NCBI GenBank assembly: GCA_049601855.1
Contig: JBMYQZ010000001.1
Span: 1 to 30,418, forward strand
Direction of reading: 5' to 3'
From: Limisphaerales bacterium
GTDB taxonomy: Bacteria > Verrucomicrobiota > Verrucomicrobiia > Limisphaerales > JAYPXF01
Length of the DNA: 30,418 nucleotides
The notes beneath the pieces are model-generated. The model saw nothing but the letters and a program-made list of their open reading frames with translations. It was not told the DNA's origin and did not search any database. Both the position numbers and the translations under genes were made by a program. This document shows positions 1-30,418 of the stretch, in pieces; the first letter of the stretch is position 1, and each line of letters starts with the position of its first letter.

Positions 1-270
1 TACACCCACCGCATCGGACGGACGGGGCGCGCGGGAAAGACCGGCGTCGCGATCAGTTTCGTCACCGCCGAAGCCCACGCCCACTTCTGTCTCATTGAGA
101 AACGACAGCAACTGAATATCGCCCGCGAAGAGATACCAGGCTTTGAACCCAAGGATCCAATCGTGCGACCCGCCAACAACACCGGCGGAATCAAGGGTCG
201 CCGCAAGAGCAAGAAGGACAAACTCCGCGAAGCTGCCGCCCGCAAAGAGCGTGAATCCAATGACTCGTAG
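1..270 (+). CDS. DEAD-box RNA helicase, C-terminal part (5'-truncated by window edge)
   Basis: Manual translation of frame 1, not in the ORF track: YTHRIGRTGRAGKTGVAISFV...GGIKGRRKSKKDKLREAAA...S*. HRIGRTGRAG is helicase motif VI and the basic tail is typical. TAG stop at 268-270. Confidence 0.9.
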   Translation, partial: YTHRIGRTGRAGKTGVAISFVTAEAHAHFCLIEKRQQLNIAREEIPGFEPKDPIVRPANNTGGIKGRRKSKKDKLREAAARKERESNDS

Positions 271-323
271 CCGTCGACGTAAGCAGGCTCATTATTCAGA
301 GCTTCCTCAAGTCAACTGCGACG
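266..323. repeat. Inverted pair of degenerate GTAG-type REP-like repeats
   Basis: CGTAGCCGTCGACGTAAGCAGGCTC (266-290) matches the reverse complement of 299-323 (CGTCGCAGTTGACTTGAGGAAGCTC) at 18/25 positions. It lies between convergent genes, and its GTAG supplies the helicase TAG stop. Confidence 0.5.
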
Positions 324-344
324 AGTATTCGATCGGCAAGCCGG

Positions 345-1040
345 CTATTGAACCAGCTTGTAGCGAAGCTTCACGCTCCGTGGTTTCTGGGTGAATCCGG
401 TAATCTCAAGCACACCCTGATCACCAGCCCCGGTCTCAAATGCAAACAGCAGCGGTGGTTTCGAATCTTTGTTGAGCAGGTAGTACCGATAGACTCCGCG
501 TTCCATGACTTCCAACTCGGAGCTGTCTTCTTTCAACCGGTTCTTGATATCCGCAGGCTTCAGTTCATCCCATCGTCGGTCCGGCATTTCTCGCAGCACG
601 AGTTTCTTCGTCATCAAAGCCCAGCGGTTCCTCGCGTAATCCGCGCTCAGGTCAATCTGGTTGTCCCGAAACCAGGCCGCCATTGCTCTGTTGTCCGCGT
701 AGATCTTGGGGGGAATGGTAGCCAACCCGCCGGTGCATAGTTCCAGCCCTTCATTTCCCACGCGGTCGTCCAGGTCGTTTACCACGCGCTCCATCGTCGA
801 ACCAAAGCGGTCTTCCGTTGGTTCGTCAGCCGGTCGGTAGAACGCTCCGAGGTAGAGAACGCCATCCTTCTCAACGACCGGGAAATACTTTTGCAGTTTG
901 ACCGTATACGCTCTGCCTCCCTCGGTTGTCCCAGCTGCTGGTAGGAACTGCGCATGCAGGATGCGCCGAGGCTTGATGTCGTCCGGCAGATGATCAAAAG
1001 AACCTCTTTTCGAAGGAACCAGCAAGGCATCGAACTCCAT
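345..1040 (-). CDS. Hypothetical protein, probably the frameshift-separated extracytoplasmic C-terminal domain of the upstream kinase
   Basis: 231-aa ORF with protein-like composition. Its frame stays open upstream of ATG 1040, and it overlaps the kinase ORF by 262 nt. Confidence 0.55.
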   Translation of the reverse strand: MEFDALLVPSKRGSFDHLPDDIKPRRILHAQFLPAAGTTEGGRAYTVKLQKYFPVVEKDGVLYLGAFYRPADEPTEDRFGSTMERVVNDLDDRVGNEGLELCTGGLATIPPKIYADNRAMAAWFRDNQIDLSADYARNRWALMTKKLVLREMPDRRWDELKPADIKNRLKEDSSELEVMERGVYRYYLLNKDSKPPLLFAFETGAGDQGVLEITGFTQKPRSVKLRYKLVQ

Positions 1041-2386
1041 CGAAACGGACGCCAGTGATGGGGCACAATCAGGGCCATGGCGGCTGGGCGGTTTTGCGGA
1101 TTCAACGCGTCCTTGAGAATCATGGATTTGACGAACTCAGTCTTTCCGTCCCGATAGGCCGCGACAAACATGGCGGAGAAACGGCTGGCGTCACCGGTGC
1201 CCTGGTAGAGCTGATCATTCGCCGTGGTCGTGACCGATTTGAAAGGCTCAGACACGGTTTTGACCACTTCTTTCGGGATGGCTGATGCCGGTTTCGATTC
1301 TATGTCTTCAGCGGCGCGCTCGGCCTTCAACATCTGGTTGATCTCGACCATGTGTCGGTTTCGTAGATTCTCGTTTCGAACCCAGATGGCGCCCAGGATG
1401 CGCACAATCACAAGCGCGGCGACCACCCATACTTTGCGCTGTGAACGGGGTGCTGAAGGTCGCTCCTCGGCCTTGGTTCCGGCGATGGTCTCCACCAGCG
1501 TTTTCACTTCGCTCACCTGTTGGAAGCGAAGTTCAGGTTTGTTCTCCAAGGTGCGCAGGACTACCTGATCAAGCCGCACATCCACTTCCACCTTTTTCGA
1601 CGGGGCAATCGCTTCCTTCGCCGGGCGCTCGCCGGTGGGCATCTCGTACAGCACGACGCCGAGCGCGTAGATGTCCGTCCGATGATCGGTGCCGCCGTCG
1701 GCTTCGTTTTGTTCCGGAGCCATGTAGGGAGGCGTGCCGGCGACATCGCTGTCCACGCCCAACAGCGCGGCGATTCCGAAGTCGGCGATCTTGATGCGAC
1801 CATCGCGATCCAGGAGCAGGTTTTCCGGCTTGATGTCGCGGTGAACGATTCCCTTGTCGTGTGCGCATTGCAGCGCGTCGCAGATGGGCGGCACGATCGC
1901 GAGTGCCTGCTTCGGTTCGAGTTTTCCGTCCCGCAACAGATCGCGCAGGTTCACCCCATCGACAAACTCCATCACGAGATAAAACAGTCCGCCCGTCTCG
2001 CCGAAGTCATGAATCGTGACGATGTGAGGGTGATTGAGCTGAGCGAGTATTTTTGCCTCCCGGGCAAAGCGTTCGGCAAAGCGCGTCTCACCGGCCCGCT
2101 CCGGCGCCAGGATCTTGATGGCGACCGGACGGTTCAGCGACTTCTGCCGAGCCCGATAGACGACCCCCATGCCCCCACGGCCAAGACATTCGAGGATTTC
2201 AAACTGCGGAAAGCGGTCGGCGATTTCCTCCGGCGTCGGCGGCGGAACACTGCTGGGCTTTCCGCCTTCCGTTTGAATGGTGTGGGAGGCAAGCGCCTGG
2301 CGCATCAGACAGGCCGGGCAAAGCGACTGGGGAGAATCCGCCGGCACGGGTTCACCGCAATCAGGACAGGAAAGAGGATCGTTCAT
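779..2386 (-). CDS. Membrane-anchored Hanks-type Ser/Thr protein kinase (probably frameshifted near 1060-1063; true gene about 345-2386)
   Basis: LGRGGMGVVY (Gly loop), VAIK, HRDIKPEN, DFG, GTPPYMAPE, DIYALG, N-terminal CPDCG...CPAC Cys motif, and hydrophobic VWVVAALVIVRILGAIWV. The tail after MALIVP looks off-frame. Confidence 0.9.
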   Translation of the reverse strand: MNDPLSCPDCGEPVPADSPQSLCPACLMRQALASHTIQTEGGKPSSVPPPTPEEIADRFPQFEILECLGRGGMGVVYRARQKSLNRPVAIKILAPERAGETRFAERFAREAKILAQLNHPHIVTIHDFGETGGLFYLVMEFVDGVNLRDLLRDGKLEPKQALAIVPPICDALQCAHDKGIVHRDIKPENLLLDRDGRIKIADFGIAALLGVDSDVAGTPPYMAPEQNEADGGTDHRTDIYALGVVLYEMPTGERPAKEAIAPSKKVEVDVRLDQVVLRTLENKPELRFQQVSEVKTLVETIAGTKAEERPSAPRSQRKVWVVAALVIVRILGAIWVRNENLRNRHMVEINQMLKAERAAEDIESKPASAIPKEVVKTVSEPFKSVTTTANDQLYQGTGDASRFSAMFVAAYRDGKTEFVKSMILKDALNPQNRPAAMALIVPHHWRPFRWSSMPCWFLRKEVLLIICRTTSSLGASCMRSSYQQLGQPREAERIRSNCKSISRSLRRMAFSTSERSTDRLTNQRKTALVRRWSAW

Positions 2387-2436
2387 AATGTTCTACTTTC
2401 CTCTAAAACGATTCGTTCCATTCGTTACCAGGTTTT

Positions 2437-3168
2437 TTATCCTGCGAGAGCGGCGAAGAGCGACTGCATCTCCTCGGCGATGTTTTCAGGTGAGGAAAGC
2501 GTGCGTTCGATTTCTTCCGTCAGCAAGTGCCGGTAGCGCTTCCGCAGCCGATGAACGGCCACCCGCGCGGCGCCTTCGGTCATCCCGAGTTGGGTGGCGA
2601 TCTTCGCATAAGGGATGCGACTGGAATCCGACGTGAGGCAGGGCTTGAGCGTCGCGAACTGCGCGGCGTTTCCCTCCTCCCGACTGAGTTTCCCAAGTTT
2701 GTCGAGCACCTGTCCCAATAACGTGAGCGCCCACTCGCGATCAAAGAGCTTGTCCGGGTTGCCCGCTTCCGGCGCATCGATCTCCAGGCCATTCTCCGCG
2801 CTTTCCCAATCAAACGAGAGCAGCGGCGTTCCCCCACCGCGTTTCTGACGCGTGCTGCGTTTCCAATCGTTGATCATCCAATGATTAAGACCGGTCAGCA
2901 GGAAGGCCCGGAATTTCCCTTTGTTTTGGTCCACGTCTTTCAGGGCATCGGCGGTCATCAATTGCGCAAAGTAACCCTGCACCAAATCCTCCGCATCCTC
3001 CTTCGATCTGCCCTTCCGTCGGGCGTACCGGTAAAGCGGTTGCCAATAATTGCCGAATAGCGTGCCCAGCGCCTCAATCGCCTCCGAGTCTCCGCCACCG
3101 GCAGCCTCACGGATCAACGTCCATCGAGTGGTGACGAAAAGGGTGTGCCTGGGTTCAATAGAGCTCAT
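2437..3168 (-). CDS. ECF (sigma-70 family) RNA polymerase sigma factor, kinase-associated type
   Basis: FVTTRWTLI N-terminal motif, YWQPLYRYARR, DAEDLVQGYF (region 2), and YAKIATQLGMTEGAARVAVHRLRKRY (region 4 HTH). It lies directly upstream of the kinase. Start taken as ATG 3168; the ORF track gives GTG/ATG 3189. Confidence 0.9.
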   Translation of the reverse strand: MSSIEPRHTLFVTTRWTLIREAAGGGDSEAIEALGTLFGNYWQPLYRYARRKGRSKEDAEDLVQGYFAQLMTADALKDVDQNKGKFRAFLLTGLNHWMINDWKRSTRQKRGGGTPLLSFDWESAENGLEIDAPEAGNPDKLFDREWALTLLGQVLDKLGKLSREEGNAAQFATLKPCLTSDSSRIPYAKIATQLGMTEGAARVAVHRLRKRYRHLLTEEIERTLSSPENIAEEMQSLFAALAG

Positions 3169-3283
3169 GCGCTTGCCTGTACCTACCACATCGGCAAAAG
3201 GCTGTTACACGGAAAGTTCCCTGCGCCGTAGCCCGACTGCCCATCCCCAGAATCGACCAGCATCCCGTCAACCTCCGCCGCCC

Positions 3284-3349
3284 GTAGCGGAACTTGCAAA
3301 AAGTTCCCACCCCATCGCCATCATCGGAAGATTTCGCATCTTCCGCTAC
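3284..3349. repeat. REPIN-like doublet: two inverted GTAGC-headed hairpin REPs
   Basis: Plus strand 3284-3307: GTAGC GGAACTT gcaaa AAGTTCC. Minus strand 3349-3326: GTAGC GGAAGAT gcgaa ATCTTCC. Both have 7-bp perfect stems and 5-nt loops, with an 18-nt spacer between them. Confidence 0.8.
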
Positions 3350-3374
3350 ATATCAAAGCAGACCTAAGCACGAC

Positions 3375-4214
3375 TCAATCCTGAGCTTGATACCGCTTCC
3401 GATACTTCAACGGGGTCATGCCCATCTCCCGGCGAAACAACAGCGTGAAGGAGCTCTGGTCGGAGAAGCCAAGTTGCAGGGCCAGTTCGCCGACGCTGAC
3501 GGTGGATTGGCGCAACGACTCACAGGCCGTTTGGATGCGGGTTTTGATCTGAAAACTTTTGGGGCTGACGCTGAGGGCCTGTTTGAATTTTCGATCGAAG
3601 TGACGGACGGACAGGCCGACGTTGCGAGCGAGGTCGGCCATGTTGATGGACTCACTGAAATGATCACGGATATAGGCGACGGCCTTTTCGATTTCAGGAT
3701 AGGGATAGGACAGGCGGCGTTGCAGTTCGTAGTTCTGCACTGTGCCCATCACGCCGATCGCCGTCCCTTGCCGATCGAAGATGGGGAGTTTGTTGGTGAC
3801 GAACCAATCCACCATTCCCTGTTGGTTCAGAAACAGTTCGACGAGATCGAGCTTCGCTCTGCCGCTGCGCATCACCTCCAGATCGTCGCGTCGAAAGTTG
3901 TCGGCGAGACCTTCCGGGAAGAGTTCGAAATCGGTGCGACCGACGATGTCTTCCTCGCGCCGGATATCGAGCCGCTCATGAAAGGTCCGATTGGCCCGCA
4001 TAATCCGACCCTCGGCGTCCTTGGCGAAGAATGAGATGCCCGGCAGGTGTTCGAACAGCGCATGGAAATGGCTGTCATCCGCAATGGCCCGCAGGAACTT
4101 GCGCTGCAACGTCTTTTTCTGGTCGGGCGTCACGGTGAACTGCCGAGGATTTCTTGGTGCTTGAACTGTCAGGAGTTCCTTGACAGTTGCAATGGTCGGC
4201 GGCGTGAAATGCAC
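3375..4214 (-). CDS. AraC-family transcriptional regulator with N-terminal PAS domain
   Basis: PAS-like FFAKDAEGRIMRAN...IVGRTDFELFP...WFVTNKLPIFD...AIGVMG. C-terminal double HTH: LARNVGLSVRHFDRKFK...LALQLGFSDQSSFTLLFRREMGMTPLKYR. Confidence 0.92.
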   Translation of the reverse strand: MHFTPPTIATVKELLTVQAPRNPRQFTVTPDQKKTLQRKFLRAIADDSHFHALFEHLPGISFFAKDAEGRIMRANRTFHERLDIRREEDIVGRTDFELFPEGLADNFRRDDLEVMRSGRAKLDLVELFLNQQGMVDWFVTNKLPIFDRQGTAIGVMGTVQNYELQRRLSYPYPEIEKAVAYIRDHFSESINMADLARNVGLSVRHFDRKFKQALSVSPKSFQIKTRIQTACESLRQSTVSVGELALQLGFSDQSSFTLLFRREMGMTPLKYRKRYQAQD

Positions 4215-4384
4215 AGACAGCGTCCGCGCATTCCGTCTCTTCCACCAGCAGATTCAGAGACACCAACAGATGATTTGGTGAAAGGAAATCAGCTGACCTT
4301 CTTGAATCTGTGGGAGCATGAGTTCTTCTTTTATCGGACCGACCCAGCGTGGTCGTAAACTGAAGCAAATCGCGGCGGGTGTAT

Positions 4385-5659
4385 TTACGATCCGGGGACG
4401 ACGGTCTGCTTGAAGTGTTCGATGGCTTGCCGCATGGATGCAGTGATCTGTGGGTTTTCGGTGGCGATGTTGGTGGTTTCCTTGAGGTCCTTCGCGAGAT
4501 CGAAGAGCTGAAGATCGTCGCCCTTGATGATCATCTTCCAGTTCTCCCGGCGCATAGCGGTTCCGAGTTTGGGCTCGTAGCCGAAGAAGATGTCGCGGTC
4601 GGGGAAGGATTCCTGACTCAGGAAGTGCTCCTTGGCGCTGGCACCATCGAGATTGTCCGGATTGCCGTCCGAGATGCCGGCGAGGTCGGTGAACGTTGGG
4701 AATAGATCGAAGCCGACGAGAAGCGCATCCGACTGCGTGCCGGCCTTGATTTTACCCGGCCACCACGCCACGGCCGGGACCCGGTGCCCGCCCTCATACT
4801 GGCTGAACTTGCGGCCCCGTAGTCGCCCCGCTACCGGGCTCATGGTCACGTCGCCGTTGTCCGACCAGAAGAAGACGAGGGTGTTGTCCGCCAGGCCCGA
4901 TTCGCGGACCGTATCGATGATCGTGCCAATGCTGGCGTCCAGATCCTTCACCATCTCCAGGTAACGGGGGCGGTTTTCGTCGTTGATGCGGTTTTGTTTC
5001 CAACCCTTCTTGCGGTTCTCCGGCGTGTCGGTGCGGGTTTGGTAGGGGTTGTGCGGAGTCTGGTGGGCCACGTAGAGGAAGAATGGCTGATCCTTGTGGC
5101 GCTTGATGAAGTCGACGCTTTTCCCGGTGATGACGTCCGTCGAGTAGCCCTTCACGTCCTGTCGTTTGAGACCATTGCGCCAGCTCCCGTGCCGGTGGTA
5201 ATCCCCCGCCCCGTTGAGGAGGCCGACAAACTCATTGAAGCCTTGGTGGATGGGATTGAATTTGTCTTGGTAACCGCAGTGCCACTTGCCGAAGAGGGCG
5301 GTCGCATAGCCGCCCTTCTTGAAGACCTGACCAAGGGTGGGCGTGGATGCGGGGATCCCCTGGTTCGGCTCCCGGTCGCCGACGATGACGTCGACAATGC
5401 CGGCGCGTTGCTGGTAGCGACCGGTGAGAAAAGCGGTGCGGGTCGGGCTACACACCGAGGAGTTGGCATGGAAGTCGGTAAAGGTCATTCCTTCCTTGGC
5501 CATTCGCTCGATTCGCGGCGTCCCGATCCAGCCGTCGTAGAGCTTCAGGTCGCGGCAACCGAGGTCGTCCGCCAGGATCACGATGATGTTTGGCGGCTGG
5601 GCGGCAGAGCCGAGGACGGATACGAACAAGGCAAGGAATACAAGGCGAAGGGTCTTCAT
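4385..5659 (-). CDS. Secreted formylglycine-dependent (S1) sulfatase
   Basis: Signal peptide, PNIIVILADDLG, CSPTR (CxPxR), FGKWH, SDNG, and YEGGHRVP. Confidence 0.95.
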   Translation of the reverse strand: MKTLRLVFLALFVSVLGSAAQPPNIIVILADDLGCRDLKLYDGWIGTPRIERMAKEGMTFTDFHANSSVCSPTRTAFLTGRYQQRAGIVDVIVGDREPNQGIPASTPTLGQVFKKGGYATALFGKWHCGYQDKFNPIHQGFNEFVGLLNGAGDYHRHGSWRNGLKRQDVKGYSTDVITGKSVDFIKRHKDQPFFLYVAHQTPHNPYQTRTDTPENRKKGWKQNRINDENRPRYLEMVKDLDASIGTIIDTVRESGLADNTLVFFWSDNGDVTMSPVAGRLRGRKFSQYEGGHRVPAVAWWPGKIKAGTQSDALLVGFDLFPTFTDLAGISDGNPDNLDGASAKEHFLSQESFPDRDIFFGYEPKLGTAMRRENWKMIIKGDDLQLFDLAKDLKETTNIATENPQITASMRQAIEHFKQTVVPGS

Positions 5660-5828
5660 GGGAAAAGGGTTGGCCCGATAAATGAAGAATTCAATACTCG
5701 GTCACGCAGCGCGCAGGGATTTGCGCTGTAAACCACGTTTGCGGGCTGAAATCATGATGGCTAAAATCCCATAAAATCTGGCCAATGACCACAAGACAGT
5801 TCTGCGGCCGGAGTGCATGGTCTCGACC

Positions 5829-6962
5829 ATGAGCAAGTCATCCACTGTGAACGTCGCCATTGTCGGACTCGGTTTCGGCGCGGAATTTATTCCGATTTAC
5901 CAGCGGCATCCGCAGGCCGACATGGCGGCGATCTGTCAACGGACGGAGGCGACGCTGAAGGAGGTGGGAGACCGGCATAGCGTGGAGAAGCGATTCGCGG
6001 ATTACGATGAATTGTTGAAGGATGACTCGATCGATGCGGTGCACATCAACACGCCGATTCCGAATCATGCGGAACAGACGATCAAGGCATTGAAGGCTGG
6101 CAAGCACGTGGCCTGCACGGTGCCGATGGCGACGACGGTTGAGGACTGCAAAGCGATCGTGGAGCTGACCCAAGCAACCGGATTGAAGTATATGATGATG
6201 GAAACCGTGGTTTATGCGCGGGAGTTCCTGTTCATGAAGCAGCTCTACGACGAGGGGAAACTCGGCAAGCTGCAGTTCATCAAGGCGAGTCATCAGCAGG
6301 ACATGGACGGCTGACCGAACTACTGGCCGGGACTGCCGCCCATGCATTACGCGACGCATTGTGTGGGGCCGGCTTTGGGATTGGCCCGCAACGAAGCGGA
6401 GTTCGTGAGTTGTTTTCCGAGCGGGACGATTCGCGAGGAATTGCACGGGCACTACAATTCGCCTTTCGCGGTCGAGAGCACGCATGTGCGTTTTCGCAAC
6501 AGCGACCTGAGCGCTCACATCTACCGCTCACTCTTCGATGTGGCCCGGCAGTATCGCGAGAGCATGGAGGTCTATGGTTCGAAGCAGGCGGTGGAATGGC
6601 CGCTGATCGAGGGGAAGCCCCTGGTATTGCACACGGCCAAAAAGCCGGAACCGGAGATTCCCGAAGAGGTGGAGTGCCCGGACTTCGGTTATCTGCTTCC
6701 GGACGAGATCGCGCCCTTCACGCAAGGTGGTGTCTATGGCGGTGAAGATGGCGACGATCACCTGAGCTTTACGCAGGGCGCTGGCCATGGCGGTTCGCAT
6801 CCACACCTCGTTCATCAGTTCGTCCAATTGTTGCGGGGTGAAGGCGAGGGCTATCCGAACGCCGTGCAATCAGCCAACATCACTTTGACCGGCATTCTGG
6901 CGCATGAGTCCGCCTTGAAAAATGGCGAGCTTGTCCGCTTGCCCGAATGGAGCTTTTCGTAA
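5829..6962 (+). pseudogene. Gfo/Idh/MocA-family oxidoreductase interrupted by in-frame TGA at 6312-6314
   Basis: VAIVGLGFG Rossmann motif, DAVHINTPIPNH, and GKHVAC. ORFs 5817-6314 and 6342-6962 are in the same frame and read QDMDG*PNYWPGLPPMHYATH. Confidence 0.85.
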
Positions 6963-6973
6963 TTCTCCCCCGA
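6937..6973 (+). repeat. 37-bp imperfect direct repeat, copy 1 (copy 2 at 10224-10260)
   Basis: GCTTGCCCGAATGGAGCTTTTCGTAATTCTCCCCCGA versus GCTTGCCCGAATGAAACTTTTCGCAATTATCCCCCGA: 33/37 identical. Confidence 0.85.
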
Positions 6974-6978
6974 TCGGC

Positions 6979-7028
6979 ATGAATAGATTCCTGCTTTGTG
7001 TCCTTTGTGCCTTCGTGGTTCACACCTC
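6979..7028 (+). repeat. 50-nt signal-peptide module shared with 8507-8556, containing a nonamer-periodic repeat arm
   Basis: 45/50 identical to 8507-8556, counted from each ATG; the last 35 nt match 34/35. The reverse complement contains AACCACGAAGGCACAAAGGACACAAAG. Confidence 0.9.
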
Positions 7029-8379
7029 TGAAGGGGCGGACAATATTAACGTCTTGTTCATTGCGGTGGATGATCTGCGTGATTGGGTTGGGCATTTGCG
7101 GGGGCATCCGAACGCAAAGACACCGAATATCGATCGTCTGGCCAAACGTGGAGTTTCCTTCACCCGCGCGCACTGCTCGGCTCCGCTCTGCAACCCGTCA
7201 CGAATCAGTCTGCTGACGGGGATTGCCCCGTACCGCTCCGGCGTTTATGGCAACGGCGAACGATTGCGCGACAAACTCCCGGATGCGCACACCTTGATGC
7301 AGCGCTTTCGGGCCGCCGGTTACACTGTGCGTGGCAGTGGGAAGATCTTTCACGGAACGGGGGCCTACGACACGGCTTCCTGGGACGACTATTTCGTACC
7401 CGGCCGCAGCAAAAAACGACCGGCAAAACCTCGCGACCAGAGTTTGTCCAAATCGGCGTGGACACCCTGGGGGCCGCTCGCTTCCACAGATGAGAAAATG
7501 TTCGACGGCAAGGTGGCTTCCTGGGTCGTTGCGCAGTTGAAGAAATCCCACGGCCAACCGTTCTTTCTCGCCTGTGGGCTCACCAAACCGCATCTGCCCT
7601 GGCAGGTTCCCCAGACGTATTTTGATCTGCACCCATTGGATGAAATTCAGCTCCCTGCCACCCGGAAGGGCGATCTGGAGGACGTTCCCGCCTATGGCAA
7701 GAAGTTGGCGCGGGAGGTTTACGATCCTTCCGGTGAGAGGAACTTTGCGGTGAAGCCGAATGGTGATCACGCTAACGTGCTGGCGAACAAGCAATGGCGC
7801 AAAGCGGTTCAGGCCTATCTCGCGACCATCAGCTTCGCCGACGCTCAAATCGGTCGGATTCTTCGCGCACTGGAACAAAGTGAACACGCCGACAACACCC
7901 TTGTCGTGTTGTGGGGCGATCACGGCTGGCATCTCGGCGAAAAGGATCACTGGCGCAAACATGCGCTCTGGGATGTATCCACCCGCCCGCCGCTGATCTT
8001 TGCTGCTCCGAATGGAATTACGAAAGGCCGACTCTGCCGCCGTCCGGTGAGCCTGATCGATATCTATCCCACGCTCCTCGAGCTGTGCGGACTTCCGAAG
8101 CAGACACGCTTGGACGGACAGAGCCTCAAACCCCTCCTGAAGGATCCCGATCGGAAATGGAATCACCCGGTCGTCGTGACCTACGGCCCCAATAACCACG
8201 CCGTGCAAACGGAACGTTGGCGCTACATCCAATACCACGACGGAGGAAAGGAACTCTACGATCAAGACCGCGATCCCCATGAGTGGATCAACCTGGCGGG
8301 GATTCCCGAGCATCAGGAGATTGTCCGCGAACTGCAGGGGGCGCTGCCAAGATCGATCGCAACCAAGCCCAGAAAATGA
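6979..8379 (+). CDS. Secreted S1 sulfatase (choline-sulfatase/iduronate-2-sulfatase-like)
   Basis: Start ATG 6979 (MNRFLLCVLCAFVV signal), NVLFIAVDDL, CNPSR, GKIFH, KPHLPW, and WGDHGWHLGEK. Confidence 0.93.
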   Translation: MNRFLLCVLCAFVVHTSEGADNINVLFIAVDDLRDWVGHLRGHPNAKTPNIDRLAKRGVSFTRAHCSAPLCNPSRISLLTGIAPYRSGVYGNGERLRDKLPDAHTLMQRFRAAGYTVRGSGKIFHGTGAYDTASWDDYFVPGRSKKRPAKPRDQSLSKSAWTPWGPLASTDEKMFDGKVASWVVAQLKKSHGQPFFLACGLTKPHLPWQVPQTYFDLHPLDEIQLPATRKGDLEDVPAYGKKLAREVYDPSGERNFAVKPNGDHANVLANKQWRKAVQAYLATISFADAQIGRILRALEQSEHADNTLVVLWGDHGWHLGEKDHWRKHALWDVSTRPPLIFAAPNGITKGRLCRRPVSLIDIYPTLLELCGLPKQTRLDGQSLKPLLKDPDRKWNHPVVVTYGPNNHAVQTERWRYIQYHDGGKELYDQDRDPHEWINLAGIPEHQEIVRELQGALPRSIATKPRK

Positions 8380-8460
8380 ACTACGGAATACTCAGAACAC
8401 ACGGAAGGCTGACGCTGGTTGGAGTTCGCGCTTTAGCGTGTTTCGGGCAATCTCAAGTTC
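8378..8460. repeat. Degenerate 83-bp inverted-repeat element, same family as 12405-12486
   Basis: 8379-8408 matches the left arm of the 12405 element at 26/30. The right arm 8431-8460 pairs with the left arm at 19/30, with a 23-nt spacer. Confidence 0.65.
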
Positions 8461-8506
8461 GCAGGTGAATCTCCTCCGTCCGAGTAAAACGAAACACCCA
8501 AACATC

Positions 8507-10099
8507 ATGAAACAATTCCTACTTGGTGTCCTTTGTGCCTTCGTGGTTCACACCTCCGCGGCGAAGCCGCATAGCGATCAAACGGCACGTTTGCCGAACA
8601 TCGTCTTCTTTCTCGTCGATGACCTGGGCTGGTCGGATGTCGGCTGCAATGGAAGCACGTTTTACGACACACCGAACATCGATCGGCTGGCGGCTGAGGG
8701 AGTCCGGTTTACGGACGGCTATGCGGCCTGCCACGTGTGTTCCCCGACCAGAGCGAGTATCCTGACCGGAAAATACCCGGCCACGCTCAATCTTACCGAT
8801 TGGCTCAATGGCAGAAGCAATCGTCCCTACCAGGTCCTCTTGAACGCTGAGAAAGCCATGAGTCTGGACGAGAAAGAGACGACCCTGGCGGAAGTGTTGA
8901 AGGTCGCAGGTTATGCCACCGCCTTGTTTGGCAAGTGGCATCTTGGAAGAGGCACGAGTCCGACCGAGCATGGTTTTGACATTCACGTGCCGCATTCGGT
9001 GAATTCAAATCTGGGGAGACGAGGATTCTACAATCCCAAGAAGATTCCGGGACTCGATGGAGGAGAATACGTGACCGATCGTTTGGCCGAATTGGCGGCG
9101 CAATACATTGATGAGAAAAAGGACCGGCCGTTTCTGTTGTATATGTCGCACTTCTCCGTGCATGACCCAATTCACGGCCGGCCTGATCTGGTCGAAAAAT
9201 ATCGGAAGAAGTTGGCCGGGCTGCCGGTCCGTTCCGGGCCCGACTTTATTCTCGAAGGAAACCCTGACAGTCCGACCTGTCCGAGCAGAGCTGAGCTGGA
9301 TGAGCTGATAAAGCTGCCGAAGTATCGGGATACCTACACGACCTACTCCAACGATCTCGTGAAGGTGAAGCAAAAGCAGGACAATGTTCAGTTCGCCGGA
9401 ATGGTTGAATCAGTCGATCAAAGTCTGGGAACGCTCATGGCAAAGCTGAAGGAGCATGGCATTGATGATAACACCATCGTCATCTTCATGTCCGACAACG
9501 GCGGAATGTCCGTCATGAACGGAACTCCCAGTTTCAAAACAACCAAGGACAAGATTGATACGCGTGCGTCCTCATCAAATCTACCGCTACGTGGCGCGAA
9601 AGGCTGGCTCTACGAAGGTGGCATCCGGGTTCCGCTGATCGTGAAATGGCCGCACCAGGGAAAAGTTGGAACGGTATGTAATGAACCGGTCGTCAGCACT
9701 GACTTTTTCCCCACGATTCTGGAAATGGTAGGTGTGGAGAATGAAATCACTGACATCGATGGGAAGAGCTTCACCCGTTTGGTGCGCGGGGAAGAGATGG
9801 ACCGGGGTCCGATCTTCTGGCACTTCCCGCATTACAGTAATCATGGAATGCAGAGCCCGGGCGGCGCCATTCGGAATGGGGATTACAAGCTTCTCGAATA
9901 TTTCGAGAACGGAACGGTTCAGCTGTTTAATTTGGCAAATGACATCGGTGAGCAGAACGATTTGTCGAAAATTGAAGTGCGGAAAACGAAGGAACTCACC
10001 GAGAAGCTTCGTCAATGGCGCAAAGATGTCCATGCGCAGATGATGAAACCCAATCCCGATTATGATCCATCCTCGGACTTATGGTCCGGTAAGAAGTGA
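8507..10099 (+). CDS. Secreted S1 sulfatase (arylsulfatase A-like)
   Basis: Start ATG 8507 (MKQFLLGVLCAFVV), PNIVFFLVDDLGW, CSPTR, FGKWHLG, SDNGG, and KGWLYEGGIRVP. Confidence 0.95.
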   Translation: MKQFLLGVLCAFVVHTSAAKPHSDQTARLPNIVFFLVDDLGWSDVGCNGSTFYDTPNIDRLAAEGVRFTDGYAACHVCSPTRASILTGKYPATLNLTDWLNGRSNRPYQVLLNAEKAMSLDEKETTLAEVLKVAGYATALFGKWHLGRGTSPTEHGFDIHVPHSVNSNLGRRGFYNPKKIPGLDGGEYVTDRLAELAAQYIDEKKDRPFLLYMSHFSVHDPIHGRPDLVEKYRKKLAGLPVRSGPDFILEGNPDSPTCPSRAELDELIKLPKYRDTYTTYSNDLVKVKQKQDNVQFAGMVESVDQSLGTLMAKLKEHGIDDNTIVIFMSDNGGMSVMNGTPSFKTTKDKIDTRASSSNLPLRGAKGWLYEGGIRVPLIVKWPHQGKVGTVCNEPVVSTDFFPTILEMVGVENEITDIDGKSFTRLVRGEEMDRGPIFWHFPHYSNHGMQSPGGAIRNGDYKLLEYFENGTVQLFNLANDIGEQNDLSKIEVRKTKELTEKLRQWRKDVHAQMMKPNPDYDPSSDLWSGKK

Positions 10100-10223
10100 C
10101 ATACCTCGCCCAACGTTACCCGAGCAGCCGCCGACGCACATCAGCCCCACATGAATACAATCTCTCGCCACTTCATTCAGCATCTCCGCGGCGAATCCGC
10201 ATGGCGGGCAAGCGGCACGCTTG

Positions 10224-10260
10224 GCTTGCCCGAATGAAACTTTTCGCAATTATCCCCCGA
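10224..10260 (+). repeat. 37-bp imperfect direct repeat, copy 2 (copy 1 at 6937-6973)
   Basis: 33/37 identity to 6937-6973; ends 8 nt before ATG 10269. Confidence 0.85.
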
Positions 10261-10268
10261 ACCACGTC

Positions 10269-12362
10269 ATGAAGAACTTGCTCCTTACCGCCCTGTTCGC
10301 GCTGTCGGCCGTTTTCGCCGAAGCCGCCAAACCCAAAGTCGTATTTATCTCCGGCAAGCCGAGTCATGGCCCCATGAGCCACGAGCACCGCGCCGGGAAT
10401 CTGATCCTCGCCAAGCGTCTGAACGCTTCCGGTCTCGCCAATGCAGTCGTGCTCCCGGACATCGGTTACCCCGAGGACTCATCCGTGCTCAAAGATGCCG
10501 ACACGATCGTGATTTTCTGCACGGGTCATGGCGGCCATGTCCTCAATCCCAAGCTGAAAGAGTTCGACGCGCTGATGAAGAAAGGCGTCGGAGTGGTGAT
10601 GATCCACTGGACGACCGAAGCTGTGAAGGGCGAGCCCGGCGAGAAGTTCCTCCAATGGATGGGCGGCTTCTGTGATCTCGATTGGTCGGTGAACCCGCAC
10701 TGGATTGCCGACTTCAAACCGCAGAAGCACGAGATCTGGAACGGCGTCAAACGCTTCAAGGTCAACGATGAGTGGTACTACCACATGCGCTTCGTCAAAG
10801 ACCGCACTGGACTCACCCCGATCCTAACCGATCTCCCCGGACCCGAAACATTGAAACGCCCGAACGGCCCTCGCAGCGGCAACGTCCATGTCCGGCGCTC
10901 CGTTGCCAACGGCGAATCCCAACACGTCGCCTGGGCCTACCAGCGGCAAGGCATGAAAGGTCGCGGCTTCGGCTTCACCGGCGGCCACGTCCACATGAAC
11001 TGGCAGAACGACAACTACCGGAAGATCGTGCTCAACGCAATTCTCTGGACCGCTGGCGTCAACGTCCCGAAGAACGGCGTACCTTCCGCCACGCCCAGTG
11101 ACGCGGAAATGCGTTCCAATCTCGACGACAAGAAGAAGCGCGCGCCACGCCGCCAAGCGAAGCCTTCGACCGCTTCGAAGCCGGCTGCTAAGAACGAGCC
11201 CCCTCCCAGCTTTGATCAGTTGCGCCAACAAGCCATCAAGCGTCTTGATTCACGCAAGTCTTTGAACCTTCTCACCAAGTCGCTGAACACCACCAAGAAT
11301 CCCAAAACCCAAGCCGCCCTCATGCAAGGGATGGTCGCCGGTCTCGCCGGCCAACGGAATGTCCCCGCACCCGCCGGTTGGGGACAAGCCATGGCCAGCC
11401 TCTCCAAGAGCAGCAACGCTGACGTCGTCAAATACTCCCTCCGCCTCGGACAGATCTTCGGCGTCAAAGCCGCCACCCAACAGGCCATCGCCGCCGTCAA
11501 GAATACCAAGGCTTCCGCAGACGTTCGACGCAGCGCGTTGCAATCCCTCGTCACCCAACGTTCTCCCGAAGTGAAGGGCCTGCTCCCCTCGCTCCTCAAC
11601 GACAAGGCTCTCCAAGTCGATGCCATCCGCGCCTACGGGGCCATCGAAGACAACAACGCCCCCAAACAAATCCTCAAGCGTTACGCGTCCCTCGATTTCC
11701 AAGCCAAACGCGCCACCGTCGAAACCCTCGCCTCGCGCAAGAACTACGCCCAACAACTCTTGGGCGCCATTAAGAACAAGACCGTTCCGAAGCAGGATAT
11801 CCCTACTTACCTCGCCCGCAACCTTTCCCAACTCCTCGGCAAGTCCTTCGACCGCGCCTTCGGCAAGATCGACTCTCTCTCCCAAGACAAGGCCGCGTTG
11901 ATCAACAAATACCGCAAGCTCTTGGATGACAAACACATGGCCAAGGGAGATCCTCAGAAGGGGCGCCAGATGTTTGAATTGGTCTGCGCCTCCTGCCACC
12001 AGATCTACGGCAAAGGCGCCCACATCGGCCCCGACCTCACCGGCTCCAATCGCGGCGACATCGATTACATCCTCCTCAACATGATCGACCCCAGTGCCGA
12101 TGTCCCCGACGCCTACAAGTCGGTCACCATCAACACCAGGGACGGCCAGGTATTGGTCGGTACCCTCGCCGCCGAAGACGGCCAACGCGTCGTCCTCAAC
12201 ACCGTCGGTCAAAAACTCACCGTCCTAAAGTCGGACATCAAGACCCGCACCGTCTCCAAACTCTCCATGATGCCCGAAGGCCTCTTGCCTGCCTTGTCCG
12301 ACTCCCAAGTCATTGACCTCGTCAAATACCTCCAGACCAAGAAGCAAGTCGCCCTTCCTTGA
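10269..12362 (+). CDS. Secreted ThuA-like domain + helical repeats + PVC-type c-type heme-binding (CxxCH) protein
   Basis: Signal peptide MKNLLLTALF, ThuA-like N-domain (HGPMSHEHRAG, GGFCDLDWSVNPHW, RGFGFTGGH), and C-terminal GRQMFELVCASCH...IGPDLT...SMMPEGL resembling the Pirellula/Verrucomicrobium heme domain (TIGR02603). Confidence 0.88.
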   Translation: MKNLLLTALFALSAVFAEAAKPKVVFISGKPSHGPMSHEHRAGNLILAKRLNASGLANAVVLPDIGYPEDSSVLKDADTIVIFCTGHGGHVLNPKLKEFDALMKKGVGVVMIHWTTEAVKGEPGEKFLQWMGGFCDLDWSVNPHWIADFKPQKHEIWNGVKRFKVNDEWYYHMRFVKDRTGLTPILTDLPGPETLKRPNGPRSGNVHVRRSVANGESQHVAWAYQRQGMKGRGFGFTGGHVHMNWQNDNYRKIVLNAILWTAGVNVPKNGVPSATPSDAEMRSNLDDKKKRAPRRQAKPSTASKPAAKNEPPPSFDQLRQQAIKRLDSRKSLNLLTKSLNTTKNPKTQAALMQGMVAGLAGQRNVPAPAGWGQAMASLSKSSNADVVKYSLRLGQIFGVKAATQQAIAAVKNTKASADVRRSALQSLVTQRSPEVKGLLPSLLNDKALQVDAIRAYGAIEDNNAPKQILKRYASLDFQAKRATVETLASRKNYAQQLLGAIKNKTVPKQDIPTYLARNLSQLLGKSFDRAFGKIDSLSQDKAALINKYRKLLDDKHMAKGDPQKGRQMFELVCASCHQIYGKGAHIGPDLTGSNRGDIDYILLNMIDPSADVPDAYKSVTINTRDGQVLVGTLAAEDGQRVVLNTVGQKLTVLKSDIKTRTVSKLSMMPEGLLPALSDSQVIDLVKYLQTKKQVALP

Positions 12363-12365
12363 CTC

Positions 12366-12388
12366 GTAGCTCAGGCGGCTCGCCTGAG
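12366..12388 (+). repeat. GTAG-type REP hairpin
   Basis: GTAG CTCAGGCG gct CGCCTGAG: an 8-bp perfect stem directly after a GTAG tetranucleotide, 3 nt past the stop codon, with no U-tract. Confidence 0.65.
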
Positions 12389-12404
12389 AACCAGCAAATG
12401 TTTT

Positions 12405-12486
12405 CAACCACGGAATACACCGAAGACACGGAAGGGGAAAATTTCTCTTCGTCTTCTTTCCGTGTCTTCGGTGTATTCCGTGGTTG
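12405..12486. repeat. 82-bp element with perfect 29-bp terminal inverted repeats
   Basis: CAACCACGGAATACACCGAAGACACGGAA (12405-12433) is the exact reverse complement of 12458-12486, with a 24-nt spacer. The arms have CAC at 9-nt periodicity. Confidence 0.95.
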
Positions 12487-12523
12487 CTCCTCTTTTCGAT
12501 CTTCCTGCCCCCATTTTCGTGCC

Positions 12524-14851
12524 ATGAAAAAACTTTTCCTTCTTACCGCTCTGCTCATCACTACATCAGTGGTTTCCGCCGCCGTCCTCGGCCAAAAGCA
12601 CCGCACCAGCAATGCCCCCTTCCTCAAGCCCAAGGAAGCCCTCGCCAAGATGGCCATCCCGGACGATTTCGAAGTCAGCATATTTGCTTCCGAACCCACC
12701 ATCGGCGAACCAATCGCCTTCACCTTCGATGACAAGGGCCGCATCTGGGTCGTCGAGAACTACAACTACGTCAACCGCCGCGCCCACAAGGAAACCAACC
12801 AGGTCACCCGCATCCAGATCCTCGAAGACACCGACAGCGACGGCGTCTTCGACAAGAAGAAGACCTTCACCGACAAACTCACCTTCAGCTCCGGCATCGC
12901 CGTCGGCTTTGGCGGCGTCTACGTCGGCTCTCCGCCCAACCTTACCTTCATCCCCGACAAGAACGGCGACGACAAACCCGACGGCCCTCCCGAGATCCTC
13001 CTCGACGGCTGGGGTCATCACGACCGCCACGAAACCCTGAACAGCTTCATCTGGGGCCCCGACGGTTGGCTCTACGGCTGCCACGGGGTCTTTACCTCAT
13101 CCTACGTTGGCAAACCGGGCGCGCCCAATTCCGAACGCGAGTTCATCGACGGCGGCATCTGGCGCTGGCACCCCACCAAGAAGGAATTCGAGATCTTCGC
13201 CCGCGGTCTCTCCAATCCCTGGGGCTTTGACTTCAACGACCACGGACAAGGCTTCGCCACCTGCTGCGTGATCCCGCACCTCTTTCACGTCGTGCAAGGC
13301 GGCACCTACCACAAACAAAGCAAACCCCACCTCAATCCCTACGTCTACGACTACATCCCCACCATCCGCGATCATACGCACCTGAGCGCCCACGGCGGCG
13401 CCCGCTTCTACCTCGCCGACACCTTCCCCGCGAAATACCGCGACCAACTCTTCATGTGCAACATCCACCAGCACCAGCTGCTGACGGATGTCATGAAGCC
13501 CAAAGGCTCCAGCTACATCGGCAGCCACGGCGAGGATTTCATCAGCATGAACGACCTCGCCTGGGTCGGCTTCAGTCTCGAGACCGGCCCCGACGGCGGC
13601 GTCTACATCCTCGATTGGCACGACACCGACGTTTGCGGCAACGCCATCAACTTCCCCAACAGCGGCCGCATCTACCGCGTCATGCCCAAGAACGCGCCGA
13701 AGATCGAACGCCCCAACATCCGCGCCCTGTCCGACCTAGAACTGGTGAAGCTGCAAAACCACCCCAACGACTGGTACGTCCGCCAAGCCCGCCTCCATCT
13801 CCAAATGCGCGCTGCTGCAGGCAAGCTCGACAAGCAGAGCGCCACCCGGAAGTTGGAGCAACTGCTCACCACCGCCAAATCCTCCGGCAAAAAACTCCGC
13901 GCCCTGTGGGCCCTCCACGTCATCGGAAGTCTTGGTGAGCAACGACTCCACCGCCTCCTCGGCTACGGGGACGAATACATCCGCGCCTTCTCCATCCAGT
14001 TCCTCATTGAGGACAAGCAACCTTCGGTTGCATCGTTATCTCGCTTCGCGAGCATGGCCCAAAACGACAAGTCCCCCGTCGTCCGCCTCTACCTCGCTTC
14101 CGCCTTGCAACGGATGCCGTTCGAACAACGCTGGCCCATCCTCGACGCCCTCTCCCAACACGCCGAAGACGCCGAAGACAACAACATCCCCCGCATGCTC
14201 TGGTTCGCCCTCGAACCCATGGTCCCCGCTCACCCCGAGTTGTCCCTTCAACTGGCCATGAACAGCAAGCTCACCAAACTCCAGGAACTCACCGCCCGCC
14301 GCATGGTCAGCGGCGACCTCCCCACCCGGCCTCAACGAAAAAAGCCGACACGCAGTGTCAAGGACACCCGCCCCATCTTCCTGGGCAAGGCTCCAGTGTC
14401 GCATCAAAAGGAAATCCGAAAAGTCGCCCCCGGCTTCCAAGCCTTTGACCTGGGCCTCCGCGGCGCCATTCCCCACAAGGTCTTCCGCAACGAATTCGCC
14501 ATCATGACCCACCCCTTCAGCCGCGAAAAACCCGCCCGCCTGGTGCGTCATCTCGAAGTCCCCAAAGGAAAAACAACGAAGCTGAAACTCCGAGTCAGCC
14601 ACCACCCCCACGCCGACTGGCAACTCCGAGTCCTTGCCGGAAAGAAAGTCCTGAAAGACACCATGGTCAGTTCCAAGACCGTCGGCCAAGACGAATGGCT
14701 CAGCCTCGAGTTTGACCTCTCCAAATACGCCGGCCAGCACCTCGACCTCACCCTCGAATGCAAAGCCAACAACTGGGCCAACGAATGGGCCTACTGGAGC
14801 GACGTCAAGGTCGTGAGCAACGGAATCACTTTGAGTCGTTTCCGAAACTAG
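12524..14851 (+). CDS. Secreted PVC-type putative membrane-bound dehydrogenase-domain (beta-propeller) + HEAT-repeat protein, without a CxxCH domain
   Basis: Start ATG 12524 (MKKLFLLTALL). FEVSIFASEP...PIAFTFDDKGRIWV, DTDSDGVFDK, WGPDGWLYGCHG, NPWG, GPDGGVYILDW and GRIYRV resemble TIGR02604. HEAT-like LRALWALH and VVRLYLASALQR follow. No CxxCH is present. Confidence 0.88.
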   Translation: MKKLFLLTALLITTSVVSAAVLGQKHRTSNAPFLKPKEALAKMAIPDDFEVSIFASEPTIGEPIAFTFDDKGRIWVVENYNYVNRRAHKETNQVTRIQILEDTDSDGVFDKKKTFTDKLTFSSGIAVGFGGVYVGSPPNLTFIPDKNGDDKPDGPPEILLDGWGHHDRHETLNSFIWGPDGWLYGCHGVFTSSYVGKPGAPNSEREFIDGGIWRWHPTKKEFEIFARGLSNPWGFDFNDHGQGFATCCVIPHLFHVVQGGTYHKQSKPHLNPYVYDYIPTIRDHTHLSAHGGARFYLADTFPAKYRDQLFMCNIHQHQLLTDVMKPKGSSYIGSHGEDFISMNDLAWVGFSLETGPDGGVYILDWHDTDVCGNAINFPNSGRIYRVMPKNAPKIERPNIRALSDLELVKLQNHPNDWYVRQARLHLQMRAAAGKLDKQSATRKLEQLLTTAKSSGKKLRALWALHVIGSLGEQRLHRLLGYGDEYIRAFSIQFLIEDKQPSVASLSRFASMAQNDKSPVVRLYLASALQRMPFEQRWPILDALSQHAEDAEDNNIPRMLWFALEPMVPAHPELSLQLAMNSKLTKLQELTARRMVSGDLPTRPQRKKPTRSVKDTRPIFLGKAPVSHQKEIRKVAPGFQAFDLGLRGAIPHKVFRNEFAIMTHPFSREKPARLVRHLEVPKGKTTKLKLRVSHHPHADWQLRVLAGKKVLKDTMVSSKTVGQDEWLSLEFDLSKYAGQHLDLTLECKANNWANEWAYWSDVKVVSNGITLSRFRN

Positions 14852-14870
14852 GGGTGGTGCAATTGAGCGA

Positions 14871-14902
14871 GTATTGGATGGACGACGCGACTTCCATCCA
14901 AT
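14871..14902. repeat. REP-like hairpin downstream of the RAYT
   Basis: ATTGGATGGA (14873-14882) and TCCATCCAAT (14893-14902) form a 10-bp perfect stem with a 10-nt loop, headed by GTAT, 56 nt from the RAYT stop. Confidence 0.55.
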
Positions 14903-14958
14903 CGTCGAAGCCGGCGTTGAAGAAACTCCCGAGGAACAACAACGACCTCCACTTCACT

Positions 14959-15858
14959 CTATTCAACTCCACGCTTGCGAACGTCCCGCAATGCCGCGAA
15001 CCCCTGCAAGCTCGCTCCGATCCCATGTAAGCGTCGCGCACCGGTCTTACGTCGCTTGCCGAATCGATCACGGAATTCTTCAAACACCTGGTTCACGAAC
15101 TCTTTCGACCCAAACACGGCACCATCCGTCAGATACCGTATTCGCAGCCGTAAAACCTCCGCCGGTTCCAACCGTCCCCCTTGCTTGACCACCTTTAGAA
15201 TCTGTTCACGCGAGAGGGCCTTCTTACCTGCCCGACCGGCGTCACCCGCGTAGACCATCATCAGGCAACGGTACTCCCCTGATGCCTGGCGCCAGTTGGT
15301 CGAATCGCACACCCACGAAATCGACCGGCGAATCGCCGTATTCCCCGCCATCGCCTCGGCATGTCCGCAAAAACGATAATCCTTCGGATCCTCCACCAGT
15401 CCCGCCCGCACCGGATTCAAATCGATATACATCGCCACCGTTCGCAAGGACTCCGACGTATCCTCCACCAGCACACTCTTGAACCGCTCCGCCCACAAAG
15501 TGCCAAACCGTTTGTGTTTCTTGTTGTACCACTTCGAAAAGCGCTGCTTCAGCGCCCGCATGAACTGCGAAACATCCCCCATCTGCCCCAACAACCGTCC
15601 CCGAGTATCCTTCCCCAACACTCCGCGGTTTTCGAAATCTTCCGCTACCAACTGCACCCAAGGCTCTCGTCTCCCGTAATACTTCACCATCCGCCGGCAC
15701 AACTCCGCGTCCGGAACCTCCTCCGAATCCAACACCCGCACCAGCAGGTGAACGTGATTGGTCATCACGCAATACGTCACGATTTCCACCCCGCAGAATT
15801 CTGCGACCCGCCACATCATCCGCCGGAAAAACTCCTTCTCTTCATCCCCCAGCAACAT
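14959..15858 (-). mobile_element. REP-associated tyrosine transposase (RAYT, Y1 HUH, IS200-like), N-terminally truncated
   Basis: YCVMTNHVHLLV (HUH), MRALKQRFSKWYN, GTLWAERFKS, and catalytic-Tyr motif MYIDLNPVRAG. The family's N-terminal YHxxSR segment is missing. Confidence 0.9.
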
Positions 15859-16250
15859 ATCCCCGCCCTGCCGGGATTGAGATGAACGTATTGAATCAGG
15901 TTGGTCAAATAGTCGCTGCGATAGTTTGATCCTGCTATTGCCTCGTTTTCAACCAGGATGGACTTGTATCTTCCTGCAAACAGATGGCCACGCAACCGGT
16001 TACGGGCATTGATCCTCTGAGTAAAGGTTTGCTGAAACCAGGTCATTCCTGCCACGAGATTGGGTTCCGGAGTCCTGAAAACCAGGTGATAGTGATTTGA
16101 CATCAAAACCCAGCAATAAACCTCCCAGCCCGTTTTCTCGATAGCTTCTTCAAAAGTCTTAATGAAAATACGGCAGTCTTCGTCGTGAAACACGATCTTT
16201 CCACGATGATTGCCCCATGGAACATGTCCCCTTGGGTGTTTTCGGGGAAG
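15859..16250 (-). pseudogene. Second, different RAYT/Y1 transposase, N-terminal fragment fused out of frame to the first
   Basis: CWVLMSNHYHL (HUH), GHLFAGRYKSILVE, and QYVHLNPGRAG, after which it runs into the first RAYT in another frame. Its degenerate upstream sequence reads PRKHPRGHVPWGNHRGKIVFHDED with no clear start codon. Confidence 0.85.
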
Positions 16251-16407
16251 ATCCTCCCGAACAACTCGATCGCCGACAGCGCGGCCAGCTCCGGAACGCT
16301 TTGCGAGCAGAAGACCTGCGCCGCCGTCTGCACGAAGCCAAGGCCTTGATCGAGGCGAACGAACGCAATTAGTTCAGACGGTTGTTTTGTAACCGGCGCG
16401 GATCAAG

Positions 16408-16432
16408 GCGAAACTCTCATGAGTTCCGCTAC
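16408..16432 (-). repeat. GTAGCGGAA-family REP hairpin upstream of the RAYT locus
   Basis: Minus strand reads GTA GCGGAACTC atga GAGTTTCGC (9-bp stem with one G-T pair) and shares GTAGCGGAACT with 3284-3294. Confidence 0.75.
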
Positions 16433-16505
16433 TCGCCATAGATCGCTGGCTGTGATAGCACACGCCCGTCTGCCGATTCCCGTGTTGGGCAATTGGACTT
16501 AATAC

Positions 16506-18353
16506 ATGATCGAAACCCTTACCCAGCTCTTCGGTGACGCCGCGACCTTCGTCTGGACTTACGTCGTCGTTGGTCTGTGCCTCATGGTGGGGCTGTATTG
16601 TACCTTTCGGACCCGCTTCGTTCAGTTCAGTTCATTCATTCACGCGATCGGGTTGCTGGTTGGCAAGTATCCCGAAAGCGAAGATGAGAAGGATGGCATT
16701 ACGACGTTTCAGGCCCTGTCCACCGCACTCTCGAGCACGGTCGGCATCGGCAACATTGCGGGCGTGGCGGTCGCCATTAAGACAGGCGGACCCGGGGCGA
16801 TCTTCTGGATGTGGTTCATGGCGCTCATCGGGATGGCCCTGAAATTTGCTGAAGGAACTTTGGGTAGTCTGTATCGCCAGAAGATCGGCGCGGATGGCGA
16901 GAAGGGTGGCGGTCCGATGTATTACATCACCAAGGGGCTTGGTGAACGTTGGAAACCGGTGGCGGTCTTTTATTCGGTGTGCACCGCCGTCGGTGTTCTC
17001 GGTGCGTGGAACATGTTTCAATCAAACCAGGCCGCCGCCGTGTTACATGACCAGATGTCAGTGCCGCCTTGGGTGACGGGTTTGGTGCTGACCGTCTTTG
17101 CCGGGCTCGTATTGATTGGCGGGATCAAACGGATCGGCACGGTGGCATCCATGATCGTGCCGCCGATGTGCGTGATTTACGTCATCACCGTGATGGTGAT
17201 CTGCGTGATGAACCTGGATCGCATGCCAGCGGTGTTCGGCCTGATCTTTCATGACGCGTTTCAATTCGATTCGGTCGGCGGGGGAGTGTTGGGAACGGCG
17301 GTGTTGATCGGCATTCGTCGAGCGTTGTTCTCGAATGAAGCGGGCACTGGGACGGCCGGTATCGCCCATGCGGCGGCGCACACGGCCCATCCCGTGAGGC
17401 AGGGCATCGTGTCCAGCCTGGGGCCCTTCATCGACACGATCGTCGTCTGCGGTGCGACGGCCTCGGTCATCCTGCTCAGCGGCTTCTACGGGACAGAGAG
17501 TTACCAAAACACGACTGGGACTCGTATGAGCTTCGAGAAATCGGATGGTCTGCTCATTTGGACGGGTGTTCCGGCGGACGAAAGCCCTCTCCAAAGTTTT
17601 ATGGACGGTGAACGCGTTATCGCCGTCTCCGGTACCCAGGTCGAATTTGGTCTCGGCGACCTGGCCCGTACAAACATCAGTGGTGTCATCGGTATCCGAT
17701 TATCCGCCTGGTACGAAAAGTTGGTCCCGGAGATCATTCTTCGAGACGACAGCTCGCGAGAAGTCTTGTCGGGCGCAGACGGGATCGAAGGTGTTACGCC
17801 TCCCCGGCAGTGGGGATCCTGGGTCATGAAACTCGAGGACGATTGGTTGCAACGATTCGCGGATGATACGAAAGCTGACAACCTCAAGCTGGTCGTCGAT
17901 GCCGGCGCCAGTGGCCAAGTTTATCTCGATCGCGTGGAATTGGTTTCGCAAGCCAATGGCATCGTCCTCTCCACCGCGGCCTTCTCCAAGTTCTTCGGCG
18001 TCTTCGCCAGCTTTTTCATTCCCATCGCCGCGCTGCTCTTTGCCTACAGCACGGTGATCGCGGGGAACTACTACGGCGAGGTCTCCTGCCACTACCTGAG
18101 CGAGAAACTCGTGAAGCCCTACCTCTGGCTCTACATCATCGCGACCTACCTTGGCTGCGCGGTCAACCTCGACATCGTGATCAACTTTTCGGATCTCACC
18201 GTCGGCTTGATGGCTCTCCCAAACCTGATCGCTGTCGCGCTGCTCCTTCCCATCGTGATCCGACAAACACGGGATTACTTCGGTGGCCAGGGACAGGAGA
18301 CCAAACGAGCTGATGCAGTATCTGAAGCAGGCAAACCAGACGACGCAAGCTGA
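16506..18353 (+). CDS. Alanine/glycine:cation symporter (AGCS family) with a ~155-aa inserted soluble domain
   Basis: FQALSTALSSTVGIGNIAGVA, GGPGAIFWMW, GGPMYYI, LIGGIKRIG, FSNEAGTGTA, FIDTIVVC, LFAYST and MALPNLIA. A hydrophilic insert lies at about 17490-17954. Confidence 0.93.
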   Translation: MIETLTQLFGDAATFVWTYVVVGLCLMVGLYCTFRTRFVQFSSFIHAIGLLVGKYPESEDEKDGITTFQALSTALSSTVGIGNIAGVAVAIKTGGPGAIFWMWFMALIGMALKFAEGTLGSLYRQKIGADGEKGGGPMYYITKGLGERWKPVAVFYSVCTAVGVLGAWNMFQSNQAAAVLHDQMSVPPWVTGLVLTVFAGLVLIGGIKRIGTVASMIVPPMCVIYVITVMVICVMNLDRMPAVFGLIFHDAFQFDSVGGGVLGTAVLIGIRRALFSNEAGTGTAGIAHAAAHTAHPVRQGIVSSLGPFIDTIVVCGATASVILLSGFYGTESYQNTTGTRMSFEKSDGLLIWTGVPADESPLQSFMDGERVIAVSGTQVEFGLGDLARTNISGVIGIRLSAWYEKLVPEIILRDDSSREVLSGADGIEGVTPPRQWGSWVMKLEDDWLQRFADDTKADNLKLVVDAGASGQVYLDRVELVSQANGIVLSTAAFSKFFGVFASFFIPIAALLFAYSTVIAGNYYGEVSCHYLSEKLVKPYLWLYIIATYLGCAVNLDIVINFSDLTVGLMALPNLIAVALLLPIVIRQTRDYFGGQGQETKRADAVSEAGKPDDAS

Positions 18354-19620
18354 AGACGCGAGTGTCATCGACACCGTCAGAGCGATGCTCGAGCGCATCG
18401 CGAATGAAGGTGAGGCGGCGGCGGCTGCGTACGCGCGTGAATTCGATGATTGGGAAGGTGATGTCGTGCTCCCACCGGAGAAACGTGCGCGTCTCATCGA
18501 AGAGGTTCCGCAACAGCTGAGGGACGATATCGATTTTGCGCATCAGCAGGTCCGGTGTTTTGCCCAAGCACAACGCGACAGCCAGCAGGAATTTGAAAAG
18601 GAGATTTCGCCCGGTGTGCTCCTGGGCCAACGACTGGTGCCGGTTCAATGCGCGGGATGTTACGTCCCCGGCGGACGCTACGCGCACGTGGCTTCGGCCT
18701 TGATGAGCGTCGCCACCGCCAAGGTGGCCGGGGTGCCCAGGGTGGTGGCCTGTTCACCGCCGCATGAAGGAAGCATTCATCCCGCGATCGTTTACGCGAT
18801 GGATCGCGCGGGCGCCGATGTCATTCTGGAACTGGGCGGGTTGCAGGCGGTGGCCGCCATGGCGCACGGCTTCTTCACAGGTTGGAAGGCCGATATCCTC
18901 GTCGGGCCGGGCAATGCCCACGTGGCTGAAGCCAAGCGGCAGCTGTTCGGTGAAGTCGGTATCGATGTCGTTGCCGGTCCGACGGAAACCGCCATCATCG
19001 CCGATGAAGGCGCGGATGCGATGACCATCGCGGTGGATCTTGTCTCCCAGGCCGAGCATGGCCCGACCTCGCCGGCCTGGTTGTTTACGACGAGCAAGGA
19101 GTTGGGCGAAAAGACGATGTGTATGATCCCACAAGTCGCCGGCGACCTGCCCAATCACGAGGTGATTCGCCGCGCTTGGGAGGACTTCGGCGAAGTGGTG
19201 TTGTGCGATGATCGCGAGGAAGTTGTGACCCTCAGCGATCGCTACGCGCCGGAACATTTGCAGGTGATGGCGGCGGATGAAGATTGGTGGCTGCAACGAT
19301 TGAGCAACTACGGTTCGCTGTTCCTGGGCGAAGGCGCCACGGTCACTCATGGGGACAAGTGTTCGGGCACCAATCATATCCTTCCCACCCGCCGAGCGGC
19401 CCGCTACAGCGGCGGGTTGAACGTGCAGAAGTTCATGAAGATTCTCACCTATCAGCGAATCAGCCCGGCAGCGAATGAGACCATCAGTGCCGTTGCCTCC
19501 CGCATTTCCCGGGCGGAAGGAATGGAGGCTCACGCTCGCGCCTGTGATTGGCGGCTGCGAAAATTCTTTCCCAACCAGGACTGGGATTTCCCGGTGCACG
19601 ATCAAGAGCGATACGATTGA
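18313..19620 (+). CDS. HisD-fold NAD-dependent dehydrogenase of the HpsN (sulfopropanediol 3-dehydrogenase)-like subfamily
   Basis: Start ATG 18313 (MQYLKQA). Motifs GCYVPGGRYAH, VGPGN, GIDVVAGPTE, SQAEH, PEHL, GDKCSGTNHILPT and EGMEAHAR. GRYAH, GDK and the short YLK.A N-terminus match HpsN as I recall it, rather than biosynthetic HisD (GDY). Confidence 0.85.
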   Translation: MQYLKQANQTTQAEDASVIDTVRAMLERIANEGEAAAAAYAREFDDWEGDVVLPPEKRARLIEEVPQQLRDDIDFAHQQVRCFAQAQRDSQQEFEKEISPGVLLGQRLVPVQCAGCYVPGGRYAHVASALMSVATAKVAGVPRVVACSPPHEGSIHPAIVYAMDRAGADVILELGGLQAVAAMAHGFFTGWKADILVGPGNAHVAEAKRQLFGEVGIDVVAGPTETAIIADEGADAMTIAVDLVSQAEHGPTSPAWLFTTSKELGEKTMCMIPQVAGDLPNHEVIRRAWEDFGEVVLCDDREEVVTLSDRYAPEHLQVMAADEDWWLQRLSNYGSLFLGEGATVTHGDKCSGTNHILPTRRAARYSGGLNVQKFMKILTYQRISPAANETISAVASRISRAEGMEAHARACDWRLRKFFPNQDWDFPVHDQERYD

Positions 19621-20798
19621 AAACCTTCACCAAATCGTTCACCCAACAGGAACCGATTCCCGAGGTCGGCATCGAACGCGCGGTCGAACTGATGCGCAGC
19701 GGCCGCCTGCATCGCTACGATCGCGATCCGGGTGACGACGGTGAGGTCGGCCGATTGGAACGCGAGTTTGCCGGCTTCATTGGTGTTCCCTTCTGTCTCG
19801 CCTGCGCCTCCGGCGGCTACGCCATTCACATTGCCCTGCGCGCTGCCGGCGTGAAGACCGATGATACCGTACTGACGAACGCCTTCACTTTGGCCCCTGT
19901 GCCCGGAGCCATTCACAACAGTGGTGCGCGTCCAGTTTTCGTCGAGATGACCGACGATCTCTGCATCGATCTTAAACACTTGGATCGAATGGCCAGCGAG
20001 AGCCGCTCTCGTTTTCTTCTGCTCTCTCATATGCGCGGACACATGGCCGATATGGATCGCGTGCTGGAGATCTGCCAACGTCACGATCTTTTTCTCATTG
20101 AAGACTGCGCCCACACCATGGGGGCGTCATGGAATGGTCGCCCGAGCGGCAGCGACGCCGACATCGCCTGCTTCAGCACGCAGACCTACAAACACATCAA
20201 CTCTGGCGAAGGCGGGCTGCTCACCACGCGTCACAGCGAGATCATGGCCCGGGCGGTGATGTTGTCCGGTTCCTACATGCTTTACGATCGTCACCCGGCC
20301 GGCCCTCCGGATGAGGAGTATCGGGACATTCGTCTGCAAACCCCCAACCTCAGTGGGCGCATGGACCATTTGCGAGCCGCGATCCTGAGACCGCAATTGG
20401 CCGACCTGCCGGAGCGCTGCAAGCGCTGGAACGAACGGTATGAAACGTTGGCGACTCGACTCTCCAGTATGTCCGGCTTGCACATTCCTGAAAGAAAGCC
20501 GGAAGAACAATTCGTTGGCAGTTCCCTTCAGTTCTCCCTGCCTGATCTCAACGGTGAATCGATTGCCCGGTTTATCCGCACCTGCGCCGAGCGCGGCGTG
20601 GTGATCAAATGGTTCGGAGACCCCGAACCACACGGCTACACCAGTCGCTACGACAGCTGGCGCTATCTTGAAGAAACGCCGGACCTGCCCCAGACCGATC
20701 GGATCTGCAACACACTCTGCGACCTCCGCATTCCACTCACATTCACGGAAGAGGATTGCCAGCTGATCGTGGAGATCATCAGTGAGGAATTGAAATGA
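19617..20798 (+). CDS. DegT/DnrJ/EryC1/StrS-family PLP-dependent enzyme
   Basis: TTG start overlapping the upstream TGA (TTGA). Motifs SGRLHRY, ASGGYAI, EDCAH, and FSTQTYKHINSGEGG (PLP Lys). Confidence 0.9.
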   Translation: MKTFTKSFTQQEPIPEVGIERAVELMRSGRLHRYDRDPGDDGEVGRLEREFAGFIGVPFCLACASGGYAIHIALRAAGVKTDDTVLTNAFTLAPVPGAIHNSGARPVFVEMTDDLCIDLKHLDRMASESRSRFLLLSHMRGHMADMDRVLEICQRHDLFLIEDCAHTMGASWNGRPSGSDADIACFSTQTYKHINSGEGGLLTTRHSEIMARAVMLSGSYMLYDRHPAGPPDEEYRDIRLQTPNLSGRMDHLRAAILRPQLADLPERCKRWNERYETLATRLSSMSGLHIPERKPEEQFVGSSLQFSLPDLNGESIARFIRTCAERGVVIKWFGDPEPHGYTSRYDSWRYLEETPDLPQTDRICNTLCDLRIPLTFTEEDCQLIVEIISEELK

Positions 20799-21235
20799 GC
20801 GACGAAGATCCACACGACTTGCAACGATTTGTCAGCGCCCAGGAGCACGCCTACGAAACCGCGTTGAAGGAACTGCGCCGGGGTCGCAAGACCTCGCATT
20901 GGATCTGGTACATCTTTCCCCAAGTGGCCGGGTTGGGATTCAGCCCGACCTCGCAGCAGTATGCCATCCAGAGTCGCGCTGAAGGTCTGGCGTACCTGGA
21001 GCATGAATTGCTCGGTCCTCGCCTGAAGGAATGTACGCAGGCGCTTCTGAATCTGGGTTCCCGGCGCATCACCGACGTCATGGGCAAACCGGATGATTTG
21101 AAACTGAAATCATCCATGACCTTGTTTGCGGAAATCTCAGATGCCCCGATCTTTGAACAGGTTTTGAAGCGTTTTTACGGCGACCGACGGGACGACCTGA
21201 CGCTGGAGTTCCTGAAGTCCGAAGCCGGGAATTGA
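20795..21235 (+). CDS. DUF1810 family protein
   Basis: DLQRFVSAQ, ELRRGRKTSHWIWYIFPQ, YLEHELLGPRL, and DDLKLKSSMTLF; ATGA overlap with the upstream gene. Confidence 0.88.
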   Translation: MSDEDPHDLQRFVSAQEHAYETALKELRRGRKTSHWIWYIFPQVAGLGFSPTSQQYAIQSRAEGLAYLEHELLGPRLKECTQALLNLGSRRITDVMGKPDDLKLKSSMTLFAEISDAPIFEQVLKRFYGDRRDDLTLEFLKSEAGN

Positions 21236-21344
21236 GATCCCATTCGTGATCGCTGGTCGAGCAACAGAAGGTAGCTCGGATTGATGAACGTGTTCTTGCG
21301 GTAGGCATTGGAGAATCATTGAGATTCAGGTAGTTTCCGAGCGC

Positions 21345-21815
21345 ATGAAACGCGCGTTCCTTCTCACTTTCCTCCTCACCATCAATGCTGTCGCGGCTGA
21401 TCGCATCGCTGAACTCGACGCCTACTGGGCTGAAGTTTCCCGGTCGGTGAAGGCTGGCGATTTCGCGGGCTATCGCGCCACCTGTCATCCACAAGGCATC
21501 CTGGTATCGGGCAATTCGAAGACGAGTTACCCGCTCAGCAAGGCATTGGCTCGTTGGAAGCAGGGCTTCGACGACACCAAGGCGGGCAAGATGAAGGCGA
21601 GCGTGGAATTTCGTTTCAGCCAACGCTGGGGTGATGAGACCACGGCTCACGAAACCGGAATCTTTCTTTATTCCTCGACCAACGCCGAGGGCAAGAAGTC
21701 GCAAGATTACATCCACCTCGAAGCCTTGCTTACCAAGACCGATTCCGGCTGGAAGATCCTGATGGAATTCCAAAAATCAAAGGCGACTGCGGTGGAATTT
21801 GCCCAACTCAAATAA
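21345..21815 (+). CDS. Secreted NTF2/SnoaL-like (DUF4440-like) protein
   Basis: Signal peptide, then ELDAYWAEVSRSVKAGDF, VEFRFSQRWGDETTAHETGIF, and GWKILMEFQK. Confidence 0.7.
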   Translation: MKRAFLLTFLLTINAVAADRIAELDAYWAEVSRSVKAGDFAGYRATCHPQGILVSGNSKTSYPLSKALARWKQGFDDTKAGKMKASVEFRFSQRWGDETTAHETGIFLYSSTNAEGKKSQDYIHLEALLTKTDSGWKILMEFQKSKATAVEFAQLK

Positions 21816-21852
21816 CCGCCAAGTCTCCGGCGCTGGCCGGGTCAAATTATCG

Positions 21853-22962
21853 ATGAACTTCCGAATCAAATCCTTGCGCCTTGCGGCCTCGTTGGCCGTG
21901 ATTGCCGCCCCGGCTTTCAGCGCCGAACCGATCCGTTTTCGTGTCGTTCTGTTTTGCGCTGCCGACGAGAAACCCACCCCCGCCGCCTTTGAACGGGTGC
22001 GGCAATACGTGCACTACACGGAAGATTTCTACACGCGTTGGATGAAGCATTGGGGCTACGCACCGAAGCAATCGTTGACCGCCGTGCGCGACACCAACGG
22101 GAGACCGATGATCTATTCCGTCACCGGCCGAAGCAAAAAGAACAGCGGCGCCTACGCCAAGCCGAACTTCAGCAACGAGGTGAAGGAGTTGGTGCAGGCG
22201 AAGTATGGATTCAAGAAGGGCAAGGACGTCTGGTGGGTCTTCATCCACGAACCCGGCGCTGGCTGGGGCATTGGCGGCGGCAACATGCGGCGCGGCGGTT
22301 GGTCTTGGGGCGCCTATTTCGCGAAACCACCCGGCAACGTTCGCCCGGGCGCGCAACTGGCCGCGGGAATTGTCCGCGACCTGAAACTGAAAGGTGGCGT
22401 CCACGAACTCGGCCACGCCCTCGGTCTTCCACACATCGGCCCACGACCGGAGGATAATCTCGGCAATTCCCTCATGGGTCCGACTCATTTCAACTACGCC
22501 CGCCGCGTCAAGGATCCGAAAAAGCAGCGTACCTCACACCTTACGCAGGCCGCCGCCGCCATGCTCTATCGGCACCCATTGTTCACCGGCGACACCAAGG
22601 ATCGCTTCAAACAGATCCAGCTGCGCATGTCAAACCTCTCCGCCACGATGCAAAAGGGAGTCGTCAAAGTCTCAGGCAAGCTCACCTGTAACATTCCCGC
22701 CCACAGTGTGATCATCTGCAATTACACCAAGAACACCGTCGGTCCGTATTGGCAGAAGATGTAAGTCGGCAAGGTGGCGAAGAACGGAACATTCAACGTG
22801 GACGTCGGCGGTACCGGCCGTGCCAAGGGCGGCAATCTGATGATCGCTTTCTGCCTGGAGAATGGCGCCGTTACCGGCAACAACCGCGGCGTGGCCTTTA
22901 CGCAGACACATATTGCCAAGGAATACACCATCGCCAACGGTCGCATTGTGCTGAAGAAGTAA
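21853..22962 (+). pseudogene. Secreted metzincin-type Zn metalloprotease interrupted by in-frame TAA at 22762-22764
   Basis: Signal peptide from ATG 21853, HELGHALGLPH (HExxHxxGxxH), and a downstream SLMG Met-turn. The frame continues past the TAA (WQKM*VGKVAKNG) to the stop at 22962. Confidence 0.75.
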
Positions 22963-22969
22963 GCACCAC

Positions 22970-24715
22970 CTACCGACAGACCTCGGTGAGAATCTCCAGC
23001 ATTCGTCGATTGGTCGCGGCATCCTTCACCGCCAGGCGAATCATCCGGTCTTCCATGGCCGTCCCCATCGTACTGACGTTACGTAGAAAGAGACCGTGTT
23101 GACGGCTCGCTTGTACGACCATGTCCGCCTTGGGTCCTTTTTTCGGAAGCTCGCAAAGGAGGAAGTTCGCGATGCCGGGAACGATCCGCCAACCCAGTGA
23201 TTTGAGGCCGTTTGCCATGGATGCCCGCAGCTCATGCGTCTCACGGTATCTCGCGCGATAATGATCGGGAGATGCGAGCGCTTTGACCGCGGCCACCTGC
23301 GAGGGAAGTCCCACGACCCAGGGCGGTGTGATGGCACGAAGACCTTCCAGTTGGTGGGCGGCGGAGCAAAGATACGCCACTCGTGCACCGCTGAGCGCGT
23401 AGACCTTCGACATTGATTTGCAGACGATCACATTGACTGAGGCGGCCGCAATCGACTCCAAGGATTCCCCTTCTCCCGCGTACTCGACGTAGGTTTCATC
23501 GATCCAGATGCGGGTGGTCGAAGGAGCCGAGCGAAGGGCCGACAGCAGTTCTCGGCGCGGGACATGCCGACCTGTGGGGCTGTTGGGATTCACGAGCACG
23601 ACCAGGTCATACGCGTCGCGTAGGGCAACTCTCAAGCGGTCGAGATTCACTTCGTAGTCATCTTCTGCCGACAAGGTCAGGCGGTCCACCGTGCAACCGA
23701 TCACCTTCTCAAGGACGTGCGCGTATTCGCCATAGGTCGGGTCAAGAATCAGGACGTGTGACTCCGGCCGCAACCAGTGGCGCAAGGCCCGGAAGATCAG
23801 ATCGGACGAACCGGCTCCCGGCAGGATGTTGGCGGGTTGCACGCCTCGGGCTTCTGCGATGGCTCTGATAAGTCCGGCACAGTCGGTTGGCGGAGAGGTT
23901 CGCAGCAGCCAGTCCAGATTGGCAGTGAGCACCTCGGTGACCGCTGGGGCGGGAGGAAACCAGGCATCCAGGACGTCGGCGTTGATGACGTCATGCCGGC
24001 GTTCAAGATCGGAAAAATCTTCCCCGATGGATTTGAAGAACGCGCCGCCGTGAAAACATCTTGCCGGTTGGCGAAAACCCATCGGCAGACGCCAGCGGAT
24101 CTGCTCCTCCATCCGCGTCAGCAATCCGCCGAACTCCTGGGTGTGGCGACGGAGTTCCTCGACCGAGGCATGCATCAGTTCATAGCACACACGGCCGGAA
24201 GTGGTCGTGCGACCCGTGGCTCGCATCCCACAGCGTTGATACAGACGCATGATTTCGCGACGACCGATGCCAATGATTCGATTTCCGCCATCTGCTTCCA
24301 CCCAGCGCAGAGCCGCATACATGAGCAACCCTGCCAACTCCGTGCCGCGACAGGAGTCTATGACGGTCAACAGCCGCACCTCATAGACCGCCTCGCCGGC
24401 TTGTACGGGCAACTCGTTCCGCGGGAAATATTTGTCGATTGAAAATCGCGGGGCGGAAGGTGGTGTGATGCTCACGAATCCCGCCATTGTTTCACCGGCC
24501 TTCACGACCAGATACGCGTTCCATTCGTCAATCTCGTCGCAAAGTCTCTCCTCCGCATTGTCCGGATGCTGCCCCAGCTCGCGTGAGTACACTTCATGAC
24601 GCAGCCGATAGATCGCCTCACGGTCTTCGGCGGTTGCCAGCGAGACTTCGTAGGGCGAATATTGCCTGTGACGGCTGGGCACGGACGAGGAATCGACCGC
24701 GGATGCTGCTTTCAT
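22970..24715 (-). CDS. Fusion of a GNAT acyltransferase (FeeM/OlsB/LuxI-like) and a class I/II PLP enzyme (HisC/CobD-like)
   Basis: N-domain: IYRLRHEVY, DEIDEWNAYLVV, YEVRLLTV. C-domain: FHGG, PGAGSSDLIF, PTYGEY, LVNPNSPTG, IDETY, and KSMSKVYALSGARVAY (PLP Lys). Confidence 0.88.
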   Translation of the reverse strand: MKAASAVDSSSVPSRHRQYSPYEVSLATAEDREAIYRLRHEVYSRELGQHPDNAEERLCDEIDEWNAYLVVKAGETMAGFVSITPPSAPRFSIDKYFPRNELPVQAGEAVYEVRLLTVIDSCRGTELAGLLMYAALRWVEADGGNRIIGIGRREIMRLYQRCGMRATGRTTTSGRVCYELMHASVEELRRHTQEFGGLLTRMEEQIRWRLPMGFRQPARCFHGGAFFKSIGEDFSDLERRHDVINADVLDAWFPPAPAVTEVLTANLDWLLRTSPPTDCAGLIRAIAEARGVQPANILPGAGSSDLIFRALRHWLRPESHVLILDPTYGEYAHVLEKVIGCTVDRLTLSAEDDYEVNLDRLRVALRDAYDLVVLVNPNSPTGRHVPRRELLSALRSAPSTTRIWIDETYVEYAGEGESLESIAAASVNVIVCKSMSKVYALSGARVAYLCSAAHQLEGLRAITPPWVVGLPSQVAAVKALASPDHYRARYRETHELRASMANGLKSLGWRIVPGIANFLLCELPKKGPKADMVVQASRQHGLFLRNVSTMGTAMEDRMIRLAVKDAATNRRMLEILTEVCR

Positions 24716-24844
24716 GACTGCAACCTAGCCACGCGCGATCAGACCCGTAAATCGATTAACTCGATGACACCTTCACTCAAACCGATGTCAGTCGGTGGTG
24801 GACTTTGCTTTCGAACGAATCGGGTAGTTGCTATCTATCCCTCC

Positions 24845-26632
24845 ATGCGCCGTTCAATTCCGATCTGCCTCATTCTTGCCCTGTGCCTCGCCTTCACACA
24901 GCAAATCGCAGCTCAAAGACCGAACGTGATCGTCTTCCTCACCGACGACCAGGGTTGGGGGGATCTGAGTATCAATGGAAACTCCAACCTCTCAACGCCC
25001 AACGTCGATTCACTCGCCCGCGATGGGGCGATGTTTGAGAACTTCTACGTCTGTGCCGTGTGTGCGCCGACGCGGGCGGAGTTTTTGACCGGGCGCTATC
25101 ATCCACGCACCGGAGTCAGTGGTGTCAGCACGGGCCAAGGGCGTTTGAACATCGACGAGACCACGATCGCGGATGTGTTCAAGTCCGCCGGCTACGCCAC
25201 GGGCGCCTTCGGCAAATGGCACAACGGTACGCAATCGCCCTATCATCCCAACGATCGCGGCTTCGACGAATACTACGGCTTCACGTCCGGCCACTGGGGC
25301 CACTACTTCAGCCCGCCCCTGGATCACAACGGGAAGAAAGTCCGCGGCAAGGGTTACGTTGTCGACGACTTCACCGACCATGCGCTCGACTTCATCGACG
25401 AGGTAACAACGAAGAACCAGGAACAAAGAACGAAGAACCCTTTCTTCATTTACCTTCCGTACAACACGCCTCACTCGCCCATGATGATCGGCGACAAGTT
25501 CTACAATAAATTCAAGGAACTCGATCCCGCCATGAAACATCGCGACCCGAAGAAGGAGGACGTGATGATGACCCGCGCCGCGTTGGCCATGTGCGAGAAT
25601 ATCGACTGGAACGTCGGTCGCGTGCTCAAGAAGCTCGACGAACTCAAACTGCGCGACGACACGATCGTGCTCTACTTCTGCGACAACGGTCCGAACTCGT
25701 GGCGTTGGAACGCCGGCATGAAGGGCCGCAAGAGTTCGGTCGACGAAGGCGGACTGCGTTCCCCACTCCACATCCGTTGGCCCGCGAAGATCAAGCCCGG
25801 CACCAAGGTCGCGCAGGTCACCGCCGCCATCGATCTGCTGCCTACCCTGGCTGGCATGGCAGGAATCACCTCGAAGCCGGCGAAGCCGCTGGACGGTCGC
25901 AGCTTTGCAAGGCTCTTGTTCAATGATGCAGCCAAGTTGCCCGCCCGCGATCTATTCAGCGTCTGGCGCAAGAGGTCAACCGTTCGCACGGAACGCTTCC
26001 GCCTGGATTCCGTCGGCAGGCTCTACGACATCCGCCATGATCGGGGACAGAACAAGGACGTTTCCCGGAAGCACCCCCGGGAAACCGCCCGCCTCCGCAA
26101 AGCCTTGGCCCAACACAAGCAGGAGATGGACGTGTTGAACCAACGGTTTGCCGATCGCCCCTTCACCGTTGGTTACGCCAAGTCCACCACGCTCCCCGCC
26201 CGTGACGGTGTTCCGCATGGAACGATCCAACGCAGTTCCAAAGCGCCGAACAACTCCTTCTTCAAAAACTGGACCAGCACCGACGACTCCATCACCTGGG
26301 ACATCGAAGTCGGCCGGGAAGGCATGTACGACGCGACCGTCTACTACACCTGCGCCAAGGGTGACGTCGGTTCGCATATGCTCCTCCACGCCGATGGAGA
26401 CCGGGCCGACTCAATCGAACAAGTCGTCAGCAAAGCCTTCGACCCGCCCCTCTACAACAAGTCCAAGGAACGTGTGGAGAAGTCGCACTACTTCGTGAAA
26501 GACTTCAAACCCCTGAAGATGGACGGTCCCATCAAACTCGAAAAAGGTCGGGCTCTCCTCCGCCTCCGTGTGCTGCAGATCACGGGCGAACAGGCGATCG
26601 ACGTGCATTCGGTTGAACTGGTCAGGAAGTAG
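24845..26632 (+). CDS. Secreted S1 sulfatase with C-terminal beta-sandwich domain
   Basis: Start ATG 24845 (MRRSIPICLILAL), PNVIVFLTDDQGW, CAPTR, FGKWH, CDNG, and DEGGLRSP. Confidence 0.95.
   Translation: MRRSIPICLILALCLAFTQQIAAQRPNVIVFLTDDQGWGDLSINGNSNLSTPNVDSLARDGAMFENFYVCAVCAPTRAEFLTGRYHPRTGVSGVSTGQGRLNIDETTIADVFKSAGYATGAFGKWHNGTQSPYHPNDRGFDEYYGFTSGHWGHYFSPPLDHNGKKVRGKGYVVDDFTDHALDFIDEVTTKNQEQRTKNPFFIYLPYNTPHSPMMIGDKFYNKFKELDPAMKHRDPKKEDVMMTRAALAMCENIDWNVGRVLKKLDELKLRDDTIVLYFCDNGPNSWRWNAGMKGRKSSVDEGGLRSPLHIRWPAKIKPGTKVAQVTAAIDLLPTLAGMAGITSKPAKPLDGRSFARLLFNDAAKLPARDLFSVWRKRSTVRTERFRLDSVGRLYDIRHDRGQNKDVSRKHPRETARLRKALAQHKQEMDVLNQRFADRPFTVGYAKSTTLPARDGVPHGTIQRSSKAPNNSFFKNWTSTDDSITWDIEVGREGMYDATVYYTCAKGDVGSHMLLHADGDRADSIEQVVSKAFDPPLYNKSKERVEKSHYFVKDFKPLKMDGPIKLEKGRALLRLRVLQITGEQAIDVHSVELVRK
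25408..25438 (+). repeat. Tandem heptamer repeat inside the sulfatase CDS
   Basis: AACGAAG AACCAGG AACAAAG AACGAAG AAC, translated as TKNQEQRTKN. Confidence 0.7.
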
Positions 26633-26640
26633 CCGAGGAT

Positions 26641-27483
26641 CTACTTCGTCCGCTGCATCGCCGGCGTCGTCCAGTAGAGGTCCTTGACCCGTAAGCGTCC
26701 GCCCGGCGGCAACCAGGTTTCGTGTGCGACGGACATCTTTGTGCTGCCGCGCTGCACTTCATCGCCGCGAATGGCGACGTTGAAGACCAGGTTTTCCATC
26801 GTCGAATTGTGAACGAATGAAATCCCGCGTTCCTGGCCCGGTTCGAGCGTCAGTTCCTTCGCCCGGGCGGTCCTCACCACCGCATCCGCGCCGAGTTGCT
26901 TCTCCAAGATATCCAATTCCTGCTTCAGTTCCGGCGGGCCGTCATCCGCTTCTTTCCCCAGTCGTTTCCGCAGGCGTAGCAGTTTCTCCTGCTCGTTGGT
27001 GAGCTTCAAGCGCTCGGCAAACTTGATGATTTCGATCTTTGCCGACTCGGCGATCTTGAGCTGCGGTCCGTGGAGGCTGGGAATCTTCAAGCCATTCAAA
27101 TCGATCAGCTTCGACTTCGGGTTGAGATCAATCTTGAAGAAGAAATGTTCCGACACCGGGCTGGCGTAGACGCTCCAATCGCCTTGCCAGCGAAAAAGCT
27201 GGTTGGTGGAGATGACCAACCGCGTGCCCGGGCATTCCGACAAGGCCTTGAGAAACCCGTTCAACGCCTCGGTATTTCCGCGGTAACTCCACTGCGCGCT
27301 CAAATTGAAGAAACTCCCTTCCTCGAATTTGCAGTCTTTCCGATTCAAGGCCGCCTCAACCTGTTTCATCGCCTCCGGCGGGCATCCCTTCGGCGGATAA
27401 GACTCCGGCCGCGAGATCGGCCCGCTCCATGCGGCCGCTTCATGGACCACTACCAACGAAAACAAAACGATCAGCTTTCTCAT
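26641..27483 (-). CDS. Hypothetical secreted protein
   Basis: 280-aa ORF with signal-like MRKLIVLFSLVVVHEAAA, filling the gap between convergent and divergent neighbours; no family recognised. Confidence 0.7.
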   Translation of the reverse strand: MRKLIVLFSLVVVHEAAAWSGPISRPESYPPKGCPPEAMKQVEAALNRKDCKFEEGSFFNLSAQWSYRGNTEALNGFLKALSECPGTRLVISTNQLFRWQGDWSVYASPVSEHFFFKIDLNPKSKLIDLNGLKIPSLHGPQLKIAESAKIEIIKFAERLKLTNEQEKLLRLRKRLGKEADDGPPELKQELDILEKQLGADAVVRTARAKELTLEPGQERGISFVHNSTMENLVFNVAIRGDEVQRGSTKMSVAHETWLPPGGRLRVKDLYWTTPAMQRTK

Positions 27484-27579
27484 GACTTGTCTGAATACTA
27501 CGACAAATCCAGATGATGTTCCTTAGGAAGTATTCATTCAACCCCGCCCGCCGATGAGGCAGACTGGGGGAAGCAATTT

Positions 27580-29859
27580 GTGAAGGATCTCATACTCAAA
27601 CTCTTGGGCCGCAAGAACTACGTGCCGGCCAACGTCTCGGAACTGGCCCAGCACCTCCGTCTGGAAGTCCGGCGGGAACAGGAACTTCGGCGCGAATTGC
27701 GCCGCTTGGAACGCTCGGGACACATCGCCCGTGTAAAGGGCGATCGCTACATCATTCCGGAGGAGGCGGACCTGATTCCCGGGCGGATCCAGATCACCCG
27801 CGGCGGTCGGGGCTTTCTCACTCCGGACGATCCGAAGCTCAAGGAAATCGCGATTCCTGCGGAGGCGACCGGAACAGCGCTGCACGAGGATCATGTGTTG
27901 GTGCGATTGGACGTGCGCCGCCCGCGCTCCCGGTCAGCCGCGGAGACTGGCCCATCCGGATCCGTGGTGCGAGTGCTTGAGCGTCGTCGCACCCAAGTCG
28001 TGGGCACGCTGCATCGCTCCAAGAAATTCCTCCACGTCGTGCCGGACGATCCACGCATGCGCCAGGATATCTACGTGCCCGAGCCCAAGGACGTCGGCCG
28101 CCCGGCACGAATGGGCGACAAGGTGGTGGTGGAACTCGGCGAATGGGAATCCAAACACACCAATCCCGAAGGCGAGATCATCGAGGTCTTGGGGCCGCCC
28201 GATGCCGAAGGCGTCGACATGCTCGGTGTCCTGCGGCACTACAACCTTCCGCTGAAGTTTCCGCGCAAGGTCCTGCAGGAAGTGCGACGCATTGGCGACC
28301 GCGTGACCGACAAGGATTGCACTGGACGAACCGATTGCCGCGAGCACGCTGTGATCACGATCGATCCGGACGATGCCAAGGATTTCGATGACGCGATCTG
28401 TCTTGAACGCACACCCGACGGGAATTGGAAACTGTGGGTCCACATCGCTGACGTTTCCCACTACGTGAAACCCGGGTCCGCCTTGGACGAAGAGGCGCGC
28501 AAACGCGGCAACTCCACCTACCTCGTCGACCGCGTGATTCCGATGCTGCCCGAGGCCTTGAGCAACGAACTTTGTTCACTCAAACCCGATGTCGATCGCC
28601 TGACCAAGTGCGTTGAATTCCTGATCGGCAATGACGGCCGGGTGCTCAAGTCGCGTTGTTATCCGGCGATCATCCATTCCCAACGGCGCTACTCCTATCA
28701 GGAAGCCTTACAGGTCCTGCGCGGCAAGCCGCAAGGCCCGTTGGAAAAGATGCTCTGCGATGCCAACCGACTGGCGCAGAAGATCCGTCGCCACCGGTTT
28801 CGCAATGGCTCCCTCGATCTCGACTTCCCAGAAAACAAGATTCGGTTGGATGACCACGGAAAAGTGCTCCGGATCGAACGGTTGGAGAACGACGAATCTC
28901 ATCAGCTCATCGAGGAGTTCATGTTGCTGGCCAACGAGGCCGTCGCCTCCAAGCTGATGCAATCCCGCAAGCCGACGGTCTATCGCGTACATGAAGAGCC
29001 CGAAGCCAAACGACTCGCCGAATATCGCGAAGACGTCCTGAGCCACAACATCCCCTGCGGAAATTTGAGCAAGCCTGGTGAGGTCCAGAAGCTCCTGCGT
29101 CGCTTGTCAGATCTCCCCATCGGCCCTGCGCTCAAGATCGGGTTTCTCAAGTCACTCATGCGAGCCCGCTACGCCGCTGAGCCACTGGGGCACTACGGAC
29201 TGGCCAAGCAGAAGTACACCCACTTCACCTCCCCGATCCGTCGCTACGCCGACCTGATTGTCCACCGCAGCCTCTTCGGGAAGAAACCGGGCAACGCCGG
29301 CGCGATGAAAGAGACCGCCGATCACATCTCCCGCACGGAACGCAACTCCGCCGACGCCGAACGCGACAGCAAGGACGTAAAGCTCTACGCCTACCTCAAC
29401 GCCCAGCTCAAGTCTGGCAATCCACATCGCTATCCCGCCCTCGTCACCGACATCCGCAACTTTGGCTTCTTCGTCGACGTCGAAGACCTCGGCATGAGCG
29501 GTCTCGTCCCACTCTCCACGCTCGACGACGACTTCTACATCTTCGACCCGCAACGTCACCAGGTCGTCGGCCGCCGCACCCGACGCGTGATCCGCCTCGG
29601 CGACACCGTCGATGTGCAGGTCTCCAAAGTCGACCACCTCAAGAAACGCGTCGATTTCCGCCTGGCAGCCACCGGCAAGAAGAGAGGGAAGACAAAGCGC
29701 TACTCCAAACCCAAAGAAAGCGGGCCAAGGAGAGATACCAAGGAGCAACCCTCCAAGCGCAAGAAGTCTGGCCGAGGATCGTTCAAGTCCTCCTCGTCAT
29801 CACGCCCTCCGATTCCCACCGGTGCAAAACCCAAACGCAAATCGCGGCGCCGCCGATAA
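27580..29859 (+). CDS. rnr: Ribonuclease R
   Basis: GTG start, N-terminal HTH, CSD (GRGFL), RNB motifs TIDPDDAKDFDDA, VHIADVSHYV, RGNSTY and YTHFTSPIRRYADL, an S1 domain, and a basic tail. Confidence 0.97.
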   Translation: MKDLILKLLGRKNYVPANVSELAQHLRLEVRREQELRRELRRLERSGHIARVKGDRYIIPEEADLIPGRIQITRGGRGFLTPDDPKLKEIAIPAEATGTALHEDHVLVRLDVRRPRSRSAAETGPSGSVVRVLERRRTQVVGTLHRSKKFLHVVPDDPRMRQDIYVPEPKDVGRPARMGDKVVVELGEWESKHTNPEGEIIEVLGPPDAEGVDMLGVLRHYNLPLKFPRKVLQEVRRIGDRVTDKDCTGRTDCREHAVITIDPDDAKDFDDAICLERTPDGNWKLWVHIADVSHYVKPGSALDEEARKRGNSTYLVDRVIPMLPEALSNELCSLKPDVDRLTKCVEFLIGNDGRVLKSRCYPAIIHSQRRYSYQEALQVLRGKPQGPLEKMLCDANRLAQKIRRHRFRNGSLDLDFPENKIRLDDHGKVLRIERLENDESHQLIEEFMLLANEAVASKLMQSRKPTVYRVHEEPEAKRLAEYREDVLSHNIPCGNLSKPGEVQKLLRRLSDLPIGPALKIGFLKSLMRARYAAEPLGHYGLAKQKYTHFTSPIRRYADLIVHRSLFGKKPGNAGAMKETADHISRTERNSADAERDSKDVKLYAYLNAQLKSGNPHRYPALVTDIRNFGFFVDVEDLGMSGLVPLSTLDDDFYIFDPQRHQVVGRRTRRVIRLGDTVDVQVSKVDHLKKRVDFRLAATGKKRGKTKRYSKPKESGPRRDTKEQPSKRKKSGRGSFKSSSSSRPPIPTGAKPKRKSRRRR

Positions 29860-29889
29860 CCGACCTAGTGAGGCCGTTGCGAAAGATCG

Positions 29890-30418
29890 TCACTCTTGGG
29901 AGGGAGGCTCCTCATCCTCCTGAGCTGAAAGTCGATCCGTCAGTCGGTCGAGTTTGGCTTCCAGCTTCTCGAGGCGGTTTTCCATCGCCGAGAGTTGCTG
30001 GAGAATTCGTCCCTCCTCGCTCACCACACTCTTCTCCTGCTCCAAGATCACGCCCTCTTTCTCGATGATCTCGTCGCCCCTTTTCAGGATTCTTTCTTCC
30101 TTCTCGATGAACTCCTCCTCGTCGCGGGCTATGATGAAGGCGGAGAACGTTGCCGTGATCAGCGAAAACAACCCGAGCCCCAGAATCATGAGCAGTCCGC
30201 CGAAGATCCTGCCCTGCGGGCTCTGCGGGACCAAGTCGCCGTAGCCGACGGTCGTGACCGTCACCCAGGCCCACCAGATACCGTCCCATGGGGAGTTGAT
30301 CGCCGGGTCGATCGCGGCGATGAAGATGCCTGCCATGACGACGATGATGAAGCTGACCAGCAACGTCGGCCCCAGGCTGTTCTTGGCCAGGGTGCGGCGG
30401 ATGGTCGTCGACATTTCG
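29890..30418 (-). CDS. Potassium channel protein (KcsA/Ion_trans_2-like pore), probably 5'-truncated by the window edge
   Basis: WWAWVTVTTVGYGD selectivity filter between two TM helices, then a C-terminal coiled coil. The frame is open up to the window end (GAA before ATG 30414). Confidence 0.9.
   Translation of the reverse strand, partial: EMSTTIRRTLAKNSLGPTLLVSFIIVVMAGIFIAAIDPAINSPWDGIWWAWVTVTTVGYGDLVPQSPQGRIFGGLLMILGLGLFSLITATFSAFIIARDEEEFIEKEERILKRGDEIIEKEGVILEQEKSVVSEEGRILQQLSAMENRLEKLEAKLDRLTDRLSAQEDEEPPSQE

Follow-up and report, generated by a model that had tools for sequence, protein, structure and literature searches.

Selfish palindromic repeats are already known to survive in frame within protein genes, mostly as neutral passengers. 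Rickettsia palindromic elements (RPEs; Ogata et al. 2000, Science), as they are recounted in PMC2759123 and PMC3733652, are dispersed palindromic repeats found in intergenic DNA and in frame within functional protein genes, where they are inserted whole, at 100-150 nt, into the protein interior and encode surface-exposed segments with no role known in those accounts. A second precedent is the enterobacterial RU-2, a YPAL-type MITE in YPO1552 of Yersinia pestis, a single 144-aa hypothetical protein (Delihas 2007, PMC2759123); the same paper was the only match when the literature was searched for REP, REPIN or MITE paired with signal peptide. REPs and REPINs are short imperfect palindromes that lie mostly between co-directional genes, abut stop codons, sometimes overlap ORF ends, and are plentiful in some genomes and missing from relatives, and REPs at ORF N-termini are regarded there as annotation artefacts for the most part (PMC3733652). 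Bacterial MITEs such as Correia/NEMIS, RUP, ERIC and Nezha have terminal inverted repeats, no coding capacity, gene-adjacent insertions and presence/absence polymorphism.

The repeat family described here resembles RPEs in its dispersal and its in-frame and intergenic locations, REPs and REPINs in its placement and patchy occurrence, and MITEs in the features just listed. Unlike in RPEs, however, what is translated is a single 27-nt arm at the N-terminus, which reads as the h-region of a putative signal peptide in many exported proteins; no partner arm was found upstream of the coding copies when one was looked for, the sequence is unrelated to RPEs and the host belongs to another phylum. In contrast to the RU-2 case, at least 25 genes, spread over at least 8 genomes, carry the arm; well-defined exported enzyme families are among them, and there is both a signature of selection (Arg codons are lacking) and evidence that the arm was copied from gene to gene. 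REPs and REPINs are further distinguished by their GTAG or CGTC heads, which are lacking here, where the ends are AACCAC...GTGGTT and the arm comprises three tandem 9-nt units.

The window, that is, the whole 30,418-nt stretch of Limisphaerales DNA that was analyzed, contains two sulfatase genes in tandem (Table 1). Over their first 50 nt (6979-7028 and 8507-8556) the two genes agree at 45 positions and over the following 50 nt at 14, in an ungapped alignment; a repeat search returned 6969-7028 and 8497-8556 as a 60-nt pair of 85% identity. The N-terminal peptides are MNRFLLCVLCAFVVHTS and MKQFLLGVLCAFVVHTS, and the core shared by both gene starts is a 27-nt sequence, CTTTGTGTCCTTTGTGCCTTCGTGGTT (reverse complement AACCACGAAGGCACAAAGGACACAAAG), with three tandem units of about 9 nt and GTGGTT at its end. 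The initial annotation had given the match between the gene starts and the reverse complement of the core correctly, although its description of the sulfatases as unrelated has to be amended, as both are PF00884 members and hence distant homologues. At 25% identity across the whole proteins (BLASTP), they are not recent full-length paralogues.

Table 1. Coordinates of the features discussed, numbered from the first nucleotide of the window.
Feature	Position	Strand	Remarks
37-nt direct repeat, left copy	6937..6973	+	brackets two-sulfatase block
Sulfatase 1 gene, 466 aa	6979..8379	+	Pfam Sulfatase domain from residue 24
Putative signal-peptide coding region, sulfatase 1 (MNRFLLCVLCAFVVHTSEGA...)	6979..7041	+	from sequence features, without cleavage-site prediction
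Repeat arm, CTTN subfamily, 27 nt	6994..7020	+	reads LCVLCAFVV, the putative h-region
Single left arm, TTCC subfamily	8379..8408	+	directly 3' of sulfatase 1 stop codon
Sulfatase 2 gene, 530 aa	8507..10099	+	Pfam Sulfatase domain from residue 30
Putative signal-peptide coding region, sulfatase 2 (MKQFLLGVLCAFVVHTSAA)	8507..8563	+	small residues at -3 and -1
Repeat arm, CTTN subfamily	8522..8548	+	reads LGVLCAFVV; 1 mismatch to copy at 6994
Linker module (HTSAAKPHSDQTARLPN)	8549..8600	+	DNA shared with non-orthologous sulfatases on C250, C10 and C272
Non-coding remnant of sulfatase 5' module	10152..10223	+	linker part 86% identical to 8553-8588; arm mostly deleted
37-nt direct repeat, right copy	10224..10260	+	89% identical to left copy
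Intergenic hairpin, sister TTCC subfamily	12405..12486	.	29-nt perfect arms and 24-nt loop

The 5.9-Mb draft genome (G000) holds 20 copies of the core at up to 6 mismatches, a minimum since repeats are under-assembled in its 982 contigs, against none in the reversed-sequence control, and the mismatch histogram forms a discrete cluster with no continuum. Nine copies encode part of the N-terminus of an exported protein, every one in the frame LCVLxAFVV, and 11 are intergenic, eight of these making up four hairpins (contigs C818 and C906) and three being lone arms, so that the motif extends well beyond the two genes of the window. The arms of the four hairpins differ from the signal-peptide core at 3-5 bases, and the loops, 12-55 nt long, vary in sequence among copies. 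Signal-peptide cores and hairpin arms have a common nucleotide origin.

This CTTN subfamily has two sisters, TTCC (22 arms) and ATCT (15 arms), all copies of which are non-coding, and common to the three are the 9-nt internal period and the arm ends AACCAC and GTGGTT. An inverted repeat at 12406 had been linked to the core in the initial annotation by its AACCAC start and its CAC periodicity; the palindrome is real, with arms that are 100% complementary and a predicted RNA fold of -58.6 kcal/mol (z = -12.3), but it belongs to the TTCC subfamily and its arm matches the core at 18 of 28 aligned positions. The direct relatives of the core are instead the CTTN-unit hairpins on other contigs. An Rfam scan of 6800-12700 identified no family; its only matches, all sub-threshold, were look-alikes of microRNA hairpins and fell on the 12405-12486 palindrome. 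The sister arms were also considered as signal peptides and rejected, their overlaps with long stop-to-stop frames being upstream extensions.

Frame 1 of the CTTN arm, one of its six, reads L-[C/G/S]-V-L-[C/G/S]-[A/V]-[F/L]-V-V; it specifies nine successive hydrophobic or small residues and is the most hydrophobic of the 18 frames possible in the three subfamilies (mean Kyte-Doolittle 3.31). Read from sequence, the sulfatase N-termini proceed from MNR or MKQ through FLLCVLCAFVV to HTSAA, the layout of a Sec-type signal peptide with a positively charged n-region, an uninterrupted h-region and small residues at -3/-1. The arm is placed at the extreme N-terminus directly before a domain of extracytoplasmic type, as it also is in the PSCyt1, cytochrome c and chondroitinase B carriers. 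The arm-encoded peptide would drive export. In signal-peptide copies, Arg codons are avoided at the variable positions of the repeat, which they are not in non-coding copies, and frame 1 contains a charged residue or a stop in 2 of 26 signal-peptide arms, of which one is a mis-call, versus 38 of 62 non-coding ones (Fisher p = 3e-6, in a test that treats related genes as independent). The possibility that the element donates the c-region too was rejected: of the coding copies, 20 of 26 have 'CA' after the arm, as against 16 of 80 non-coding copies, an excess that looks selected and not built into the repeat.

The carriers, in this genome and its relatives, belong to at least six unrelated Pfam families (Sulfatase, ThuA+DUF7133, PSCyt1/2+PSD1, PQQ_2, Cytochrome_CBB3 and Chondroitinase_B), and this bears on whether the shared gene starts are simply an inherited N-terminus, or h-regions preferred in the clade that arose independently. 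The sulfatases are indeed a tandem pair from one family, and an AAKPHxD linker in some sulfatases resembles an old family feature. However, identity falls from 90% in the first 50 nt to 25% in the mature parts, one 27-mer precedes six unrelated folds, and the core is written in minor codons (CTT, TGT, GGT and GTT), the chance of LCVLGAFVV appearing in exactly these codons under genome usage being 1.2e-5 per peptide. Together with the discrete mismatch cluster and its zero control matches, these observations leave paralogy or convergence a negligible chance.

Close orthologues of sulfatases 1 and 2 were not found within the genus, where the best matches have 50-57% identity, and the comparison was therefore made with other lineages. 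Sulfatase 2 orthologues there, 80-89% identical, have unrelated signal peptides without the arm, as does an orthologous fragment that covers the N-terminus of sulfatase 1. Signal peptides in general turn over fast, and for this reason the difference is weak evidence when taken alone.

Synonymous sites in the core hardly vary between unrelated genes or from genome to genome, the unit period is close to one helical turn, as in an iterated binding site, and single arms are also found within other conserved elements, for example in genome G195. All of this would suit a role at the level of the nucleic acid, either as the binding site of a protein that reads 9-nt units or as the target of an antisense arm, with hydrophobic coding secondary. 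Such a role is nevertheless unlikely, given that orthologous arms have diverged at 2-3 of 27 nt, roughly as much as the genes around them, and that intact genes on C10, C272, C16 and C574 keep decayed copies. In addition, the mRNA fold at the arm is unremarkable at the starts of sulfatases 1 and 2 (z = -0.4 and -0.8, respectively), and of the genome's sulfatase domains, which number at least 150, only about 7 (about 5%) use the arm.

Across the order, the arm was found in 40 of 301 genomes at up to 60 copies each, with no matches in backward controls; a sample of 120 genomes from the rest of the phylum gave only 3 that have it. When orthologous gaps of a microcompartment operon were compared in five relatives, some had a hairpin and others did not, and G000 has hairpins in three intercistronic gaps of one operon, each of which is empty in two to three congeners; the hairpins have therefore been gained and lost, a polymorphism at orthologous sites that is also characteristic of MITEs. 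Comparison of filled and empty sites revealed AATGA on both sides at one and no clear target-site duplication at a second. In G000 the loops are short and differ between copies; in G266 the arm is part of a MITE-like element of about 148 nt with a conserved core. No parent insertion sequence was identified for the hairpin repeat in G000, and no Y1 transposase lies within 1.5 kb of an arm at the 10 places checked (13 PF01797 matches in a fragmented assembly), so the arrangement of a RAYT flanked by its repeat was not seen.

The distribution also bears on the direction of change. Were the core an ordinary signal-peptide segment in origin, the hairpins and single arms would be gene-start remnants or inverted duplications; the single intergenic arms and the decayed 5' module at 10152-10223 do show that gene-start fragments reach intergenic DNA, and family f1 has roughly equal numbers of coding and non-coding copies. 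Yet the three tandem 9-nt units and GTGGTT are needless in a signal peptide and are repeated in two non-coding subfamilies, hairpins occur in 12 or more families within the order, and only in two of its families (f1 and f30) were copies seen in signal peptides. Moreover, CGT is abundant at the variable positions of non-coding arms, which is incompatible with an h-region. We regard this reverse direction as very improbable, and parsimony and the internal periodicity favor a path from repeat to signal peptide, although no intermediate, for example a start codon lying within a complete hairpin, was found in this genome.

Hairpin turnover between relatives is accompanied by module sharing between genes. 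The linker of sulfatase 2, searched with blastn-short, is matched on C250 at 95% over 43 nt. Within the genus, an orthologue group of another sulfatase (74-81% identity) includes members with and without the arm, and the sulfatase 2 linker module is present in one of them, from the congener G001; the two-sulfatase block itself is absent from G001. The occurrence of larger 5' modules in non-orthologous sulfatases and the arm-polymorphic orthologue group support the view that gene starts have been copied between genes. Copying had been proposed in the initial annotation for the arm; the present evidence upholds it but extends it to these larger modules.

Taken together, we consider it probable (about 0.75), from sequence comparison, that one arm of a hairpin repeat was taken over as a portable signal-peptide h-region and spread between genes for exported proteins. 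This exaptation and copying is what had been suggested at the outset, and the shared arms, the hairpin turnover and the six Pfam families favor it. This genome and many others of the order carry small hairpin repeats whose arm consists of three tandem units of about 9 nt (NNNNGTGNN) with a GTGGTT end, and these hairpins occupy short intercistronic gaps, being gained and lost between close relatives. Under such a model, a lone CTTNGTG-unit arm, its partner missing, would have become the h-region of Sec-type signal peptides, with the gene's own Met-Lys/Asn-Arg/Gln n-region before it and a c-region of the His/Gln-x-Ala type after it, and selection on the peptide would keep the coding arm free of charged codons. 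The arm would then move among the 5' ends of exported-protein genes, probably via recombination or gene conversion and sometimes with flanking codons, as may be the case for the 60 nt common to sulfatases 1 and 2 and for the further linker of about 45 nt common to sulfatase 2 and a non-orthologous sulfatase.

In-frame survival of a palindromic repeat is not new in itself; here one arm appears to furnish the hydrophobic core of an export signal, a module with a defined function, and to do so repeatedly, across unrelated enzyme families and in several genomes. The selection filter is visible, as the hydrophobic frame alone is used and Arg codons are absent. The repeat would provide a concrete route for the origin and exchange of signal peptides and may help to explain why close orthologues can have unrelated ones. 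For the annotation of Verrucomicrobiota, it implies that arm-bearing N-termini could be trimmed in error by repeat maskers and by start-codon callers, and the very large complements of sulfatase and glycan-degradation genes in marine Verrucomicrobiota may be shaped in part by recombination at such repeats. A more speculative and unlikely extension is that the arm acts as a host-specific signal-peptide cassette, its 27-nt core doubling as a homology patch for recombination, whereby genes for exported enzymes, newly acquired ones such as the two-sulfatase block among them, would be refitted with a host-adapted signal peptide and hairpins adjacent to start codons would serve as a reservoir. If true, this would amount to repeat-driven shuffling of protein-sorting signals over a secretome.

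The two adjacent sulfatase genes of the window match at 45 of their first 50 nucleotides, an identity claimed in the initial annotation and reproduced here, against 14 of 50 at nucleotides 51-100, and the encoded proteins are 25% identical over their whole length. Since the Pfam domain begins so close to the start of each enzyme, the N-terminus left before it is of signal-peptide size only. The peptides given in that annotation and the reverse-complement relation it described for the hydrophobic core were likewise correct. In this draft genome (G000; 982 contigs, 5.9 Mb, 58% GC, the window being contig 1), the 27-nt core CTTTGTGTCCTTTGTGCCTTCGTGGTT occurs 20 times at up to 6 mismatches; the reversed genome, used as control, gives no match. 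Nine copies lie at the start of long ORFs, within ~25 codons, and all are translated in the frame L-C/G-V-L-C/G/S-A-F-V-V; eight pair up as four intergenic hairpins, of which contig C818 has three, between genes of a microcompartment operon, and C906 has one; and three are lone intergenic arms. With 9 coding against 11 intergenic copies, the motif is not limited to the two genes in which it was first noticed.

Features of the window and copies of the core elsewhere in the genome
Feature	Position	Details
Direct repeat, left	6937-6973	37 nt
Similarity between sulfatase gene starts	6969-7028, 8497-8556	60 nt, 85% (repeat finder)
Sulfatase 1	6979-8379	PF00884 + SGSH_C tail; Pfam domain from residue 24
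TTCC half-arm	8379-8408	lone left arm
Sulfatase 2	8507-10099	PF00884 + SGSH_C tail; Pfam domain from residue 30
Decayed 5' end of third sulfatase	10152-10223	non-coding; linker 86% kept, arm mostly lost
Direct repeat, right	10224-10260	37 nt, 89% identical to left copy
TTCC hairpin	12405-12486	29-nt arms
Y1 transposase (PF01797) matches	15421-16202	minus strand
Hairpin gaps, C818 (L134)	827-898, 1173-1238, 1551-1659	
Coding copies, window		sulfatases 1 and 2 (2 copies)
Coding copies, C163 (two), C250		sulfatases
Coding copies, C16, C574		more diverged
Coding copy, C6		ThuA+DUF7133 protein
Coding copy, C709		PSCyt1/PSCyt2/PSD1 protein

Each arm is built of three tandem 8-10-nt units of the form NNNNGTGNN, terminated by GTGGTT. 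A strict pattern of this architecture retrieved 27 arms from the genome and none from the control; they form three subfamilies, with CTTN, TTCC or ATCT units. The inverted repeat that the initial annotation had likened to the signal-peptide core is indeed a perfect hairpin (RNA fold z = -12.3), but it belongs, with a half-arm in the window, to the TTCC subfamily, and both match the core, a CTTN arm, at 18 of 28 positions. The half-arm begins on the last base of the sulfatase 1 TGA stop; several hairpins elsewhere also abut TGA, as TGAACCAC. Rfam contains no family matching the hairpin repeat, and the arm alone produces no unusual mRNA fold. In our judgement, a shared origin of the hairpin arms and the signal-peptide cores is established.

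Common descent explains the likeness of the N-termini; convergence is very unlikely. The codons of the arm are minor ones (CTT, TGT, GGT and GTT account for 14%, 31%, 23% and 18% of Leu, Cys, Gly and Val codons, respectively), and LCVLGAFVV in exactly these codons has a chance probability of 1.2e-5; the mature parts of arm-bearing sulfatases share 25-52% mutual identity; and the same core, in this genome and its relatives, precedes unrelated families, namely ThuA/DUF7133, PSCyt/PSD1, PQQ_2 propeller, cbb3-type cytochrome c domain and chondroitinase B, together with two unassigned proteins.

A clear pattern is that coding arms avoid charged and stop codons in frame 1. Base 4 of the unit varies: non-coding arms have C there in 42 of the 124 sites that units 1 and 2 provide, which gives CGT (Arg) in that frame; coding arms have C at 3 of 52 such sites, two from a mis-called non-gene and one yielding CTT (Leu). 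A frame-1 charged residue or stop is present in 38 of 62 non-coding versus 2 of 26 coding arms, with a Fisher p of 3e-6 that is overstated because related genes are not independent. The three subfamilies offer 18 possible frames, of which CTTN frame 1 is far more hydrophobic than any other (mean Kyte-Doolittle 3.31) and the only one seen in proteins; all 22 TTCC and all 15 ATCT arms are non-coding.

At up to 2 mismatches, the arm was found in 40 of 301 sampled genomes of the order (backward control, 0 matches), reaching 60, 46 and 36 copies in the top three. Of 120 genomes from elsewhere in the phylum, 3 have it, each in a single copy. In our classification of 88 arms, from fetched loci and G000, coding arms occur in family f1 (G000, G001, G002, G003 and G005) and in three genomes of f30, while each arm examined from the remaining families is a hairpin or a lone non-coding arm. 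In one genome, G266 (L182-L191), arms surround a conserved ~95-nt core as a MITE-like element of ~148 nt, which has additional conserved flanks (CCGGAACGATTCC...). In another, G195 (L192-L197), a lone arm lies within a longer conserved repeat containing GTAGCGGA, a possible sign of kinship with GTAG-type REPs.

The hairpins also turn over. The C818 operon was aligned with its counterparts in five relatives from within the genus and family: at each of two of the three gaps filled in G000, two to three congeners had almost no sequence (0-15 nt), and further genomes had other inserts. The intercistronic gaps of this operon, which includes an EutN/CcmL-like gene, are insertion hot spots (L134, L141-L145), occupied according to genome by CTTN hairpins, a GTAG-type palindrome, an additional gene or a repeat of GGAGTATT units that terminates in GTGGTT. 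Filled sites are flanked by AATGA on both sides in one case and lack a duplication in another. No arm lay within 1.5 kb of a Y1 transposase at the 10 places checked (13 matches in G000). The right arm typically stops ~8 nt 5' of the next start codon, directed into the gene.

We infer that the repeat probably gave rise to the signal peptide, a direction favoured by the internal 9-nt periodicity, the non-coding state of the sister subfamilies, the fact that hairpins are more widely distributed and the Arg-rich character of non-coding arms. A right arm so close to a gene and pointing into it would be easy for an upstream start to capture; no intermediate between hairpin and signal-peptide copy was seen here. 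Among repeats translated in frame, Rickettsia palindromic elements are the classic example. Literature searches on REPs, REPINs or MITEs with signal peptides turned up no precedent beyond a Yersinia MITE forming part of one predicted signal peptide (Delihas 2007, PMC2759123) and surveys of REPs that lie within ORFs (PMC3733652).

The orthologue comparison proposed in the initial annotation revealed differing N-termini on conserved mature parts. Sulfatase 2 orthologues of 75-89% identity occur in many other Verrucomicrobiota MAGs, none with the arm: matches start near residue 27-30 or the N-termini are quite different. For sulfatase 1, an orthologous fragment (L021) combines a conserved mature start with a signal peptide unlike that of the window gene. 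Sulfatase 2 orthologues of 80-89% identity (L013-L037) are on contigs binned as Opitutales, Pelagisphaera, Akkermansiaceae, Planctomycetaceae, Flavobacteriales and Myxococcales, a spread that points to horizontal transfer or mis-binned MAG contigs; one contig (L026) conserves the order sulfatase 1 to sulfatase 2. The closest in-genus matches to the two enzymes reach 50-57% identity only. The 37-nt direct repeats bracket the 3.3-kb two-sulfatase block, at whose right edge the third sulfatase remnant lies. Congener G001 is without the 6970-10260 block, its oxidoreductase gene being followed directly by a ThuA-like gene, so the block was either inserted in G000 or deleted in G001.

The orthologue group of the C16 gene (with L093, L094 and L095; 74-81% identical) is polymorphic for the arm, which is present in G000 and G001 and absent in G002 and G003. 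The G001 copy carries the AAKPHSGQ linker also found in sulfatase 2, where it is 95% identical in nucleotides to that of the non-orthologous C250 sulfatase. This sharing and polymorphism indicate that N-terminal modules have been exchanged between sulfatase genes. Sequence features and the known extracytoplasmic location of the enzyme families suggest that arm-bearing proteins are exported. About seven of at least 150 scored sulfatase domains in G000 (256 first-look candidates; genome 84% complete) use the arm, which is therefore a minority signal-peptide type.

Follow-up and report, generated by a model that had tools for sequence, protein, structure and literature searches.

The question raised by this locus is what is made by a single protein in which a GNAT N-acyltransferase is joined to a PLP enzyme of the HisC/CobD type. 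The gene was found in a 30,418-nucleotide stretch of DNA (hereafter the window) from a marine Verrucomicrobiota genome, and it encodes a widely conserved two-part enzyme whose function is putative. An earlier note on this DNA had suggested that the PLP domain makes an amine that the GNAT then acylates. We infer the same from the domains, the conservation pattern and the linkage to an Aas-type gene, and this is the best-supported reading of the fusion.

A conserved two-domain gene

The whole gene, as defined from the ORF list, its translation and its homologues, occupies positions 22970..24715 on the minus strand, with its stop codon at 22970-22972; the frame opens with ATG and is free of internal stops. 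The description of its product in the earlier note as a stand-alone 581-aa two-domain protein agrees with the ORF, the translation, the Pfam matches and more than 120 homologues spanning the full length at 60-88% identity. With so many homologues at such identity, the frame can be neither a chance ORF nor a chimera of the assembly. The gene stands alone, with a convergent gene of unknown function (321 aa) downstream and a divergent sulfatase gene upstream. The true start of the sulfatase gene is at 24845, where its signal peptide begins (MRRSIPICLILALCLAF), which leaves a divergent intergenic region of 129 bp (24716..24844, unstranded) presumed to be the promoter region. A consensus scan of 24716..24844 found no convincing sigma-70 site, and the promoter and terminator scan gave no signal above chance.

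Over an alignment of 34 homologues the mean column identity is 66%, and E112, R114, H222-G223-G224, D406, Y409, S434, K437, R445, R545 and R560 are invariant. The three motifs singled out at the start, i.e. YEVRL (with E112), HGG and SMSK (with K437), are all present in the protein and invariant in this alignment. Given this degree of identity and the invariance of the predicted catalytic residues, both domains are intact and strongly constrained. The model of the full-length protein (pTM 0.64) leaves the geometry between the domains unfixed.

The N-terminal acyltransferase domain

The protein begins with a variable leader (aa 1-20; 24656..24715, minus strand), which is weakly conserved among the 34 homologues and modelled with a pLDDT below 50 for residues 1-19. 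It is followed by a FeeM/AHL-synthase-like GNAT N-acyltransferase domain (aa 21-210; 24086..24655, minus strand), assigned from its Pfam matches, its domain model (pLDDT 95) and its fold matches. With the full protein as query, three Pfam GNAT models match aa 34-176, namely FeeM (26.7 bits), Acetyltransf_1 (25.1 bits) and Acetyltransf_5 (23.6 bits). Against a cut-off of 27 bits, FeeM (PF21926) scores 26.7 bits with the full protein, 29.4 bits with the domain alone and 29.8 bits in the genome scan. It is the best Pfam family clade-wide, with 24 of 36 members matching (best E 1.8e-11); Acetyltransf_5 matches 26 and Acetyltransf_1 matches 35 of the same 36. Among the profiles named as a check in the earlier note, Acetyltransf_5 and Aminotran_1_2 match the fusion protein but Autoind_synth (PF00765) does not; the latter is found weakly in 4 of the 36 family members (best E 1.6e-05) and in 25% of a Bacteroidota sister cluster.

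Fold comparison gave FeeM (2g0b) as the best match, with a Z of 17.9 over 173 residues, together with AHL synthases (Z 16.6-17.8 over 168-187 residues), of which RpaI aligns over 187 aa with a Z of 17.8. Generic acetyl-CoA GNATs reach a Z of at most 16.3 over approximately 140 aligned residues; the margin in Z to FeeM is small, and the domain shows the extended FeeM/AHL-synthase build of approximately 180-190 residues. The putative general base, E112 (codon 24380..24382, minus strand, checked), lies in the strand YEVRLLTV, aligns with a conserved Glu of RpaI and is invariant in both the 34-sequence and the 36-sequence sets, as is R114 beside it on the central GNAT strand. R39, Y43, D60 and D63 likewise line up with conserved residues of RpaI, and D60 and D63, which are invariant in the acceptor region, correspond to two Asp that are conserved in AHL synthases. 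The acetyl-CoA pyrophosphate loop Q/R-x-x-G-x-G/A is absent from the protein, which has R123-G-T-E-L-A128 instead, with Glu at the position of the first Gly; the consensus of this loop in the 34 homologues is RGRELA. The HMM searches, the fold comparison and the conserved residues thus bear out the proposal that the N-terminal half is a GNAT of the FeeM/LuxI type.

These similarities include those that a signal synthase of the LuxI kind would show. In such an enzyme, the PLP domain would first modify an amino-acid moiety and the GNAT would acylate S-adenosylmethionine or a related amino acid to yield a new, diffusible autoinducer, as could be argued from the five residues shared with RpaI, from the rank of AHL synthases among the best folds and from the scattered Autoind_synth matches in the family and its sister cluster. 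Nevertheless, the fusion protein lacks the signature Trp of AHL synthases, with a gap and then Q49 in the alignment with RpaI, and is itself unmatched by Autoind_synth. No LuxR-type or other dedicated sensor gene recurs, as judged from the Pfam annotation of the window and the clustering of neighbours at related loci, and the closest relatives of the PLP domain act on phosphorylated substrates. We therefore regard an autoinducer synthase as highly improbable.

The C-terminal PLP domain

A linker and the N-terminal arm of the PLP half (aa 211-262; 23930..24085, minus strand), recognized by invariant alignment columns that comprise the CFHGG and INADVLDAWFPP motifs, lead into a fold-type I PLP domain of the HisC/CobD superfamily (aa 263-581; 22973..23929, minus strand), which was assigned from Pfam, NCBIfam and PDB matches and from the tree. 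Within the arm, H222-G223-G224 (codons 24044..24052, minus strand, checked) forms the CobD-like HGG motif that had been noticed earlier; it is invariant, and an HGG start is common to the CobD proteins of Verrucomicrobiota. Aminotran_1_2 (PF00155) matches aa 273-574 with 116.9 bits (E 1.5e-33), far beyond its gathering cut-off of 19.7 bits. K437 (codon 23405..23407, minus strand, checked), in the motif KSMSKVY, is invariant and aligns with the PLP Schiff-base lysine of CobD (SLTKFY) and of HisC (TFSKIY). The Asp facing the pyridine nitrogen (D406) and the residues for the cofactor phosphate (S434/S436 and R445), likewise invariant, fall in the matching columns of CobD and HisC. In the PDB, the sequence, profile and fold searches place the phospho-amino-acid decarboxylases CobD (1lc5/1lc7) and SMUL_1544 (6oux) first, with E values from 1.5e-23 to 3e-39 and a TM of 0.90 on 1lc7, and HisC next; an aromatic/phenylalanine aminotransferase (4r2n) is also among the matches. 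HMM searches, fold and residue conservation thus confirm the original assignment of this half to the HisC/CobD type.

Resemblance to both families raises the possibility that the PLP domain is the HisC or CobD of the cell and the GNAT a regulatory part or a relic, as would fit the names of the relatives in databases ("histidinol-phosphate aminotransferase family protein") and the rank of CobD and HisC as top NCBIfam matches. The scores are nonetheless at least 100 bits under both curated cut-offs, with 173 bits on the HisC equivalog TIGR01141 (cut-off 276.55) and 176.4 bits on the CobD equivalog TIGR01140 (cut-off 290.55). On the CobD model, the fusion is outscored by true HisC proteins of the phylum (approximately 190-220 bits), so that having CobD as the best NCBIfam match does not discriminate. 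In the tree, the PLP domains of the fusions form a clade of their own (support 99) beside CobD (97) and HisC+AT2 (95); the accompanying comparison of alignment columns was made without one HisC reference (L084), which had been translated in a shadow frame and sits on a long branch. A true hisC is present elsewhere in the genome (contig C568, 344 bits). CbiB (PF03186) was found neither in this genome, which is 83.7% complete, nor in five carrier genomes of 99-100% completeness, in which a true CobD is missing as well; with no CbiB found, the genomes examined show no consumer of aminopropanol phosphate. Together with the invariance of the predicted GNAT catalytic residues, these results make a housekeeping role extremely improbable. 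Judged by sequence, service of the PLP domain as the HisC or the CobD of the cell is excluded, and the domain is a third, uncharacterised branch beside these two families.

As an alternative, the PLP domain could be an amino-acid aminotransferase, e.g. an aromatic one, that converts a keto acid into Tyr, Phe or some other amino acid for acylation by the FeeM-like domain, the whole being an N-acyl amino acid synthase. The HisC family includes aromatic/phenylalanine aminotransferases such as 4r2n, the DE.Y motif of the fusion is of the aminotransferase type, FeeM, the best fold match of the GNAT, acylates tyrosine, and two conserved Arg might accommodate either a carboxylate or a phosphate. However, the HGG arm, the P-W motif and the C-terminal block match decarboxylases of phosphorylated substrates and not the HisC or AT2 clades, the domain falls outside the HisC+AT2 clade, and free amino acids are abundant, so a fused, dedicated transaminase would be of little benefit. 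We consider an N-acyl amino acid synthase unlikely.

Distribution and genomic context

The family is present in at least 457 species-level genomes of the searched collection, nearly all of Verrucomicrobiota, and is common in soil and freshwater genomes. Cultured carriers are Opitutus sp. GAS368, Oceaniferula spumae NT6N and Verrucomicrobium sp. BvORR034/BvORR106. A second architecture, in which a FeeM domain is fused to a class V enzyme, is also seen in Verrucomicrobiota.

All-against-all clustering of the neighbours at 80 species-level loci revealed no universal neighbour, and since most loci lack a conserved neighbour, the substrates should be ubiquitous metabolites. The sole recurring functional neighbour is a lysophospholipid re-acylation gene of the LplT/Aas type: an Aas-type acyltransferase/acyl-ACP synthetase gene abuts the fusion gene at 14 of the 80 loci, 9 of which additionally carry an LplT-like MFS gene. 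This neighbour is found in Opitutales and some other lineages; it is missing from 66 of the 80 loci and from the present window, with an orthologue elsewhere in this genome. Other neighbours were discarded as partners. The genes for 280-aa and 218-aa proteins, rejected as a conserved partner, are kept by synteny among close relatives only. A sulfatase gene lies beside the fusion gene at 9 of the loci, as can be explained by the frequency of sulfatases in carrier genomes. A tie to the neighbouring cysteinolate operon at 16506-21235, with the PLP domain converting cysteate into taurine by decarboxylation or producing cysteinolate for acylation, was rejected as a general explanation because relatives at 85%, 78% and 70% identity have no such operon next to the gene and because the family is frequent in genomes from soil and freshwater.

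The Aas linkage bears on the length of the acyl group. The GNAT might instead cap the PLP-made amine from acetyl-CoA or a short acyl-CoA, the product of such a soluble pathway being an N-acetyl or short-acyl amino alcohol that serves as an osmolyte or precursor or in detoxification, and not a lipid. In favor of this, Acetyltransf_1 is the most widely matching Pfam family (35 of 36 members), the top Foldseek matches (BjaI, RpaI and MesI) are CoA-dependent synthases that use short or aromatic acyl groups, the fusion has no membrane segment, and no lipid gene is close by in the window. Yet the canonical acetyl-CoA pyrophosphate loop is lost (RGRELA), the domain has the longer FeeM/AHL-synthase build, and the Aas/LplT genes that recur beside the fusion suggest chemistry on long-chain acyl-ACP. 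Short-chain capping is, in our judgment, quite unlikely.

Proposed reaction sequence

On balance, we consider it probable that the PLP domain converts central metabolites into serinol phosphate or phosphoethanolamine, which the GNAT then N-acylates. Such an enzyme would be bifunctional and probably dimeric, and it would need no partner gene to assemble an N-acylated amino alcohol. In the first step, the C-terminal PLP domain would generate a small phosphorylated primary amine, either serinol phosphate by HisC-like transamination of dihydroxyacetone phosphate (DHAP) or phosphoethanolamine by CobD-like decarboxylation of O-phospho-L-serine, with the phosphate held by His222 of the HGG arm and by Arg545/Arg560. 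This step would have to precede acylation, because PLP chemistry needs a free amine. In the second step, the FeeM-like GNAT, tethered approximately 12 residues upstream of the arm, would acylate the new amine from acyl-ACP (or acyl-CoA), with Glu112 as the base. The predicted product is N-acyl serinol phosphate, N-acyl phosphoethanolamine or the dephosphorylated amino-alcohol amide, and it may serve as a lipid signal or feed into membrane lipids as a precursor.

Several features count against this scheme. The pair D60/D63 sits awkwardly with a phosphorylated acceptor, the FeeM score of this protein is marginal, most loci lack the Aas neighbour, and the PLP domain may catalyze another reaction, since TSPP replaces (R)YP and PNSPTG replaces PNNPTG at positions that contact the cofactor in HisC and CobD. 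The scheme can also be extended: N-acyl serinol phosphate would be an amide analogue of 2-acyl-lysophosphatidic acid, and an Aas-type acyltransferase might esterify its free hydroxyl to give a serinol-based, glycerol-free analogue of phosphatidic acid. We offer this extension as a long shot.

If the amine-forming and acylating scheme is true, one gene would provide an N-acyl amino-alcohol lipid or signal in hundreds of Verrucomicrobiota species (at least 457 genomes), while it is now annotated as an enzyme of histidine biosynthesis. The nearest documented example is a gene of a gut commensal whose product acts on human GPR119; to meet its logic again in abundant marine, freshwater and soil bacteria would carry the chemistry beyond host signalling, to membranes or signals in the environment. 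As searched, aminolipid reviews from 2024 and 2026 contain no mention of such a fusion. The serinol-phospholipid extension, if true, would lead into an amide-linked class of membrane phospholipids, as yet undescribed, in Verrucomicrobiota, and the reaction specificity of the PLP branch is of enzymological interest. Direct testing is possible because cultured carriers exist.

Comparison with known systems

The best folds for the GNAT are those of FeeM, an N-acyl tyrosine synthase from soil eDNA, and of the AHL synthases RpaI (6wn0), TofI (3p2h), LasI (1ro5) and BjaI (5w8c), and the signature R..Y..E / D..D / E-x-R is common to RpaI and the fusion. These enzymes differ from the fusion in that they share 11-19% identity with it, stand alone without a PLP domain, and acylate a preformed amino acid or SAM.

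CobD, the L-threonine-O-3-phosphate decarboxylase of S. enterica, has in common with the PLP half the HGG arm, the P-W motif, the two C-terminal Arg and the R(V/I)AV block. It has DE.F, YP and PNNPTG, whereas the fusion has DE.Y, TSPP and PNSPTG and lacks a cobalamin context. SMUL_1544 (6oux), a protein resembling threonine-phosphate decarboxylase, is an L-serine-O-phosphate decarboxylase. With HisC, the fusion shares the fold, the superfamily, DE.Y, and the PLP Lys, Asp and Arg; the conversion of a 2-oxo phosphoester into an amino phosphoester by HisC is a model for that of DHAP into serinol phosphate, but the fusion is outside the HisC clade and below the HisC cut-off.

The candidate amine-forming reactions are themselves known. 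[quoted passage not shown] Compared by reaction alone, these three enzymes act on the same ubiquitous phosphorylated metabolites as proposed here; none is joined to an N-acyltransferase, and the amines that they form end up in a capsule sugar or in rhizobitoxine. A fusion within one lipid pathway is exemplified by OlsF, the bifunctional ornithine-lipid synthase, in which an N-acyltransferase of the PF13444 type is joined to an O-acyltransferase (PMC12971839). OlsF is a precedent for the arrangement proposed here, but its second domain is an acyltransferase instead of a PLP enzyme, and it takes a ready-made amino acid as the head group.

A further comparison is with the N-acyl serinol synthase of Gemella haemolysans (nas / hm-NAS; Cohen et al. 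2017). The single Gemella nas gene leads to N-oleoyl serinol or N-palmitoyl serinol in E. coli, which itself has no serinol (PMC13012048). Its host is a commensal of the Bacillota, whereas the fusion described here belongs to environmental Verrucomicrobiota. In both cases one gene would be enough for an N-acyl amino alcohol, and with a NAS domain that is reportedly fused to an aminotransferase, the Gemella enzyme would follow a like two-step logic.

A conserved and mis-annotated family

The fusion gene (22970-24715, minus strand) is an ATG-initiated open reading frame in the ORF list, and its translation is a 581-aa protein in which Aminotran_1_2 matches residues 273-574 (116.9 bits, Pfam) and three GNAT models cover residues 34-176, namely FeeM (26.7 bits), Acetyltransf_1 (25.1 bits) and Acetyltransf_5 (23.6 bits). 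The motifs named in the earlier note, YEVRL (E112), HGG (222-224) and SMSK (K437), are all present, and their codon coordinates were verified.

A word-indexed search yielded over 120 full-length homologues with 60-88% identity, all containing both domains, and a 34-sequence alignment showed a mean column identity of 66% with long invariant blocks in both halves. Where the source gives a name (Opitutus sp. GAS368, Opitutaceae, Limisphaerales), it is "histidinol-phosphate aminotransferase family protein". Scanning one genome per prokaryotic species for the invariant peptides INADVLDA and CFHGGAFF identified 457 loci that code for a relative, almost all of them from Verrucomicrobiota; Oceaniferula spumae NT6N, Verrucomicrobium sp. 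BvORR034, Verrucomicrobium sp. BvORR106 and Opitutus sp. GAS368 are among the carriers in culture. The distribution is patchy, since 400 genomes sampled evenly across the phylum contained about 10 close orthologues. The fusion is a real, conserved, large and mis-annotated family.

With the GNAT half as query, exhaustive HMMER searching retrieved 689 representatives, among them fusions with identity as low as 34% and stand-alone GNATs about 200 aa long. The latter (L026:4619-5233, plus strand, and the proteins P0242, P0278, P0200 and P0204) are 32-37% identical to the GNAT half and have no adjoining PLP gene; one inspected stand-alone locus also carries a GT87 gene and a regulator of the BTAD/MalT type. 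In the protein atlas, sister clusters combining GNAT and Aminotran_1_2 were found in Bacteroidota, Actinomycetota, Saccharimonadota, Thermoplasmatota and Bacillota.

The N-terminal GNAT domain

Modelled alone with 36 sequences, the GNAT domain gave a confident fold (pLDDT 95), which was compared with 48,161 PDB representatives by a method independent of Foldseek. The top match was FeeM (Z 17.9, 173 residues), followed by the acyl-homoserine-lactone synthases RpaI, TofI, MesI and LasI (Z 16.6-17.8, 168-187 residues), a ranking with which the Foldseek result is consistent. The sole PDB sequence match, a weak one, is RpaI, with whose conserved residues R39, Y43, E46, D60, D63 and E112 align; all six are invariant across the family. 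Of the models by which the earlier note had proposed to recognize the protein, Aminotran_1_2 and Acetyltransf_5 match it; among the 36 family GNAT domains, Acetyltransf_5 finds 26, FeeM 24 (best E of 1.8e-11) and Autoind_synth 4. We consider a LuxI-like signal synthase very unlikely. Ordinary acetyl-CoA GNATs are close behind in the fold ranking (Z at most 16.3), but with only about 140 residues covered, and the family has RGRELA where their pyrophosphate loop reads R-x-x-G-x-G/A; an enzyme that caps a soluble amine with acetyl or another short acyl group appears unlikely. Together, the fold ranking, Pfam matches, RpaI-aligned residues and altered loop place the GNAT half, as judged from model and sequence, in the FeeM/LuxI/OlsB branch, with a modest margin over ordinary GNATs. 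Further FeeM-model matches in the genome holding the window (C290:1582-2013 and C494:812-1093, both plus strand) lie in open frames of 242 and 294 aa and may be OlsB- or NAS-like acyltransferases.

The C-terminal PLP domain

The best PDB sequence matches of the PLP domain were SMUL_1544 (6oux, 1.5e-23) and CobD (1lc5, 3e-22), then HisC proteins, and a profile of 26 family members ranked 3ftb (2.8e-42) before CobD (3.4e-39), 6oux (9e-39) and HisC proteins (from 1e-32). The full-length model (pLDDT 81.7, pTM 0.64) superposed most closely on CobD 1lc7 (TM 0.90 on the target) and nearly as well on HisC structures. The top NCBIfam models, CobD (176 bits, cut-off 290) and HisC (173 bits, cut-off 276), both score far below threshold; their ranking is not discriminating and is unreliable for annotation, since true HisC proteins of the phylum obtain 190-220 bits from the CobD model. 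A tree was therefore built from 14 fusion PLP domains, 12 CobD, 11 HisC and 5 HisC-like "AT2" sequences, all from genomes of the phylum (one additional, mis-framed HisC row was disregarded). The fusion domains form their own clade (support 99), separate from CobD (97) and from HisC plus AT2 (95).

By column comparison, the fusions share with CobD the N-terminal HGG arm, a P-W motif, a longer C-terminal loop and an R(V/I)AV(K/R) block, and share DE.Y with HisC, whereas CobD has DE.F; TSPP for (R)YP, GAGSSD for GNGS.E, PNSPTG for PNNPTG and the block INADVLDAWFPP are found only in the fusions. On these sequences, the PLP domain is a third, distinct branch beside HisC and CobD. The lysine K437, D406, S434/S436, R445 and the C-terminal R545 and R560 are invariant, the last two matching in the PDB sequence alignment two conserved C-terminal CobD arginines, which we take to be the phosphate-binding Arg323 and Arg337. 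With these residues the domain looks catalytically competent and built for an anionic, probably phosphorylated substrate.

The idea that the fusion is a housekeeping HisC or CobD bearing an accessory domain is largely refuted, and we give it next to no weight. A bona fide hisC (344 bits) lies elsewhere in the same genome, on contig C568, and CbiB, the consumer of CobD's product, was found neither in this genome (83.7% complete, 982 contigs) nor in five fusion-carrying genomes that are 99-100% complete, each of which has a normal HisC and lacks a true CobD. True CobD matches in Verrucomicrobiota (L054-L067, e.g. G022:C19:15331-16332) fall within open frames 843-1120 aa long, a length suggesting that CobD is joined there to another protein.

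Genomic context

In the window the fusion gene stands alone, between a convergent, unannotated 321-aa gene downstream and a divergent sulfatase gene upstream. The longest sulfatase frame (plus strand) starts at 24596 and would share 120 nt with the 5' end of the fusion gene. Translation almost certainly begins instead at an ATG at position 24845, the first codon of a signal peptide, MRRSIPICLILALCLAF; this start leaves a 129-bp intergenic region. Neither the window nor the closest relatives (85%, 78% and 70% identity) have a conserved functional neighbour, and a cysteinolate operon 2 kb away was rejected as a partner because it is not linked in these relatives. This operon (16506-21235, of symporter/HpsN/DegT type) is missing from the corresponding region of loci L022, L024 and L025, in which synteny is kept on the side of the sulfatase and RNase R genes, indicating that the 21.2-22.9 kb junction is a rearrangement point. 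The window contributes no context of its own to the reading of the family.

Of the best 80 species-level loci, 14 have an Aas-like gene no more than 6 kb from the fusion, and 9 of these 14 also have an MFS gene. Opitutus sp. GAS368 and other Opitutales have the genes arranged as MFS (LplT-like), acyltransferase plus AMP-binding (Aas-like), small membrane protein, fusion, alpha/beta hydrolase and arylamine N-acetyltransferase; more distant lineages (L118, L129, L143 and L165) have Aas-like neighbours in different gene orders. An Aas orthologue (56% identity) is present in the window's genome (C276:5749-7209, plus strand), running into the contig end. In four loci a B12-binding radical-SAM gene with DUF4070 lies directly upstream on the same strand as the fusion (L048:4041-5384, minus; L049:978-2732, L153:4506-5840 and L157:4578-5879, plus). 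Apart from these Aas/MFS and radical-SAM genes, no neighbour recurs above chance in the 80 loci. In E. coli, Aas produces acyl-ACP and also acylates, at position 1, the 2-acyl-lysophospholipids imported by LplT; by analogy, the Aas-like neighbour, in its minority of loci, fits both a lipid product and an N-acyl synthase that draws on acyl-ACP.

A candidate two-step synthase

We slightly favor the reading of the fusion as a two-step N-acyl amino-alcohol(-phosphate) synthase. The PLP step would come first, since PLP enzymes require a free amine, and could be either a HisC-like transamination of DHAP to serinol phosphate or a CobD-like decarboxylation of O-phospho-L-serine to phosphoethanolamine; the GNAT half would then N-acylate the amine. 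Both options fit the family and its conserved phosphate-type site, and the mixed CobD/HisC residue pattern favors neither; both substrates are probably ubiquitous, as a partner gene is missing from most loci. About 12 residues separate the end of the GNAT domain from the HGG arm, which in CobD structure papers reportedly covers the active site, so the acyltransferase would be held close to the entrance of the PLP site. The D60/D63 pair, invariant in the GNAT acceptor region, calls for caution regarding a phosphorylated acceptor. The rival view of the fusion as an N-acyl amino acid synthase that carries its own amino-acid transaminase seems fairly unlikely. What the earlier note observed is confirmed, and its proposal that the PLP domain makes an amine for the GNAT to acylate has partial support.

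Comparison with known systems

Both candidate reactions are demonstrated by the stand-alone Campylobacter jejuni capsule enzymes Cj1437 and Cj1436 (PMC11800397), and RtxA makes serinol phosphate from DHAP (PMC3222319). In a second fusion type of the phylum, 535-546 aa long, the partner of the FeeM-like GNAT is a class V aminotransferase (L017:409-2016, minus strand, and L018:1459-3099, plus strand); the L017 gene lies 3 nt downstream of plsY (G3P_acyltransf; 2020-2619, minus strand). Neither "aminotransferase" nor "serinol" occurs in aminolipid reviews of 2024 and 2026. The nearest documented system is nas of Gemella haemolysans, whose product reportedly has a two-domain NAS-aminotransferase architecture. 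This gene alone yields N-oleoyl serinol in E. coli (PMC13012048).
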